From: Waddliaceae bacterium | GTDB lineage: Bacteria; Chlamydiota; Chlamydiia; Chlamydiales; Waddliaceae | NCBI GenBank assembly: GCA_963724325.1 | Contig: CAVRUH010000001.1 | Coordinates: 160,001 to 224,000, forward strand | Direction of reading: 5' to 3' | Length of the DNA: 64,000 bases | Shown: positions 1 through 64,000 of the stretch, piece by piece | Position numbering within the stretch: the stretch's first letter is position 1 | How the letters are laid out: each line of letters begins with the position of its first letter | Position numbers and translations under genes: made by a program | Notes under the pieces: generated by a model | Databases searched by the model: none | What the model saw: the letters and a program-made list of their open reading frames with translations, nothing else | Told to the model about the DNA's origin: nothing

Positions 1-609
1 TTCAGTTTCTGGGTCTTTTTCAAAAAGCTCTAAAACGTCAATAAAATTGGTGCCATTCAATGGATCTCCACCAATTCCCACGCAGGTCGATTGGCCTAAA
101 CCAAGTTGTGTCGTTTGCCAAACTGCTTCGTAGGTGAGTGTACCTGAGCGTGAAACAATACCAATTTTTCCCCGTTTATGGATATATCCGGGCATGATTC
201 CAATTTTACATTCATCTGGGGTGATGATTCCAGGGCAGTTGGGGCCAATTAAACGACTTGTTTTGCTTTGTCGCATGATGCGGCTTACTTCAACCATATC
301 TCGGACGGGAATACCTTCGGTGATGCAAATAATGAGAGGTATTCCGGCATCTTCTGCCTCTATAATGGCCTCAGCAGCGTAAGGGGGAGGAACAAAAATC
401 ATGGTAGCATTGCAATCTGTTGCGATTTTTGCTTCTTCAACAGTATCAAAAATAGGGAGATTGAAAATTGCCTGCCCCCCTTTTCCTGGTGTGACACCGC
501 CGACGAAATTGCTGCCATATGCGAGACATTGCTCAGTATGAAACTGTCCTGATTTTCCTGTGATGCCTTGGGTGATGACGCGCGTTTTTTTATTTACGAG
601 TATGGACAT
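1..609 (-). CDS. sucD: Succinyl-CoA synthetase alpha subunit (runs off window start)
   Basis: Manual translation [24 protein letters not shown]...GGVTPGKGG...GPNCPG...SRSGTLTYE; follows sucC. Confidence 0.96.
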
Positions 610-1777
610 TTTCCCCTCCATTGGCACTTTGGACAGCTTTTTTGGCTGCTTCTGTAAGGTCATTGGCAATGATAATATTCAGGCGGGAATCAGCCAGCAT
701 TTTTCTTCCTTCTTCAACATTAGTTCCTTCCATTCTGACAACGAGAGGAACGTTGATGCCTTGCTGCTTTGTTGCATCGATGATCCCTGCAGCTAGAGTG
801 GCACAGCTCATGATGCCGCCAAAAATATTGACTAAAATAGCCTTTACATGGGGATCTGAGAGAAGTATTTTAAATCCTTCAGCAACTTTTTCTTTACTTG
901 CGCCGCCACCCACATCGAGAAAGTTAGCAGGTTTTCCGCCATGAAGATATATTAAGTCCATCGTAGCCATAGCCAGACCAGCACCATTGACCATGCATCC
1001 GATTTCTCCGTCAAGAGCCACATAGGCAAGATCAAACTTTTTTGCTGCAACTTCGTAACTTGAAATTTGTGTTGGATCATAGAACGAAGCAATTTCAGGT
1101 TGTCTATAGAGCGCATTTTCGTCTATGCTCAATTTTGCATCTAATGCAATGAGATTTCCTTGATCAGTTTCGACAAGAGGATTGATTTCGAGCAGGGAAG
1201 CATCCGTTTCGATGAAAGCTCGCGCTAAATTCGCTGCTAGTTGCAAGCCTTGGCGCGCTGTTTCCCCTTTCCATCCCATAAATTTTGCTAATTTTAGCAG
1301 CCGATACTGCCTTATTTTCCCATCTAGGCCTATTGGAAGAGTTAAAATTTTGTCAGGATGCGTGCGGGCCACCTCCTCGATCTCCATTCCCCCTTCAGGA
1401 GATGCAATCAAGGTAGCTTGAGCCTTATCGCGATCAATGATGGCGCCAATATAATATTCTTTACTGAAATCAGTTATGGCGCTTATTAGAATTTTTTCGG
1501 CAATAACACCTTCGGGGCCTGTTTGATTATTTACCATTTTCATTCCAAGAAGCTGTTTGGAATAATTGAGGATTTCCTGTCTATCTTTTGCTAGCTTCAC
1601 ACCACCCGCTCGTCCTCGACCGCCAGCATGAACTTGAATTTTAACGACGGCGGAATTTAGTCCTAAAGAGAGGATAGCCTCTTCAACTTCCTTGATATTT
1701 GAGGCAACAGCGAAATCTGTTATGGTAATCCCATATTTTTTTAAAATCCACTTAGCCTGAAATTCATGAATATTCAT
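590..1777 (-). CDS. sucC: Succinyl-CoA synthetase beta subunit
   Basis: [45 protein letters not shown] motifs. Confidence 0.97.
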
Positions 1778-1840
1778 TTTTATTAGATATTCTGTTTATG
1801 ATACACTATATTTCTTAACAATAACACAGAGACTATTGAA

Positions 1841-2767
1841 ATGGTACTTAAATTCTTAAAAGCAAGCTTCGAAAAGGTCAAAAAAGTCCTGAGTAAAACA
1901 CGTTCTATCCTCGGCGACAAGCTCCGCGAGCTTTTTGGTGGAAAAATTGACGATGAAACACTCGAAAAGCTGGAGCAGCTCTTCTACGAAGCCGATGTTG
2001 GCATTGAGATCGCCGCAGACCTTAAGGAAAGGGTAAAGAAAATATATTGGAAGAATCCTAGTCTTAAAAGTGATGAGCTCATTCACGAGATCCACAAGGA
2101 AATTGTCGGGATTCTCTCGGATTTACCACCAACCGCAAAAGGAACGATTGAAGGACCTCTGGTCATGCTGATTGTTGGAGTCAATGGAAATGGAAAGACT
2201 ACATCTGTGGCCAAGATAGCAAAACGGTACCAGGATTCTGGGATGAAAGTATTGATTGCGGCGGCGGATACCTACCGTGCAGCGGCTATAGAACAGCTTG
2301 AAATTTGGGCTAAACGATTAAATATTGATATCGTCAAAGGAGCCTCAAAAGCTGATCCGTCAGCAGTAGCATTTGATGCATTAACCGCAGCGAAATCGCG
2401 AAGTTCGGATGTTGTAATTATCGATACCGCAGGAAGATTGCACACTCGTCACGACCTGATGCAGGAATTGCAGAAGATTGGAAAAACTTGTAATAAACTT
2501 ATTCCGGGTTCACCACATGAGACGTTGCTTGTGCTAGATGCCACTACGGGGCAGAATGCGATTGATCAGGCTAAAATATTTAATAAATTCACCCCTATAA
2601 CTGGTCTCGTCCTGACCAAACTCGACGGCACCGCCAAAGGCGGCATAGTTATCAATATTCAGCACCAATTGAAAATCCCGGTCAAATTCATCGGCACCGG
2701 TGAATCCCTCGAAGACCTAGAACCCTTCGACCCCGACACATTCGCCAAAGCCCTCCTAGGCGAGTAA
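1841..2767 (+). CDS. ftsY: Signal recognition particle receptor FtsY
   Basis: GVNGNGKTT, DTYRAAA, DTAGR, TKLDGTAKGG. Confidence 0.97.
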   Translation: MVLKFLKASFEKVKKVLSKTRSILGDKLRELFGGKIDDETLEKLEQLFYEADVGIEIAADLKERVKKIYWKNPSLKSDELIHEIHKEIVGILSDLPPTAKGTIEGPLVMLIVGVNGNGKTTSVAKIAKRYQDSGMKVLIAAADTYRAAAIEQLEIWAKRLNIDIVKGASKADPSAVAFDALTAAKSRSSDVVIIDTAGRLHTRHDLMQELQKIGKTCNKLIPGSPHETLLVLDATTGQNAIDQAKIFNKFTPITGLVLTKLDGTAKGGIVINIQHQLKIPVKFIGTGESLEDLEPFDPDTFAKALLGE

Positions 2768-2790
2768 CATAGAGAAGGTGCAGGCAGACC

Positions 2791-2868
2791 TATACGCATC
2801 AACCTAAAATATCTTTTACCACAGAGAACACAAGAGAGATCATTGAGTATAAAATAGCTCTGTGCTAC
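2791..2868. mobile_element. Partial MITE family B (IS231-like end), interrupted by MITE A
   Basis: TATACGCATCAACCTAAAA...ACCACAGAGAACACAAGAGAGATCATTGAG matches the reverse complement of the B copies at 36656-37091 and 47435-47577. Confidence 0.8.
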
Positions 2869-3109
2869 GTAAGCGTCAAACCGGAGCCGTTGCCTAACTC
2901 AACGCTCAGTCTAATTTGGAGTGACCTAATTCATTAGGTCTTTTTCAGGGCTGAATTTATTCGGCCCTGTGCATGGCAAGATTTCGCCATTCACCTAAGG
3001 AGGGCAAGGTGTCGCCCTCCACCGAGCCGAATAAATTCGGCTCGGAAAAAGACCCAATAAATTGGGTCACTCCAAACCGGAAATACGTAAGCGTCAAACT
3101 AACCCATCC
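2869..3109 (+). mobile_element. MITE family A (IS66-like GTAAGCG end), truncated copy
   Basis: Near-identical to 9147-9386 and to the reverse complement of 36737-37041; has multiple internal hairpins and lacks most of the terminal 87-bp hairpin. Confidence 0.85.
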
Positions 3110-3136
3110 AGTTAACCTCTGCATGCATGCGAATTT

Positions 3137-3190
3137 ACAGGATGCGCATGATCGCAAGCGGCAGGATATGAAGGATGCTAGGAAGATGAT
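3137..3190 (+). repeat. Repeat family C (CAGGAT...GATCGCAAGCGGCAGGATATGAAGGATG)
   Basis: Matches 47397-47434 joined to 47589-47604, and the inverted copy at 47652-47690. Confidence 0.75.
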
Positions 3191-3194
3191 TGAT

Positions 3195-4466
3195 TTATCG
3201 GCCTTTGATGCAATCGTTGACAGAAACGCCATTGAAGCTGCTGCCGAGGATTGATAAACGATGTGATGGGGGTAGTATGGAATTGACTAGTTCTGTATGC
3301 CCCACGTGGTACTGGGGGATGGCGTCTTTTGCTTGAAAGACCGATATTGCATCCGGGTAATCATCGATATTTAGATGCTTTGAAACAGCTGCAAGAGCTG
3401 TATTTTTCAATTCTTCATTAGTTCCACGAAGATGCATCATGACTGTGATGCGCGTTTCGTCCGCTGATTTATTTTGTTGAGGAAAAATGCAGGAATCAAA
3501 AACGACTCCAAGGATAGGCTCACGTTGATTTGAAGGGATCAAATACCCAAAACCATGCTTCTCAAGAATTTGTTTACGGTATCCCAAATTGACCACAGCA
3601 ACGGAAACATAAGGAATTTGCTTTAATTTAGGATCGGGTAATATTTGAGCTAGTTCCCTTGCTGGCAATGTCGAGTGAACATGATCGGCATGAATCTTTG
3701 TACCATTTGAAAGTCCGACCTCTACAAAATCGTTGTGGAAAGCTAACGATGCCGCACCAGTTCCAAGCATAAGATCTGACTCAAGCCTTTTTGCCAGTTC
3801 ATTGGAAAGGGTCTCCATTCCCCCTTTAAATGAAAAAAGACTGGCCTTCTGTATCTCGCGAATGAACGGCGAACCAACTTTCTTTTCTTTTTTTCTTGTA
3901 AATAGACCTTTGATGATTGATCCATGATCTCTTTCCAACTGATGCAAGAATGGAAAACACGATTTTAAAGATAATTTCCGAATGTCACCTGCATATATCC
4001 CCAAAGTCATCGGATCAATCAATTTCTCCGCTACTTGAGAACTAAATCTCCGTGAAAAAAATTCATAAATGGACTCATCCTGCGAGACATTTCCAGGGGT
4101 GCGCAAATCATTCCAAATAGCCGGAAGAATTCCTCTGGTCAAAGGAGAAAATAAAACAGAAAAAGGGCCAGAAGGTATAGTGCGCATCTGACCATCAACA
4201 TACAGATATCGTTTAAGTGTCTTCCCAGTAATCACTTGATCTTGCAATCCCAAGGCTTCGATAAGCTCCAAAGTGTTTATACCGGCACCTTTAGGACGAC
4301 AACTACGAGGCCCCTGTTCGAAAAGAAATCCATCTTGATGGATGGTGCGCAGCCATCCTCCGGGCCGATGGCATTTTTCAACAATTGTTACACGGGAATT
4401 GTCCTTAAGTTTCCAGGCTAACGCTAGACCGCTAACCCCGGCTCCCAAGATAACATGGTGCTTCAT
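3195..4466 (-). CDS. hemY: Protoporphyrinogen/coproporphyrinogen oxidase (HemY type)
   Basis: GAGVSGL FAD motif, EQGPRS, GIYAGD, GFGYLIP, AIPQY; adjacent to hemE. Confidence 0.92.
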   Translation of the reverse strand: MKHHVILGAGVSGLALAWKLKDNSRVTIVEKCHRPGGWLRTIHQDGFLFEQGPRSCRPKGAGINTLELIEALGLQDQVITGKTLKRYLYVDGQMRTIPSGPFSVLFSPLTRGILPAIWNDLRTPGNVSQDESIYEFFSRRFSSQVAEKLIDPMTLGIYAGDIRKLSLKSCFPFLHQLERDHGSIIKGLFTRKKEKKVGSPFIREIQKASLFSFKGGMETLSNELAKRLESDLMLGTGAASLAFHNDFVEVGLSNGTKIHADHVHSTLPARELAQILPDPKLKQIPYVSVAVVNLGYRKQILEKHGFGYLIPSNQREPILGVVFDSCIFPQQNKSADETRITVMMHLRGTNEELKNTALAAVSKHLNIDDYPDAISVFQAKDAIPQYHVGHTELVNSILPPSHRLSILGSSFNGVSVNDCIKGR

Positions 4467-5472
4467 GAATAGTGTCCACTAAAAGTTTTACTGAATCCTC
4501 AGGCATATCTGGTTTTACCCCATGGCCAAGGTTGAATATATAACCGCAATCTCCTTGCATGACATCCAACATCCTTCGAACCTCACTCTTAAGTGCCTCA
4601 GGAGAAGCATAAAGGAAATCGGGGTCAAGATTACCTTGAACTGCAATAGATGAAGGTATGATTGATCTCGCTTCAGAAATATCGATATTCCAATCGAGAC
4701 TTATACAAGCAGGATTTATCGTTGTGAGAGCCCGCGCAAATACAGAAGAACCTCTACAAAATAAAATCACTGGTGTTTCGGTTTTCTTTATTCCTTGGAT
4801 GATCTGCTGCATGTAAGGCATTGAGAACTCTAAGAAATGATTATATGATAAATAATTGGCCCAGGAATCAAAAATTTGAATCGCATGAACACCGCAATCG
4901 ATTTGCATATTGACATAGTCGATTGTTGCCTGAGTAATTTTGGAAAGAAGTTTATGGAATGATTCTGGATTTCTCATCAGCCATTTTTTTGTCTTTTGAA
5001 GTTCTTTGCTAGCGCCGCCCTCAATCATGTAACTAGCAACAGTAAAGGGGCCTCCACAGAACCCAATGAGCGGAACATCGATCCCTTCTAAAATTAAGGG
5101 GATTTCCTCAGCAACATAGGATAGTGATTCTCGAACAGGAGCTGTACTGAGATTGTCAATATCCGACTCTTGTGTTACAGGACGCAATATTACTGGCCCT
5201 GCGGACTCATGAAAGTTGAGCCCTGCACCCAAGGCTTCAGCAATCACAAGGATATCTGAAAATAAAATAGCCGCATCAAAACCGAATTTATCAATGGGAA
5301 GCCGCGTTACTTTTGCAGCGACCTCTGGATTGTGAAACATGTCAATCAACGAATACTTCTTGCGCAATTCCATATATTCCGTCATATAACGACCTGCCTG
5401 ACGCATCAGCCAGACAGGAGGTCTCGAAGTATTTTTGCATTTTAACGCATCGAGCAATAAATTCTGCATCAC
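4432..5472 (-). CDS. hemE: Uroporphyrinogen decarboxylase
   Basis: PVWLMRQAGRY, AAILFSDIL, QGNLDP, IFNLGHG. Confidence 0.97.
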   Translation of the reverse strand: MMQNLLLDALKCKNTSRPPVWLMRQAGRYMTEYMELRKKYSLIDMFHNPEVAAKVTRLPIDKFGFDAAILFSDILVIAEALGAGLNFHESAGPVILRPVTQESDIDNLSTAPVRESLSYVAEEIPLILEGIDVPLIGFCGGPFTVASYMIEGGASKELQKTKKWLMRNPESFHKLLSKITQATIDYVNMQIDCGVHAIQIFDSWANYLSYNHFLEFSMPYMQQIIQGIKKTETPVILFCRGSSVFARALTTINPACISLDWNIDISEARSIIPSSIAVQGNLDPDFLYASPEALKSEVRRMLDVMQGDCGYIFNLGHGVKPDMPEDSVKLLVDTIHEAPCYLGSRG

Positions 5473-7514
5473 AGAATCCTTTCAAGAATCGATTCTACCG
5501 TAAATCCATACTCTACAGTCAAATCTTTGTAAGGTGCAGAAGCTCCGAATCTATCAATACATATAGCAATGCCATCTAAACCTATATATTTATGCCATCC
5601 CATTTCCACTCCGGCTTCTATACTAACTCTCTTACCGATGTCTCCACCGAAGATCATTTTCTTGTATTCCTGCGGCTGTTGTTCGTAGATTTCCCAACAT
5701 GGCATTGAAATCACTCGCACATCATGACCCATTTTATCCAATGCTGCAGCCACATCGCACGCTAGGGATACTTCTGATCCAGTTGCAACCAAAGTGAAAT
5801 CAGGCTTTTTCTTTTCTTTCTTTAAAATGTAGGCCCCTCTTCCGACTCCGTCGGCATAGGGAATATTTGTTTCAGGTAAATCTGGCAGATTTTGCCTTGA
5901 AAGAATCAATGCTGTAGGCCCTTTGTAATTGAGAGCTGCGAACCATGCCATTTTTACTTCATGGCTGTCTGCCGGTCTGATAACGCGCAAATTCATCATA
6001 GCTCTCAGTGCAGCATAATGCTCTATTGGTTGGTGTGTGGGACCATCTTCTCCGAGAAAAATCGAATCATGTGTGAATTGATAAATCACTTGAGTTTTCA
6101 TCAAAGCAGACAATCGAATAGCATTTCTCATGTAATCGGAAAATGTTAAGAAAGTTCCAATGAATGGTACAAACATTCCAGTATGTGCCAAACCTGTGGC
6201 AATAGTCGCCATGCCGAATTCTCGAACGCCAAACTTGATGTTGCGTCCTGAGAAGTCGGATGATGTAATAACTGGATACTTTGAAATCATGGTTAAATCT
6301 GAACAAGAAAGATCTGCAGAGCCTCCAACAATTTGTGGAAGATATTCCGCAATTGATTGTATCACATCATTTGATGCCTTTCGACCAGCTATAGGGGATT
6401 TTATTTGTATAGACTCAAGTCTCTTTTCTAGGTCAGGTGGAAGAAAATTTTTCGACATTGCATCAAATTGTTTGAACAATTCAGGATTTTGCTTTTTCCA
6501 AGTCTCGAATAAAGCATTCCAATCAGCCTCAAACTTGTTGTCTTCTTTAAGTTTTTCAGCAAAGTAATCGTATACCGCTTGAGGAACATAAAAAGGCTCT
6601 TCAGGTAGATTTAGCGCTGCTTTTGCAGCGCGTACTTCTTCTGCTCCAAGAGGAGAGCCATGCACCCTGCTTGTTCCTGCCATTGTAGGCGCGCCTTTGC
6701 CGATGATTGTCGTAGCAATAATCAGTGTTGGTCTTTGCTGATGATGCCTTACTTTTGTCATCACCTCATGAATTTCGTCAAAATTATGACCATCTATTTC
6801 AAAAACATCCCATCCATATGCCTCATAACGTTTACGTGTATTTTCGGAGAATGACTCTGAAATTGGTCCATCTAGGCAAATATGATTGCTGTCATATATG
6901 AGGATTAAATTATCGAGCTTTAAGTGGCCTGCTAAACAGGAGACTTCTGAAGAAATGCCTTCCATGGTACATCCGTCGCCCATTAAAACGACGATTTTAT
7001 TGTCGATAATCTTGTGATTAACTGTATTAAACCTTGCAGCTAACATTTTAAATCCGAGTGCCTGACCGACACCGCTGCCAACGCCTTGTCCAAGCGGCCC
7101 AGTGGTTGTTTCGACACCATCGGTTTCGCCCTCTTCTGGATGTCCTGGGGTCTGTGAATGAAGCTGCCGGAACTTTTTAATTTCGTCTAAGGAAAGCTTA
7201 AATCCAGAAAGATGGAGGCAGGAATAGAGCAACAGTGATCCGTGCCCAGCTGAGAGAATGAAACGGTCGCGATTAAACCAGTGAGAGTTGTGTGGATTAT
7301 GTTTTAATGAATAGCCGTATAGGTAGGCGCCAATTTCTGCACATCCCATGGGCAGGCCTGGGTGGCCGGAATTCGCTTTCTGTGTTGCATCCATCGCGAG
7401 TCCGCGAATGGTATTGGCAATTTTCGCTAATATTTGCTTTTGTTCGGGATCTAGTCTATCTACTTTTTCACTTTTCCTTGATGTCATAGTTTTCTCCTTA
7501 AATTTACTCGCCAA
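5469..7514 (-). CDS. tkt: Transketolase (start may be about 7487)
   Basis: SGHPG, RDRFILSAGH, TPGHPE, GDG..MEG, GEDGPTHQP. Confidence 0.97.
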   Translation of the reverse strand: MASKFKEKTMTSRKSEKVDRLDPEQKQILAKIANTIRGLAMDATQKANSGHPGLPMGCAEIGAYLYGYSLKHNPHNSHWFNRDRFILSAGHGSLLLYSCLHLSGFKLSLDEIKKFRQLHSQTPGHPEEGETDGVETTTGPLGQGVGSGVGQALGFKMLAARFNTVNHKIIDNKIVVLMGDGCTMEGISSEVSCLAGHLKLDNLILIYDSNHICLDGPISESFSENTRKRYEAYGWDVFEIDGHNFDEIHEVMTKVRHHQQRPTLIIATTIIGKGAPTMAGTSRVHGSPLGAEEVRAAKAALNLPEEPFYVPQAVYDYFAEKLKEDNKFEADWNALFETWKKQNPELFKQFDAMSKNFLPPDLEKRLESIQIKSPIAGRKASNDVIQSIAEYLPQIVGGSADLSCSDLTMISKYPVITSSDFSGRNIKFGVREFGMATIATGLAHTGMFVPFIGTFLTFSDYMRNAIRLSALMKTQVIYQFTHDSIFLGEDGPTHQPIEHYAALRAMMNLRVIRPADSHEVKMAWFAALNYKGPTALILSRQNLPDLPETNIPYADGVGRGAYILKKEKKKPDFTLVATGSEVSLACDVAAALDKMGHDVRVISMPCWEIYEQQPQEYKKMIFGGDIGKRVSIEAGVEMGWHKYIGLDGIAICIDRFGASAPYKDLTVEYGFTVESILERIL

Positions 7515-7555
7515 TATAACCCCGCCCCCTAAAATGGCGCAACGTTAAACTTTCA

Positions 7556-7717
7556 TCACTCGATAAGTTTTTCAAAGAGCTTGTCGGAAAAAGTGAGGAG
7601 AAATTCTTCTAATGGAAGACATAATATGTTGTCTTGCTTTAGTCTTCTAGTTCTCCGAGGCCCCAGCAGAAAAAAGCTTTGCTTCGGATCCTTTAATAAT
7701 CGTTTAATAAGGCGCAT
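7556..7717 (-). pseudogene. Internally deleted AAA_14/DUF4143-type ATPase remnant (53 aa)
   Basis: MRLIKRLLKDPKQSFFLLGPRRT (N-terminus up to a partial Walker A) joined directly to RRLKQDNILCLPLEEFL (typical C-terminus). Confidence 0.55.
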
Positions 7718-8040
7718 TTTTACAACTCATTTGTAATATTGAGTCTCATTTCACATTATTGACTTTTCCATTTTCTATAAGTGTATATTGTATTGAATAC
7801 CTCATTTTATATACCTTACTATATTTTTCTCCTCAATTGATATGTTATAATATATCAAAATCTAGGCATATAAAAGTATTATTGTGTCTACATTTTAGAA
7901 CTTTTTATGTACATTAAATTCAGATTTGTGATATCATGGCTATAATAAATATAAAAATGTTATTAATAGTAGTCGATTGAAATTCAACTTGATTTTGCAG
8001 TTGTAGAATATTTAAATAAAAAACTTAGTGAGTTGCTAAT

Positions 8041-8937
8041 ATGTTTGCTAATATGTTTGTTGATAAAATTACAGAAGCTTATTTTGATCCAACACCTGAA
8101 TTTCCAACTGGAAATTTTCGAGATTTGGACCAAAATGAAATGGAAGAAGTTGAAAATAAAACTAAAGAACTTGCTTTAGAAATCCTAAAGGATGATAATA
8201 AAAGATATGATTGTGATTACAATGTCAATAATATCTTATTGATGCTCCCAGAAAATATACGAAATAAAATGCGCGTTGGATACTTTAGTCAAAACGAAGA
8301 TAAAAAATTAAAATTTTTTGAAATAGTATATTCACATCATGTGGTACTGTTATTTCAATATCATGATTGCCTACACATTGCAGATCCGATGATGGGGGTA
8401 TTGGGAAATAATGAAGTAGAGTCAGCAACTATTTGGATGAAAACAGCATTTAAGTCACAAGCGATTGTTGATGCAATTAAAGACGATGGTAGAAAAAATT
8501 CCTTATATAAGCTCCAATTGATCAATCCCTTAAAATTCATGTTCACAATGAAGCTGATGTACCCTACTAAACCGATAGTAAATGTACAAAAAAACGATTT
8601 CAATATGGTCTTGGTCTTCTCGGATGAAAAGATAGAATTAGATGGCTTAAATCTAAGTAATCTGCAAATTAACAACCTCATATCAGGCAGAGGCAGATTG
8701 TTCTGTGCTCTAGAAAGACCTTTAGAATTGTGTAAAAACGACATTGGCAAGGGAAGGTCGGTACTTAATCTATCTCAAATGATAGAAGTTTTCCTAAAGT
8801 GGCGAAATCTAGATGACGTTATACTTGAAAATAAACACAGGACCGTATCCAAAATAGCAAAAAAACTTAAATTTAGAACAATATTCGAATTTTTTGATAT
8901 TAATTATAAAATAAAAAATGATATATTTATTCTTTAG
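8041..8937 (+). CDS. Hypothetical AT-rich protein, possible Cys-His-Asp (transglutaminase/deamidase-like) fold
   Basis: 298-aa ORF with motifs YDCDYNV, YSHHVVLL, HIADP. Confidence 0.6.
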   Translation: MFANMFVDKITEAYFDPTPEFPTGNFRDLDQNEMEEVENKTKELALEILKDDNKRYDCDYNVNNILLMLPENIRNKMRVGYFSQNEDKKLKFFEIVYSHHVVLLFQYHDCLHIADPMMGVLGNNEVESATIWMKTAFKSQAIVDAIKDDGRKNSLYKLQLINPLKFMFTMKLMYPTKPIVNVQKNDFNMVLVFSDEKIELDGLNLSNLQINNLISGRGRLFCALERPLELCKNDIGKGRSVLNLSQMIEVFLKWRNLDDVILENKHRTVSKIAKKLKFRTIFEFFDINYKIKNDIFIL

Positions 8938-9033
8938 TTTTGAGCATAAGAAATTTATGCTAATATAAGTCATTAGTTAGACATTTAGATTATTACTGGA
9001 TTTTCTAATATATTGCCTCTATAAATTGTAACT

Positions 9034-9064
9034 GTTCACCTCCCGACAAAGGAGGGAGGTGAAC
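9034..9064. terminator. Hairpin, probable terminator between convergent units
   Basis: GTTCACCTCCC-N9-GGGAGGTGAAC, perfect 11-bp arms. Confidence 0.5.
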
Positions 9065-9146
9065 GTCGAGGATTTACACCCTGAGAACTGCAAATACGAT
9101 TTACCTTCGATATTCGATCCTTCAATTTAGCTATTTCCTGTTCTAG

Positions 9147-9386
9147 GTAAGCGTCAAACCGGAGCCGTTGCCTAACTCAACGCTCAGTCTAATTTGAGAG
9201 TGACCAAATTCATTAGGTCTTTTTCAGGGCTGAATTTATTCGGCCCTGTGCATGGCAAGATTTCGCCATTCACCTAAGGAGGGCAAGGTGTCGCCCTCCA
9301 CCGAGCCGAATAAATTCGGCTCGGAAAAAGACCCAATAAATTGGGTCACTCCAAACCGGAAATACGTAAGCGTCAAACTAACCCAT
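9147..9386 (+). mobile_element. MITE family A, truncated copy
   Basis: Starts GTAAGCGTCAAACCGGAG and ends GTAAGCGTCAAACTAACCCAT; nearly identical to 2869-3107. Confidence 0.85.
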
Positions 9387-9706
9387 ACTGTGATTTCACC
9401 ATTTTTATTTCTGTCAGGACGAGCACAGTGTGTTTTGACAACTTCGTCTAGGAAATCGTCACGATCTTTACCCGACAGGTGATAAAGATGCGGAAGCCAA
9501 CCGCTAACATATGCTTTATAACCATCTGCATCTTCAAAAGTTTCTGTATTTCTCCAAATGCTGGCCTCTTCCCAAACCAGACCTACTTTTTCTATCTCAT
9601 TTTGCATATCCACAGGTGAATAAGTATGCATCGGGCAAACAAATTTATCAAAAGCATCGGAATAGTAAACAGCATAATTCATGCCCGAAGCATTCATTAA
9701 CGTCAA
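9387..9706 (-). pseudogene. C-terminal fragment of a class I SAM methyltransferase-like gene, fused to MITE A
   Basis: F.D..GYKAYVSGWLPHL..L....RDDFLDEVV resembles trans-aconitate methyltransferase-like C-termini; no SAM-binding N-terminus; ORF reads into the repeat. Confidence 0.5.
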
Positions 9707-9783
9707 TTTTATTACATATCATAATTTTATTGTGAAAAACATGACTTATAAGATATAATTACGTCAATTTACATGGAGTTAGT

Positions 9784-10689
9784 ATGAGCAGCATAGGAGC
9801 TACAAGTGCAGCTGCGCCAATTGTTGGATTTTCATTGCCTGTCAGGGGAGCTTTTTTGGTGGCACAGAAGGCGCACGGGATATGGAGTTGGTGTCGAAAA
9901 GGACAAATTTATACGAATCTCGATAATGCTTTGAGCTTAATTGGAGGGCATGGGCTTAATCTTATAGCAGGAAATATAGGTGTCATACGCATCACAGCTG
10001 TGTTCTTACAAACGGCGGCACGCATAGAAGCTATCGTTCTGCAAATCAAAGAGCTATCTGAATCTGCCCAAAGGTTAAAAAGCGCTTTCCGAAATGAATT
10101 TTTACCCCCAGTAAAATATAAATGGATTACAGAGTCAAAAATTTCTGCCACTTTGATTTCACAGGCTAGATATAAGTTAGTAAAACTGGGATCTAGAATT
10201 AAAACTATATTCCTTAGCATACTTCATCTGATTAAAAATGCGGCAATTTTACTCATGCGCATTATGGATGCCATGGACACATTAAATTTTAAGAAAGAGA
10301 CAGTAGATGAAGCTGTTAATCAATTTTTTGTCAATGGATCCACTCTTATCGATGGAATATCTTCCTGCGTCCCTGAATTAAAAAGGATAATTTCCGGAAA
10401 TAAGCCCATTATCCACAAAGTCTTAGATGCTTTGAAGTCGAAGACAAAAACTAAGGACTTAATAGAAAAAATTAATATGGTTTTGGACGAAGTTGTTGAG
10501 ATGAATGAGAATCTAAATCCTCCAAAAGATTCAATATTAAAAGATGTCAGGAATACCGTTATTGCAGGCCTCGGTTCGATTTTTGGTTTTTATAAATATC
10601 TTCCCAAAGAATATCGGCCGGAGGATAGCCGCTTAGACAAATATTTTGAGCCTGCTCCTCGACATGTAATTGTCGCTGTAAAATGCTAG
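9784..10689 (+). CDS. Hypothetical protein
   Basis: 301-aa ORF with GGAG RBS; no recognisable motif. Confidence 0.75.
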   Translation: MSSIGATSAAAPIVGFSLPVRGAFLVAQKAHGIWSWCRKGQIYTNLDNALSLIGGHGLNLIAGNIGVIRITAVFLQTAARIEAIVLQIKELSESAQRLKSAFRNEFLPPVKYKWITESKISATLISQARYKLVKLGSRIKTIFLSILHLIKNAAILLMRIMDAMDTLNFKKETVDEAVNQFFVNGSTLIDGISSCVPELKRIISGNKPIIHKVLDALKSKTKTKDLIEKINMVLDEVVEMNENLNPPKDSILKDVRNTVIAGLGSIFGFYKYLPKEYRPEDSRLDKYFEPAPRHVIVAVKC

Positions 10690-10725
10690 AATTGTTATAC
10701 TATATCTAAAAATAAGGTTTACCAG

Positions 10726-13341
10726 ATGATAACAACAGACATTCGCAGGCAATTTTTAAAATATTTCAAAGAACGTGGACATACAATTGTTCCGTCGTCG
10801 GCGGTAGTCCCTCACGATGACCCCACGCTGCTATTCACTAATGCTGGGATGAATCAATTCAAGGATGTTTTTCTTGGAAAAAGCATACGAGACTATAACC
10901 GAGCAGTCACCAGTCAAAAATGCATCCGCGTGGGTGGAAAGCACAACGACTTGGAAAATGTGGGTCACACAAGACGCCACCTCACCTTTTTTGAGATGCT
11001 GGGAAATTTCTCATTTGGAGATTATTTCAAAAAAGAGGCCATACAGTTTGCTTGGGAAGTATCTACAGAAGTTTTTGGACTTGATCCAGAGCGCATATTC
11101 CCCACTGTTTTCCGCGAAGATGACGAAGCTTTCGAATATTGGACAAAGTACATGCCTGCAGAGCGCATCACCCGCCTGGACGAGAAAACCAACTTTTGGG
11201 CTATGGGAGACACCGGTCCATGCGGTCCATGCTCTGAATTATTATATGATAGAGGTCCAAAATTCGGCCCTGCCCGTACTCCTAAAGAAGATGTCACGGA
11301 AGAACGTTTTCTGGAATTTTGGAATCTGGTTTTCATGCAATTCAATAAGGATGAAGCCGGAGTAATGAATCCCTTGCCAAAGCCCTCCATTGATACAGGG
11401 GCCGGCTTGGAACGAGTGGTTGACCTCAAGATGGACGCAAATAGTGTGTATGATACTGACGTATTGCGGAGCTTGATTGCCAGGGTGGAAGAGATTACGG
11501 GAATTACTTATCACAATGATGATGTACGGGCGCCGGCTTTTCGTGTGATTGCTGATCACCTCCGTTGTTTGGCCTTTGCGATTGCTGATGGTGTTCAACC
11601 AAGCAATACAGATCGGGGATATGTTTTGCGTAAGGTTCTCCGGCGTGCAGTTCGCTATGGAAGACAGTTGAATATGGATAAGCCATTTCTTGCTGATGTG
11701 ATGCCTCGACTGATAGATACCATGGGACACGATTATCCTGAGATAAAGGCAAGCGAAAATAGAATCCAAGAGATTTTAACCGCCGAGGAAGAAGCTTTTA
11801 TCCGAACACTGCATCGCGGCGGGAATATATTGAATCAAATTATGGATCATGCACGAGCTCACGGCAAAACTATCAGCGGAGACGATGCTTTCAAGCTTAA
11901 GGACACCTATGGATTTCCTTTGGAGGAAATTTTGCTATTGGCTATAGATGCAGACCTCAAGGTTGATACAGAAAAGTTCCAAAAATTGGAGCAAGAAGCC
12001 AAAGAAAGATCTCGAAAAGTACACAAAACGACTTCACAGGTTGCGGAAGAGAGTCTTTTTGCAAAATTTGTGGAAGAAAAAGGGCCTACGGTTTTTCTGG
12101 GATATGACGAAACTAACGACAATGGCCAGATTATTGGAATCGTCATCGACAATAAATTTGTGACTGAGATGAAGAATGGGGAAGAAGGGATGATTATCTT
12201 GGATCGAACTCCATTCTATGCAGAAAAAGGGGGGCAAATTGGAGACCATGGTGTTTTGGAATCTTCTACAAGCCATTTTATAGTCGCTGATTGTCAATCA
12301 CCGTACAAAGGATTGACTGTTCACATAGGGAAATTGGAAAAGGGAGATGTAAAGATTGGCGACACCTTGACGGCAAACGTCGATGCTCCACGTCGCCAAA
12401 AGATTGCCAACAACCACACAGCAACTCACCTGCTTCACTGGGCACTTTTTAGGGTCTTAGGAGAACATGTCAAGCAGGCAGGATCGGTTGTGGACGAGCA
12501 CAGACTCCGCTTTGACTTCAGTCATCACAAAGCTTTGACGGCTGATGAAATCCGCAGGATTGAAGATTTGGTCAATGACAAGATTCGTGAAAACAAGAAT
12601 GTAAAATGGTATGAGCTTTCCTATGAAGATGTACAGAAACGCAGCGACATCAAACAATTCTTCGGAGAAAAATACGATGCCAAAGTTCGAGTGATTGATA
12701 TCGATTATTCAAAAGAGCTTTGCGGGGGGACGCACACCTCAAAAACTGGAAATATTGGCCTCTTCCGCATCTCCAAAGAGGGAAGTATTGCTGCAGGAGT
12801 GAGACGTATTGAAGCGGTCACGGGTGCTGACGCAGAAGCCTTATATCGCAAAACCGATGCGCTAATCGAAACCCTTGCTGAAAAACTCAAGACAGATTCT
12901 CCGAAACTTGAACAGCGGATAGATAAGCTCATCGAAGAAAATAAGGAACTCATTCTCGAACTCAAAGCTGCCAAGAAGGGACAGCTTGGCGAAATGATTA
13001 ATGGCCTTGTCAAAAAGGTAGAAATCATCAATGGAATTCCACTTCTTGCTGCTATTGTTGAGTTGACACCGGAAGAAATGCGCACAAGCGCCGATGAAAT
13101 CCTTTCCAAAATGCATTCAGGAGCGCTTGTTCTTGGGGCAATCACTGAGGACAAATGCAATCTTTTGGTCCGCATAAGCGATGACCTCATTGGAAAAGGG
13201 ATAAAAGCCAATGAGATTATTAAAACTTTGGCACCGATTGTAGGCGGTGGCGGAGGTGGAAAGGCCGATAGCGCTCAAGCAGGAGGAAAAAACCCAGAAA
13301 ATCTGCCCGCAGCTATAGCAAAGGCAAGAGAGCTGTTTTGA
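10726..13341 (+). CDS. alaS: Alanine--tRNA ligase
   Basis: [52 protein letters not shown]. Confidence 0.98.
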
Positions 13342-13345
13342 TATT

Positions 13346-16300
13346 GTGATTGATAAATTTTTAAATTCTGAAAGGATTCTAGAGCTCCATCAGGCCTTCC
13401 AAAAACAGGATTCGGTCCTGATTGAGGAGCTCTGGAATTCTCCCAAAGCACTCGTTGCGGCGCTGGCTCAACAGGCAACTGGAAAGCATGTTCTGATTTT
13501 GACAGGCGCCAGTGTGGAGGAGACAAAACTTTACCACGATTTTGCTCTATTTACCGAAAGATCGGTTGTCGACTATCCTGCTTGGGAAACTCTTCCTTCC
13601 GAAAATATTGCACCAAGCCCTGATATTGTAGGTGAAAGGTATCGAATCCTGAATCGAATCACTTCCAGTAAAGAGCCGCATATTATCATCAGCAGCCTCA
13701 GTGCATGCCTTCAAAAGATCATTTCGCCCAAAAAATTTGATTCCCTATACATGGACATTAAGGTAGGTGATAATGAATCCTATGAATTTCTTATTGAACG
13801 GCTGATCGAAAGCGGATATCAGCGATGCCCAGTAGCTTCCGACAAGGGAGAATTTGCTGTCCGAGGAGGCATCATCGACGTCTTCCCTGTGTCTTCTCCA
13901 GATCCCTTCCGGATCGAATTCTGGGGAGATCAGATTGAATCCTTGCGAATCTATGATCCCATCGGTCAAAAAACGGTTGAAGCTGTGAAACAGATTCAAA
14001 TTACTCCTGCTTTGGAGATGGAATTTTTAGGTGCTGAAAAAAATTTAAGCACCATTTTTGATTATTTGGGATCAAACACCATTGTAATTTTTGATGATCT
14101 TCTTTCTTTGGAGGATCGTTATGCATCATTAGTGAACCTTAGCGAAAAACCAAGCAGTTTTTTCTCGAGTATTGAGACCTTTCTTGATCAGGTCACCCCT
14201 TTGCAAAAGATATTCTGGGCTCAACAACCGCTCGAAGAACTTACGGAGGTCAGGGTCCACAACAAACGGAATATTAGCTATTACTCCACATCGGCGCCCA
14301 TGCACGAAATCTCATTCCAGATGTTTCTTCGACCTCTTCAAGCAATGCGATGGAGTAATCCGTTTATTCCCATTCCGCAATACATGCTCCCTGATAAACC
14401 CGATGATGAACAAATCACCGGGGATGAAATTCTCGCTTCCATCAGCAAATTGAATCGAGAGAGTTGCGAACTATATCTTTTGTCTAGTTCCGAGGCAGAA
14501 CAAACCAACCTCCGCAGAAGACTTTCTGATGCTGTTGTTCATCTTCCTGTGCGCACTCATTTCACTTTGGGATATCTTTCCAGTGGATTCGTTCTGCATG
14601 ATTTGAATCTTGTAATCCTTCCTATGACTGAGATCACGCACCGCTACAAAATACGAAGGCAAAAGCAGCGAAGCACATACCATACGGCCCCTTCGGAGGC
14701 TTTTGAGCTCACTCCAGGTGAAATTGTCGTGCATTTTCATAATGGCATTGGGAAATATCTTGGAATCGAAAAGAAGCCCAATAATCAAGGGATCGAAAGT
14801 GAATTCCTTCTAATCGAGTATGCCGAAAATGCCAAACTCTATGTCCCGATCAATCAGGCGCACCTCATCAGTAAATATATCGGAAGCAATGAATCGCTTC
14901 CCAAGATGCATGTCCTGGGAAACAACCGCTGGAAAAAGACCCGTGAAGCTACTGAAAAAGCCATTTTAGGATATGCTGCAGAACTTCTTCAAATTTATGC
15001 AAAGCGCGAAGTTATTGGGGGCAAAGTATATCCCGAAGATACCCCCGACATGGCCGCATTCGAAGACGAATTCCCTTTCAGTGAAACTGAAGATCAGCTT
15101 GAGGCCATCGCAGCCATAAAAAAAGATATGTCTTCCAGAAAGGCGATGGACAGACTCATTTGCGGCGATGTCGGTTACGGAAAAACTGAAGTAGCCATGC
15201 GTGCCGCCTTCAAAGCTGCCGCTGAAGGTGGAAAACAAGTCGCAGTTCTTGTGCCAACTACAGTGCTGGCAACACAACACTTTGAAAATTTTGTCGACAG
15301 AATGCGCAATTTCCCTGTCAATATCACTGTGCTCTCCAGATTCCGAACTTCCAAACAAATCAAAGAATCTCTCGAAGGTATTTCAGAAGGCAGCATTGAC
15401 ATTGCTATCGGAACACACCGCATCATCAGCGACGACGTAAAATTTAAAGACTTAGGGCTGGTCATCATAGATGAAGAACAACGCTTCGGCGTCAAAGCCA
15501 AAGAACACCTCAAAAAAATCAAAGAGGGGGTCGACAGCTTAACTCTTTCAGCTACTCCAATCCCCCGCACTTTATATATGTCTTTGATAGGCGCCCGAGA
15601 CCTTTCTATCATCAATACTCCGCCGCAGGACCGCCTCCCAATAAAAACTGTCATCACAGAACCGAGCGATGCCATCCTTAAAACGGCCCTGCATCGCGAG
15701 CTTTCCAGAGACGGACAGGCTTTTGTAATCCACAATAGGGTAGAAACTATTTTTGGGATGGCTGACCGGATTAAAAAAATTCTCCCAATGGCGCGAATCG
15801 GCGTTGCACATGGCCAGATGCATGCCGATGAGATCGATCAAGTCTTCCATGCCTTCAAAAGTGGAAATATCGATATTCTCGTGGCTACTTCTATCGTTGA
15901 AAACGGCATCGACATCCCAAACGCTAATACCATTTTGATCGACAGAGCCGATCAATTTGGACTGGCTGACCTCTACCAGCTTCGTGGCCGCGTAGGACGC
16001 TGGAATCGTCGCGCTTATGCCTATTTTCTCATTCCAAAGCATGCCGCTCTTTCTGAAATAACCAGAAAGCGATTAAATGCTCTGGCGGAATCGAGTGGAT
16101 ATGGAGGCGGAATGAGGCTTGCGATGAGAGATCTAGAGATCCGCGGTGCTGGAGACATCCTCGGCATCGAACAATCTGGACATCTTGCAGCTATTGGCTT
16201 CTACCTATACTTTAAACTCCTTAAAAGGACCATTAAATCCCTCGAAGGCAAGATTCCAAGCATTATAACCGAAACAAAGATGGAATTCCCGATGGATGCA

Positions 16301-16678
16301 CGCATTCCGGAGTCCTATGTGAATGAGGCTAGCCTGCGCATGGAAATCTATCAGCGTCTAGGCGAGGCAATTTCATGGGAAGAGGTCGATGAAATCCTGG
16401 CTGAACTCAAAGACCGCTACGGCGCGCCCCCTTTGCCTGTGCTATGGCTCATCCACATCACCCGCATCCGTGTCTTTGCCTCCGACCGCGGCTACACTCT
16501 AGTCAAACTAGAATCAGTTTCCCTCACAACAGAAAAGAAAAAAGGAACCGAATCAACCTACCGCAAATCCCTCATCGGCAAAATCAACTCACCCCAAGAT
16601 CTCGAAGACAAGATTCTTAATATCCTAAAAAATCACGAGCCGAGCGAACAGGAACAAGAAATTTCACCAAATTCTTAA
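13346..16678 (+). CDS. mfd: Transcription-repair coupling factor
   Basis: MDRLICGDVGYGKTEVA, DEEQRFGV, SATPIPRTL, QLRGRVGR, DLEIRGAG. Confidence 0.97.
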   Translation: MIDKFLNSERILELHQAFQKQDSVLIEELWNSPKALVAALAQQATGKHVLILTGASVEETKLYHDFALFTERSVVDYPAWETLPSENIAPSPDIVGERYRILNRITSSKEPHIIISSLSACLQKIISPKKFDSLYMDIKVGDNESYEFLIERLIESGYQRCPVASDKGEFAVRGGIIDVFPVSSPDPFRIEFWGDQIESLRIYDPIGQKTVEAVKQIQITPALEMEFLGAEKNLSTIFDYLGSNTIVIFDDLLSLEDRYASLVNLSEKPSSFFSSIETFLDQVTPLQKIFWAQQPLEELTEVRVHNKRNISYYSTSAPMHEISFQMFLRPLQAMRWSNPFIPIPQYMLPDKPDDEQITGDEILASISKLNRESCELYLLSSSEAEQTNLRRRLSDAVVHLPVRTHFTLGYLSSGFVLHDLNLVILPMTEITHRYKIRRQKQRSTYHTAPSEAFELTPGEIVVHFHNGIGKYLGIEKKPNNQGIESEFLLIEYAENAKLYVPINQAHLISKYIGSNESLPKMHVLGNNRWKKTREATEKAILGYAAELLQIYAKREVIGGKVYPEDTPDMAAFEDEFPFSETEDQLEAIAAIKKDMSSRKAMDRLICGDVGYGKTEVAMRAAFKAAAEGGKQVAVLVPTTVLATQHFENFVDRMRNFPVNITVLSRFRTSKQIKESLEGISEGSIDIAIGTHRIISDDVKFKDLGLVIIDEEQRFGVKAKEHLKKIKEGVDSLTLSATPIPRTLYMSLIGARDLSIINTPPQDRLPIKTVITEPSDAILKTALHRELSRDGQAFVIHNRVETIFGMADRIKKILPMARIGVAHGQMHADEIDQVFHAFKSGNIDILVATSIVENGIDIPNANTILIDRADQFGLADLYQLRGRVGRWNRRAYAYFLIPKHAALSEITRKRLNALAESSGYGGGMRLAMRDLEIRGAGDILGIEQSGHLAAIGFYLYFKLLKRTIKSLEGKIPSIITETKMEFPMDARIPESYVNEASLRMEIYQRLGEAISWEEVDEILAELKDRYGAPPLPVLWLIHITRIRVFASDRGYTLVKLESVSLTTEKKKGTESTYRKSLIGKINSPQDLEDKILNILKNHEPSEQEQEISPNS

Positions 16679-16708
16679 ATAATACCGGGATATAACAGAA
16701 TGTGCAGA

Positions 16709-16742
16709 CTCGGTGTTAATTTTTTTAAAGCTGATGCGCATG
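16709..16742. repeat. Degenerate end of MITE family B
   Basis: CTCGGTGTTAATTTTTTTAAAGCTGATGCGCATG resembles the reverse complement of 47435-47469; followed by C-like ATATGAAGGATG. Confidence 0.6.
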
Positions 16743-16818
16743 AAATATGAAGGATGTTTGCAATTTCTTCAGAAATATTAAATCCCGCCTTGAACTTTAT
16801 GTATTTGGCAATTATGTT

Positions 16819-17214
16819 ATGATTATGAATTTTGACCTTGATCATGAACATATCCTAAATGTTGCAAAAGAGAAAATATTAATGGCCTTTCCGGATGTTT
16901 TGGCTATCTATATTTTTGGATCATTTGGCACTAAATATGAAAAGAAAGATAGCGATTTGGATGTGGCCATATTACCAACAAAAGGCGTAGATACCATTGT
17001 ACTTTGGAATCTTGCACAGGAGATTGCCATTAAAATTAATAAGGATGTAGACCTGATAGATCTCACAAGCGCATCAACCGTATTTAGGCATCAAATAATT
17101 TCAAGCGGCACACGAATATATTGTCATGATGAAACACAATGCGCTTTTATTGAAAATTGTTTTACCTCAATGTACTTAAGATTTAAAGAGGACCGAGCCC
17201 TATGGATGAAGTAA
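16819..17214 (+). CDS. MNT nucleotidyltransferase antitoxin (MntA-like)
   Basis: YIFGSFG...DSDLDVAI, VDLIDL; overlaps the downstream HEPN gene. Confidence 0.88.
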   Translation: MIMNFDLDHEHILNVAKEKILMAFPDVLAIYIFGSFGTKYEKKDSDLDVAILPTKGVDTIVLWNLAQEIAIKINKDVDLIDLTSASTVFRHQIISSGTRIYCHDETQCAFIENCFTSMYLRFKEDRALWMK

Positions 17215-17618
17215 TAAGAAACAAAATCGCAATCATAAAAAGATGCCTCAAACGCATTCGCGAGGAATATCAAGGTCACGAAAGTGAATTCGAATCCAAT
17301 TATACAAAGCAAGATTCAATCATCTTGAATTTACAGAAAGCCTGTGAATCCTCCATAGATCTTGGAATGAGAATCGTTGCAATCAAAGACTTAGATGTAC
17401 CGCAAGCTAGTCGAGATGTGTTCATTTTGATTAAAAATGCCAATTTTATTCCATCCGAATTAAGCAATAATCTACAAGCAATGGTCGGTTTCAGAAATAT
17501 AGCCGTCCACGACTATCAAAAGGTCAATCTAGATATAGTAAAATCCATAATTGAAAAAAAATTAGTCAATTTTGATGACTTTATCAACATCATACAAGAG
17601 AAATTCAAAACCTCTTGA
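17202..17618 (+). CDS. HEPN ribonuclease toxin (HepT/DUF86-like)
   Basis: GFRNIAVHDY, an RX4HXY motif. Confidence 0.88.
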   Translation: MDEVIRNKIAIIKRCLKRIREEYQGHESEFESNYTKQDSIILNLQKACESSIDLGMRIVAIKDLDVPQASRDVFILIKNANFIPSELSNNLQAMVGFRNIAVHDYQKVNLDIVKSIIEKKLVNFDDFINIIQEKFKTS

Positions 17619-17643
17619 CTAATTGTAAAAGGAATACTATACT
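17615..17643 (+). promoter_or_regulatory. Sigma70-type promoter
   Basis: TTGACT-17-TATACT upstream of 17674. Confidence 0.6.
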
Positions 17644-17673
17644 AGTGGTCATTCTTACGGGTGCAATATAATT

Positions 17674-19155
17674 ATGAACGTTGAATTATTTTCTTCAAAA
17701 GATTTACTGTCTTATTTATTTCAACATGTGGATGATATCTGCACGTTAGGGAGATGCAGACGTCTTTGTAAGACAAGCAAGGAAATTATTGATAAAACTG
17801 ACTGGCTATGGAAAGTGGTCTATGAACGTTCTCATTCACTTGTCGATTTAAGGAATATGCAACCCGTAAGTTGGAAAACATTTTGCATTGAAAGGCATAT
17901 ACTTGTTTGCAATATTGCTACGCAAAATTATAAGGCATCAGAATCTCGAATAAACATTGATTATCTTGATGATAAATTTGTCACCAACAACAACAAAGTG
18001 TACAATTTTAAAAAAAATGTTCTATTTTGTTATGACTTTACGTCAAATACAGTTTTTGCACATTTCAAAGCGATCCCCTTAACTGCCTTTGGACTCGAAA
18101 ATTCCCTTAATGATTCGATAGATTTTTTTCCAAGATTTTTAAAACTACAATCTATAGATAACCAATTTTTTTTTCTTATTCTTGATAATGGAAGCACTCG
18201 CGAATTTCAATTATCGATCTGGGACGGATCAGCAATGAAATGCATTTTTGCCCGACATATATCTAATAAAGCCTTTTTTAATGTCAGTAGTTCTGGAGTG
18301 ATCTATAGCACTCCTGAAGGAAATTTAGAGTTCTGGGATTATCGTTCAAATACACAGTTCAAAAAATCTTTTCAGATTCCGATTCTACAACATGAACTTA
18401 ATCACTCCAGTTTGGTTGGCAATCTATTGTTTTCCATGTTTACTAATGGAGCTCTATATGCCATTGATATTGAAAATGATTCTGTCCTCTATACCATCAA
18501 AATTATGGATATTCCTCACTACTTTGAAACAACAGATAAATTTCTTATTTTCAGCTATCCTGAACGTATTCTAAACAATGCAGCGCTCATTTATAATATA
18601 ATGACGGGGGAAAAACTTTATAAAGTTGAGGCTGGTTTCTGGAATGTATGCTCTAAAAATACAAATCTACTTGCTGTACTTTGGCGGGATATGAAGTCTA
18701 TTTCCATTTGGGATCTAGAAGCTAAATTGGTCAATAAATCATTTTTTTTTGACTCGGGATTTTATTCTAGTATGTTCATAATAAAAAATACCGCTTTTTT
18801 AACTTGCGAAGCCCCAGCTCGTTTAATTATTCGAGATATTCAGTCCGGAGCAATATTGACAACATTCAATGGTCAAGTGTCTCTAATTTGCCAGCAAGGT
18901 GATATCTGCTATTTTCATTCAGTGGGAAAAAAAGCAATAATTTTTTGGGATCTAACACAATCCAAAGTGATTGGTGAGTTAAAAATCAATTACAATTATT
19001 TGGACTACGTTTACTTTGATGGAACTAGGCTCCTGCATGCAATTTGTGATGAAAATGATACTTACCGGTTTAGTATATATGATTTTAGCATTCCACCATC
19101 AAAACCACTGTACATACGTATTAAGAAGGCTTTTTTATACTATCTAGGTTATTGA
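17674..19155 (+). CDS. F-box-like plus beta-propeller (WD40-like) protein, candidate effector
   Basis: N-terminal DLLSYLF..V..I.TL.RC.RLCK...I......WK F-box pattern; repeated IWD/FWD/IYD strands. Confidence 0.7.
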   Translation: MNVELFSSKDLLSYLFQHVDDICTLGRCRRLCKTSKEIIDKTDWLWKVVYERSHSLVDLRNMQPVSWKTFCIERHILVCNIATQNYKASESRINIDYLDDKFVTNNNKVYNFKKNVLFCYDFTSNTVFAHFKAIPLTAFGLENSLNDSIDFFPRFLKLQSIDNQFFFLILDNGSTREFQLSIWDGSAMKCIFARHISNKAFFNVSSSGVIYSTPEGNLEFWDYRSNTQFKKSFQIPILQHELNHSSLVGNLLFSMFTNGALYAIDIENDSVLYTIKIMDIPHYFETTDKFLIFSYPERILNNAALIYNIMTGEKLYKVEAGFWNVCSKNTNLLAVLWRDMKSISIWDLEAKLVNKSFFFDSGFYSSMFIIKNTAFLTCEAPARLIIRDIQSGAILTTFNGQVSLICQQGDICYFHSVGKKAIIFWDLTQSKVIGELKINYNYLDYVYFDGTRLLHAICDENDTYRFSIYDFSIPPSKPLYIRIKKAFLYYLGY

Positions 19156-19169
19156 CATCGTATTCCCAA

Positions 19170-19198
19170 TTGACGGATTATGGAAAGAATGCTATAAT
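19170..19198 (+). promoter_or_regulatory. Sigma70-type promoter
   Basis: TTGACG-17-TATAAT with extended TG. Confidence 0.65.
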
Positions 19199-19210
19199 TC
19201 GGGTCATTTT

Positions 19211-20614
19211 TTGCGGGGAATTGTTTTGAGAAATTGCTATTCAGAAATATTGAATCCTCTCGCGATACAAGCATGTGAAAAAAAGCAATCCTATGCGTTC
19301 GTTACAGAGCGTCACATACAGGCAATTTGGTTCGAACAAAAGTACTTTAAAGATTTAAAAACATCGACTGGAGAGGCAATTCACGTGATTTCTCCGGGCA
19401 TCTGGAATCTCGAAGCGGGACCTGATTTCAAGAAAGCGCATATTTTTATTGGTGAAAAGGAACTCAAAGGTGATATCGAAATTCATCTATCCGAATCCGG
19501 CTGGGAGCAGCATCATCACCACAACGATCCTCGTTATAATGAGGTCATTCTTCATTTATCTTTATGGAAATCAAATACTCCTATATGCACACATGAAGGT
19601 CATTCTATTATTCGATGCGCCTTGGAACCATCTTTAACAATCTCATTGCAGCGGATTGTCAACTATATTGATCTCGATCTCTATCCTTATAAAAAATTTA
19701 TAGGATCTGGAAAGTGTGCTACGACCTTGTTTAACTCTGTTCCTAAGCAGAAAATTGAGAGTTTTTTTAAAAGTGCAGCAGATTGGAGGCTGATTCAGAA
19801 AAGGGATTTCTTGTCATCGAGGCAATCTAATCAATCTCTGGCATTTCTTGAGGGCATTGCTAGATGTTTGGGGTACAAAAATAATGCCGAGGCATTTTCG
19901 CAGCTATTTTCTCTTTTGCAGCCTATTGCTTATGAACCTTTCGAATATCTTTTAAGTGCGGCATTGCGTGCTACGGGATTTTTTGAATCTAAATTTCTAG
20001 AACGATGGGAAAAATCGATCTTATACAGCAGCCTGCAAGAATTTTCTTTCGATATGTTACCTATGATCAAATTGGAATTGAATCAGATCAGACCATTGAA
20101 TCATCCGATTCGTCGAATAGTGTATCTCATCAAGCTTCTAAAAGATCCTGAAGTTGGAAATTTATACGATCGATTAATGGAATGCTGGAATCGAAGAGAT
20201 TTGGACAACATAGCAGATGTTGTACCACAATATGCAGATCCCTATTGGAACTACCATTATTTTTTTGAGACTAATCCATTAAAGGAACCTATTTCCTTGA
20301 TTGGAAGCAATTTAAAGAGGGAAATGTTGATTAATGTTTTCTTGCCATTCCTCTTTCACGAAGTTAGTAAGAGGGAAATTCCTGCAGAAATTGAAGACTT
20401 TGCACAGTTTTATGCGTCATTTTCTCCGTTGAAATCTGGGAAAAGCAAATATCTAATCCATCGTTTTTTTGGGGACAATCCTAAAGGGACTGTATTGAAT
20501 CGTGCATATACAGAACAAGGTGCTTATCAGCTCCACAGGGATTTTTGTTTGAGGTACGAAGCGAGTTGCGATGGATGTCCTTTTGTGGAGAAATTTTTGG
20601 CCTCTTGGATATGA
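19211..20614 (+). CDS. DUF2851 family protein
   Basis: PG.WN.EAGPDF, GDIEIH, W..H.H..DP.Y..VILH, GY..N, C-terminal C...C..C. Confidence 0.85.
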   Translation: MRGIVLRNCYSEILNPLAIQACEKKQSYAFVTERHIQAIWFEQKYFKDLKTSTGEAIHVISPGIWNLEAGPDFKKAHIFIGEKELKGDIEIHLSESGWEQHHHHNDPRYNEVILHLSLWKSNTPICTHEGHSIIRCALEPSLTISLQRIVNYIDLDLYPYKKFIGSGKCATTLFNSVPKQKIESFFKSAADWRLIQKRDFLSSRQSNQSLAFLEGIARCLGYKNNAEAFSQLFSLLQPIAYEPFEYLLSAALRATGFFESKFLERWEKSILYSSLQEFSFDMLPMIKLELNQIRPLNHPIRRIVYLIKLLKDPEVGNLYDRLMECWNRRDLDNIADVVPQYADPYWNYHYFFETNPLKEPISLIGSNLKREMLINVFLPFLFHEVSKREIPAEIEDFAQFYASFSPLKSGKSKYLIHRFFGDNPKGTVLNRAYTEQGAYQLHRDFCLRYEASCDGCPFVEKFLASWI

Positions 20615-20777
20615 TAGCTGCTGCCCCACCCATTGAGTTCATGCATTTCACAACCAATGATTCCTTTGCCGGATTCAACCTGTTGTTGTTTTAGCTGGGT
20701 ATCTTGCGGATAATCTTTATAATTTTTCGGATACATGTTATCTTCCTTTTACATTATACTAATATATTACCCCTTTT

Positions 20778-21224
20778 TTGAAAATGAATGATGATGCAAT
20801 AGTTTTGAGATCGACAATTAGGCCCGAGCTGATGCGCCGCACGTTATTTCGAGGCTCGCTGATTGCTGGTATTGGAATTATTTTTTTGGTTCTCGCGGGA
20901 ATCTTTCTTCCGGTGGGACTTTTGTCATTATGGGGCATTCCCATCTATTTATTTTCGTTAGGTCTGGTGACATGGGGTCTATTGCCCTATCGCAAATTGA
21001 CACGACTTGAAAAAAAACCGGAAAAAATTTGTATTTCTAATGATGGCCTTCTGACTTATCAAAACATGATTATCCCGCTTTTGTCGATAAAATCTTGTGA
21101 ATACATTGATGATGAAAATAGATATGGAATAAAAATAACCCTGAAAGGGGATCTTAAAGGCCAATTTTTTCCTTACTTCAGCGAAAGAAGCTTCAACACC
21201 ATCAGGGATTTAATAACTATTTAA
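20778..21224 (+). CDS. Hypothetical membrane protein
   Basis: Two N-terminal hydrophobic segments. Confidence 0.7.
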   Translation: MKMNDDAIVLRSTIRPELMRRTLFRGSLIAGIGIIFLVLAGIFLPVGLLSLWGIPIYLFSLGLVTWGLLPYRKLTRLEKKPEKICISNDGLLTYQNMIIPLLSIKSCEYIDDENRYGIKITLKGDLKGQFFPYFSERSFNTIRDLITI

Positions 21225-21229
21225 CCCTT

Positions 21230-21811
21230 TCAGTTATTTTCATCTATGATTTTTTCGATGCGGCGGTCGGGAATGAGCCACAATATTGCTACAAAGAAGT
21301 ATAATGCTAGGGCTATCCAGGTATTGAATAAAGTCAATAATACTGCAATAAAATAGATGGCAACTGATATTTTACCTTTAAAATCGCTGCCGATGGCTTT
21401 TACAAGAAGTGAATCCTTCCCGTGCTTAGACAATAGTACATGCACCAAAATATAATAGGCTGTCCCTGCACAAAGAAGAACAACTCCATATAGCGCAACG
21501 GCTAACGGCGAAAGATAATTTTTTCCCATCCAACGGGTGACAAAGGGAATTAACGATAACCAAAAAAGAAGGTGTAAATTCGCCCAAAGAACACGGCCAT
21601 TGACACGTTTAACGGCTTGAAACAGGTGGTGATGATTATTCCAATAAATTCCTAGGTACATGTAACTTAATACATAGCTCAAAAAAATGGGTAGGAGCTG
21701 CCACAAGGCATTTATGTCTACAGTTTCTGGAGCTCTCATCTCCAAAACCATGATGGTGATGATAATTGCAATGACTCCATCACTAAAAGCTTCTAATCTT
21801 CCTTTATGCAT
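21230..21811 (-). CDS. TMEM175/DUF1211 family potassium channel
   Basis: RLEAFSDGVIAIIITIMVL signature, W.NHH. Confidence 0.9.
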   Translation of the reverse strand: MHKGRLEAFSDGVIAIIITIMVLEMRAPETVDINALWQLLPIFLSYVLSYMYLGIYWNNHHHLFQAVKRVNGRVLWANLHLLFWLSLIPFVTRWMGKNYLSPLAVALYGVVLLCAGTAYYILVHVLLSKHGKDSLLVKAIGSDFKGKISVAIYFIAVLLTLFNTWIALALYFFVAILWLIPDRRIEKIIDENN

Positions 21812-21815
21812 AATT

Positions 21816-24800
21816 CTAAAGTACTCCCGGTTTTCTACCTTCAGCGTTAAATCGATAACTTGGTTTTGTGTATGGTCCTTGAATATTAAATGAAAAGGGC
21901 TCAGTCAACTTAAAAAGCAGATTGTATTGTTTCATTCGAATTTGAAGATCGAGATTTCCATCAAAATCTATTGTCGATATATGCTTTTCTGAAAGATAAA
22001 ACTTAGAGAGTTTTCTTTCACTAAACATTTCCTTAAACTTATTTAGTACGATTTTTCCATTTTTGATTTCATAATGAACCGAACCGATAACTGGTGTCAT
22101 CACAGAAAGATCTAGACCTAAGCGGGCCATGATTTCAGCTGGGACGTCAAAAATGGTATTTTGAAAGGGATTTTTCGATTTATTTGTAAACGAAAGATAC
22201 CCTTCACCTCTATAGGAGGTTGGATCGGAAACTATGCCGTGGAAATCATTAAGTACAATTTCCTTTGCAATGAGGGGTTTTTCAAACATTGGCCTTCCAC
22301 CACCTGCCATGCAAAGTTTGCTTGGACGTAATTTTGTAATTATCATTTCGGGGAGGCAAAAATGCCAATTGTCATCTGCAAAAGTCATATCAAATTTATT
22401 CACGTCAATGGTCACTGCTGGATCGGACACTTTTATATCTCGTAAAGAAATCTCAGTCCAGGAGCAATCCAACTTTGAGGTGAGAGTTTCGAACTGATAC
22501 CCATAAAATTTGAAATCTTTTCCTAAAAGAAGGCCATTGAATTGAATGGTGTTCGTGACGAGCCAGTCCCCTTTTAAAAGAAAACCATCCCCAACACCTA
22601 ACTTTTGGAATTTATCGCGTATTTCAAAAGGAAACAAGTTAACAGCACGTGCGCCTTTAACCTGCACATTCCCCTGCAAGACTGTTCCATTAGCATTCAG
22701 ATCTATCTGGAGACCCGAAAAACCTCCTAAAACACGTTTTATCTGGAATCCAAATTCAGGGTCTTTTGTCCATGATATTTTCATCACCTCTTGATGATCG
22801 TCAATTCCGCTTAGAGTCAGATCGCCAAAAGTTAAATCAGGCGACAGATACGTTAGTTCAACATGAAATGGATGATTCTCATAATGGTACATCGAATGCA
22901 TTTTGTGAGAATCGGGATCGATATTGAGTACAAAATCTTGAAGAAGGTACGAATACAAGCCGCCATTTTTATACTGCAATGATTGAAATTTAATTTTATT
23001 CGATTGAGGAATGAACTCACTTGTAAGACTCATTTCATCAAGTTTGAGGTTCATTTCGATTTTAATATCTTGCTGTTCGCTATTGAAGATAAAGTGAAAA
23101 TCTTCTGGATGGACTTCAGCGATTATTGTGAGATCGTTATTGAGGTCTATAAGGGTGCTATTGGTGCCAATTGAGGAAACCCTGCCTGCCAAGCGGGCAG
23201 TTTCCTTTTCTTCATTTAATATGCTTAAATTGAAATTTCCTGAATCCTTTTTGAAGTCTTCAAATTTTATATTTCCATTGGCTTGATATGAAGAAAGAGT
23301 CGCTACGAACTCACTCATCTCCATTGCTACCACATCCGGGACACTTAAATCTAGATCGACTTGACCCGACACACTCACACCATGTGCTAATGCTTTCGTA
23401 TCCGCCAGACGGATTTTGTCGCCATCCCAAAATAGATTTCCACTTACATCATTAAATGTCAGGCCATATCGTTTTTGTAAATATGTCCCTTCAAAGATTG
23501 GCACAAACCCAAAATGGGTTCCCTGAGCAAAATCAAAAAAATGGACAGGATCATGTCCTGCTATTTTTGAAATTTTCGGCAATTCTATTCGAAAATGCGG
23601 GCTATCAATGACAATATTCCGTCCTTCGTACTCAACAGCCATTTGATTCACATCCAAAAAACCTGAAAAATCTGCAAATCCGCTGATTTTTATATCTCCG
23701 TTTGGAAAAAGGAATGGAGACAAATACTTTTCTAACGAAACATGAGAGACCTTAAACCAGCCATTTCTTGTGTAGAATCCAGCGATATTAGAGTCAGAAT
23801 TAATGACCTGTCCTACAAGCAACTCTTTTGCCGAACTAATATTTGGGAGAAGATGTTTTATGGCTTTGAGACGTTCGGCGGGAGATTCTGGAAGCTGTTG
23901 CTTGGAACCTCTTTCGAGGTCAACGCCAAAGGAAATTGTATCTATATTTTCATTAGAGGGGCTTACAAAGGACATGATTCCTTCGACTTTCAGCCCGGAT
24001 GGTTGTTTATTGACTCTGGCAATCAACGACAAATGGTCGTCAATGAATTTTTCCTCGATTCCTTTTTTAAGAATTTCGGGCAAATACGCAACAAGCCCCT
24101 GAGTCCCACCGTTAAAATTAAATTTCATCACCTCCTGAGGAGACATCCAATCGAGTTCTACCGTCCCTTCCATACCCGCAAAAGCACCTTTCATGATCGA
24201 CTTTTGCATCACTCCGTTTTTCACGCTGATTTCTGTATTGATATCGGTGAACTCCCAGAAATTTCCGCCAATGATGATAATATTCGAGTTAATAGTTTCG
24301 AGAAGATCTTCCTTCAGAAGACTCATAGATAGGTCTCCATGAGCCTTTGTGACGCTTAAAACTGTCTCCCAGGGGATAACCTCGAACTTAAGCCGCTGTG
24401 CAGAAATATTATCGATGTTTATTTCATTGATCCGATATTTTTGCATGTAGACAATGCCAGAAGCATCTATGCCTCCCCCTAGCATTTGGATTTTTTTCCA
24501 CTCGGGTGAATAGCGAGCCAATGCAGCTTGAACAAAGGCAAATTCTTCTTTTCCAATATTTTTGAGTTCAATTTCCGCAGAGTTATATAAAGCACCCAAT
24601 TGCCTTGCGACCAATCGAGCAGAAGCTATATTTTCATCGGGAGAAATCAGTTCTACAGCTATGTCAAGAGAAGATTGATAAGCATCTGGGAATCGGATAT
24701 CTCCTTCAATATTAAGTCCAAAAGTGACATCTTGATGAGTGCATGTACCTTCTACATTTACGATAGCAAGGTCTTTACCCTGGAAATAAATGCCTCCCAA

Positions 24801-25754
24801 TATACGTTTTATTTCCCAATAGGGTATACCCTCATTGAGGAGGACAATTGAAGCGTCTTCACTCACTTCAAATTTTCCCACAACTCCCTGATGTCCGTCG
24901 CGCATTTTATCAGTTCGGACGTCGAAACTGGCTTCTTCCACCTTTCCCTCAACCTTAAGCTCGGGATGATGGAAAGCAAGATTTCTTAAAAGTGCCTTTC
25001 CAACAACCTGGGGGCGCTTTTCTCCATCAAAACTGAAACTGATTTTCCCATTGATAGTTCCTTCGGAAACTTCCCATCCATTTAAGGATGCGCCAAAACC
25101 TGCTGCTGCCTCGCAAAATTGAGCGCAGTCAACCTCATGGAAAGTTAATTCTGCCAATATTGGATCTCCATCAGATTGCGCGACTTTCATTTCGAAAATA
25201 TTTCTATCTATATCACCTTCATCAATTTTCATGACAAGCCGACCATCAAGGACACCTTTTGTACATGAGCCATTCAAGCGGAAGACTGCTCGCTGCTCTG
25301 AAGCTTCTTCGTCGGGATGCCAAGCAACCACTCCCTCTTCTACCGTGAGCCTGCTATTTACTTTAAATGCCCAATTTGAAAGATTAATGGGCATGCATTC
25401 TAGTAGAAATGCTTGAAGTTCCGAGGCTTTTTTTTGGATATCAATTCGGGGATTGACGATATTTACATGGAGGTCGATTTCTCTGCTGAAAGGGCTGAAT
25501 CCAAGTTCGATATGTACTTGTTCCGCTTGAAATTTCCGATGTTCGGTATCAATGGTCAAATTGTCAACTACCCATTTTCCATCCCCACGGTCAAATGAAT
25601 CGTATGCCAGCTCGCCGGCCAAATATTCATTACAAAATCCTGTCAGGCAAGAATGCACGTAATAGGAGGCCATTGGCTGCCATAGAAGAGCCGCGATCAA
25701 AACTAACAACAATGGCATGATAATCAGTATCTTTTTCATGCTTATATTGTCCAC
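21816..25754 (-). CDS. Large membrane-anchored beta-rich protein (AsmA/TamB-like)
   Basis: 1312 aa, single N-terminal TM segment, alternating beta pattern, C-terminal F.I.G....P.Y. Confidence 0.6.
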   Translation of the reverse strand: MDNISMKKILIIMPLLLVLIAALLWQPMASYYVHSCLTGFCNEYLAGELAYDSFDRGDGKWVVDNLTIDTEHRKFQAEQVHIELGFSPFSREIDLHVNIVNPRIDIQKKASELQAFLLECMPINLSNWAFKVNSRLTVEEGVVAWHPDEEASEQRAVFRLNGSCTKGVLDGRLVMKIDEGDIDRNIFEMKVAQSDGDPILAELTFHEVDCAQFCEAAAGFGASLNGWEVSEGTINGKISFSFDGEKRPQVVGKALLRNLAFHHPELKVEGKVEEASFDVRTDKMRDGHQGVVGKFEVSEDASIVLLNEGIPYWEIKRILGGIYFQGKDLAIVNVEGTCTHQDVTFGLNIEGDIRFPDAYQSSLDIAVELISPDENIASARLVARQLGALYNSAEIELKNIGKEEFAFVQAALARYSPEWKKIQMLGGGIDASGIVYMQKYRINEINIDNISAQRLKFEVIPWETVLSVTKAHGDLSMSLLKEDLLETINSNIIIIGGNFWEFTDINTEISVKNGVMQKSIMKGAFAGMEGTVELDWMSPQEVMKFNFNGGTQGLVAYLPEILKKGIEEKFIDDHLSLIARVNKQPSGLKVEGIMSFVSPSNENIDTISFGVDLERGSKQQLPESPAERLKAIKHLLPNISSAKELLVGQVINSDSNIAGFYTRNGWFKVSHVSLEKYLSPFLFPNGDIKISGFADFSGFLDVNQMAVEYEGRNIVIDSPHFRIELPKISKIAGHDPVHFFDFAQGTHFGFVPIFEGTYLQKRYGLTFNDVSGNLFWDGDKIRLADTKALAHGVSVSGQVDLDLSVPDVVAMEMSEFVATLSSYQANGNIKFEDFKKDSGNFNLSILNEEKETARLAGRVSSIGTNSTLIDLNNDLTIIAEVHPEDFHFIFNSEQQDIKIEMNLKLDEMSLTSEFIPQSNKIKFQSLQYKNGGLYSYLLQDFVLNIDPDSHKMHSMYHYENHPFHVELTYLSPDLTFGDLTLSGIDDHQEVMKISWTKDPEFGFQIKRVLGGFSGLQIDLNANGTVLQGNVQVKGARAVNLFPFEIRDKFQKLGVGDGFLLKGDWLVTNTIQFNGLLLGKDFKFYGYQFETLTSKLDCSWTEISLRDIKVSDPAVTIDVNKFDMTFADDNWHFCLPEMIITKLRPSKLCMAGGGRPMFEKPLIAKEIVLNDFHGIVSDPTSYRGEGYLSFTNKSKNPFQNTIFDVPAEIMARLGLDLSVMTPVIGSVHYEIKNGKIVLNKFKEMFSERKLSKFYLSEKHISTIDFDGNLDLQIRMKQYNLLFKLTEPFSFNIQGPYTKPSYRFNAEGRKPGVL

Positions 25755-25791
25755 TCAATCACTCTCATTTTGCAAGCAAAATTGCTAATAA

Positions 25792-25885
25792 GAGATTTGG
25801 CTGGGTATATTTTATCATACCCAGCCAAATCTCATTGCAAAAAATAGATTTGGCTGGATATAATAATAGATAACCAGCCAAATCT
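25792..25885 (+). promoter_or_regulatory. Two inverted repeats (operator-like) overlapping a promoter
   Basis: 17-bp arms GAGATTTGGCTGGGTAT (25792-25833) and 12-bp arms AGATTTGGCTGG (25846-25885); TTGCAA-18-TATAAT. Confidence 0.65.
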
Positions 25886-25900
25886 TTTACGGAGCATGCA

Positions 25901-27364
25901 ATGGCATTAAAAAATATCATCGGGAGAACAAAAGAAATAAAGATTTTAGATCAAATTCTTCATTCCAAAGAGGCCGAATTTTTGGCTATCTACGGTAGGC
26001 GTCGGGTGGGAAAGACGCACCTCGTCAGGGAATACTTCTCAGAAAGAGATGCGACATATTTCGAAGTCAGCGGAGAAAAAGATGGATCACTGCACAGCCA
26101 ACTTGAAAATTTCATTAAAATACTATCGGATGTTTTTTTCGATGGTATATCCTTGCAGAGACCCAAAAGTTGGAAGGATGCCTTCGAATTGTTAACACAG
26201 CAAATTGAAAAAACGCCAAAATCAAAGAAAATCATTATTTTCATGGACGAGCTTCCATGGTTAGCCGGAAAAAAGTCAAAATTAATACAGGCCCTTGACT
26301 ACTATTGGAATCGATACTGGAGCCGACAGTCTAATTTAATCTTAGTTGTTTGCGGATCGGCTGCCTCTTGGATGCTGGAAAACCTCATAAACGCAAAAGG
26401 GGGACTGTATAATCGAATAACAAAAGCGATTTTGCTTCGGCCCTATACACTCAAAAACGTCAAGGACTACCTAAGTTTCCGGGGAATTAATCTCTCTGCA
26501 AAACAGGTTCTTGACCTCTACATGGTATTTGGAGGCATTCCTCATTACTTAAAACAAATTGAAAGTGGAAAATCTGCTGCTCAAATTATAAATCGAGTTT
26601 GCTTTCAAAATGACGGTCTGCTTTATGGAGAATTCGATCGTTTGTTTCAGTCTTTGTTTGAACATTCAGAGGACAGTCTAAGCATCATTAGAGCAATAGC
26701 CAGTCAAAGGTATGGTATTTCACGAGATGAACTCATAAAAAAAACTAAATTTAGCTCGGGTGGGACGCTAAATAAACGCCTTAACGAGCTGGAATCATCT
26801 GGATTAATTCAATCTTTTATTCCGTATGGCCACAAGAAAAAAGAACGTTATTATCGTGTAATTGATGAATATTGTCATTTTTACCTTACTTGGATTGAAC
26901 CTATGAAAACAAAAGGAATTGAGGGAGGAAAATCGTATTGGCAGACAAAATCAAAAACACCTGCAGCACTATCTTGGGCAGGATATGTGTTTGAGACGAT
27001 TTGTCTTAAACATGTGGATCAAATACGAGAGGCTTTGGAAATCCAAACGATATCTAGTGATTGCGGCAGCTGGCGTTTTATTTCAACCAAAGGATCAAAG
27101 GAAATGGGAGCTCAAATTGATCTCCTATTTGACCGTGAAGATGGAATAATTACATTATGTGAGATCAAGTATTCCGAAAATATGTTCTCAGTTGATAAGG
27201 ATTATGCCAAAGTATTAAAAAATAAAATCGAGATTTTTTCAGCCCACTTCAAAACCCACAAACAGATATTTATGGCACTCGTTACAACAGTTGGTTTAAA
27301 AAGTTCAATTTGGTCGGAAGATTTAATTCAATCAACTGTAACCCTTGATGATTTATTCAAATAA
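25901..27364 (+). CDS. Archaeal-type ATPase (ATPase_2) with wHTH and C-terminal PD-(D/E)XK-like domain
   Basis: GRRRVGKT, IFMDE, CGS, GGIP.YL, QIDLL...EIK. Confidence 0.85.
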   Translation: MALKNIIGRTKEIKILDQILHSKEAEFLAIYGRRRVGKTHLVREYFSERDATYFEVSGEKDGSLHSQLENFIKILSDVFFDGISLQRPKSWKDAFELLTQQIEKTPKSKKIIIFMDELPWLAGKKSKLIQALDYYWNRYWSRQSNLILVVCGSAASWMLENLINAKGGLYNRITKAILLRPYTLKNVKDYLSFRGINLSAKQVLDLYMVFGGIPHYLKQIESGKSAAQIINRVCFQNDGLLYGEFDRLFQSLFEHSEDSLSIIRAIASQRYGISRDELIKKTKFSSGGTLNKRLNELESSGLIQSFIPYGHKKKERYYRVIDEYCHFYLTWIEPMKTKGIEGGKSYWQTKSKTPAALSWAGYVFETICLKHVDQIREALEIQTISSDCGSWRFISTKGSKEMGAQIDLLFDREDGIITLCEIKYSENMFSVDKDYAKVLKNKIEIFSAHFKTHKQIFMALVTTVGLKSSIWSEDLIQSTVTLDDLFK

Positions 27365-27368
27365 CTAT

Positions 27369-27578
27369 TCACAATCCCTTTACCCAAGAACTGATATCTT
27401 TCATAGCTTCTTGCTTCTCTGATGCAAAGATCGGCAAGTCCAAGAAACCATGAATGACATCTGAATAGCACTTAAATTGAACCTGCACTCCAGCTTTTTG
27501 CAATTCAGAAGCATAAGCTGCTCCCTCATGCTTAAGCGCATCATGTTCAGCGGCGATAATCAAACTGGATGGAAGCAT
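27369..27578 (-). pseudogene. C-terminal fragment of an alpha/beta hydrolase (HSL-type esterase)
   Basis: LP...II.AEHD.L..EG..YA..L...GV.V....Y....HGF; N-terminal part missing. Confidence 0.75.
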
Positions 27579-27766
27579 TTTGATATTCCATTACTTTTTT
27601 TTATAATTAATTTAATGCGAGATTATATAATAATAATACATAAAATGCAATATGTTTTTAATATTTATAATAATTTTAAAAAATCGAGAAATTCATTTAA
27701 CTTGAGGAGGTTTCTGAATCCGAACATTGTACAATGTCGAGTTTAACTTGATTTATTGGTACTGCA

Positions 27767-28642
27767 TTGGCATTATGGGGCAAAAAATCATTGTTGATAG
27801 ATATGGAAATTTGGAAAAGTGTTGAGTGGGTGCTGCCCATCCGCTCGGATAAGTTGACTTTTATAATGGAAGGTTTTACCGCTCTTGCTTATCCACTCTC
27901 TTTATTTATCCTTCTTTCATTAGGATATTGGTTATGGAGAAAGGAAACTTTCCGCCGATTGATAATTTTATTAATTCTGACCTTGGTGATTAATTTTACG
28001 ATAAAAGAATTTGTCAAAGACCCAAGGCCGCCGGAAGCTTATCAATTAGTCAAGGTACAAGGCTATGGATTTCCTAGTGGACATGCACAAATTGCGATGG
28101 TCATGTGGATCGGACTTGCCCTAGAAATAAATCGTCCTTGGGCATGGGCCATATGTTCATTAGTGACTCTAGGCATGTCATTCAGTCGTATTTACTTGGG
28201 AGTTCATGATTTAGACGATGTCTGTTTTGGCTTGTTATTTGGAGCGCTTACATTGGCTCTATTTTATCATTACAGAGAGCGATTTGACCTTTGGAGGCAG
28301 CGGTTGAGCCTGCCGGTGCAACTTAGTCTTTTGTATGCCTCGACCATCTTATGGCTAGGCATTTATCCCGGACAAATGCAAGTAGCAACTGCATACTTAT
28401 GCGGGCTTATACTTGTACAGGGCACGGGGCTCATTCTCGAGGAAAAGTATATCGACTTTACACCGCCGCAATTTCTTTCAAGAAAGATAGTTATTGGGAC
28501 GATTGGTGTTCTAGGACTAATTTTAATAAGACTCGGAAACAGTATTTGGGGACCCTTCTTACTTGCCTGTGGTTTGAGTTTATGGCAAACAATAATTGTA
28601 CCGATCATCATTGACAAGTCAACGAAATCAGTGTTACCTTAG
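27767..28642 (+). CDS. PAP2 family membrane phosphatase
   Basis: K.....PRP, FPSGHA, SRIYLGVH. Confidence 0.9.
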   Translation: MALWGKKSLLIDMEIWKSVEWVLPIRSDKLTFIMEGFTALAYPLSLFILLSLGYWLWRKETFRRLIILLILTLVINFTIKEFVKDPRPPEAYQLVKVQGYGFPSGHAQIAMVMWIGLALEINRPWAWAICSLVTLGMSFSRIYLGVHDLDDVCFGLLFGALTLALFYHYRERFDLWRQRLSLPVQLSLLYASTILWLGIYPGQMQVATAYLCGLILVQGTGLILEEKYIDFTPPQFLSRKIVIGTIGVLGLILIRLGNSIWGPFLLACGLSLWQTIIVPIIIDKSTKSVLP

Positions 28643-28663
28643 AAACAATTAAGGAGCCTAACG

Positions 28664-29149
28664 ATGACCCATTCACGTATTTTCACTATTTTTTTGTTTA
28701 TTTCCATTGCCATTCTAAGCCGGATTATACCGCATCCGGGTAATTTTACTGCGATCAATGCTATAGCATTATTCAGCACAACATATTTGGTGAGTTTGAA
28801 TGCCTCGTTATTTGTTGTATTTGCGAGTATGTTTTTCAGTGATCTCATTCTTGGATTCCATAGTCAGGTGCTTTCTGTCTATTTTTGCTTTGGTGTCACG
28901 GTTCTTTTCGGTTATTTTTTTAGGTCTCGAGTTCTCTCGAACATGCTAGCTTCATCGGTACTATTCTTTATCGTCACGAATTTCACTGAGTGGTTATATG
29001 GGACACTATATCCAAAAACTATCGTCGGACTTGAATTGTGTTATGTTGCAGCTATTCCCTTTTTCGGAAATCAAATACTTGGAGACCTCTTTTACGGGTT
29101 AGTCATTATGAGTGCATTTTCCTTACGAAAACAATTGCAAACGACATAA
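28664..29149 (+). CDS. Small membrane protein (DUF6580 / putative ECF S-component-like)
   Basis: RIIPH..NFT.I.AIALF, SD..LG, FFIVTNF..W, Y...IPF. Confidence 0.65.
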   Translation: MTHSRIFTIFLFISIAILSRIIPHPGNFTAINAIALFSTTYLVSLNASLFVVFASMFFSDLILGFHSQVLSVYFCFGVTVLFGYFFRSRVLSNMLASSVLFFIVTNFTEWLYGTLYPKTIVGLELCYVAAIPFFGNQILGDLFYGLVIMSAFSLRKQLQTT

Positions 29150-29157
29150 GGAAATCA

Positions 29158-30681
29158 ATGCTTCGAAGATTTTTAGATTATCAATTGAATCTTACTGAAA
29201 AAGGGAAACCTCTTCATTGGCTTCGGCCTTTAGTTTCGGCTGGGGATACCTTTTTATACGAGGCTCCCCATAATACAACCAAGGGACCGCACATTCGTGA
29301 TGCTATTGACGTCAAACGATGGATGTTGCTCGTCGTTGTTGCTTTACTGCCTTGCATCTTAATGGCGATTTGGAACACTGGATTGCAGCAGTATGTATAT
29401 TCGAGTGGTGATTATCAATTGATGAATGAATACATAGCCAGCCGCTCTTCAATTTGGGATTACTTTGCTTTTGCAGGAAAAAATGGACGGTATTTGACGA
29501 TTATTGCTGAGGGATTAGCGATTTTTCTCCCATTGACATTTGTTGTGTATGCTGTAGGTGGATTTTGGGAAGCACTGTTCGCCATTGTGCGGAAGCATGA
29601 AATTTCGGAAGGTTTTTTGGTATCAGGAATTCTCGTAGTACTTATACTTCCTCCGACTATTCCTCTTTGGATGACAGCAATTGGTGTTTCAGCAGGAATT
29701 ATTTTTGCCAAGGAGATTTTTGGCGGCTCGGGAATGAATATTGTCAATCCAGCCCTTGCATGCAGAGCCTTTCTTTTTTTTGGATTCCCCGGAAAAATGT
29801 CGGGAAATGTTTGGGTCGGGGCCAATCCAGCAGTAATCCGGGAAAGCCTTCTTAAAATGAATCAAGAGGCGGGTACAACAACTCTTGATGGCTACACTCA
29901 GGCAAGCAAGCTTGCCCAGTACAATATTCCATTTGAAATCAAAAAAATCCATGTTGACGCAATTGCTACAAATAAAATTGGAGAAAATGTTGGGACAATA
30001 GATTCTATTAAACACTATTTTCAAACATGGAATACGACGGGCAATCACGATGCAACATTAGGTCAACTCACACAAGATCAGTTGAAAAATTTCATTACTA
30101 CCCCATTGCCTGAAGGAGGTCTAGGACTATCTCCAGGATTCTATGAAGATGCTTATCAGTTTTCTGAATTAAATTATGGCCTTGGACAAAATAGCGATTG
30201 GGCATTTTTTCTCGGAGATAAAATAGGTTGCTTGGGTGAAACATCGACACTCGCCTGCATATTAGGGGCTCTATTTTTGATTTATACGGGAATAGCTTCA
30301 TGGCGTACGATTTTGGGAATGGCCCTTGGAGCATTTGTCACGGCTCTTGTTTTCGAATGGGGTGCAAAATTGGGCTTGGGCGGCGGGGCTTGGAATCCGG
30401 CGATTTTTGGGATGCCTGCCTACAAACATTTTCTTCTTGGGGGATTGGCATTCGGCATTGTGTTTATGGCCACCGATCCTGTCTCTTCGCCGGCAATAAA
30501 TGTTGCCAAATGGATTTATGGCATTTTTTGCGGGGTGATTACGATTACGATTCGAGTGATTAATCCTGCCTATCCTGAAGGGGTCATGCTCGCTATTTTG
30601 ATGGGAAATGTTTTTGCCCCTCTATTTGACTTTTACGCCTCTCAACTCACACGAAAAAGGAAGGTGCCTCGTGCCGCCTAA
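29158..30681 (+). CDS. nqrB: Na+-translocating NADH:quinone reductase subunit B
   Basis: PHIRDAIDVKR, KEIFGG.G.N.NPAL, GETS, FMATDPVS, YPEGVMLAIL. Confidence 0.95.
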   Translation: MLRRFLDYQLNLTEKGKPLHWLRPLVSAGDTFLYEAPHNTTKGPHIRDAIDVKRWMLLVVVALLPCILMAIWNTGLQQYVYSSGDYQLMNEYIASRSSIWDYFAFAGKNGRYLTIIAEGLAIFLPLTFVVYAVGGFWEALFAIVRKHEISEGFLVSGILVVLILPPTIPLWMTAIGVSAGIIFAKEIFGGSGMNIVNPALACRAFLFFGFPGKMSGNVWVGANPAVIRESLLKMNQEAGTTTLDGYTQASKLAQYNIPFEIKKIHVDAIATNKIGENVGTIDSIKHYFQTWNTTGNHDATLGQLTQDQLKNFITTPLPEGGLGLSPGFYEDAYQFSELNYGLGQNSDWAFFLGDKIGCLGETSTLACILGALFLIYTGIASWRTILGMALGAFVTALVFEWGAKLGLGGGAWNPAIFGMPAYKHFLLGGLAFGIVFMATDPVSSPAINVAKWIYGIFCGVITITIRVINPAYPEGVMLAILMGNVFAPLFDFYASQLTRKRKVPRAA

Positions 30682-31540
30682 GTCAGGACCTAGCAATAAG
30701 CAAGTTTATATATTTATGATCGTACTTAGCCTTGTCTGTGCCATTATTCTTTCAATGCTGGCGAGCGCTTTGGAGGAACCACAAGAATTGGCAAAAGAGC
30801 TGGACCGAAGTGAACAGATGCTAATCGCAGCACGCATTTACACTCACAAGGGCTACTTTCAGATAAAAAACAATAATGGGCAATATGTTCCTGCAAAATA
30901 TGCCGGAAATGGAAAACTTGAGCCTGGGACAGTGAATGACCTTGCTACAAAGAGTCAAATTATTGACATCTATAAAACAAAATTGACTCCTAAATTAGTC
31001 GATGACAAAGGGAATTTAACCTCTTTTAAAGAAGCGGGAATTAACGAAACCGAATATCTTGCAGCCTATAAAAAAGAGGGATACTACAAACAACCTCTCA
31101 AACTCATTTATGAAATCGAACCCAATCAAGGCTACATTATCCCTGTGAATGGATATGGACTTTGGGATGCAATCTATGGATATATTGCCATTGAACCCGA
31201 TGGGGATACCGTCATTGGAATCTCATGGTATGATCAAAAGGAAACTCCAGGTTTAGGAGCAAACATCATTGAAGAATCATGGCAAAGCCTATTTTATGGA
31301 AAAAAGATATTTCAACAGGGACCTGATGGCAGCTCAAACTTCAAAACTTCACCTATTGGAATTACAGTGGTCAAGGGGAAGGTCAATGAAGTGATGGGCA
31401 ATATTCCGAAAGCTAAAAGTGCTGTGGATGGCATGTCGGGAGCAACTCTTACCGGAAATGGAGTCACCGCTGCTTACAAAGACGTTCTTTCGGCGTACAG
31501 ACCTTTTTTCATTAAATTACAAAAGGGAGGGGCTCATTGA
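30671..31540 (+). CDS. nqrC: Na+-NQR subunit C
   Basis: [20 protein letters not shown] (FMN-binding Thr). Confidence 0.95.
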
Positions 31541-32172
31541 GTAACAAACCTTCAAACATGTGGTACCTCAAAGACCAACTTTGGCATAGCAACCAAATTC
31601 TTGTGGCTGTCTTGGGAATTTGCTCAACTCTAGCTATTACAAATCGCGTTTCTGTGGCTATTACGATGGGCCTTTCCGTTACATTTGTGACAGCTTTTTC
31701 GTCGCTTTTTGTTTCACTATTTCGAAAAATAACTCCCGATAGTGTTCGGATGATCGCACAGCTTGCAATCATATCTGTTTTCGTCATCATTATCGACCAG
31801 TTTTTAAAGGCCTACTTTTTTTCGATATCAAAAGTAATGAGTGTTTTTGTCGGACTAATTATTACGAATTGCATCGTAATGGGACGGACAGAAGGAATGG
31901 CAAAAAATGTTCAGCCGATTCCTGCCTTTCTCGATGGTTTTGGTGCAGGAACAGGCTACGCAGCAGTTTTGGTTATTGTCGGGGTAATTAGAGAAGTGTT
32001 TGGATTTGGAGAAATTCTTAATATGAGAGTGATTCCTCAATCTTGGTATGCCACAGCGGAACATCCCTTTGGCTATGAAAATTTTGCAATGATGGTTAGT
32101 CCTCCAGCAGCGTTTTTCATCATTGGCGGTATGATCTGGATTTACAATATTATTAATCAAAAGAAGGCTTGA
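31537..32172 (+). CDS. nqrD: Na+-NQR subunit D
   Basis: [24 protein letters not shown]. Confidence 0.95.
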
Positions 32173-32174
32173 CT

Positions 32175-32870
32175 ATGTGGATGGGACTATATGAGCCAAT
32201 TAATCTGCTCGGATTACTGATTCAGGCGGTATTTATAGAGAACTTTATTTTGGCCAACTTCCTTGGCATGTGCACCTATTTAGCATGCTCGACACGTCTC
32301 TCTACAGCAAATGGACTTGGCTTTGCCGTGGTTCTTGTGCTAACTATTACTGGAGTCTTAAACTGGTTTGTACACTATTTTGTCACTGGGCCAAATGCTC
32401 TATTTTGGTTAACTTATATAGGAATCAATCCTGTCGGCATCAATCTCAACTTCCTCGAATTTCTACTTTTTATTGCTGTGATTGCTGCTTTCGTACAGGT
32501 CTTGGAAATCATCTTAGAAAAAGTATCCCCAGCACTATACCAAACACTTGGGATCTATTTACCGCTGATTACAGTAAACTGCGCCATCCTTGGAGCTTGC
32601 CTCTTTGCTGTGACGCGTGAGTATCCCTTTTTCCCCAATCTCATTTACGTATTTGGATCTGGCATAGGTTGGTGGCTTGCCATTGCCCTCATTGCCGCTA
32701 TCCGTGAAAAACTAGCCGTTTCAAACGTCGTCCCGTCCCTGCGAGGAATGGGAATCACCTTCATGATGACAGGGCTGATGTCTATGACATTCTCCGGTTT
32801 CACAGGGATAAAACTTTCCAATCCAACAGCTCCTAAACCCACTGAAAAAACGGATGTAAAAGAAAAATGA
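32175..32870 (+). CDS. nqrE: Na+-NQR subunit E
   Basis: FLGMCTYLA, LGIYLPLITVNCAILG. Confidence 0.95.
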   Translation: MWMGLYEPINLLGLLIQAVFIENFILANFLGMCTYLACSTRLSTANGLGFAVVLVLTITGVLNWFVHYFVTGPNALFWLTYIGINPVGINLNFLEFLLFIAVIAAFVQVLEIILEKVSPALYQTLGIYLPLITVNCAILGACLFAVTREYPFFPNLIYVFGSGIGWWLAIALIAAIREKLAVSNVVPSLRGMGITFMMTGLMSMTFSGFTGIKLSNPTAPKPTEKTDVKEK

Positions 32871-33664
32871 AAAATTTTCTGCAAATTGCTACAGAAGCAG
32901 CAAAATCAGGCGGCATAATCCTAGAAAAATATTGGGGAAAGCTTTCAAAAATAGAACAAAAAAAATATTCTTGGGATCTTGTTACTGAAGCCGACAAGGA
33001 ATCCGAGCAGAAAATTCTTGAAATCTTGCATAGAGAATTCCCAACTCATACGCTATTGGGTGAAGAGTCCGGACTTCAGATGATGCAAGGCGCCGACTAT
33101 GTCTGGGTAGTTGATCCCCTAGACGGCACTACCAACTACACCCACCAATACCCAATGGTTTCTGTGTCCATTGGATTATTACACAAAGGACAACCCATTA
33201 TAGGAGTGGTCTATAACCCAATTCATCAAGAACTTTTTCAAGCCGCTCAAGGCTTAGGCGCCACTCTAAATGAACAAAAAATTGCTGTTTCTAAAGTCGA
33301 TTCGCTTAAATCCTCTTTGCTCGCGACAGGTTTCGCCTATGACAGAGTCACCACTCCTGACAATAACTACAACGAATTTTTTCATATTACACATCATAGC
33401 CAAGGAGTCCGCCGATGCGGATCAGCAGCGCTTGACCTTGCTTATGTTGCAGCTGGAAGGCTCGATGGCTTTTGGGAGCGGGGACTAAAGCCCTGGGACA
33501 TAGGCGCGGGGGTTATTTTGATCAGAGAAGCTGGTGGTACAGTGACTTCATATGAAGACACTCCCCTAATTCTCGAATCTGGCAGAATCCTTGCCACAAA
33601 TGGTTTGATCCACAAAACCCTAAGCAAGGAGCTGCATGATGCCCCAACTAAAAAGTATTTCTAA
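32867..33664 (+). CDS. suhB: Inositol monophosphatase family protein
   Basis: DLVTEAD, GEE, WVVDPLDGTTNY, PWDIGAG. Confidence 0.92.
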   Translation: MKNFLQIATEAAKSGGIILEKYWGKLSKIEQKKYSWDLVTEADKESEQKILEILHREFPTHTLLGEESGLQMMQGADYVWVVDPLDGTTNYTHQYPMVSVSIGLLHKGQPIIGVVYNPIHQELFQAAQGLGATLNEQKIAVSKVDSLKSSLLATGFAYDRVTTPDNNYNEFFHITHHSQGVRRCGSAALDLAYVAAGRLDGFWERGLKPWDIGAGVILIREAGGTVTSYEDTPLILESGRILATNGLIHKTLSKELHDAPTKKYF

Positions 33665-34523
33665 AATCTGCTTTATCATCAATCCTATTTCAGGAAAAGG
33701 ACGGGCAAAAGGGATAGCTGAGCTCATCGAAAAATATCTGGACAAATCTAAATTTACTTACGAAATTTTGTATACCACAGCTAAGGGAGATGCCACACGC
33801 TTAAGCAAAGATGCAAGTGAAAAGGGTTTAGACCTAGTGATTGCTGTCGGTGGTGATGGAACAGTCCATGAAGTAGGTAAAGCCTTGATTCATACTAATA
33901 CGGCCCTAGGAATTATCCCTGCAGGCTCTGGCAATGGGCTTGCCCTTCATTGTAATATTCCTACTGATCCAAAAAAGGCTATCGAATTGATTAATCGGAT
34001 GACTTTGCATGATATTGACACCATTCAAGTCGATATGGATCATTATCTAAACATGGCTGGCATAGGATTTGACGCCCATATTGCATGGAGATTTGCAGAA
34101 CATGGAAAGAGAGGGCTCTTCAATTACATCAAACTCATCCTTTTTGATTATTTTAGTTATAAAAATAATGAGTACAATCTAACGATCGATGGAAAAACCA
34201 TTAGTCGGCAGTCATTTTTGATCAGCTTCGCCAATAGTGCACAATATGGGAACAACTTTCGCATTTCGCCCCATTCCAAAATCAATGACGGATATCTTGA
34301 TGTTGTCATTCTCCACCCTTTTTCAACATGGTCAGCACCATCGATGCTTTTCAACCTGCTCCGATCTCAACCATCGAAATACATAGAAATTATCCCGGCT
34401 AAAGAGGTCATCATCCATGGCGGTCCATTCAAAGCACATATGGATGGAGAACCCGCCACCTTCAATAAAGACGCATGTCTTAAAATCAACCCTAATTCAC
34501 TTAAACTCCTCTGCGAAATATGA
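33636..34523 (+). CDS. Diacylglycerol/lipid kinase (YegS/DAGK family)
   Basis: NPISG, GGDGT, P.GSGN, G.GFDA, DGE. Confidence 0.92.
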   Translation: MMPQLKSISKICFIINPISGKGRAKGIAELIEKYLDKSKFTYEILYTTAKGDATRLSKDASEKGLDLVIAVGGDGTVHEVGKALIHTNTALGIIPAGSGNGLALHCNIPTDPKKAIELINRMTLHDIDTIQVDMDHYLNMAGIGFDAHIAWRFAEHGKRGLFNYIKLILFDYFSYKNNEYNLTIDGKTISRQSFLISFANSAQYGNNFRISPHSKINDGYLDVVILHPFSTWSAPSMLFNLLRSQPSKYIEIIPAKEVIIHGGPFKAHMDGEPATFNKDACLKINPNSLKLLCEI

Positions 34524-34748
34524 AAATTTCACTGAATTTTCGAACATTGATTGACGAAATTTCACTGAAATTTTAATATCTTAGCTTAAATACAGATAGA
34601 CACAAAAAATAGATGCATGGCGAGACTAAAGGCGCAAGGAATTTGGAGTGAGCCTTTAATTTTGCCGTGCAAAAGTTTTTTACGAATACAAGGGGATAAA
34701 GTTACAAACTCAGGTTTTGATCAATAATAATTATAAGAGACTGATTAC

Positions 34749-35690
34749 ATGAAAATATCTGTTGGGGCGAGGAGCTCGCCTCTGTCTAGAGCGCAGGTGA
34801 CTGAAGTGTTGACTGAATTGCGACAATACTATCCTGAAATTGCTTTTGAGACAACTTTGGTGACAACTACCGGGGATCACGACCAAAAAACATCACTCAG
34901 AACGCTTGATAAAACCGATTTTTTCACAAAAGAGATCGATCACCTTCTTTTAAATCGAGAATGCCGCATTGGCGTTCATTCAGCAAAAGACCTTCCTGAT
35001 CCCATTCCTGATGGTTTATCAATTATTGCAGTGACAGAAGGTGTTGATTCATCCGATTCCCTTGTTTTGCCTCCAGGTTGCACTTTAAAACCGGGAGATA
35101 CCATTGCCACATCATCCGAGAGACGAGAAGAAAGTGTTCGACAGCTATGCTCCGATCTAAATTTTGTCGATATTCGTGGAACAATCGGTCAAAGGCTGGA
35201 AAAACTCAATGACGGCAAGATTCAAGGAGTAGTCATCGCTGAAGCTGCTCTCATTAGACTCGGATGGACACACCTAAATCGCATCACTCTTCCAGGAACC
35301 ACTACACCCGGCCAAGGCCAACTCGCAGTATTAGCCAGAAAAAATGATCAAGAAATACAAGATTTTTTTGAATGCATTGATTCCCGAAAAAAATGCCTCT
35401 ATTTAGGTCTAGATATACCCCAAAATACTTTGACAACAAGATATGTTCACTGCCCTATCATCAAAATTGTTCCCCGAAAAATTGAAACATACCCGGAAAT
35501 TGCGTCATTCACCCACGTTATTTTTACCAGTAAAACTTCAGTTAAGATCTTCTTTGACCATTTTAAAGAGTTAAACGACAAAATTATTCTTTCAGTTGGA
35601 AAAAAAACGACACAAAAGCTTTTATCGTTAGGCATCCCGTCTCTTTCACTGCAGAAGATGAATGTTCGGAAGGGATCGTCTCAATGCTAG
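34749..35690 (+). CDS. hemC: Hydroxymethylbilane synthase fused to the N-terminal half of uroporphyrinogen-III synthase
   Basis: R.S.L...Q, T.GD, FTKEI, VHSAKD, TSS.RR, IRG; tail HVIFTSKTSV...VGKKT is HemD-like. Confidence 0.88.
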   Translation: MKISVGARSSPLSRAQVTEVLTELRQYYPEIAFETTLVTTTGDHDQKTSLRTLDKTDFFTKEIDHLLLNRECRIGVHSAKDLPDPIPDGLSIIAVTEGVDSSDSLVLPPGCTLKPGDTIATSSERREESVRQLCSDLNFVDIRGTIGQRLEKLNDGKIQGVVIAEAALIRLGWTHLNRITLPGTTTPGQGQLAVLARKNDQEIQDFFECIDSRKKCLYLGLDIPQNTLTTRYVHCPIIKIVPRKIETYPEIASFTHVIFTSKTSVKIFFDHFKELNDKIILSVGKKTTQKLLSLGIPSLSLQKMNVRKGSSQC

Positions 35691-36016
35691 AACAAATGGA
35701 TTTAACCAACGCCAAAATACTATGGCCCCATTCGGTATTATCCAGAGGAGTAATCAAGGACTTTTTGGGTGATAAATGCACAGACTGGATTTTATATGAC
35801 ACCGTTTTTAACGAACCTTATTCTCATCTGAATCTTAACGATTTTGATGAAATAATGTTTACAAGTCCATCCACAGTCGATGCTTTTGCCCATTTTTTCA
35901 AGGAACCGCCGAAAGATATAATTTTGACTCCAATCGGACGTGTCACTTGTGCTTATTTGTCAAATCAGACAGAATGGAACAAAAACAAGGAGTTTAATCA
36001 TGCCGTTGAAGTTTGA
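35633..36016 (+). CDS. hemD: C-terminal half of HemD (frameshifted continuation of the hemC-hemD fusion)
   Basis: [27 protein letters not shown] in the -1 frame. Confidence 0.7.
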
Positions 36017-36612
36017 ATTGCCACCGCTCCCATATGGATTGGGAGATCTCGAACCTGTGATCAGCAAAGAGATCATGGATTTGCACTATAACAAACACCA
36101 TAATGCATATCTTCAAAACCTAAATAAGGCTTTGGAACAGTACGAAGAGGCTGAAAAGAACAAAGATGTTGCGAAAATGGTTGCGTTGCAGCCTGCACTT
36201 AAGTTCAATGGAGGCGGATTCGTCAACCACAACATTTTCTGGACAAATCTTTCTCCAAAAAATAAAGATGGCGGAACTCCTCCTAGCGGACCTTTGGCAG
36301 ATGCCATTACAAAAGACTTTGGATCACTCGATCAACTAGTCCAAAAGTTTAGCGCAAAAACCATTGCTATCCAAGGTTCCGGTTGGGGCTGGCTAGGACT
36401 AAATAAGGAGATCGGGGAAACTTGAAATCGGAACAACTTCCAATCAAGATCCAGCCTCGACTTTAGGATTGGTCCCCCTGCTCGGTGTCGATGTTTGGGA
36501 ACATGCCTACTACCTCCAGTACAAAAACGTACGGGCCGACTATGTCAAAATGATTTGGGAAATCGTCAACTGGAAAAACGTTGCCGAAAGGTTCCAGTCA
36601 GCTAGTAAGTAA
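36000..36612 (+). CDS. Fe/Mn superoxide dismutase, frameshift at about 36413-36417
   Basis: [28 protein letters not shown], then NQD and DVWEHAYY in another frame. Confidence 0.9.
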
Positions 36613-36623
36613 TCTCTTAAAAA

Positions 36624-36655
36624 GGACCAAAAGGACATTTATGTCCCTTTGGTCC
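36624..36655. terminator. Hairpin after sod; insertion target of MITE B
   Basis: GGACCAAAAGGACAT-TT-ATGTCCCTTTGGTCC. Confidence 0.55.
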
Positions 36656-37091
36656 CATACACATCAACTTAAAAGCATTTTTAACACCCAGTTCACAGAG
36701 GTATCACAGAGTTATTTTATACTTAATGATCTCTCTGTAAGCGTCAAACTAACCCATCCTGATATTTGCCTTCGCCATAGCGAAGCGAAGGCAAATATCG
36801 GGATGGGTTAGTTTGACGCTTACGTATTTCCGGTTTGGAGTGACCCAATTTGTTGGGTCTTTTTCCGAGCAGAATTTATTCGGCTCGGTGGAGGGCGACA
36901 CCTTGCCCTCCTTGGGTGAATGGCAAAATCTTGCCATGCACAGGGCCGAATAAATTCGGCCCTGAAAAAGACCTAATGAATTAGGTCACTCCAAATTAGA
37001 CTGAGCGTTGAGTTAGGCAACGATTCCGGTTTGACGCTTACATCTCTCTTGTGTTCTTTGTGGTAAAAGACATTTTAGGTTGATGCGTATG
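36656..37091. mobile_element. MITE family B (IS4/IS231-like ends, 11-bp TSD) carrying nested MITE A
   Basis: TIRs CATACACATCAACTTAAAA / TTTTAGGTTGATGCGTATG; direct repeat CCCTTTGGTCC at 36645-36655 and 37092-37102. Confidence 0.88.
36737..37041 (-). mobile_element. MITE family A, complete copy (IS66-like ends, 8-bp TSD)
   Basis: Ends GTAAGCGTCAAAC / GTTTGACGCTTAC; direct repeat ATCTCTCT at 36729-36736 and 37042-37049; 305 bp. Confidence 0.9.
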
Positions 37092-37109
37092 CCCTTTGGT
37101 CCTATAGCT

Positions 37110-37787
37110 TTATGCATATTGCTTAGTTTTCCTAAGGAGAATAATGTTCCTTGCGTAGGGAATGAGGCCAAAGCTAAAATGAGTGATGCTTACAATGTCT
37201 TGAATTCTGATGAAGTAAATCAAAGAAAGAAGACTTCCAGCAATGCTTAACCACCAAAAAGTGGGGCCAAGTTCGCTTTTCTTTGTTTTTTCAATCTGCC
37301 ACCATTGAATCCAAAGTCGGCTGGCAAATAAAAGTCCACCCAATGACCCCAGAATATGCCATGATATGTGATGATACTGTCTAGCAACATCCCAAAGTTT
37401 TGTCGGAGTTCGGATCCAATCGATTTCCCCAATAACAAAATAACTCTGTCCCAAAAAAGCCAAAGTAACAAGACTAATCGAGGCGCCAAGATACAAAAAA
37501 ACAGAGCTCAAAGGTTGAATGCCATCTTTTTTCATCAAATTCAGATTTCTCCATGAAATAATAGCATTTCCTGTCTGGAGTATCGCAAAGGGATATTGCA
37601 CTTGTACAAAATAATGAAGTAACAAAAGGATATTTCCAGCAAGAGATAATCGCCAAAATGTTCTTCCTACATATGATTCCTGTCTTTTCTCACTTTGAAA
37701 CCATTGGACGAGCATTCTTAATGTAAAAAATATCGACGGAAGGAGTCCTAAAGGATAATATAAAAATGGTCTCCAATCTTCAAACAT
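37110..37787 (-). CDS. Lipid-A-disaccharide synthase N-terminal (LAB_N) domain membrane protein
   Basis: Two repeats of F..R...QW...E....S.....FW.LS..G. Confidence 0.85.
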   Translation of the reverse strand: MFEDWRPFLYYPLGLLPSIFFTLRMLVQWFQSEKRQESYVGRTFWRLSLAGNILLLLHYFVQVQYPFAILQTGNAIISWRNLNLMKKDGIQPLSSVFLYLGASISLVTLAFLGQSYFVIGEIDWIRTPTKLWDVARQYHHISWHILGSLGGLLFASRLWIQWWQIEKTKKSELGPTFWWLSIAGSLLSLIYFIRIQDIVSITHFSFGLIPYARNIILLRKTKQYA

Positions 37788-37796
37788 AGTCCATTC

Positions 37797-39029
37797 TCAT
37801 GATGAAACACTTTCCCATTCATATTCTTTAGAGACTTCTTTTGGCAGAAATAAAATGCAAATAATGCTTCCTGCAAAGAAAATACCAAATGTCAGCAGAG
37901 CTTTTACCGCAGCATTGTCGCTGAAGCATTTTGTTAAGAGGCCACCGCCGCCAGGCCCTACAGCCTCTGAAACGCACCATACGAGACCCATGAGGAAGGC
38001 ACTGACCAATCCGGGTCTGCTGGGCATCAATTGATTGCCATGGGCAACAATAACTGGAGTAACAACTCCTAAGGTGGCACCTAAGCAGAACAGCAAACTT
38101 AATATAGCATATTCAGGCATAACTGGTAGTAGCAGGAAACTGTAAAAAAGAAAAAGGCTGGTTACTACCGAAGCAAATACAACAAATTTGGTAGAATATT
38201 TATCTGCAAGGTATCCTCCGGGCACTAAAATGACGGCTCCGCCTATAATAAAGAAAAAGTGACCGGCTCCCATAGAAACCCAATTATGATATCCTTTAGC
38301 GATTAGAACATCGGGGAGGAGAAAAATGAATCCCCAGAATATTGTAGAGTTACACACTTGCGTGATGTACAGAATGGTGAGATCGCGGTTTTGAAACATC
38401 TTTAGCATTGCATTGAAACCATATCTTCTTCCTGGAGGTGCAGGGGTGCCATGCAATTCAGAAGTGCCTGAAAAGAGTAGATAACCGGAAAGCATTAGTG
38501 ATGGGATTCCTAGTAACAGAGTATTTCCGAATTGTCCGTAAATTTCTGAAAAAGCCAGTTGGCTGAATCCCATTCCTATGGCACCCCCTGTTGCAAATAT
38601 GGCGATGAAAAGGCTTTTGCGCTTTTCAGTTAGGGTGCTGATCACAGCAACGGCGGAGGGGTGAAACGCACCTGATCCAATGCAAGTAAATAGGTAAATC
38701 CAAAAGATAAATAAATAGTTTTGCGAATAAGGTAATATAGTGTTCGTAGCAGTTATTAATATCCCCAACCAAGCGAGCAATTTACGGTATCCCTTATCTC
38801 CTAATGCTCCAAAAATTATTTGCATTCCTTCACCGATGAATGGACAGATGCCGGCGATCATTCCGGCGATGGCAAGGTCTAAATGAAACATTGTTTTATA
38901 AAGAGGCCAAAAGCCGATCATTAAATCAACAAGACAATGTCCTAAAGACATGATAATAAGAGTACTATATATTTTGGATTTTGTATTCATAATATTATAA
39001 ATTGTTTCCTTATCATACCACACCGACAC
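37797..39029 (-). CDS. MFS transporter (Fsr-like)
   Basis: About 12 TM segments; H...D, G.L.DK, G.GAFHP, GG.LADK. Confidence 0.88.
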   Translation of the reverse strand: MSVWYDKETIYNIMNTKSKIYSTLIIMSLGHCLVDLMIGFWPLYKTMFHLDLAIAGMIAGICPFIGEGMQIIFGALGDKGYRKLLAWLGILITATNTILPYSQNYLFIFWIYLFTCIGSGAFHPSAVAVISTLTEKRKSLFIAIFATGGAIGMGFSQLAFSEIYGQFGNTLLLGIPSLMLSGYLLFSGTSELHGTPAPPGRRYGFNAMLKMFQNRDLTILYITQVCNSTIFWGFIFLLPDVLIAKGYHNWVSMGAGHFFFIIGGAVILVPGGYLADKYSTKFVVFASVVTSLFLFYSFLLLPVMPEYAILSLLFCLGATLGVVTPVIVAHGNQLMPSRPGLVSAFLMGLVWCVSEAVGPGGGGLLTKCFSDNAAVKALLTFGIFFAGSIICILFLPKEVSKEYEWESVSS

Positions 39030-39131
39030 ATAAATTGACAGGAAAAAAGAAATTTCTTGCCATCAGAATGGCATTTATGATACACAGGAAATCAGTTTTC
39101 GAAAAACATTTTTAACAAAAAGGACAATATT

Positions 39132-39473
39132 ATGAAAAAATTTGCATTTTTAGCTACAGCGCTTACGTTGGTAGCATCAGTTAACGTGTCAGCAGACTAC
39201 ACTGCACCAACCACTCCTGCTGCTCCAACTACTCCTGCTGCTCCAACAGCAAAAACTTCAGCCATGAAAATGGATGACGTTCAATTTAGAGCTTCTTTAA
39301 ATCCAGAAGCAAAAGTTATGTACGATAATTTGAATGCTGAAGGTAAAGCCTCAGCTATGAAAATGGCTAGTGAAGGCAAAGACAAAAACGACGCTGTTAA
39401 AGAAGCAAGCAAGAAAATGGTAGAAAAGAAAGCTACCGATACCATGACTCCTGCGATGACTCCTTCAAAATAG
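39132..39473 (+). CDS. Small secreted protein with PTTPAA repeats
   Basis: Signal peptide MKKFAFLATALTLVASVNVSA; AAGGA RBS; 18-bp tandem repeat. Confidence 0.8.
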   Translation: MKKFAFLATALTLVASVNVSADYTAPTTPAAPTTPAAPTAKTSAMKMDDVQFRASLNPEAKVMYDNLNAEGKASAMKMASEGKDKNDAVKEASKKMVEKKATDTMTPAMTPSK

Positions 39474-39503
39474 TATCTTTTTTTTACCTTTTTTGGTATT
39501 ATG

Positions 39504-39527
39504 AAGGGCCGGCAATTGCTGGCCCTT
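39504..39527 (+). terminator. Intrinsic terminator-like hairpin
   Basis: AAGGGCCGGC-AATT-GCTGGCCCTT followed by a T-rich stretch. Confidence 0.6.
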
Positions 39528-39534
39528 TATATTT

Positions 39535-40710
39535 ATGATAATAAAAACACGTGAAGCAGCTTTTCTTGCCATATTAGCCTCTGTAAAAGATGTCGAATAT
39601 GCCTGTAAATCCCTACAAAAATGGAGGGAACATGATAATCCTCCATCTCGAGACTTTAATTTTGCCCAAGAACTTGCTTTTGGAACAATTAGAATGGCGA
39701 TGGCTTTAGATCACATTGGATTAAACCTTTCCGACAATAAGAAGCTCAATCTAAAGCTTAAAGAAAAAGTGTTGCTCCGGATGGCTATCTATCAGTTCAT
39801 TTTTATGGATCGGGTTCCTATTTATGCAATTACAAATGAAGCGACTGAATTAGCAAAACAGTATTGCCATGGGAGTTTTGTCAAATTCTTAAATGCTATC
39901 TTAAGGAACTTATCGAAGGAAAATTATTTCCTCCCTGAGGATAAATTTAGTATTCGCTATTCTTATCCAGAATACTACGTCGAACATCTTTTGAAAGATT
40001 ACGGTCAAGAAATTACAGAAAGCCTATTAGAAATTGGAAATAAATCGGGATGTACAATGTTTCGCAACAGAAAAACTGGGGTAGTCGAGACGGTAACTGA
40101 TGTTTCCATAATCCCGGAAATTGCACAATCCTCAGACTATTACATCCAAAATGCCACACCTGCGGCTCTGATTGATCGACTTTGCGAGGGGATCGAGCCT
40201 CCGAAGAATGTATTGGATTTATGTGCCTCTCCTGGAGGAAAATTGATCTCCATTCACGATCATTTTCCAAATGCTAAATTGCATGCGAATGATGTTTCAG
40301 ACGAAAAATTAATTCCATTGGCGGAAAATTGTCAAAAATACGGAATTCAAACAGAATTAAGCTGTTCGAAAGGGGAAGAATATCGCAACGAAACAAAGTT
40401 TGATCTCATTATTTTAGATGTTCCTTGCAGCAATAGCGGGGTATTGAATAAGCGGCCGGAGGCAAGATGGAGACTTTCGCACGAAAATGTGAAACGATTG
40501 GAAAAAACACAGCTTGATTTAATTGAAAATGCGTTAACTCTTCTTTCCAACAGAGGGGAAATTTGGTATCTTACATGCAGTATTTTAAAGAGGGAAAATG
40601 AAAGGCTCATGGAAAAAATTCCCAATGTTCGTATTAGATTAAAAGAAACAATTTTACCAAACCATGAAGGCTGGGATGGCGGTTTTGCCTGTGCCTTGCA
40701 AAAGTTATGA
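39535..40710 (+). CDS. rsmB: 16S rRNA m5C methyltransferase (NusB domain plus RsmB/Sun)
   Basis: FLNAILR, LDLCASPGGK, DVPCSNSG, TCSI. Confidence 0.9.
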   Translation: MIIKTREAAFLAILASVKDVEYACKSLQKWREHDNPPSRDFNFAQELAFGTIRMAMALDHIGLNLSDNKKLNLKLKEKVLLRMAIYQFIFMDRVPIYAITNEATELAKQYCHGSFVKFLNAILRNLSKENYFLPEDKFSIRYSYPEYYVEHLLKDYGQEITESLLEIGNKSGCTMFRNRKTGVVETVTDVSIIPEIAQSSDYYIQNATPAALIDRLCEGIEPPKNVLDLCASPGGKLISIHDHFPNAKLHANDVSDEKLIPLAENCQKYGIQTELSCSKGEEYRNETKFDLIILDVPCSNSGVLNKRPEARWRLSHENVKRLEKTQLDLIENALTLLSNRGEIWYLTCSILKRENERLMEKIPNVRIRLKETILPNHEGWDGGFACALQKL

Positions 40711-41489
40711 CAATACAATTTATCGATTCACACGCACATATCACCTATCCTGAACAGTACGATCAAATCGATGCCATCCTAAGCAGGGCTCGGGAAGCAG
40801 GAGTGGTTAAAATCATCAATATCTGCACAGATCTTGACACGTTGGTGAAGGGTATCGAGCTAAAGAAACGATATCCATTTATTTACAATGTGGCCTCTAC
40901 CACGCCTCATGACGTAGAGACTGAAGGTGAAATGGTCTTTCCAATAATGGAAAAGCATGCGAAAGCCGGTGACCTCGTAGCTGTGGGAGAAACAGGCCTT
41001 GATTATCATTATGAACATTCCCCAAAGGAAACTCAAAAGCTTTTCCTCCGTCGCTATTTGCACCTTGCCCTAGAATGTAAACTGCCGGTTGTTATCCATT
41101 GCCGCGAGGCATTTGCGGACCTGTTTGAAATCATTGACGAAGAGTATGCAAATGCACCAGGAGTCCTCCATTGCTTCACTGGATCAGTGGCGGAAGCGGA
41201 AGAAGTGATCAAGCGAGGATGGTATTTGTCTTTAAGCGGAATTGTGACCTTTAAAAAAAGTGAACAGCTGCGTGAAGTGGCTAAAATGGTTCCACTTGAT
41301 CGCCTGTTGATCGAAACAGATGCTCCATTTTTGGCTCCGCAAGGCCATCGTGGAAAAGTGAATGAACCTTCATATATAGTTGAAACGGCACAGTGCATAG
41401 CCGATGTTAAAAATATTTCTTTGGATGAATTGGCCCATTGCACAACAAGAAATGCGTCTCAGGTATTTAAAATAAGGGATAATATTTGA
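40707..41489 (+). CDS. tatD: TatD family nuclease
   Basis: DSHAH, GETGLDY, IHCREA, HCFTG, ETDAP. Confidence 0.95.
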   Translation: MTIQFIDSHAHITYPEQYDQIDAILSRAREAGVVKIINICTDLDTLVKGIELKKRYPFIYNVASTTPHDVETEGEMVFPIMEKHAKAGDLVAVGETGLDYHYEHSPKETQKLFLRRYLHLALECKLPVVIHCREAFADLFEIIDEEYANAPGVLHCFTGSVAEAEEVIKRGWYLSLSGIVTFKKSEQLREVAKMVPLDRLLIETDAPFLAPQGHRGKVNEPSYIVETAQCIADVKNISLDELAHCTTRNASQVFKIRDNI

Positions 41490-41490
41490 A

Positions 41491-42378
41491 ATGGAACCTA
41501 TTATAGTTATTGATAGAGAAACAGGTAAAAAGATTGAAGAAAAAGTTTTTGGCGGGGGGTTATTAAAAGCTTTCTACGGAAATCCTTTCGGAAGACCATT
41601 TGCCCATTTAATATCTCGAATACCTCTCATATCTTCGCTTTATGGGGCCTGGCAAAAGACAAGCCTTACCCGAAAGAACATTGCACCATTTATTAAAACG
41701 TATCAAATTGATAAATCCGAATTCCGTCAACCCATCGAAGAATTTAGGTCATTTAACGACTTTTTTATCCGAAAACTTAAGCACGAATGCCGCCCTATTG
41801 CTCAAGGACAAAATATTGCAGTCATGCCCGCAGATGGGAGGTATAGATTTTTTCAAAACATTCAAGAAACCGATGGTTTTATTGTGAAAGGAGAAAAATT
41901 CGATCTCTCCAAACTCATAGGTGATCCTATACTCTCCGAAAAATACGCAAGCGGAACAATGGTGATGGCTCGATTATGTCCCACTGACTACCATCGTTTC
42001 CACTTCCCTGTGGATTGCACTCCCAGTTCCAGTCACCTGATCAATGGCTACCTCTACTCCGTCAATCCCATTGCATTAAAGCAAAATATTCATATCTTTA
42101 CCAAAAATAAAAGAAAAATTACTCATTTGGAATCTGAAGAATTTGGAAAAGTTATTTTTATTGAAGTTGGAGCGACAAATGTAGGAAGCATCCATGAAAA
42201 TTTTGAACCCAATTTTCCCTATAAGAAAGGGGAGGAAAAGGGTTATTTTTCATTTGGTGCATCTTCCCTCGTCATCCTTTTTGAACCTGGGAAAATCGTG
42301 CTTGATCCAGACCTTACTCAACAAAATGAATTCGAACTTCTTTGCAAAATGGGAACCCGGCTAGGCAAAGCCAAATGA
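41491..42378 (+). CDS. psd: Phosphatidylserine decarboxylase proenzyme
   Basis: SFNDFF.RKLK, PADG, RLCPTDYHRFH, GATNVGSI, F.FGASS. Confidence 0.93.
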   Translation: MEPIIVIDRETGKKIEEKVFGGGLLKAFYGNPFGRPFAHLISRIPLISSLYGAWQKTSLTRKNIAPFIKTYQIDKSEFRQPIEEFRSFNDFFIRKLKHECRPIAQGQNIAVMPADGRYRFFQNIQETDGFIVKGEKFDLSKLIGDPILSEKYASGTMVMARLCPTDYHRFHFPVDCTPSSSHLINGYLYSVNPIALKQNIHIFTKNKRKITHLESEEFGKVIFIEVGATNVGSIHENFEPNFPYKKGEEKGYFSFGASSLVILFEPGKIVLDPDLTQQNEFELLCKMGTRLGKAK

Positions 42379-43124
42379 TTGCAGCGCCTCCGCAAAGAAT
42401 TAGGATGGCCGATGGCGATGCATTCCTTCCGACGGATGTTGGTAAAACAGAGCAACTAATCTATCTTACAAAAATTGCACAAAATTCATCTTTCAGTCCA
42501 TTTACCGAAGAGCAGCAAAAGGTTTTTGACACTAGCATAAAGGCTGATAAATTGAGCAGTAGATGCCTATGGCTTGATTGCACATTTAATGGAATTACCG
42601 TTATTGGAAACCTCGTACTTTTAACTCCTTGCTGTTTTCCTGCAGGCTTGGCAGCCCAAGTTATCACGGGAATCGCAAACCAAATTGCACTTACATGGAG
42701 CTGGTTTGCAACTGGAAAATTCCCAGATACAGCCAGCCAAAAAGCCAACAATATGCAGAACAAATCCCGTGAGTCTGAAAAAACGTATATCGAGCTCGGC
42801 ATCCATCTCGTTGAATTGGTAGAAACTGACCCTAAACTCGCCGCTGAAGTTGCCCAATCGCTTCAAACTAATGTTCTTCGAGAGGTCATGAAACGTCGTC
42901 TCGATGCCGTAATAGTTGAAACACATATCATTCCCCTTGAAGGGGCCTGTAAATTTCTTCTCCATAAGGAAATTCCCAATTCCCCTCCCGACTTGCATAA
43001 TGCTGTAAATATCATCTTTCTTAAGTGGCAGAATCGTGCACTATCAGAGACAGTTTTGGCTTTAAATAGAAAAATTGATCAATTAGAGGCAACAATATAT
43101 GGGCCAGTACAAATTTATGAATAA
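42375..43124 (+). CDS. Hypothetical protein, Inc-like
   Basis: About 45-aa bilobed hydrophobic segment plus C-terminal coiled coil. Confidence 0.55.
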   Translation: MIAAPPQRIRMADGDAFLPTDVGKTEQLIYLTKIAQNSSFSPFTEEQQKVFDTSIKADKLSSRCLWLDCTFNGITVIGNLVLLTPCCFPAGLAAQVITGIANQIALTWSWFATGKFPDTASQKANNMQNKSRESEKTYIELGIHLVELVETDPKLAAEVAQSLQTNVLREVMKRRLDAVIVETHIIPLEGACKFLLHKEIPNSPPDLHNAVNIIFLKWQNRALSETVLALNRKIDQLEATIYGPVQIYE

Positions 43125-43182
43125 TATTTGTTATAAATTTTCTTGAGGACTAATAAATTAATATTTGATATTTTAGGATTAT

Positions 43183-45657
43183 ATGATAATCCAACGTTAC
43201 AAAGACTCCGAAATAAGCCATTTTATTTTGGAACTAACTGGCCTTCTGTCTTTGATTCTAGGAATCGTTGTTATCTTCGGGTGGATAACGGTTAATTCTG
43301 CCATTATACAAGTCCTTCCGACCTATCCACAAATGCAACCCAATACTGCAATTTGCTTTGCATTAAGTGGTTTGGCCCTCATAGCAACTTCTTTAGATCG
43401 AAAATTTATTAGCTGGCTCGCTACCTTTATTGTAATATTCATAGCTGGAACAACAGTCGTACAGTACGTATCTCACATAAACCTTGGCATCGATCAATTG
43501 TTCATTCACCACGATTATGCAGCACACAACCCCTTTCCAGGCCGGATCGCCCCAAATACAGCAATTTCCTTCCTTTTACTTGGAATAGCTATCATATTGA
43601 TGACCCTCCCCCGCTCACAAAATTATATTTTCATAGCTCAAACAATAAGCGGCATTGTATCTGCAATTACCTTTGCCGTATTTCTCAGCTATATTTTCGG
43701 GGTCGTGAATTTAACCATTTGGTGGAGCCTAACTGGAATGGCAATTCACACTTCATTAGGTTTGCTAGTAATTAGCGCCGGCATCTTTATCTATAACTTT
43801 ACTTTAAAAGCATCGAACTATTCCCTTCCGGAAACTATCTTAGGAATAACATTCTTTGCCATCACACTCACACTCATCTTTTGGCGTAGTTTTCAAAACG
43901 AAGAATCTATTTCAGATCGAATGATCATCGAAAAAGAGGCGGAATATATCTCAAAAAGCATCTCGATTAATTTGGACCAAACCAGCAACGCACTTAAAAG
44001 ACTTGAACAGCGCCTTATTCTAACTGATATAAAAAACGATGAACTTCTAACTTTGGAATTCAATTCCTATATGGAATATTTTCAATGGATCATTGCCATG
44101 GGCATTTTCGATGACAAATTAGATTCCATTAAAATCAAAGGAAATTTTGAACATGCAAAAGAGACATTAAGCCTCAATCATTCTAAAGAGATATTTAGAA
44201 TTAAGAAATCCGTTTTCTTTATATATCCATTAAAACAAAATTCAACGATCCTAGCTGCTGAAATCAGCCTTCCTATTTTGATTGAAAATGTTCTAAAAAA
44301 AGACGTATTAAATGATTATTTACTTACAATTTATATTGGAAATGACCTCATTTATGAAAATAATCCAGATCAATTATCGGATAAACAAAACAGTTATATC
44401 TATAATATGAACTATCAAAATGAAAACTGGATGATTCAAATTTTTCCATCCAAAAAACTTCTCCCCTCACATGTTATATTACTTCCAGCTTTAATTTTAA
44501 CTACTGGGGCTTTGACTACATTTTTGCTTATTGCAGTCATTTCTCTTGCATTTTTTGCCACCGAATCGAAAAAAGAGGTCTTAAGGTTGCTGTCAATGAA
44601 GGAACAAAACCTTGCATTTAGACAGGCTATCCTGGATAGCTCCGCCTACAGCACTATAGCAACTGACAAAAACGGAAAAATATTATTTTTTAATAAGGCT
44701 GCTGAACATCTTCTCGGATACTCAGAAAAAGAAATGGTCGAAAAACAAACTCCAGAAGTATTCCACGATAAAAATGAAATAATCAAAAGAGCCGAGGAAT
44801 TTGGCATCAATCCAGGATTCGAAGTTTTTGTAAAGCTAGCTAGAAATGGAATTGTAGAAACTAGAGAATGGACATATATCCACAAAAATGGTAAACGTTT
44901 ACAAGTAGCACTCTCTATAACAGCCGTAAAAGATGATCAGAATAGACTTATAGGATACCTCGGCACCGCTCAAGACATCACACAAATCAAGGAATCTGAA
45001 CGATTAAAAAATGAACTTATCGCCATTACCAGTCACGAATTGCGTTCACCAATTACCGCGATTAGAGGAAGCCTAGGACTCCTTACAGTTCCAGAAAATC
45101 AGCAAAGTCTTTTGGGAATCGCCATTAAAAACTGCGATCGATTAGTCCACCTAACTAATGATATTTTAGATATTCAGAAAATGGAATCGGGGGCCCAAGA
45201 TTTTGAATTCCACGACATATGGCTACCTGTACTCATTCAGCAGGCCACTGAGGCTAATCAGGGATTGGCCATGGGGAAAAAAGCGAAGATTGTCGTAGCT
45301 TCAAATCCTCCGGATGTGACCGTTTATGCCGATCAAGATAGGCTGATACAGGTGTTAAATAACCTTCTTTCAAATGCGATAAAATACACACCTATAAATG
45401 GTCAAGTGACTATAAGTTCTGACATCCATGACAGTTTTGTGCGCATAATCGTTTCTGACCAAGGACCGCGCATTCCCGAAAAATACCGTTCTCTCATTTT
45501 CCAGAAGTTTTCACAGGTTCCTGAGACAGGAAAAACAGGCACAGGCCTCGGTTTAACTATAGCGAAAGCAATAGTGGAAAAGCACCACGGATCTATTGGT
45601 TTTGACACTTCCCCCAGAGGAAGCTCCTTCTGGTTTACTCTCCCAATTAAAAATTAA
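43183..45657 (+). CDS. Membrane sensor histidine kinase with PAS domain
   Basis: Multiple TM segments, PAS (FN.AAE.LLGY), SHELRSP, NLLSNAIKY, GTGLGL. Confidence 0.93.
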   Translation: MIIQRYKDSEISHFILELTGLLSLILGIVVIFGWITVNSAIIQVLPTYPQMQPNTAICFALSGLALIATSLDRKFISWLATFIVIFIAGTTVVQYVSHINLGIDQLFIHHDYAAHNPFPGRIAPNTAISFLLLGIAIILMTLPRSQNYIFIAQTISGIVSAITFAVFLSYIFGVVNLTIWWSLTGMAIHTSLGLLVISAGIFIYNFTLKASNYSLPETILGITFFAITLTLIFWRSFQNEESISDRMIIEKEAEYISKSISINLDQTSNALKRLEQRLILTDIKNDELLTLEFNSYMEYFQWIIAMGIFDDKLDSIKIKGNFEHAKETLSLNHSKEIFRIKKSVFFIYPLKQNSTILAAEISLPILIENVLKKDVLNDYLLTIYIGNDLIYENNPDQLSDKQNSYIYNMNYQNENWMIQIFPSKKLLPSHVILLPALILTTGALTTFLLIAVISLAFFATESKKEVLRLLSMKEQNLAFRQAILDSSAYSTIATDKNGKILFFNKAAEHLLGYSEKEMVEKQTPEVFHDKNEIIKRAEEFGINPGFEVFVKLARNGIVETREWTYIHKNGKRLQVALSITAVKDDQNRLIGYLGTAQDITQIKESERLKNELIAITSHELRSPITAIRGSLGLLTVPENQQSLLGIAIKNCDRLVHLTNDILDIQKMESGAQDFEFHDIWLPVLIQQATEANQGLAMGKKAKIVVASNPPDVTVYADQDRLIQVLNNLLSNAIKYTPINGQVTISSDIHDSFVRIIVSDQGPRIPEKYRSLIFQKFSQVPETGKTGTGLGLTIAKAIVEKHHGSIGFDTSPRGSSFWFTLPIKN

Positions 45658-45723
45658 GTAGTGCCTATACATTTAATAAATAATTTGGTATAATTAAGGT
45701 ATCCACGCGATGGAGTCTATTAA

Positions 45724-47334
45724 ATGAATAATATAAATAGTACAAATTTTACAAAAAATACTGATTACAAGGAAGGATTCAACGTAACCCAACGCCACGT
45801 CGGTAAAATTTATAAAAAAATTCAAGAAGGCAATATACTTACAAGCTCCGTTGCAAAAGTCTGGTCTGTAGTTTTCCCCATACTTCTTTTCTGCACTATT
45901 ATTTTTATTCCAAGAGCTGTTCGATTTAACGAAAGACTTAAAATTGAAGCTCAAAAAAATCAGTTTGAAAAAGATGTTAAGACCATAACCCCTCCAGTGC
46001 ATGGTGAAGTTTTAATCGACACCAAAGTAGAAACTTCCAATCATATTGCAAGCTATATCATCCATGATGATATCGTTTGGACAAAATCCAAGATGGATCA
46101 GAATGCCCAATGGACTCCCATGTTTATGGATGGTTATCCAGAAAAAAAACCCATAGAAATCAGGGCTGATGGAGCTAATTTAATGGTCGTTGATAATACA
46201 GGGGAAGTTCATTACAAAAAGACAATTAAAGAAAAAAGAATAGGCGATGATTACCATTATGCCGACAAATCTACAAAAGATAATTGGAAGGAAACCTGGT
46301 TTACGCTTCCCGGAATAAGCAAAATTACAAATTTATTCACGGTACGCAAATTGTTTCTTCCAAATCAAACTAAAGCATGGGCTATAGGACATAGAGGCCA
46401 ATTGACCGGCGGGATAAACGATGCTAAAGGACGATTTCACAAAGTGGATGCTGGTGTAACAACAATGTACGTATTGGATAAAAATGGAAAAGACATATTT
46501 CTTTATGACCCTTGGAAACCACAAACCATTAAGGTCAGTGTTCCCATAACCGAAACTGCCGACGAACCATTCGTTGCAGAAAACATAAATGTTGCTGGTT
46601 CTACAGTAATGGTAATTGGTTACTCGTATAAGAATGATGAAAACGGAATATCTGTCAAAACTCCGGAAATCCGAACATTTATGTGCGACATTGACTCATT
46701 AGGATGGAATCCTATTTTAAAATATACCTATAATGAAAATACACAAAACTCTGAAGAACGGATACTGCCGACTCAAAAAAAGTTTGAAACACATAAATTA
46801 CCAGATGGAAATATAACCTCTACCATCACAATAGTTCAAACTGGCCTGGGAAATGATGCTCGAGAAATGAGGGTATTTGGAGATCAAGAGGGAGTCCCTG
46901 GATTTTTCAGCAAGAATTTAAACGAGGCAGAATGGAATTTTCATCCCCATAGTGTAGATGAGATAGGAGCTCCTATGGTAGAAGAAGAAAGTGTAATGCC
47001 GCCTAATTCCGTTAAGAACTGGAAAGGAAGGATTGAGGAAGTGGACCTTTCAATTCATAACTTCAATGAAAATACAGTTTATGCTGATGTAAAGGATGGA
47101 GAAAAGGTTATGTTTTTCTTACATAGAAAAGAAAATATTATCCAGAAATTGATTACCGGCAAAGATTCACATCTATACGATTTGGTACCTACAGCTGAAG
47201 CAGAGCTCGAGCAATCATTCAAAAATCGTTTCAAAAAAATGAAGCCAATGAGAGTCAAAGTCATCAAGGATCAACAAGGTAAACTATCCATCACTGGTCA
47301 AGGCCTAAACGTAAAGTTCAACATTGCTTCCTAG
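45724..47334 (+). CDS. Hypothetical protein with one TM segment and a beta-rich body
   Basis: 536-aa ORF; no assignable family. Confidence 0.75.
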   Translation: MNNINSTNFTKNTDYKEGFNVTQRHVGKIYKKIQEGNILTSSVAKVWSVVFPILLFCTIIFIPRAVRFNERLKIEAQKNQFEKDVKTITPPVHGEVLIDTKVETSNHIASYIIHDDIVWTKSKMDQNAQWTPMFMDGYPEKKPIEIRADGANLMVVDNTGEVHYKKTIKEKRIGDDYHYADKSTKDNWKETWFTLPGISKITNLFTVRKLFLPNQTKAWAIGHRGQLTGGINDAKGRFHKVDAGVTTMYVLDKNGKDIFLYDPWKPQTIKVSVPITETADEPFVAENINVAGSTVMVIGYSYKNDENGISVKTPEIRTFMCDIDSLGWNPILKYTYNENTQNSEERILPTQKKFETHKLPDGNITSTITIVQTGLGNDAREMRVFGDQEGVPGFFSKNLNEAEWNFHPHSVDEIGAPMVEEESVMPPNSVKNWKGRIEEVDLSIHNFNENTVYADVKDGEKVMFFLHRKENIIQKLITGKDSHLYDLVPTAEAELEQSFKNRFKKMKPMRVKVIKDQQGKLSITGQGLNVKFNIAS

Positions 47335-47393
47335 ATTTAAATACACACACATCCAAAAAACAGTTTCCTAGATGTAAAGACAATTCCAAATAA

Positions 47394-47690
47394 AAAACAG
47401 GATATGCAGGATCGCAAGCGGCAGGATATGAAGGCATACGCATCAACTTTAAAAAATTTTAACACCGAGTTCACCGAGAAAACAGAGATAACAGAGAGAA
47501 CTATTTTACACTCAATGATCTCTTTTGTGTTCTCTCGTGTTCTCTGTGGTAAAAATTATTTTAGGTTGATACGTATGGGATATGAAGGATGATAGGAAGA
47601 TGATGTCAATGACTTTTTATTTTAAAGCAGGGTAAGAAGTTACATAAATCATTCATATCCTGCCGCTTGCGATCTTGCATATCCTGTTTT
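47394..47690. repeat. Inverted pair of family C repeats (47394-47432 and 47652-47690)
   Basis: AAAACAGGATATGCA(G/A)GATCGCAAGCGGCAGGATATGAA, 38/39 identical in inverted orientation. Confidence 0.8.
47435..47577. mobile_element. MITE family B, intact 143-bp copy with 11-bp TSD
   Basis: CATACGCATCAACTTTAAA...TTTTAGGTTGATACGTATG; direct repeat GGATATGAAGG at 47424-47434 and 47578-47588. Confidence 0.88.
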
Positions 47691-47800
47691 CCTTTTGTAG
47701 TGAGGTTAATAAGGTATCGATATCAATGATCTCTCTAGTATTCTCTGTGGCAAAAGATGGATGAGTTTAATAATAGCCTATGACGTAGCGCTATTAAGCG

Positions 47801-49483
47801 CTAGTCATTAAGCTCATCCCCAGCGGAATGCTGGAATGAGCTTGTTTTGGCTTGTTCTTCGACGATTTTTTTAAGGTTATCGTTGAGCACTTTATTGTCA
47901 GGATAATCTTTGATTAACAATTCTGTAAGCTCTCGAGCCTTTTCCCAATTTCTTTCGTTATATGCTTTCTTAGCAAGATATGAACGAGCTTCAGCCGATG
48001 AATTTTCTAGAGACAAATAGATCTCATCTGCTGTTTTTGCATCGTCTTCTTGAAGTGCAATACGGCCCAGCGTTTCCCTTCCAACAGTGCTTGTGAGAAG
48101 TTCCGGTTGATTCATAATCACTTGCTTCGCCTTTGAATATTCCTTCATCTCCATAAAAATTTTAACAGCTTGAAGAGATGTATTGTAACTTAAAGTAGAA
48201 TCTAGACCTATCGCGGCCTCTGGCCATTTTGCAGTAAATAAAGCTGCTGCAAAGGCATCTTCAATCGACTTATGTTCTTCACTCAAAATCGACTTTAAGT
48301 TTAGTTCTAACTCAGGATTCCATGAAGACGTCGCAAAAGGATTATATGTAAGCAAATGAAGAGCTTCTTTTTCATCCTTATCCTTTAAACTTTGCAGCAA
48401 CCTCATCCAGTAAGTAGATTGTTGTGTTGTTAAAAACTGTTCTCCATGTTCTATTTTTGCAAAAGCATCCTGATTCCAAAACTGGCCGTCGTTTAGCCCG
48501 ACGTAGTAAGCAATAAGTGGCTCTAAAGATCCTTGCGGGAGTGTATTTTGCTTCCAATCAAAAGAAATTGGCTTAATAACTCTATTCCAGAAATAGGCCT
48601 TTTCCCATATCACATCAATTGAATTCGACGATAAATTAGCACTCAAGACATCGAGAGCAGGTTCATACTTTTCATGCCGTAAGTAAAAATCAGCAAGCTG
48701 ATCTTTAAGGTATAAATTTCCTGGAAGTAAGGCGACGGCTGCTCGATACTCGGTATGTGCTTGATCCAATTTCCCGTTATTTTCAAGGTGACGGGCCCTG
48801 TAACTTCTGATGTCAGGATCAGAGGGAGAAATTTTATAGGCTTCTGAAAGATAACTCCATGCCTCTTTAGGATTCTCATCGGCCCGAAGAAGGGCGAGGC
48901 GAAGCAAACGTCCAATATCTTCGTTTCCCTCGATTGTGTGCAACTGTAAGAAACCTGCAGCCTCTTTTCTTCGTCCTTGTAAAAGGAGATAATCTGCATC
49001 CAGAAGAAACCAAGCTGATTCGTCCAATTCGCGATTTTTCCACAGAGACCTTAAAGAGGCATATTTATCACCCTGATTTGATAGAATAAAACTGTTGGCA
49101 AGTATAATAGAGGCATCTTCGTGTTTCGCTAGAGCGTCTTTATTGTCTTCATAAATAGCGACGAGTTCTGCGTCATTATGTTCCAATTCTAGGGCGCGTA
49201 TGTATAAATCCAGCCATTTTACACCATTAGGAGAAAGTGTTTTTATTTCATTTTTGTGTTGACTGATGATTGTCATGGCTTCATCAGTTTTGCCCTCTGT
49301 CATTAGCTGTTGGGCTTTTTTAAGATTTATCAATTCATGTTGAGTCAATTTTTCTTTTGCAACGGTCTTATCAGACATTGCTGACCACAAAGTGATTCCT
49401 ATAGAAGTTACGAGGACTAGGGCGATAAGTCCAAAAATTACACCGAATTTGCGCATGATTTCTCCACTAAATAGCTTTTGCAC
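47801..49483 (-). CDS. Membrane-anchored TPR-like protein (start probably 49456)
   Basis: N-terminal TM segment followed by helical TPR-like repeats. Confidence 0.75.
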   Translation of the reverse strand: MQKLFSGEIMRKFGVIFGLIALVLVTSIGITLWSAMSDKTVAKEKLTQHELINLKKAQQLMTEGKTDEAMTIISQHKNEIKTLSPNGVKWLDLYIRALELEHNDAELVAIYEDNKDALAKHEDASIILANSFILSNQGDKYASLRSLWKNRELDESAWFLLDADYLLLQGRRKEAAGFLQLHTIEGNEDIGRLLRLALLRADENPKEAWSYLSEAYKISPSDPDIRSYRARHLENNGKLDQAHTEYRAAVALLPGNLYLKDQLADFYLRHEKYEPALDVLSANLSSNSIDVIWEKAYFWNRVIKPISFDWKQNTLPQGSLEPLIAYYVGLNDGQFWNQDAFAKIEHGEQFLTTQQSTYWMRLLQSLKDKDEKEALHLLTYNPFATSSWNPELELNLKSILSEEHKSIEDAFAAALFTAKWPEAAIGLDSTLSYNTSLQAVKIFMEMKEYSKAKQVIMNQPELLTSTVGRETLGRIALQEDDAKTADEIYLSLENSSAEARSYLAKKAYNERNWEKARELTELLIKDYPDNKVLNDNLKKIVEEQAKTSSFQHSAGDELND

Positions 49484-49624
49484 TGTTGAGTATACTTCTA
49501 CCTTACTTCATCTTTTTTTGGAAGGAAAGTTTGCATCTTTACCTATTCTTAATAAAATTTTTATTATTTCTTATTAATTGAGTAGTATAATTTAATTTAA
49601 ACTAATCAAACAAAGGAAGGTATT

Positions 49625-51097
49625 ATGTTAGCAAAAACACAAGAGTTCTCAAAATTAAGAGCCTTTTTATTTCCACTTCATAATAGTGAACTAAAAAAAT
49701 TCATACCTATGGCGCTTATGATGCTATTCATACTGCTAAACTATACTATTTTGCGCAATGTGAAGGATTCTTTAGTCGTTAACGCTGAAGGTCAGGATGA
49801 AGGAATCATATCCTTCTTAAAACTTTATGGAACAACGCCATCTGCTATTTTATTCATGGTTGTTTATGCTAAATTGACAAACATTTTCTCTAGAGAAAAA
49901 ATTTTCTATATCTCTATCGTACCATTTATTGCTTTCTTTGGCTTGTTTGCGTTTTTCGTGTATCCAAATAGTGCCTATCTTCATCCATCCCAAGAAACTG
50001 TAGTGTCCCTGCAGGCATCGTATCCGTATTTAAAGTGGTTTATTGCAATGGGTGCGACTTGGAGTTATAGTTTGTTCTATATTTTGGCAGAACTATGGGG
50101 AAGTGTGATGTTATCCCTGATGTTTTGGCAGTTTGCTAATGAAATTATTAAAACAGACGAAGCTAAAAGGTATTATCCTCTATTTGGATTTGTAGGAAAC
50201 ATTGGATTGATTATCGCAGGTGTGACCGTTTCTTCATTGTCAAGAACTGGGGGTTCGATTATCTCTGGCGTGGACAGTTATAGTGCATCACTTTATCTTC
50301 TGATGTCAATTGTTGTCTTTTCAGGTCTATGCATCATCGGACTTTATTATTGGATGAACCGCAATGTTGTTCCGGTTGTAGAGACAACTGTGAAGCAAAA
50401 GAAAAAGAAGCCGACTTTGGTTGAAAGTTTTAAGCTCGTAGTCCAGTCTAAAGAGCTATTATGCATCGCACTGCTTGTCCTCTGTTATGGAGTTACAATT
50501 AATTACATCGACGTATTATGGAAAGGGCAGGTAAAAGTGTTTGCTGCCGGAGACAAGAACTTATTTCAAGCCTATATGGGTGATTTTTCTTCGACTACAG
50601 GTGTAATTACTCTGGTCCTCATGATTCTTGGCGGTAACATCCTTCGAAAATTTACTTGGCTCCAAGCCGCAGCGCTTGTGCCATTAACGCTTATTGCAAC
50701 GGGACTGTTGTTCTATGGCTCGATTATGCTAGGTTCTTCAGTCGCAGCGGTTGCAGTGGCAGTTCAGGTTGGATTCTGGCAGGGAGCTGTAACGAAGGCC
50801 TCTAAATATTCACTCTTTGATGCTACTAAGGAAATGGCATACATACCGCTTGATCCTGAGATCAAGACAAAGGGAAAGGCAGCTGTGGATGTTGCTGGAG
50901 GAAGAATTGGAAAGTCAGGCGGAGCGCTCACTTTATCGATCTTACAGACAATTTTCCCACTTGCTTCTACGGTGTCGCTTACTCCGTACCTTGCTGGGGC
51001 ATCCCTTGTGATGTTCGCCATCTGGTTCGTAGCTCTCTATCAACTCAATCGTCATCTCTTTGCACCCAAAGAGGAAAGAGAGCTCCTGGCAGCATAA
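49625..51097 (+). CDS. Nucleotide transporter, ATP/ADP translocase (NTT/TLC family)
   Basis: ELKKFIPM, NYTILRNVKD, ELWGS, FWQFAN, KYSLFDATKEMAYIPLD, K.KGKAAVDV. Confidence 0.95.
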   Translation: MLAKTQEFSKLRAFLFPLHNSELKKFIPMALMMLFILLNYTILRNVKDSLVVNAEGQDEGIISFLKLYGTTPSAILFMVVYAKLTNIFSREKIFYISIVPFIAFFGLFAFFVYPNSAYLHPSQETVVSLQASYPYLKWFIAMGATWSYSLFYILAELWGSVMLSLMFWQFANEIIKTDEAKRYYPLFGFVGNIGLIIAGVTVSSLSRTGGSIISGVDSYSASLYLLMSIVVFSGLCIIGLYYWMNRNVVPVVETTVKQKKKKPTLVESFKLVVQSKELLCIALLVLCYGVTINYIDVLWKGQVKVFAAGDKNLFQAYMGDFSSTTGVITLVLMILGGNILRKFTWLQAAALVPLTLIATGLLFYGSIMLGSSVAAVAVAVQVGFWQGAVTKASKYSLFDATKEMAYIPLDPEIKTKGKAAVDVAGGRIGKSGGALTLSILQTIFPLASTVSLTPYLAGASLVMFAIWFVALYQLNRHLFAPKEERELLAA

Positions 51098-51254
51098 TTG
51101 CGGCCTGCTGTCTCCATTTGTGGCCTGCTGTCTCCATTTGTGGCCTGCTGTCTCCATTTGTGGCCTGCTGTCTCCGACAGCAGACGACCAGCTCTCGGAG
51201 AGAGCTGGCCACTGTGCTGTCTCCATTTGTGGCCTGCTGTCTCCGACAGCAGGC
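51098..51254 (+). repeat. REP/BIME-like array, left part
   Basis: Three 20-bp units TTG(T/C)GGCCTGCTGTCTCCAT, then hairpins H1 (GCCTGCTGTC-TCC-GACAGCAGGC), H2 (CCAGCTCTC-GGA-GAGAGCTGG) and H1. Confidence 0.9.
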
Positions 51255-52740
51255 CTCAAGTTTGGCGGTTTCTCATATTTTTGAGAAAAAACTTTCAAAA
51301 AAAAGAGAAGACACATAATATTTTTGTTTTTCACGCAAATGAGGACAAAAAAATATGTGCCTTCTCGAAACTTTTCTATCACTAGTCTCCCTATGGAGAC
51401 CAGCATTTTGTAAACAAGACACCTTTAGAAGAGTCAAAGATCACGCTGTCGCGACTGTTTGCTCCTTGGGACGCCATACGATCACAAATCTTATCATTTG
51501 GCTTGGAAAAGATCAATTAGATCCTACAGCCGATTATAGATTATACAATGAATATAAGTGGAATGTCGAGGATCTTTTTAACCCTTTATTGGAAAAGGCA
51601 ATGCCGTTTTTTGGAGATGATTATGTTGTTGTTGGAGCCGACGACACTCGTATTCGCAAAAGAGGAAAGAAGATCCCTGGAACATCTTGGGGAAGGGATC
51701 CATTATCACCCCCATTTCAAGTTAATTTAATGTGGGGGCAAAGATTTCTTCAATTTTCATTTCTACTTCCTATGTACAATCATTCATCAGTCAGTGCACG
51801 AGCATTGCCTATAAGATTTATTCATACTCCTCCTTTAACAAAACCTGGTAAAAGAGCAAATGCAGCAGAAATATTAACATACAAGAAATTATGTAAGACT
51901 CAAAATTTATCGACTCGGTATATAGAAGAGGTAAGAAAATTGAGGGAGCATTTAGATGCAATAGGGTGTACAAAAAAACAACTTATGGTCACTGACGGTA
52001 GTTTCTGTAATAGAATTTGCATGAATTTAAACATGCCAGGAGTTGAAGCACTAGCACGCGCCAGAAAGAATTCAAAACTATGTTATCGGGCTGAAGGCAA
52101 TGGTAGACGCACATATGGGGTTAATAAATTCACTCCAGAGCAAGTACGTCAAGATGATAGTATACCATGGCAGTCTGCAATTTTCTTTTATGGTGGTGAA
52201 TGGAGAAGAATAAGATTTAAAGTATTGCGAGATGTATTATGGCAATCTGGCACAAAGACTAGACCGATGAGATTATTGGTCGTAGCACCGTTGCCTTATG
52301 TGAAAAATGGGATTAGAAATTACCGCCAACCCGCCTATCTATTAACAACTGATCTCGAGGCCACAGCAGAATTCCTTCTTCAGAGTTATTTAGACAGATG
52401 GCAGATAGAAGTAAACTTCAGAGAGGAAAAATCTGTATTGGGTGTTGGAGAGGCCCAAGTATGGAGTGAAAAGTCAGCTGAAAGACAGCCATCATTTAGG
52501 GTTGCAGTATATAGTGCCTTATTATTGTCTAGCATTCTGAAATACAAGGATGTGCCACCAATTGATGAAGAGATTCCGAAATGGAGAGACAAGCCACAAA
52601 GAAATACCTGTAGAGCATTAATAGGGATGATTAGAAGTGAAACTCTAGAAAATATAGAAAGTATAATAGATTTAGAATTAACTAGGCCGATGTTATCGGC
52701 AATTTTTCGAAAAGCAGCCTAAAAAACCGCCAAACTTGAG
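51255..52740 (+). mobile_element. Insertion sequence, IS4 superfamily (IS701-like), copy 1, 1486 bp
   Basis: 17-bp TIR CTCAAGTTTGGCGGTTT; flanked by 23-bp direct repeats at 51232-51254 and 52741-52763. Confidence 0.92.
51355..52722 (+). CDS. DDE transposase (IS701/IS4-like)
   Basis: ADDT...K.G, TDG.F, and Y-x2-R-x3-E-x6-K (YLDRWQIEVNFREEK). Confidence 0.92.
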   Translation: MCLLETFLSLVSLWRPAFCKQDTFRRVKDHAVATVCSLGRHTITNLIIWLGKDQLDPTADYRLYNEYKWNVEDLFNPLLEKAMPFFGDDYVVVGADDTRIRKRGKKIPGTSWGRDPLSPPFQVNLMWGQRFLQFSFLLPMYNHSSVSARALPIRFIHTPPLTKPGKRANAAEILTYKKLCKTQNLSTRYIEEVRKLREHLDAIGCTKKQLMVTDGSFCNRICMNLNMPGVEALARARKNSKLCYRAEGNGRRTYGVNKFTPEQVRQDDSIPWQSAIFFYGGEWRRIRFKVLRDVLWQSGTKTRPMRLLVVAPLPYVKNGIRNYRQPAYLLTTDLEATAEFLLQSYLDRWQIEVNFREEKSVLGVGEAQVWSEKSAERQPSFRVAVYSALLLSSILKYKDVPPIDEEIPKWRDKPQRNTCRALIGMIRSETLENIESIIDLELTRPMLSAIFRKAA

Positions 52741-52901
52741 GCCTGCTGTCTCCGACAGCAGGCGACCAGCTCTCGGAGAGAGCTGGTCACTGTGCTGTCT
52801 CCATTTGTGGCCTGCTGTCTCCGACAGCAGGCGACCAGCTCTCGGAGAGAGCTGGTCACTGTGCTGTCTCCATTTGTGGCCTGCTGTCTCCGACAGCAGG
52901 C
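52741..52901 (+). repeat. REP/BIME-like array, middle part (two 69-bp units plus H1)
   Basis: Unit GGCCTGCTGTCTCCGACAGCAGGCGACCAGCTCTCGGAGAGAGCTGGTCACTGTGCTGTCTCCATTTGT repeated exactly. Confidence 0.92.
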
Positions 52902-54387
52902 CTCAAGTTTGGCGGTTTTTTAGGCTGCTTTTCGAAAAATTGCCGATAACATCGGCCTAGTTAATTCTAAATCTATTATACTTTCTATATTTTCTAGAGT
53001 TTCACTTCTAATCATCCCTATTAATGCTCTACAGGTATTTCTTTGTGGCTTGTCTCTCCATTTCGGAATCTCTTCATCAATTGGTGGCACATCCTTGTAT
53101 TTCAGAATGCTAGACAATAATAAGGCACTATATACTGCAACCCTAAATGATGGCTGTCTTTCAGCTGACTTTTCACTCCATACTTGGGCCTCTCCAACAC
53201 CCAATACAGATTTTTCCTCTCTGAAGTTTACTTCTATCTGCCATCTGTCTAAATAACTCTGAAGAAGGAATTCTGCTGTGGCCTCGAGATCAGTTGTTAA
53301 TAGATAGGCGGGTTGGCGGTAATTTCTAATCCCATTTTTCACATAAGGCAACGGTGCTACGACTAATAATCTCATCGGTCTAGTCTTTGTGCCAGATTGC
53401 CATAATACATCTCGCAATACTTTAAATCTTATTCTTCTCCATTCACCACCATAAAAGAAAATTGCAGACTGCCATGGTATACTATCATCTTGACGTACTT
53501 GCTCTGGAGTGAATTTATTAACCCCATATGTGCGTCTACCATTGCCTTCAGCCCGATAACATAGTTTTGAATTCTTTCTGGCGCGTGCTAGTGCTTCAAC
53601 TCCTGGCATGTTTAAATTCATGCAAATTCTATTACAGAAACTACCGTCAGTGACCATAAGTTGTTTTTTTGTACACCCTATTGCATCTAAATGCTCCCTC
53701 AATTTTCTTACCTCTTCTATATACCGAGTCGATAAATTTTGAGTCTTACATAATTTCTTGTATGTTAATATTTCTGCTGCATTTGCTCTTTTACCAGGTT
53801 TTGTTAAAGGAGGAGTATGAATAAATCTTATAGGCAATGCTCGTGCACTGACTGATGAATGATTGTACATAGGAAGTAGAAATGAAAATTGAAGAAATCT
53901 TTGCCCCCACATTAAATTAACTTGAAATGGGGGTGATAATGGATCCCTTCCCCAAGATGTTCCAGGGATCTTCTTTCCTCTTTTGCGAATACGAGTGTCG
54001 TCGGCTCCAACAACAACATAATCATCTCCAAAAAACGGCATTGCCTTTTCCAATAAAGGGTTAAAAAGATCCTCGACATTCCACTTATATTCATTGTATA
54101 ATCTATAATCGGCTGTAGGATCTAATTGATCTTTTCCAAGCCAAATGATAAGATTTGTGATCGTATGGCGTCCCAAGGAGCAAACAGTCGCGACAGCGTG
54201 ATCTTTGACTCTTCTAAAGGTGTCTTGTTTACAAAATGCTGGTCTCCATAGGGAGACTAGTGATAGAAAAGTTTCGAGAAGGCACATATTTTTTTGTCCT
54301 CATTTGCGTGAAAAACAAAAATATTATGTGTCTTCTCTTTTTTTTGAAAGTTTTTTCTCAAAAATATGAGAAACCGCCAAACTTGAG
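52902..54387 (-). mobile_element. Insertion sequence copy 2, inverted, 1486 bp
   Basis: Same TIRs; 23-bp direct repeats at 52879-52901 and 54388-54410; one synonymous difference from copy 1 noticed (52278 vs 53364). Confidence 0.92.
52920..54287 (-). CDS. DDE transposase, protein identical to 51355-52722
   Basis: Identical 455-aa translation in the ORF track. Confidence 0.92.
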   Translation of the reverse strand: MCLLETFLSLVSLWRPAFCKQDTFRRVKDHAVATVCSLGRHTITNLIIWLGKDQLDPTADYRLYNEYKWNVEDLFNPLLEKAMPFFGDDYVVVGADDTRIRKRGKKIPGTSWGRDPLSPPFQVNLMWGQRFLQFSFLLPMYNHSSVSARALPIRFIHTPPLTKPGKRANAAEILTYKKLCKTQNLSTRYIEEVRKLREHLDAIGCTKKQLMVTDGSFCNRICMNLNMPGVEALARARKNSKLCYRAEGNGRRTYGVNKFTPEQVRQDDSIPWQSAIFFYGGEWRRIRFKVLRDVLWQSGTKTRPMRLLVVAPLPYVKNGIRNYRQPAYLLTTDLEATAEFLLQSYLDRWQIEVNFREEKSVLGVGEAQVWSEKSAERQPSFRVAVYSALLLSSILKYKDVPPIDEEIPKWRDKPQRNTCRALIGMIRSETLENIESIIDLELTRPMLSAIFRKAA

Positions 54388-54485
54388 GCCTGCTGTCTCC
54401 GACAGCAGGCGACCAGCTCTCGGAGAGAGCTGGCCACTGTGCTGTCTCCGACAGCAGGCGACCAGCTCTCGGAGAGAGCTGGCCA
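54388..54485 (+). repeat. REP/BIME-like array, right part
   Basis: H1, H2, partial H1, H2; same orientation as the left and middle parts. Confidence 0.9.
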
Positions 54486-54492
54486 ATGTGAC

Positions 54493-55311
54493 TTAATGCT
54501 TAGTCATCCAATCTTCAAGTCGTTTTTTGACTTTATCGAGATCTTTTTCGTAGATTTCGGGATTTTTGAATCGTTCATCATAGATAAGCTTGCCGATATC
54601 GATGCGAACGGCTTTATCGCCTACAAATCCTGTATTGTCCAAGGCGTTATGGTCTAGATCGACAATGCCTTTTTTGTATTCATCAATGTACAGGGCAAAA
54701 ATCTGATCAATTTTTTGCTGAGCCAGTTTGTGGTCACCTTTGTCCAAACACTCTTTAAGCACCTGTCTCGTAATTATGGCTTTCGATTGCAAGACGAATG
54801 GAACAATGTTCAAGTCGATCATTCTAGATTCTCCAATAGCATCTACCGTATGGACGCGAGGAAGGAGACCTGCTTTTGGAGTCAGATGCATGTAAATAAG
54901 CCCTGTATTTTCCCGATCATGATCATAGGCAAGTTGATAACCAACAAAAATACGATCTCTTTTTAATACTTCGTCCTCTTTTGAGCGCACTAAAAACTGT
55001 TTGAATGGAAATATGGCTGGAAAAATGTGAATTAACGGCGACCTTTGGAGTGTTTGGCTTTTGAATAGTTTGAGAACATATTTTCCATCTTCGCTGACTA
55101 AGGCGAACACCTGATTTCCAGAGTCGAGATAGAAGTATTTTTGATCCAAAATTGGATTCGGATCAATTTCAGATGAAGACACGGTAAAAGGAGGTCCTTC
55201 TGTTAAAATATTCCCTTCTCTGAAATCACCAGTAAAATAAACGTATAGGTGTCCGAGAGCAATATATAAAACAAAAAAAATCAAAAAGTACTTGGTTATA
55301 CGATATATCAT
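54493..55311 (-). CDS. Membrane-anchored protein with a kinase-like fold
   Basis: N-terminal TM segment; YLDSGNQVFA...YVLKLFK; GIVDLD....N.GF; IDIG. Confidence 0.6.
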   Translation of the reverse strand: MIYRITKYFLIFFVLYIALGHLYVYFTGDFREGNILTEGPPFTVSSSEIDPNPILDQKYFYLDSGNQVFALVSEDGKYVLKLFKSQTLQRSPLIHIFPAIFPFKQFLVRSKEDEVLKRDRIFVGYQLAYDHDRENTGLIYMHLTPKAGLLPRVHTVDAIGESRMIDLNIVPFVLQSKAIITRQVLKECLDKGDHKLAQQKIDQIFALYIDEYKKGIVDLDHNALDNTGFVGDKAVRIDIGKLIYDERFKNPEIYEKDLDKVKKRLEDWMTKH

Positions 55312-55922
55312 GATACGTTCTTCAGTGAAGTGGTGATTAATGATGGGAGGTCGATTGCGTCATCGGCCTCTTTCAGGGTTTTTTGAACTGCTTTTTGTGC
55401 CGTAGCACTATTGTATCCAAGATTGATTAAAGCATTCATAGCATCGGATATCATTTGGGACTTAGGTGATAATCCCACATTTATTGCGAACTCGGAAGGA
55501 ACATGCCCGCCAAGCATTTTTGGGATTTTATCTTTCATTTCAATGATGAGCCTTTGAGCAGTTTTTTTGCCAATTCCAGGTACCTTGCAAATGGCATCGA
55601 TTTCGTTGTGCTGAATCGCAGCATAGAGTTGCTCGGTAGGAAGATGACCGATCAAATTCAAGGCAATTTTTGGGCCGAATCCGGTAACAACATTGATGAT
55701 TTCTTCAAAAAGATCTCGCTCAATTGCTGAAAGGAAGCCATAAAGCGATTGAGAATTATCTCGAATAACAAAAGAAGTATGCAAGAGGATATCGCTTCCG
55801 ATGGGTGGTAAATGACTATAGAGGCTGACGGGGATCGAAATTTTATATCCGATGCCGCCTGTTTCGACGGTCACAGCCGAGGGAGTTGAAGCGGTCAGTT
55901 GACCTTTAACATAATGATACAT
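55308..55922 (-). CDS. ruvA: Holliday junction branch migration protein A
   Basis: GIGY, LYGF, G.GPKIAL, VPGIGKKTAQR, AL..LGY. Confidence 0.95.
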   Translation of the reverse strand: MYHYVKGQLTASTPSAVTVETGGIGYKISIPVSLYSHLPPIGSDILLHTSFVIRDNSQSLYGFLSAIERDLFEEIINVVTGFGPKIALNLIGHLPTEQLYAAIQHNEIDAICKVPGIGKKTAQRLIIEMKDKIPKMLGGHVPSEFAINVGLSPKSQMISDAMNALINLGYNSATAQKAVQKTLKEADDAIDLPSLITTSLKNVS

Positions 55923-56397
55923 GTTTATTACACCTTTGTGCGTGGCAAATAGCGAGGGCTAGGGCATCGGCGGCGTCTTCAGGAGGGGCTTTAGAAAGCG
56001 CCAAGAGACGAGTGATCATCCCTTGAACCTGCTGTTTGCTTGCTTGACCTGTTCCTACCACCGATTTTTTTGCTGTACTTGGGGAATATTCGAACATTTC
56101 TATCCCATTCCGCCGTGCAGCAATAATTACCGTTCCTCTTGCCATTCCCACTTTCATGGCACTTTGTACATTTTTATTCACATATTGTGTTTCCACAACT
56201 ACTGCATCTGGACGAAATTTCTCCAAAAGCAATTCTACATTTTCGAACAAAGCGTAATATCGGTCAAACAATTCCTCATTTGCAGGGGGTCGAATGCATC
56301 CATAGTCGAGAGGACGGAACTGAGAACCGCTCACTTCTATGATTCCATAGCCGCTGACTCTTGTTCCGGGGTCTATACCCAGAATGATTAAGGGCAT
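55906..56397 (-). CDS. ruvC: Crossover junction endodeoxyribonuclease
   Basis: ILGIDPG, VE, ARG, A.K.QV, DAADALA.A.CH. Confidence 0.95.
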   Translation of the reverse strand: MPLIILGIDPGTRVSGYGIIEVSGSQFRPLDYGCIRPPANEELFDRYYALFENVELLLEKFRPDAVVVETQYVNKNVQSAMKVGMARGTVIIAARRNGIEMFEYSPSTAKKSVVGTGQASKQQVQGMITRLLALSKAPPEDAADALALAICHAQRCNKHVSLC

Positions 56398-56471
56398 TTT
56401 TAAATTCTCCAATCTATTGCTACATAATGGATAATTAAGGTATTATTATCAATATTATACAGGTAAAAAAA

Positions 56472-57515
56472 ATGACTCTTACCCCGAAAAATATTTTGGT
56501 CAAAATGCCAAACTGGCTAGGCGATGTTGTGATGGCGACTCCGATTTTGGCCGATTTGCGTAAACAATACCCGACGGCAACGATCACTGTAATGTGCCAG
56601 GCAAATGTTGCTCCGTTGCTGACACAAGACCCCAATATCAATGAAGTTTATTCTTACAAGCGTCCCAGTGGTTGGATTCATCGTCAAAAGCACTATGAGA
56701 TCATCGAAAATATCAGAAAAGGTGAATACGATCTAGGGATTCTTTTGACGAATTCATTTTCCACTGCTTGGTGGTTTTGGAGAGGAAAAGTACAGTATTG
56801 CATCGGATTCGCTGGCAACTTTCGAAGCCTATTGCTGAATAAAGCAATCTCTTTCCCAAAAAACATCGAAAAGCAACACCTAATAAAGACTTATAAAATG
56901 CTTTTGGCTCCTCTTGGGATTCCATCTTCTGATACTCCGCCAAAGCTGTATCTTTCTGGAAAAGAAATTAGAGATGCTCATGAATTTCTCAAATTATTTG
57001 GAGTCGATCCCGAGAAACATACTATCATAGGGATAAATCCGGGCGCCGCCTACGGATCGGCAAAATGTTGGCTTCCGGAGCGATTCGAAGAACTTACAAG
57101 ACGTCTTCAGGCTGATCCGAATACGTTTATTTTGTACTTTGGCGATGGTACAGGCACTCCCTTGGTTGATAATATCTGCAAAAATTTCAGTGATAGAGTC
57201 ATCAACTTAGCCGGTAAGACCACTTTGCGGGAATTGCTGTCTCTGATTAATTGCTGCAACGTATTTCTTACCAATGACAGCGGCCCCATGCATATCGCTG
57301 CAGCCTTGGGAATCCCTTTACTTGCCCTTTTTGGTTCGACTAATGAGGTGAAAACTGGCCCTGCACCACTTGGAAAAGTAATTCACAAGCATGTGGAGTG
57401 TTCCCCCTGCTATAAAAGGGTCTGTCCAATAGATTTCCGATGCATGAAACGCATCGAAGTAGATGAGGTATATCATGAACTCCTCCAGGTGCTTAGAGAA
57501 AGTGAAAAAAGATAA
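56472..57515 (+). CDS. waaF: LPS heptosyltransferase II (GT9)
   Basis: PNWLGDVVM, NPGAAYGSAKCW, TNDSGPMH.AAA, LFGST. Confidence 0.9.
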   Translation: MTLTPKNILVKMPNWLGDVVMATPILADLRKQYPTATITVMCQANVAPLLTQDPNINEVYSYKRPSGWIHRQKHYEIIENIRKGEYDLGILLTNSFSTAWWFWRGKVQYCIGFAGNFRSLLLNKAISFPKNIEKQHLIKTYKMLLAPLGIPSSDTPPKLYLSGKEIRDAHEFLKLFGVDPEKHTIIGINPGAAYGSAKCWLPERFEELTRRLQADPNTFILYFGDGTGTPLVDNICKNFSDRVINLAGKTTLRELLSLINCCNVFLTNDSGPMHIAAALGIPLLALFGSTNEVKTGPAPLGKVIHKHVECSPCYKRVCPIDFRCMKRIEVDEVYHELLQVLRESEKR

Positions 57516-58818
57516 CGCCCTTGAAAAGCTACGCTTGATAGGGCAGCAGCACATTTTTCACGATTTTGAAGGACTTATTCAACAGGTCGAATCCATTAAC
57601 ATCCCTACATTCCGGTTGCAGCAGCAAATGCTCTTAAAACATGGACACAAGGCACCTGGATTTCTCGATGTATTCGAAAAAATTACATTATCTGGAGATG
57701 AAAACATTGCTTCAATTGGTCAAGAACAAATTAAAGAGGGAAAAGTTGGGTGCCTAATCGTTGCCGGGGGCATGGGTACACGTTTGCAATTCAATGGTCC
57801 AAAAGGAATGTATCCGATCTCATTGATTAATCAGAAAACCCTCTTCCAATTAGTAGCAGAAAAGACTTTAGCTGCAGGACATCAAGCTGGCAGGGATCTC
57901 TCGATTGCCATTATGACTTCTCCGCTGAACCACATAGAAACAGTCAGGTATTTCGAAGAAAATGATTACTTTGGCCTTCACAAAGATCAGATCGATTTCT
58001 TCTCTCAAGAAATGCTCCCTTTACTTGATCATTCTGGAAATTTGTTTTTAGATCAGATTGATCATCTTGCTGTCGGACCCGATGGAAACGGTGGCTCCCT
58101 ACAGCAGTTTGTAAATGTTGGAATATGGAAAAAATGGTACGAAAATGGGATCAGATATCTAAATTTTACTCTAATCGACAATCCATTGGCTGATCCATTT
58201 GATGCAGAACTTATCGGATTCCACCATTTCGAAGGAGTCGACGTTGTCATGAAATGTACGGCAAGACAAAATCCCCGTGAAAATGTAGGTGTTTTGATTG
58301 AGATGGAAGACAAAGTTCATGTGATAGAATATAGTGAACTTCCCGAGGCCGAACGAATTGCTACTGATGAAAAAGGGCGATTAAAGCATATCGCCGCCAA
58401 CTTAAGTCTATTCAGTTTTTCGATGGACTTTATCAAACAAATTTCCAAAGAACCTCTTCCACTCCACATTGCTCATAAGACAGTGGAGTGCCTCGGAGTC
58501 AAACCAAAGGCGCTCAATGCATGGAAATTTGAGAAGTTTATTTTTGATGTTTTGCCTCTTGCAATGTCTGTAAGAGCACTTCTCTATCCGAGAGAGGCTT
58601 GCTTTGCCCCTCTGAAAAATGACGTCGGAGATGATAGTCCCGCAACAGTACGGGACGCCTTGCAAAAACGAGATCGTGCCGTGTTTGCTGAATTGACAGG
58701 AAAAGAGCCTCCCCAGAGACGTTTTGAGCTTGATCCCGCATTTTACTATCCAACTGATGAAATGCGTGTTAAGTGGAAAGGCAAAGAACTGCCTCCCGAA
58801 GAATACATAACAATATAA
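57502..58818 (+). CDS. UDP-N-acetylglucosamine pyrophosphorylase, eukaryote-type UDPGP family
   Basis: AGGMGTRL...PKG, IMTS, PDGNG, DNPL, EYSE, KFEKFIFD, FAPLKN. Confidence 0.9.
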   Translation: MKKDNALEKLRLIGQQHIFHDFEGLIQQVESINIPTFRLQQQMLLKHGHKAPGFLDVFEKITLSGDENIASIGQEQIKEGKVGCLIVAGGMGTRLQFNGPKGMYPISLINQKTLFQLVAEKTLAAGHQAGRDLSIAIMTSPLNHIETVRYFEENDYFGLHKDQIDFFSQEMLPLLDHSGNLFLDQIDHLAVGPDGNGGSLQQFVNVGIWKKWYENGIRYLNFTLIDNPLADPFDAELIGFHHFEGVDVVMKCTARQNPRENVGVLIEMEDKVHVIEYSELPEAERIATDEKGRLKHIAANLSLFSFSMDFIKQISKEPLPLHIAHKTVECLGVKPKALNAWKFEKFIFDVLPLAMSVRALLYPREACFAPLKNDVGDDSPATVRDALQKRDRAVFAELTGKEPPQRRFELDPAFYYPTDEMRVKWKGKELPPEEYITI

Positions 58819-58822
58819 GGTA

Positions 58823-59827
58823 ATGAAGATGAAAATAGGATATTTAGGAGCCGGTGCCTGGGGTTTTGCATTAACGGCGCTTCTCGCTTCAAAAGGATAC
58901 GAACTAAAATCGTGGACGATTTTCCCTGAGCTAGCGAAAAAACTCAATGATACAGGCGAGCATCCCATGCTTCCCGGCACAGCGGTCAAAGGCAATATGC
59001 ACTTCACAACCGATCTTAAAGAAGTTTTAACAGGCATCGATCTTCTTGTCGAATCGGTTACCTCCGCTGGAATCAGACCCGTTTTCAAACAAATCAAAGA
59101 AATCGGAATTCCTAACTGTCCCATAATCACCACTTCAAAGGGAATCGAACAAAATACGGGCCATATTTTGTCAGATGTAATTGCCGAAATCCTGGGTGAA
59201 AATGTACGTTCTCAAATCGGCGGCATCAGCGGACCAAGCTACGCAACTGAAGTAATCAAAAACCTGCCGACAGCTGTTGTAGGAACTGCCTACGAGAAGG
59301 ATGTCATGATGATGGCTTGCCAAACTTTTACGACAGATACTTTTAGAGTCTATCCCAACTCAGATGTACTTGGAGTGTCTTATGGCGGAGCCTTGAAAAA
59401 TATTATCGCAATCGCCTGCGGCATTGCTGAGGGAATGGGCCTGGGTTACAGTGCTAGAGCTGCTTTAATGACTCGCGGACTTGTTGAGATGTCAAGACTC
59501 GCAGTCGCTAAAGGCGCCAAGCAGGAAACTCTCTATGGATTATCTGGAATGGGCGATCTTTGCGTGACATGCAGTTCTACCACCAGTCGCAATTTCCAGT
59601 TCGGTCTGCTTCTTGCACAAGGAAAAAGCCCTGAAGAGGCACTCAAAGAGGTTAAAATGGCTGTCGAAGGAGCCTACACTGCTGTATCGGCCTATCAGCT
59701 CAGCAAGGAACTTGCTATTCCCATGCCTATTACCGAATGCATCTACTCGATCATTCAAGGCAATCTCAAGCCAAGCGAAGCAGTAAAAGCCCTAATGCTC
59801 CGTGAAATCAAACCTGAAAATCTTTAA
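58823..59827 (+). CDS. gpsA: NAD(P)H-dependent glycerol-3-phosphate dehydrogenase
   Basis: GAGAWG, SKGIE, SGPS.A, GALKN, GLSGMGDL, SRN. Confidence 0.96.
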   Translation: MKMKIGYLGAGAWGFALTALLASKGYELKSWTIFPELAKKLNDTGEHPMLPGTAVKGNMHFTTDLKEVLTGIDLLVESVTSAGIRPVFKQIKEIGIPNCPIITTSKGIEQNTGHILSDVIAEILGENVRSQIGGISGPSYATEVIKNLPTAVVGTAYEKDVMMMACQTFTTDTFRVYPNSDVLGVSYGGALKNIIAIACGIAEGMGLGYSARAALMTRGLVEMSRLAVAKGAKQETLYGLSGMGDLCVTCSSTTSRNFQFGLLLAQGKSPEEALKEVKMAVEGAYTAVSAYQLSKELAIPMPITECIYSIIQGNLKPSEAVKALMLREIKPENL

Positions 59828-59835
59828 AAAAAATA

Positions 59836-59862
59836 AGCCCTGCCGTGAAAAACAGCAGGGCT
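59836..59862 (-). terminator. Intrinsic terminator hairpin
   Basis: AGCCCTGC...GCAGGGCT with an A-run on its left (U-tract on the minus strand). Confidence 0.6.
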
Positions 59863-59869
59863 GCAATTG

Positions 59870-60076
59870 ACACCTATTGAGACAGCTCTAATAAAGTGGC
59901 CAGGAGTTCATCGGCCTCCTGCCTTAAATCAATTAACTTTTGCTTATATTCAGCGTTCTTCTGGTCAAGTTCATTTTGCAGTTTGCGAGTTGTTGCTTCA
60001 GATGCTCCCCCACTAACTAACGTATTAAACTGATAAATACCTGTGTCGCGGAGTTGTCGAATTCTTTTAGCTTGAG
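59870..60076 (-). repeat. 207-bp direct repeat of 61863-62069 (3' end of the 335-aa ORF)
   Basis: Near-identical sequence at offset 1993 with a few substitutions. Confidence 0.9.
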
Positions 60077-60398
60077 ATATATTCCCTCTCTCTTAATGCG
60101 CGAATTTCTTTGCTTGTTATAGGATCAATTTTGGGTGACTTTTCTGATTTATTAAGATGGCACCGTCAGCGTCGATATGTCTTAAAAATTCGCAAAATAC
60201 CCCCGCCTTTGAGCGTAATTAAAGCACTATGAACTATATTTGAAAAGAAAATGAAGGATTTAATCTCCCAATTTGTACAACTGTATCTTATCTTTATTTT
60301 CTGACTCTGATGGCAAAGCGTCAAATATTACAGAAAATTATTGCCGAATTATGGTATAAAAGAGACAATACAGTGTGAGATATATTACTGTAACAAAT

Positions 60399-60692
60399 AT
60401 GAAACCTAAAATAAAAGTACCACTTGCAAAAATTAAAAAATTCTGTCGTGTACATCACATTGTCAAGCTTTGCCTATTTGGTTCAGTGCTAACTGATAAA
60501 TTTAATAAAAGAAGCGATATTGACGTACTTGTAGATTTTGATTCCGCGCATATCCCCTCATTTTTCGGTCTTGCTGATATGCAGTTCGAACTTGAAGATT
60601 TATTTGACCGAAGAGTAGATTTGCGTACACCAGAGGACTTAAACATCCATTTTAGGGAAAATGTAGTTTCAAACTCCCTTCGATTGGTGTAA
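60399..60692 (+). CDS. Minimal nucleotidyltransferase (MNT) antitoxin
   Basis: LFGSVL.......SDIDVLV, VDL. Confidence 0.88.
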   Translation: MKPKIKVPLAKIKKFCRVHHIVKLCLFGSVLTDKFNKRSDIDVLVDFDSAHIPSFFGLADMQFELEDLFDRRVDLRTPEDLNIHFRENVVSNSLRLV

Positions 60693-60697
60693 AAAAT

Positions 60698-61048
60698 ATG
60701 AAGGATCCACTTTACAATCCACTAGTGTATATGCTGGAGGCATCTCAGGCCGCTGTTAAGCATCTTGTTAAGAAAAAAAGAAAGGATTTGGATACGAACA
60801 GAATGGTCTTATCAGCAGTAGTTAGAGAGCTTGAAATCATTGGTGAGGCTGCAAATTCAGTACCTGCTACTCTTAAGAAAAAATATCCCGAAATTCCTTG
60901 GAAGCAGATGATTGCAATGCGTAATCGTCTCATTCATGCCTATTTTGATGTTAATCATGATGTCGTCTGGATTACCACCACTGAACATCTTCCAAAGCTC
61001 ATTGAACAGCTAAAAACGATTTTAAAATCCGATTCAGCGACATTTTGA
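60698..61048 (+). CDS. HEPN/DUF86 toxin
   Basis: LEIIGEA, IPW..M..MRNRLIHAY. Confidence 0.88.
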   Translation: MKDPLYNPLVYMLEASQAAVKHLVKKKRKDLDTNRMVLSAVVRELEIIGEAANSVPATLKKKYPEIPWKQMIAMRNRLIHAYFDVNHDVVWITTTEHLPKLIEQLKTILKSDSATF

Positions 61049-61130
61049 TTCCCTGTTTTCACTTCTAAATAACGATTTTTGCTTTAATCCACCATGGTGC
61101 ACAGAATAAATGACCCAAAAATGCCGTTCT

Positions 61131-61864
61131 TTACACATAGTTATTTCTATGTATTTCTTCCCCGGCGACATCTTTGTAGGTATCATCAAAAAAGGAAAAG
61201 TCAAGTTTTACCTTATTAGCAACATCATCAGGTGTTACTCCTTCCTCGGCAGCTTTACGATACATCAAAGTAACAGCTTCACTAACCCACTTTTTAATAA
61301 ATAATCCCGATTTTCCTTCGGTCTTCCTCACAATCTCAGATATCGTCTGCTCATTGACCTGCTTACGTTTAATTATTTCATCGAGGAAATAGTCGAACAT
61401 GATTTTTCGTTCTTTCAATGAAGGCAATGGCACCTCAAGCAACTTTGCAGGGGTGCTCATGCTGAATCCTTTTAAAATCTCTGCTGGAATATTTCCAGAG
61501 GTGATTCCTATAATCAATACATTGTGCGCTGCCAAGCCTTCATTTATAAATAAATTTTGAACTTCTTTAATGAAGTGGCCCATCTGAACTCCAGATTCTC
61601 TTTCAGAGACCTTGTTTGAGGCAAAAATCCAGTTTATCTCATTTTGACGATGACGTGCAATGGAGCTTCCGCTCTTTGGTCTCTTGATGCATTTTTTGCA
61701 GGTTGAATTGCTGTGCTAATAGATTGTAATAGTTTTTCTCCTTGCTGCGGCCAAAGCTGCGAGGCACAGTAGTACTGAAATCGATTCTTGTCCAAAAACA
61801 ATAATTTTTCTACCAAGCGTGCAATCATACTTTTGCTGGTTCCTGGAGGTCCATAAAGTAACAC
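61131..61864 (-). pseudogene. Frameshifted, degenerate AAA+ ATPase domain
   Basis: GVLLYGPPGTSKS (altered Walker A); Walker B region split by a frameshift near 61640; NVLIIGITS, VPLPS..ER. Confidence 0.65.
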
Positions 61865-61866
61865 AC

Positions 61867-62874
61867 CTATTGAGACAGCTCTAATAAAGTGGCCAGGAGT
61901 TCATCGGCCTCCTGCCTTAAATCAATTAACTTTTGCTTATATTCTGCGTTCTTCTGGTCAAGTTCATTTTGCAGTTTGCGAGTTGTTGCTTCAGATGCTC
62001 CCCCACTAACTAACGCATTAAACTCATTAATACCTGTGTCGCGGAGTTGTCCAATCTTTTTAGCTTGAGCATTAATTCCTCCCACTTCTCTATCCACTTC
62101 ATCTAATTTTAAACGCATATGATTTACTCTTTCGGATAAAGCACTCTTTTCCGAATCCAAAAAAGTACTAGGGTTATATTTTTCCATAACCTCTAAAACA
62201 TCGTACGTTACAGGCATGATTAGTACCCATTGTGCTTTAATTTTAAATGCACCATATAACTTATTAGCCAATGATTTAAGGATTTCCTGCCACATCGTAA
62301 ACTTCTCTGTACTATTTCCTTCCGATGCTCTTGCGTGCTCCCTAACTGCATCTTCGAGTAAATGCCCCTCAAACGTTTCAACATTTAGTGCACTTCGTAC
62401 GTTTTCTCTTAATTCTTCAAGATTAATTGACTTTACAGGTGAAGCAGCCGGCTCTATGTTTGGCATTGGAATATCGAAGTTCAATAAATCATCGTCAACT
62501 ATGTCAGGCAATGCAGGTGGTAATTCTTCATCTGACTGTTCTGTATTAGCTTGAGGAATATTAGAGTAAAGAATTCTATCAAAAATTGCTTTAAGATCTA
62601 GGTTCTGTAACTTAGCCTTAATTGCAATCGCTGAAAATTTATGATCACTATTAGGATCCAAACCTGCCTGAATCAAACTATTTACGTATACCTCATGTAT
62701 TTTCCTGTCTTGACCGCCCGCTGTGAAAATATTTTTAATTAGTCTTATAATCCACTGACCAAATCCTTTTACTTCGACCAGCGTTCCTTTACTTTCATCA
62801 TAGGTAAAGCGTCTAAAATTTGGTTTGGCCTGGAGAGCCATTAAATTATCTCTTGCATTAATAATCGGATTCAC
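61867..62874 (-). CDS. Hypothetical coiled-coil protein, candidate effector
   Basis: 335 aa; proline/acidic linker; C-terminal coiled coil; GGAG RBS. Confidence 0.7.
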   Translation of the reverse strand: MNPIINARDNLMALQAKPNFRRFTYDESKGTLVEVKGFGQWIIRLIKNIFTAGGQDRKIHEVYVNSLIQAGLDPNSDHKFSAIAIKAKLQNLDLKAIFDRILYSNIPQANTEQSDEELPPALPDIVDDDLLNFDIPMPNIEPAASPVKSINLEELRENVRSALNVETFEGHLLEDAVREHARASEGNSTEKFTMWQEILKSLANKLYGAFKIKAQWVLIMPVTYDVLEVMEKYNPSTFLDSEKSALSERVNHMRLKLDEVDREVGGINAQAKKIGQLRDTGINEFNALVSGGASEATTRKLQNELDQKNAEYKQKLIDLRQEADELLATLLELSQ

Positions 62875-63022
62875 TATTTTTCTCCTTTTATAGTATTATC
62901 TATACCAATAATCTTACACTAAAATTTAATTTATTTCAATGCTTATGTTAGTATATTCAATTTTTTATCTCTATTCTTGATTCAAATAGAGAGTGTTATC
63001 TTCGACTATGTTCCTTTCATTC

Positions 63023-63114
63023 TCTGATATATTACTATATCACGATTTTTTGATATAGTAATATATCAGAAATTCTTGATATATCTTGACATTGAATTGA
63101 GAAAATGTCATAAT
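63023..63114 (+). promoter_or_regulatory. 20-bp perfect inverted repeat plus sigma70 promoter
   Basis: TCTGATATATTACTATATCA-N8-TGATATAGTAATATATCAGA (63023-63070); TTGACA-17-CATAAT (63086-63114). Confidence 0.7.
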
Positions 63115-63137
63115 GAGGACAAAGCAAGGAAGATGTT

Positions 63138-64000
63138 ATGCAACTCATTGATCAAAAGTGCTATAAATGCAATAAAGCTTTAGAAGTCGGCTGTCCTGTT
63201 CAATCAGGCCTTCACCCACATTGCTTCAGTTCATGGTTCAAGGTTGAGCCGTTGGAAGATTTTGAAGACGTGGTCGCACGCTCATCCGAAGCTCTCGCTT
63301 CTAATGATTGGGTGCGTATTGCTTCCAGTTTTTTTCATGGTAAGTTTCGTAAATACTCCGCCCAACTGGGGACAAAAAGTTATCTATTAAAAGTTCAACA
63401 ACCTGAGTTTCCCGAACTGCCTGCAATGGAGTACCTATGTAATCAAATAGCATCTAGTCTGCAATTTCAGATCCCAAGTTATTTTTTCATTCGCTTCCAA
63501 AATGAGTTAGACACCTTTGTCAGCGAAAATTTTATGCAGTTCTATCCAGGATGTGATCTTGTTCACATTTATCGATATTTGGATGCACCTAATCAATTTA
63601 CTTGCGAAGGCTTATTGAAGGTCTTGGAACAAAATGTGAAGCGATATGACGATATTCAAAGATTTGTTAAGCTTTGTTTATTCGATTCACTTATCGGAAA
63701 CCATGATCGTCATGGTAGAAATTTAGGTCTCATTCAGAGTGGCCAGGAACTTCGGCTTTCCCCTTTTTACGATAATCCATCATATTTGGCTTTAGAACAC
63801 CCGCTGCTTTTAGGTGCTTTTCACGAGCCACGAGGAGCCATTGGAACTGTTGACACATCAGAACCGATGATGAAAGATTATGTAAAAGAATGGATGCGAC
63901 TTGAGCTCGATGAGCCCATCAAGGAATTCAGGGATCAGATAGATATTGAGCAAATCATATGTTTAATTTCTCAGAGTTATATTTCTGAGAAAAGAAAACA
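63138..64000 (+). CDS. HipA-like Ser/Thr kinase (runs off window end; absent from the ORF track)
   Basis: Manual translation: MQLIDQKCYKC...HPHC...HGKFRK...YLLK...E.PAMEY...DSLIGNHDRHGRN...LSPFYD. Confidence 0.85.
   Translation, partial: MQLIDQKCYKCNKALEVGCPVQSGLHPHCFSSWFKVEPLEDFEDVVARSSEALASNDWVRIASSFFHGKFRKYSAQLGTKSYLLKVQQPEFPELPAMEYLCNQIASSLQFQIPSYFFIRFQNELDTFVSENFMQFYPGCDLVHIYRYLDAPNQFTCEGLLKVLEQNVKRYDDIQRFVKLCLFDSLIGNHDRHGRNLGLIQSGQELRLSPFYDNPSYLALEHPLLLGAFHEPRGAIGTVDTSEPMMKDYVKEWMRLELDEPIKEFRDQIDIEQIICLISQSYISEKRK

Follow-up and report, generated by a model that had tools for sequence, protein, structure and literature searches.

Nested IS66-type and IS231-type MITEs with a REPIN cargo in an intergenic hairpin of a Waddliaceae bacterium

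Descriptions exist of MITEs with ends matching those of insertion sequences, of IS4 elements inserted in REPs, of MIC231 and of REPINs, and the nesting of such elements is textbook knowledge. In the IS66 family an 8-bp target duplication is the rule, to which the data below add one element (L125). The IS66 family, with ISPsko1, ISPa75 and the passenger-carrying tIS66, is covered by PMC12888890, in which ends of named IS66 elements are given. The IS231 signature comprises CAT, AA at positions 11-12, TAA at positions 15-17 and direct repeats of 10-12 bp (PMC2266710, Table 1), and for MIC231 trans-mobilisation has been reported (PMC2266710, PMC6199540). REPs can carry a GTAG tag (PMC3733652). Tandem REPINs are known as well, for which the part of PMC3337134 considered here puts forward no mechanism.

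Our analysis concerned a window of 64,000 nucleotides (C1:160001-224000 of a 2.37-Mb assembly that is 84.6% complete), which also encodes an ATP/ADP translocase, in keeping with an environmental chlamydia. Here an insertion stack sits between sod (stop codon 36610-36612) and a lipid A-related gene in convergent orientation (stop codon 37110-37112). Very probably the stack results from two ordinary insertions of MITEs mobilised in trans, one nested in the other, the inner element being a composite with a REPIN as passenger.

The insertion stack and its host hairpin

The features of the locus, together with the intact copy used for comparison, are as follows.

36000..36612, plus strand: sod, Fe/Mn superoxide dismutase (Pfam Sod_Fe_N/C; reading frame)
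36624..36655, no strand: host hairpin, layer 1; the A-run at its left is a T-run on the minus strand; kept intact by the duplication
36645..36655, plus strand: left copy of the 11-bp target duplication of MITE B (exact repeat)
36656..36736, plus strand: left part of MITE B with its CAT end; its final 8 bases form the left copy of the duplication of MITE A (duplication, alignment)
36737..37041, plus strand: MITE A, 305 bp, IS66-type ends (duplication, folding, copy census, end comparison)
36737..36823, no strand: palindrome of 87 bp with 39-bp arms and two IS66-type ends, the right one being the internal end of A (repeat search, folding)
36824..37041, plus strand: 218-bp unit, found in tandem arrays elsewhere in the genome; ends with the second right end
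36837..36992, no strand: REPIN of family D, 156 bp; two inverted GGAG-tagged REP hairpins and a spacer
37042..37091, plus strand: right part of MITE B; its initial 8 bases form the right copy of the duplication of A (duplication, alignment)
37092..37102, plus strand: right copy of the 11-bp duplication of B (exact repeat)
37110..37787, minus strand: convergent gene encoding a lipid A biosynthesis N-terminal domain; 7 bases separate its stop from the duplication of B
47435..47577, plus strand: intact MITE B located in the REP-like repeat C and flanked by an exact 11-bp duplication of its own

Both termini of MITE A start with GTAAGCGTCAAAC, and the element is flanked by the exact 8-bp duplication ATCTCTCT at 36729-36736 and 37042-37049. 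Flank repeats of 4-12 bp were tried and only 8 bp gave an exact match, whose probability by chance from the local composition is 1.8e-5. Removal of A restores a MITE B of 123 bp, of which 105 out of 122 aligned columns are identical to the 143-bp copy at 47435-47577, the other differences being indels of 9, 10, 2 and 1 bases. The interrupted B (36656-37091) is in turn flanked by CCCTTTGGTCC at 36645-36655 and 37092-37102, an exact 11-bp duplication (chance probability 1.3e-7) derived from the 3' arm of the hairpin. The coordinates given in the original prediction from the sequence are all correct, as are its two duplications, the alignable B and the origin of the 11-mer. The three layers counted there hold as far as the nesting is concerned, but the count was too low, A itself being composite with its REPIN. 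The order of events, hairpin, then B, then A, can be read from the duplications as predicted and is supported by the divergence of the copies, which are 89% alike for B (17 copies) and 98.5% alike for the units of A (13 units).

An artefact of the repeat-rich long-read assembly is hardly credible as the origin of the stack. Homopolymer-type errors are present nearby, in sod, and the assembly has duplicated contig ends, but exact locus-specific duplications are found at both nesting levels. In addition, a short-read contig from an independent study matches 36442-36681 without any difference and thereby crosses the junction of hairpin and B, and the 218-bp joint of the A unit recurs in two short-read runs. 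At 36410, contigs assembled from short reads have one base fewer in two runs, so that the apparent frameshift in sod is very likely an assembly error. In the covered parts of four short-read runs no read joints skipping A or B occurred; the whole 447-bp stack is spanned by the assembly and by no independent piece. No empty allele was available from three relatives, in which sod and the convergent gene are not adjacent. Upstream of sod, hemC and hemD are split at window position 35684.

The host hairpin folds with a z-score of about -5 on both strands. Its stem of 14-15 pairs is followed by five T on the minus strand and stays below the rule of the terminator scan, which left this hairpin unlisted and reported two REP hairpins inside A instead. 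On the plus strand a T-run after the stem is absent, with or without B. Thus, the structure suits the convergent gene better than sod, and of the predicted terminator hairpin following sod the hairpin stood whereas its role as sod terminator did not. Resembling GGAC-armed hairpins outside open reading frames gave seven rows (six loci) in the genome, and a further site of this kind carries another B end, which possibly indicates a loose repeat family. The host hairpin may be a member of such a family and double as putative terminator of the convergent gene. A search of the whole window with Rfam models at gathering scores yielded no match and hence no known RNA family.

MITE B, its targets and its candidate transposase

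The ends of B gave 90 motif matches in the genome, of which 65 at 38 loci passed a stricter filter. For 25 left ends a right-end partner was found, and among duplication lengths of 5-15 bp these pairs peaked only at 11 bp (4 exact and 9 within two mismatches, compared to 1 at 10 bp). The remaining 16 pairings had no matching duplication, and in about seven of them the flanks are inverted on visual inspection. Recombination between copies would give such flanks, an explanation that has also been offered for mismatched flanks of ISRm22 (PMC1525189). Two of the inverted cases, the copies at C1:943005-943147 and C1:977401-977543, have apparently reciprocal flanks, suggesting a 34-kb inversion. The others, about five copies, show inverted rather than direct flanks.

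The assignment of B to the IS231 group was supported, as its ends fit the published signature exactly. The IS231 end given in the original prediction is real: an identical sequence adjoins an IS4 transposase gene of a Bacillus thuringiensis plasmid, and the ends of B share 15 of 17 bases with the end at this gene. G or C was found at positions 1, 2, 10 and 11 of the target in 54, 54, 52 and 58 of the 65 ends, respectively. The preferred 11-bp target has the form SSW-N5-WSS. One particular 11-mer flanks 13 of the 65 ends, in both orientations. Repeat C adjoins 37 of the 65 ends compared to 136 of 5000 random non-coding places, and 25 of the 38 loci lie in C compared to 342 of 4249 non-coding motif sites (8%). 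The number of loci in C may be inflated by copies amplified together with C, and the test for C overlaps with the target motif. There is strong evidence that B prefers repeat C as a landing pad, in line with the idea that earlier repeats serve this purpose; at the present locus, B entered a target outside C.

The same figures bear on the reading that B moves only as part of a C+B composite and merely inherits its 11-bp repeats. The recurrence of one 11-mer at many copies and the presence of tandem C+B units are compatible with it, but B occurs at two different sites of C and in either orientation, it has a different exact 11-mer outside C at this locus, and B-ended elements together with an autonomous partner exist in genomes that lack C. 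We therefore regard such a composite as very unlikely and keep to B as an element that is mobilised on its own ends.

A search for autonomous partners of both MITEs was the check proposed with the original prediction. They were found in other genomes, some of them chlamydial, but none in this assembly. With PF03050 no IS66 match was obtained, none of the 16 PF01609 matches is IS231-like, and tblastn with nine partner proteins at an E-value of 0.01 gave no match, results that hold for an assembly of 84.6% completeness. Hence, the driving transposases have been lost or are unassembled. For B, single matches to the end pattern occurred in 2 out of 300 relatives, neither beside a transposase within the 3-kb locus, and a scan of viral sequences gave one match, with no IS66 seen. 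In a genome collection the pattern matched 22 times: at three matches an IS4-type gene lies inward of the end, as seen by scanning for two of them and by eye for L039, four belong to short two-ended elements without matching direct flanks, and the rest are chance-like. Since the matches came from patterns built on the ends, independent evidence comes only from the genes that accompany them.

The B-end search led to the IS4 transposases of L043 (a broken copy in a Chlamydiales record) and L041, and a search with the protein found in this way matched 5 of 120 genomes of the order. Among these matches is L136, an intact IS4 element of 1563 bp encoding 474 amino acids (NF033592, 214 bits, cut-off 115). 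It neighbours a 345-bp MITE bearing the 17 terminal bases of B, and the 11-mer between the two is the one most used by B in the genome studied here; 58 B-like ends were counted in the genome of L136. The YREK motif is present in these B-type partners (L136, L041 and L043), all located in other genomes. Among plasmid proteins the best matches of L041 are IS4 transposases of Clostridium and Bacillus at 30-32%. L041 and L039 are IS231-like and carry a passenger gene matching Pfam DruA 3' of the transposase (L041 scanned, L039 by eye). Elements of 224-320 bp with B-like ends (L042, L048, L051 and L038) were observed in Chloroflexota, Planctomycetota and another chlamydia, so that this type of end makes MITEs in several phyla.

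MITE A, its REPIN cargo and the tandem arrays

Further copies and arrays of A are located at the following positions.

2791..3109, minus strand: second, independent insertion of A in B, some 35 bases away from the insertion point of the first; one side lost by deletion
9147..9386, minus strand: third copy of A in the window, with truncated palindrome (copy census)
C1:769361-774613, C7:385051-386593 and C11:29742-30657: A units in tandem arrays, the longest of 5.2 kb

MITE A is short, non-coding and strongly folding, and with 305 bp it is too small for tnpA, tnpB and tnpC, none of which it contains. From 57 end-motif matches about 17 loci were derived. Four of the eight two-ended copies have an exact 8-bp duplication, at four different targets and at no other length; the other four have no matching duplication. 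Hence, the duplications predicted for further copies exist in both families, but only in part of the pairs. Empty copies of B contain the 8-bp target of A a single time; among 17 intact copies, 9 have exactly ATG followed by ATCTCTCT. At the second insertion in B the deleted side makes a duplication unreadable. A was found in B at 2 of 14 mappable loci (P 0.017), and at 1 of 13 without the present locus (P 0.17). A preference of A for repeats was considered and not established, with P values of 0.10-0.17 once this locus is set aside; in this respect the landing-pad idea found no clear support for A. Shorter forms of A (234-300 bp) arise via collapse of the palindrome. A was not detected by blastn in 40 genomes of relatives, and its end pattern gave single matches in 2 out of 400.

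The predicted relation of A to IS66 was supported by autonomous elements in other genomes. A metagenome scan with the A end yielded 62 rows, comprising IS66 elements and a large MITE family; 41 of the rows stem from one assembly, in which one locus also encodes an ATP/ADP translocase. L116 is a complete IS66 element of 2162 bp with TnpB and TnpC, both ends of which share 19 terminal bases with the left end of A. In L084, of 2494 bp, 21 of 22 end bases are as in A. The proteins of both are IS66 by Pfam and NCBIfam. The chlamydial IS66 element L125 has ends similar to those of A and an exact 8-bp duplication. Of 120 genomes belonging to the same order, 24 have relatives of the IS66 TnpC. On these sequence comparisons, an IS66 transposase of this type may have moved A and an IS231-like one B.

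A third IS66-type end inside A, at 36811-36823, divides the element into two parts. A is a composite of the 87-bp palindrome and a unit carrying the 156-bp REPIN, each REP hairpin of which is a hairpin with T-run, one per strand. Family D, to which the REPIN belongs, is dispersed and extragenic and also occurs free outside A; 87 of its 153 half-sites have A-type flanks. The only Y1 transposase gene of the assembly directly adjoins a D array, and its score against the RAYT model NF047646 is borderline (79.3 bits, cut-off 80). Relatives of this RAYT-like gene exist in 12 of 120 other genomes. Ten of these loci were fetched, and all seven that were inspected for a tag are flanked by their own GGAG- or GTAG-tagged palindromes; the GGAG form, seen here at RAYT relatives, we take to be a variant of the REP tag. 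With an inverted doublet of tagged REPs and a cluster beside a RAYT-like gene, D has the layout that defines REPINs (PMC3116915). Since our searches found no A-like element without a REPIN, its capture is proposed rather than observed; it may have happened by entry of a REPIN into an IS66 MITE or by closure of two IS66 ends around a REPIN.

Arrays of the A unit contain 17, 7 and 3 copies; in the array of 17 the units measure 215/218 bp and one is interrupted by an IS. The head-to-tail joint of 218 bp is present in short-read contigs of two out of four runs and hence is not a long-read artefact, although these contigs cannot separate arrays from circles. An origin peculiar to A was rejected, because C, D, E and B form arrays too (78 tandem repeats listed). 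Slippage or unequal exchange at a 13-bp direct repeat would build such arrays, and a 205-bp variant using another short repeat fits this mechanism. A transposase origin of the 215-bp junction was not derivable; the simplest assumption is a single loss of 3 bp followed by amplification.

Whether A spreads through its REPIN instead, driven by a RAYT and with the IS66 ends as relics, has to be judged from the same copies. The assembly contains an intact RAYT-like gene and no IS66 transposase, all A arrays include the REPIN, and one end has been lost in several copies. In contrast, the GTAA termini are the precise limits of dispersed copies, and the exact 8-bp duplications at four targets have the length seen in a chlamydial IS66. 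This makes RAYT-driven spread unlikely for A as a whole, although it may account for the tandem arrays. For the dispersed copies we retain mobilisation in trans by an IS66 transposase.

Other mobile DNA also uses the palindromic repeats of this genome. An IS701-like element (1486 bp, 455 amino acids; NF049999, 137 bits, below the cut-off of 170) is located at 51255-52740 and 52902-54387 of the window and has eight two-ended copies in the genome. It enters at the hairpin foot and duplicates the whole palindrome of 22-27 bp, exactly so in seven of the eight copies; two copies lie within A/D hairpins. The duplication published for IS701 is 4 bp (PMC2266710). A group II intron (RF02005, RVT_1) was found at C7:331761, C7:341296 and C1:876338, each time at the same base of REP D; one of the three sites lies within an A array. 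Seven copies of large serine recombinase elements (e.g. C1:24262-25866) have repeat C at their flanks. In one metagenome assembly (L058-L117), 25 of 40 ends of an IS66 element and its MITEs share a flanking 8-mer in either orientation, the end of which coincides with the GGAG tag in a REP-like repeat; short-read collapse may inflate this count.

Proposed history and comparison with known systems

In the proposed history, an IS231-like transposase of the IS4 family would first have inserted B into the 3' arm of the intergenic hairpin between the convergent genes. This enzyme would prefer 11-bp targets of the form given above and in this genome mostly use repeat C. Later, an IS66 transposase would have inserted A into B. 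As A consists of IS66 ends around a REPIN of family D, the IS66 machinery would propagate a REPIN whose usual partner is a RAYT. The direct repeat formed by the internal and the terminal right end of A would then allow the 218-bp unit to amplify in tandem like other palindromic repeats here. As the hairpin is kept whole by the duplications and the REPIN provides hairpin/T-run sites on both strands, the stack probably is near neutral for the host.

Repeat C is common to a genome of the same genus (186 and 231 matches), in which B, D and A were not found. The locus allows successive waves of mobile elements to be read in their order in an obligate intracellular lineage, C followed by B and then A, and it adds two new MITE families with named candidate transposases. 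The REPIN apparently changed its vehicle, which bears on how REPINs and tandem arrays spread. Tentatively, we suggest that the IS66-ended A captured the REPIN and now spreads it without the RAYT, and that five otherwise unrelated systems (the IS231-like MITE, the IS66 MITE, the IS701-like IS, the group II intron and the serine recombinase element) share the same few palindromic repeats, with IS66 landing at a REP tag in a second chlamydia-like genome. In the open literature searched we found no IS66-derived MITE, no REPIN carried within a MITE or spread by one of the DDE type, no chlamydial MITEs and no targeting of REPs by IS66, although prior descriptions may exist.

A resembles MITEs in general in being short, non-coding and strongly folding (PMC3184786, as far as considered here). 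It shares with the IS66 family the GTAAGCGTC termini, with 9 bases in common with the ISPsko1 end shown in PMC12888890. The 8-bp duplication, as in L125, is a further likeness. In contrast to IS66 elements, A has no tnpA, tnpB or tnpC and three ends instead of two, its passenger is a REPIN rather than a gene, and it forms tandem arrays.

B shares the end signature, the 11-bp duplication and G/C-bordered targets with IS231 and MIC231 (PMC2266710, PMC6199540). However, MIC231 elements are 0.7-3 kb long and contain genes, whereas B has 130-145 bp and no gene. The home of IS231 is the Bacillus cereus group, whereas B resides in chlamydiae; L041 is only about 30% identical to Bacillus proteins and may belong to ISH8 or a sister subgroup. 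As to targets, ISRm22, an IS4-family element, as well as ISPa11 and ISPpu9/10 (PMC1525189) are like B in inserting into REPs and in showing mismatched flanks, but B, which does the targeting here, is a MITE. In the main text of that paper the word IS66 is absent.

Family D agrees with the REPINs and RAYTs covered in the parts of PMC3116915, PMC3337134 and PMC3733652 considered here in its inverted REP doublet, its tetranucleotide tag, its cluster beside a Y1 transposase gene and its tandem arrays including flanks. It differs from the REPINs known from these sources in that more than half of its half-sites lie inside an IS66-ended carrier. A and B are otherwise of known kinds, and the modest novelty of the locus is the REPIN as the cargo of A.

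Follow-up and report, generated by a model that had tools for sequence, protein, structure and literature searches.

Duplication of complete target hairpins by a Tn5-like insertion sequence from a Waddliaceae bacterium and by its relatives

In DDE transposases, the length of the target duplication is normally fixed by the spacing of the two active sites, and Tn5 duplicates 9 bp in ordinary duplex DNA. According to the available sections of De Palmenaer et al. (2008, PMC2266710), IS701 family members have an incomplete YREK motif, duplications of exactly 4 bp, and an end consensus that the source itself calls not representative of the entire family, and the IS4 family is delimited by a complete YREK motif and duplications of 7-13 bp. 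In the IS1202 family, duplications fall into fixed classes of 27-28, 16-17 and 5-6 bp, and the accessible text of that preprint does not contain the terms 'hairpin' or 'palindrom' (bioRxiv 10.1101/2022.12.17.520857).

Duplication of an entire hairpin is in print for IS1630, an IS30 family element of Mycoplasma fermentans (Calcutt, Lavrrar & Wise 1999, J Bacteriol 181:7597; compare PMC2853133, PMC3317919), and for IS1630 and ISMhom-1 the available excerpts give duplications of 19-26 bp (PMC2853133) or 16-26 bp (PMC3317919). IS1272 and TnSha1 (IS1182 family) carry out 'stem-loop-replacing' transposition, in which the targets are inverted repeats of varied size and sequence; as the available portion of PMC5678879 describes it, IS1272 removes the target stem-loop and makes no duplication. 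Pathway (b) of the cruciform model in that paper (Discussion and legend to Fig 13) has an attack at the 5' feet duplicate the whole stem-loop. Given IS1630, whole-hairpin duplication is not unprecedented, and is less new than an earlier note on the DNA described here had assumed. Our literature searches returned no paper linking IS701 with palindromic target site duplications or stem-loop target sites, and nothing relevant on hairpin-duplicating DDE elements.

Two insertions in a tandem hairpin array

The window, by which we mean the whole 64,000-nucleotide stretch analysed, holds two mutually inverted IS of 1486 bp with 17-bp terminal inverted repeats, and the same 23-bp hairpin stands on either side of each (Table 1). 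The hairpin sequence GCCTGCTGTCTCCGACAGCAGGC occurs exactly at five places, all on the + strand (shuffle expectation 0.00), and the 17-mer CTCAAGTTTGGCGGTTT at the four IS termini (shuffle expectation 0.01). In the absence of an IS, H1 hairpins follow one another with a start-to-start spacing of 69 bp (51163 to 51232; 52741 to 52810 to 52879), whereas the spacing across either IS is 1509 bp. As 1509 equals 1486 + 23, taking out the IS together with one 23-mer regenerates the array. All array hairpins in the window show the loop TCC on the + strand, although the IS open reading frames lie on opposite strands. The earlier note had described two elements with 17-bp terminal repeats, each between the same 23-mers, the restoration of a regular array unit upon removal of an IS and one 23-mer, and an array of constant orientation with opposed IS copies; matches, shuffles, spacings and loop strands agree with each of these statements.

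Table 1. Features of the hairpin array and of the two IS copies (positions in the window)
Feature	Position	Strand	Remarks
Tandem REP-like array	51103..54484		between convergent genes; read directly; interrupted by both IS copies
Array make-up	within 51103..54484		3 x 20-bp half units, then 69-bp units = H1 + H2 + spacer
Gene upstream of array		+	TLC ATP/ADP transporter
ORF downstream of array		-	no match in Pfam search
Free H1 variant, unoccupied	51163..51185	+	GCAGAC replacing GCAGGC; 1 mismatch
IS copy 1 duplication, left hairpin	51232..51254	+	23 bp; exact 23-mer
IS copy 1	51255..52740	+	1486 bp; terminal repeats 51255-51271 (17-mer +), 52724-52740 (17-mer -)
Transposase ORF of IS copy 1	51355..52722	+	455 aa; Tn5-like DDE (D96/D97, D214, E352), YREK
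IS copy 1 duplication, right hairpin	52741..52763	+	23 bp; exact 23-mer
H2 hairpin of array unit	52764..52788	+	GACCAGCTCTCGGAGAGAGCTGGTC; unoccupied at this site
Free single H1, in array register	52810..52832	+	exact 23-mer; internal empty-site reference
IS copy 2 duplication, left hairpin (window orientation)	52879..52901	+	23 bp; exact 23-mer
IS copy 2	52902..54387	-	1486 bp; terminal repeats 52902-52918 (17-mer +), 54371-54387 (17-mer -); inverted relative to copy 1
Transposase ORF of IS copy 2	52920..54287	-	455 aa; protein identical to copy 1
IS copy 2 duplication, right hairpin	54388..54410	+	23 bp; exact 23-mer

Hairpin duplications in the genome and in relatives

All eight full copies in the genome carry direct repeats of 22-27 bp, and every repeat is one complete hairpin. 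A 31-bp remnant of the IS likewise lies between duplicated complete stem-loops, and with it the range becomes 20-27 bp. The flanking hairpins have seven different sequences, which fall into three stem families, and the IS-proximal half-stems vary from copy to copy, whereas the IS itself is ~100% identical. Thus, the claims that the duplication is a complete stem-loop, and that the 23-mer is separate from the IS ends, hold beyond the window for hairpins of varied sequence and length. The claim that H1 rather than H2 is chosen is correct inside the window and breaks down genome-wide: the copy at C5:32309 occupies an H2-type hairpin, GTCCGGCTCTCGGAGAGAGCCGGCC, and H1 is not preferred over H2.

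Taken alone, the window would fit two other readings equally well, because its 23-mer is nearly palindromic: the stems might be the ends of the IS (27-bp repeats) with a duplication of the 3-bp loop, or a 4-bp GGCC duplication might separate hairpins that already abutted. The variable half-stems speak against them, and so do the loops, which hold the array orientation on either side of the inverted copy. The GGCC reading and pre-existing abutting H1 pairs, each of which would undercut the earlier note, were looked for directly; GGCC is absent from most flanks, and an abutting duplicated hairpin free of an IS occurs once in the 2.37-Mb genome. Three periodic arrays, moreover, contain single free target hairpins in register, which serve as internal empty sites. 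The array units measure 69 bp (window), 215 bp (C1:769485-774438) and 55 bp (C5:32065-34013), and the period is regained once the IS and one repeat are deleted. Varied flanks, in-register free hairpins and the near absence of abutting pairs refute these readings, to which we attach virtually no probability.

The copy at C1:959825 provides a natural test, as its 27-bp duplication takes in the terminal AG of the neighbouring IS, the G of which adds one pair to the target stem. In the copy at C1:958314, the repeats differ by 1 nt (GGG versus GGC), which a simple model does not predict. The IS is absent from a genome of the same genus, where the genes flanking the window array lie on separate contigs, so that with synteny broken no orthologous empty site is readable. 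Public reads (16 runs; Logan contigs X1, X2, X5 and X6), which may stem from the source sample, yielded short pieces internal to the IS and no joint spanning it. Two loose ends in Logan contigs place an IS end beside other hairpins; since the runs may be the source sample, they are not independent.

Hairpins are also duplicated by relatives (41-55% identity) from Acidobacteriota, Verrucomicrobiota and other Chlamydiota, and the trait is also met in further phyla; the acidobacterial elements are 1830-1940 bp long. Ends in these relatives were set by direct-repeat and end-motif methods. Automatic calling based on terminal repeats misplaced them, as the palindromic flank prolongs the apparent terminal repeat; the ends of such IS will be mis-called by any annotation tool that expects short duplications or lets the terminal repeats run on into the palindrome. 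Of 80 loci, 58 yielded both ends; at 32 of these the hairpin duplications match and measure 17-34 bp, and four more match on inspection: L047, L051 (outer end used), L061 (42 bp) and L056 (partial). The 40 matched duplications measure 17-34 bp, and their length follows the number of paired bases (r=0.94), as the earlier proposal that duplication length tracks the hairpin had it. Their unpaired tails are symmetric in all but one case: (1,1) in 23, (0,0) in 13 and (2,2) in 3. IS ends lie within 0-3 nt of a perfect stem of at least 6 bp in 121/128 instances, compared with 12/1080 control positions; the other 7/128 ends are without such a stem.

Among the relatives, 55 loci have both flanks, and in 19 of these the hairpins differ between the two sides. 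We attribute such mismatches to recombination between copies or to chimeric short-read contigs, which is shown only for L084 and L085, two loci on one contig with swapped flanks. Longer duplications (up to 600 bp) were sought at loci with unmatched flanks, and L061 (42 bp) was the only one found.

Might the element simply seek a REP sequence, as IS1397 and the IS110-family REP hunters do, with the hairpin being incidental? Both window insertions do occupy an identical 23-mer. However, the seven flanking hairpins of the genome are joined by more than 30 unrelated target hairpins in relatives, with about 20% to about 80% G+C, and these range from AT-rich terminator-like stems (AAAAGGCATCGCAATTTAAGTTGCGATGCCTTTT) to GC-rich REP-like ones with no common sequence or visible shared motif. 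Duplication length, moreover, follows the stem. Sequence-specific targeting is thus highly improbable.

Transposase, family placement and the IS701 contrast

The transposase possesses a complete YREK motif (Y345, R348, E352, K359), in line with its earlier designation as a YREK-type DDE enzyme. Among 25 aligned members, Y345, E352 and K359 are invariant, as are the DDE residues D96/D97, D214 and E352, and R348 is nearly so. A predicted model (pLDDT 75, pTM 0.81) has Tn5 transposase as its top five PDB matches (E 5e-9 to 2e-8, TM 0.48-0.56), so that as modelled the enzyme is Tn5-like with an RNase H fold.

No curated NCBIfam transposase model was passed. The best, NF049999, matches over the full length and reaches 137.4 bits, short of its cut-off of 170, and five relatives score 115-141 bits, placing the clade below the cut-off in 6/6 members scored. 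Pfam DDE_5 is barely exceeded (28.1 bits, cut-off 27), and NCBIfam IS4 models align about residues 195-373 only, with 28-32 bits against cut-offs of 115-250. Neither IS30 models (Pfam and NCBIfam, E<=1) nor IS1182 models (Pfam and NCBIfam) are among the matches. The size of 1486 bp fits the IS701 range of 1400-1550 bp. The ends read CTCAAGTTTGGCGG, with AAGT at positions 4-7 versus YACT in the IS701 signature ---YACT-Y--YR; as a lead only, they agree with the ISPepr1-subgroup signature YT-AA-YTT---A at 7 of 8 specified positions. Duplications of 20-27 bp in the genome and 17-34 bp in relatives lie outside both the 4 bp of IS701 and the 7-13 bp of IS4. In the strict sense, IS701, with its 4-bp duplications and incomplete YREK, does not include the element. 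Its own family numbers 307 clusters at E<=1e-30, with at least 549 loci in species-representative genomes from many phyla, and is large, widespread and, judged by NCBIfam models, uncurated. A tblastn search of 72,556 plasmids gave a best identity of about 25%.

Among curated elements, the nearest relative lies in a different genome of the same order, G145; it is a true IS701_3 (NF049999) element, with 300 bits and 25% identity. Its terminal repeats look homologous (CTCAAGTTTGGCGGTTT versus CTCGACTTTGTACATTT) and its size is similar, but it carries F-R-E-R where the hairpin-duplicating clade has Y-R-E-K, and it makes short non-hairpin duplications, with 3-6-bp repeats and 0/20 ends at hairpins, in contrast to the whole-hairpin duplications of the Waddliaceae element. 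Hairpin duplication is thus confined to one transposase clade. The contrast bears on the role of the host. Cruciform-cutting nucleases cut near stem bases, and host enzymes of this kind (SbcCD-like, or junction resolvases) could conceivably make staggered breaks at which the IS is captured; a bioRxiv preprint reportedly deals with insertion sequences and break repair. The trait, however, goes with the transposase clade rather than the host, as the G145 element illustrates, and is found across phyla (Chlamydiota, Verrucomicrobiota, Acidobacteriota and others); the junctions, moreover, coincide exactly with the IS termini and show symmetric offsets of 0-2 nt. Capture at host-made breaks is thus very unlikely.

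A candidate mechanism and its published counterparts

How might a transposase come to duplicate whole hairpins? Most likely, the element is a cut-and-paste-type DDE IS of the Tn5/IS4-IS701 superfamily that selects a cruciform by its shape and attacks at the 5' feet. We envision that the transposase would pick its target by DNA shape rather than sequence and would integrate at a cruciform (four-way junction), where both strands of a short inverted repeat are folded as hairpins. There, each 3'-OH end of the IS would attack one strand, at the 5' foot of that strand's hairpin arm, and the two points of attack would lie symmetrically, 0-2 nt beyond the stem; pathway (b) of PMC5678879 depicts the same geometry. 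Every arm would remain joined to one flank and be copied by gap repair, which would leave the whole stem-loop as a direct repeat on either side of the IS. Because the attack would occur at the stem feet, duplication length would be fixed by the structure of the target rather than by active-site spacing, and would amount to roughly 2 x (stem + 0-2 nt) + loop. The YREK residues suggest cut-and-paste hairpin chemistry. The results support the main inference of the earlier note: the duplications, with their symmetry and diverse sequences, the confinement of the trait to one clade and the Tn5-like fold are observed, and the cruciform state, the attack at the 5' feet and the hairpin chemistry are inferred.

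For a cruciform to extrude spontaneously, a stem of 8-9 bp is short, and targeted stems are just 8-9 bp in 26 of the 40 insertions. The enzyme would have to stabilise or induce the structure, or else use transiently unwound DNA. Along the latter line, the hairpin might form on transiently single-stranded DNA (at a replication fork, in a transcription bubble or in a negatively supercoiled wake), or the enzyme might melt and fold the palindrome; short stems would be accounted for, and many targets are indeed located at the 3' ends of genes or at sites resembling terminators. A direct repeat, however, requires transfer on each strand, and the symmetry of positions about the palindrome in 39/40 insertions suits simultaneous folding of both strands, whereas a purely single-stranded target would offer no second strand. 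We consider this route unlikely. As for the shape-selected cruciform, there is, in our estimation, an even chance that the clade is a distinct, new family of the Tn5/IS4-IS701 superfamily, with a transpososome that captures a four-way junction, possibly forcing 8-9-bp palindromes to extrude.

If the cruciform mechanism is correct, then it is the structure of the DNA, not the enzyme, that sets the length, and the insertions would report naturally, in vivo, on DNA able to form cruciforms. The IS would land in REP-like or terminator hairpins between genes and retain a hairpin on each side, which bears on harmless residence in such hairpins, with one preserved for each neighbouring gene. One target would become two, favouring tandem insertions, which bears on the pile-up of hairpin-duplicating elements; the family would thereby drive the multiplication of REP and terminator hairpins and tandem IS arrays. 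The hairpin clade and its 4-bp-type IS701 relatives also offer a clean pair for studying how a Tn5-like transpososome accepts a four-way junction.

Among known systems, Tn5 (PDB 1MUH, 3ECP, 4DM0) is the best structural match and shares YREK, but sequence identity is about 10%. The IS4 family likewise has a complete YREK; duplications of 17-34 bp and partial, low-scoring matches to its models set our element apart. REP-targeting IS110 and IS3 types differ in having one conserved target and a DEDD or IS3-type enzyme, as opposed to seven targets and a DDE/Tn5-like enzyme. IS1202 elements, as the accessible text presents them, are DDE IS with unusually long duplications as well, but in fixed classes, whereas here length varies continuously with the stem, from 17 to 34 and possibly 42 bp. 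IS1272 has a transposase of another family and, as far as the available portion of its description goes, loses the stem-loop that is kept on both sides of 8/8 Waddliaceae copies, which amounts to the opposite polarity of attack. The outcome is closest to that of IS1630, for which the available excerpts likewise describe duplication of whole inverted repeats that vary in length and sequence, albeit by an unrelated IS30-type transposase and in a few mycoplasma copies, compared with hundreds of 50%-identity clusters across phyla here. Given this precedent, what makes the present elements valuable is how broad and tractable their family is, not a new principle.

Target sites in the window and the source genome

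In the window, the 23-mer GCCTGCTGTCTCCGACAGCAGGC (H1, one of two hairpins of the 69-bp REP-like array unit) occurs five times exactly and once with one mismatch, always on the forward strand, where shuffling predicts no occurrence. Four occurrences of the 17-mer CTCAAGTTTGGCGGTTT form two inverted pairs, each bounding an IS copy with a single 455-aa ORF, and the two ORFs lie on opposite strands. H1 directly brackets both copies, with the loop in equal orientation on either side. Given that H1 spacing is 69 bp without an intervening IS and 1509 bp (1486 + 23) across each IS, deletion of the IS and one 23-mer restores the array. The arrangement described in the earlier note is confirmed. The array neighbours a TLC ATP/ADP transporter gene (forward strand) and a convergent ORF without a Pfam match. 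Its start (51103-51162) holds three tandem 20-bp units, GCCTGCTGTCTCCATTTGTG, made of the left half of H1 and a spacer.

Since H1 is almost a palindrome, the window on its own is explained equally well by a 23-bp duplication, by duplication of the 3-bp loop with the stems counted as IS sequence, or by a 4-bp GGCC duplication between hairpins that were already there. The source assembly (2.37 Mb, 11 contigs) contains eight full IS copies at ~100% identity and one 31-bp remnant; at each of them the direct repeat is a complete stem-loop, as the earlier note had proposed, and the hairpins differ between sites. Between copies the half-stems next to the IS vary although the IS itself does not, so the stems are target DNA and not constant parts of the IS ends, which rules out the loop duplication. 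The GGCC reading, which the earlier note had also named as a possible undoing of its proposal, is ruled out by the absence of GGCC from most source-genome flanks. Three hairpins stand single, free and in register within periodic arrays at 41/43, 8/10 and 13/15 occurrences, and a 215-bp array on contig C1 and a 55-bp array on contig C5 regain their period once the IS and one repeat are taken out, as in the window. A scan of the whole source genome for abutting duplicated hairpins without an IS (16-40 bp, gap 0-8, stem at least 7 bp) returned a single case, so the IS does not target doublets that were already present. This doublet, at C1:1056258-1056319 outside the window, consists of two ACTTTTTCGGAGTCTTATCCGAAAAAGTCA copies separated by TA, and may have been left behind when a hairpin-duplicating element was excised or deleted.

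IS copies of the source genome and their flanking repeats (window positions for the first two rows)
Feature	Position	Length	Flanking repeat	Repeat length
IS copy 1, bounded by 17-mer inverted pair	51255-52740	1486 bp	H1	23 bp
IS copy 2, bounded by 17-mer inverted pair	52902-54387	1486 bp	H1	23 bp
IS copy	C1:772305		CGAGCCGAATTTATTCGGCTCG	22 bp
IS copy	C5:32309		GTCCGGCTCTCGGAGAGAGCCGGCC, H2-type	25 bp
IS copy	C1:933760		AGGGCCGAATAAATTCGGCCCT	22 bp
IS copy, frameshifted	C1:956645-958131	1487 bp	GCCTGCTCTCTCCGAGAGCAGGC	23 bp
IS copy, inner of tandem	C1:958314		GCCTGCTCTCTGAGAGAGCAGG(G/C)	22-23 bp
IS copy, outer of tandem	C1:959825		AGGCCTGCTCTCTGAGAGAGCAGGCCA	27 bp
Remnant	C1:879427-879457	31 bp	GGCCGAATTTATTCGGCCCG	20 bp

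The frameshift is deduced from an ORF in two pieces with a stop. The remnant runs from the left IS end to an internal TTGAG, still between the hairpin duplication, and looks like the product of an internal deletion between this and the terminal TTGAG. At C1:958314-961310, two tandem copies share one hairpin between them. The duplication of the outer copy starts with AG where the array context would predict AC; the neighbouring IS ends with this AG, and pairing of the G makes the stem one base pair longer. Most simply, this single case can be read as a second insertion into the hairpin copy left by the first, with the cut shifted outward along with the longer stem. The repeats of the inner copy differ by one base (GGG versus GGC); later mutation or conversion is the only explanation we can offer.

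Geometry of targeting and a possible mechanism

When IS ends were pooled (16 from the source genome, 112 from relatives), a perfect stem of at least 6 bp lay within 0-3 nt of the end at 121 of 128, against 12 of 1080 control positions from the same loci. The offset was 0 nt at 46 ends, 1 nt at 67, 2 nt at seven and 3 nt at one. Across 40 matched duplications (eight from the source genome, 32 from relatives), loops measure 3-5 nt and 39 have symmetric unpaired tails: (1,1) in 23, (0,0) in 13 and (2,2) in three. The expectation that duplication length tracks hairpin length is borne out by its correlation with the number of paired bases (r = 0.94). Targets range from AT-rich terminator-like palindromes to GC-rich REP-like ones; in the former, A and T tracts are included in the duplication because they pair. 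Hairpin-guided insertion with duplication of the whole hairpin, the central proposal of the earlier note, is thus supported.

How might a transposase duplicate an entire hairpin? A DDE element duplicates its target when its two 3' ends join opposite target strands at positions offset by a 5' stagger. An offset that varies between 17 and 34 bp, is always palindrome-symmetric and does not depend on sequence cannot come from two active sites held at a fixed spacing on B-form DNA. We envision a scenario whereby the target forms a cruciform from both of its strands and each arm would be attacked at its 5' foot, 0-2 nt beyond the stem. From such a geometry, a variable and symmetric stagger would follow naturally, and looping out of the arms would leave an effective stagger of 0-4 bp, the range of ordinary relatives. 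We infer the cruciform state, the attack polarity and, from YREK, a Tn5-like hairpin excision chemistry. The main rival concerns the physical state of the target hairpin: stems of 8-9 bp are short for unaided extrusion and extrude poorly alone, so the enzyme probably brings about the structure or holds it in place, or else acts on transiently unwound DNA.

Relatives and an ordinary sister element

A word-indexed search with the transposase gave 4238 matches among 8000 scored candidates, nearly all unnamed or labelled 'hypothetical protein', and an exhaustive search gave 307 50%-identity clusters at E ≤ 1e-30 and 1065 at E ≤ 1e-10. The best 80 of 549 confirmed stretches in species-representative genomes fall mostly in Acidobacteriota, and also in Chlamydiota, Verrucomicrobiota and single MAGs of other phyla. 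An end-motif search located both IS ends in 58 of these 80 loci, most of the remaining 22 being truncated at a contig end. Among the 58, 32 show a matched duplication of 17-34 bp that is a single hairpin in every case; four further loci match by inspection (L047, L051, L061 and, partially, L056), and three lack a flank. Both L047 and L051 carry a 2.6-kb compound element that has an additional left end ~740 bp into its interior; as the hairpin duplication flanks the entire compound at both, it appears to move as one unit. L061 has a 42-bp palindrome on either side, with the central loop flipped (CTTG versus CAAG) and two more differences. At L030, the two flanks are reverse complements of each other over ~123 bp. 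Loop inversion, inverted duplication or an assembly artefact could underlie these two cases. A matching repeat is absent at 19 of the 58 loci, most of which have a different hairpin at each end. L084 and L085, on the same contig, have swapped flanks, as expected after inversion between two copies; many other unmatched loci are short contigs from short reads, where unrelated flanks can be joined at a repeat, which may account for the mismatch.

By copy-to-copy comparison, the Acidobacterial elements measure 1830-1940 bp and have the termini CTGGAGTTTCTACATTT. These 1.83-1.94-kb relatives contain an extra 133-aa ORF upstream, overlapping the transposase start (e.g., L035:1103-1504), with a HARE-HTH domain (Pfam, 28.5 bits; cut-off 25.9). 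No such ORF is present in the 1486-bp chlamydial element.

G145, another genome of the same order, harbours 11 copies of an element that passes the NCBIfam IS701_3 model NF049999 at ~300 bits. Its ends, CTCGACTTTGTACATTT, look homologous to those of the window IS; its protein is 25% identical to the window transposase, with F-R-E-R replacing YREK. Among the ten copies with both ends located, 0/20 ends adjoin a stem of at least 5 bp, and repeats are 5-6 bp at five copies (3-4 bp if the IS is 1 nt longer per end), 3 bp at one and absent at three. In the hairpin clade (the window IS and relatives duplicating whole hairpins), 6/6 proteins tested score under the NF049999 cut-off, at 115-141 bits. 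This contrast, together with the scores, indicates that hairpin duplication is a property of a distinct clade, and not of the host or of IS701-like enzymes generally. The tenth of these G145 copies (L134, G145:C1:1974975-1979228), an ordinary IS701_3 element like the others, has a 27-bp direct repeat, AACAGCAGCTCTCTCTGAAAATAAGAA, that does not form a hairpin, against 3-6 bp at its sister copies.

Classification and known systems

The window transposase matches Pfam DDE_5 (28.1 bits, cut-off 27). Its best NCBIfam match, IS701_3, is full length at 137 bits, under the cut-off of 170, and matches to IS4 models are confined to the C-terminal catalytic part. Conserved in a 25-member alignment are D96/D97, D214, E352 and the Y345-R348-E352-K359 spacing (Y-2-R-3-E-6-K). 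The best structural match of its AlphaFold model (pLDDT 75, pTM 0.81) is Tn5 transposase (E 5e-9, TM ~0.5). As defined in PMC2266710, IS701 elements are without YREK and duplicate exactly 4 bp, and IS4 elements have YREK and duplicate 7-13 bp; the window element fits neither definition.

Hairpin duplication has already been described earlier and is therefore not a new principle. The value lies in a large, uncurated and phylogenetically wide family with a clean quantitative rule of structural targeting, and a closely comparable sister group of the 4-bp type adds to it. Our literature search, with ISfinder and TnPedia outside its scope, found no link of IS701-like or Tn5-like elements to hairpin duplication. 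The precedent is IS1630 of Mycoplasma fermentans (Calcutt et al.), whose duplications are given as 19-26 bp (PMC2853133) or 16-26 bp (PMC3317919). IS1202 elements make long duplications in fixed classes, and a term search of the text describing them found no mention of hairpins (bioRxiv 10.1101/2022.12.17.520857). IS1272 targets stem-loops but replaces them, and pathway b of the paper describing it draws the 5'-foot cruciform attack geometry proposed here; IS1272 itself, however, deletes the stem-loop (PMC5678879), whereas the window IS duplicates it.
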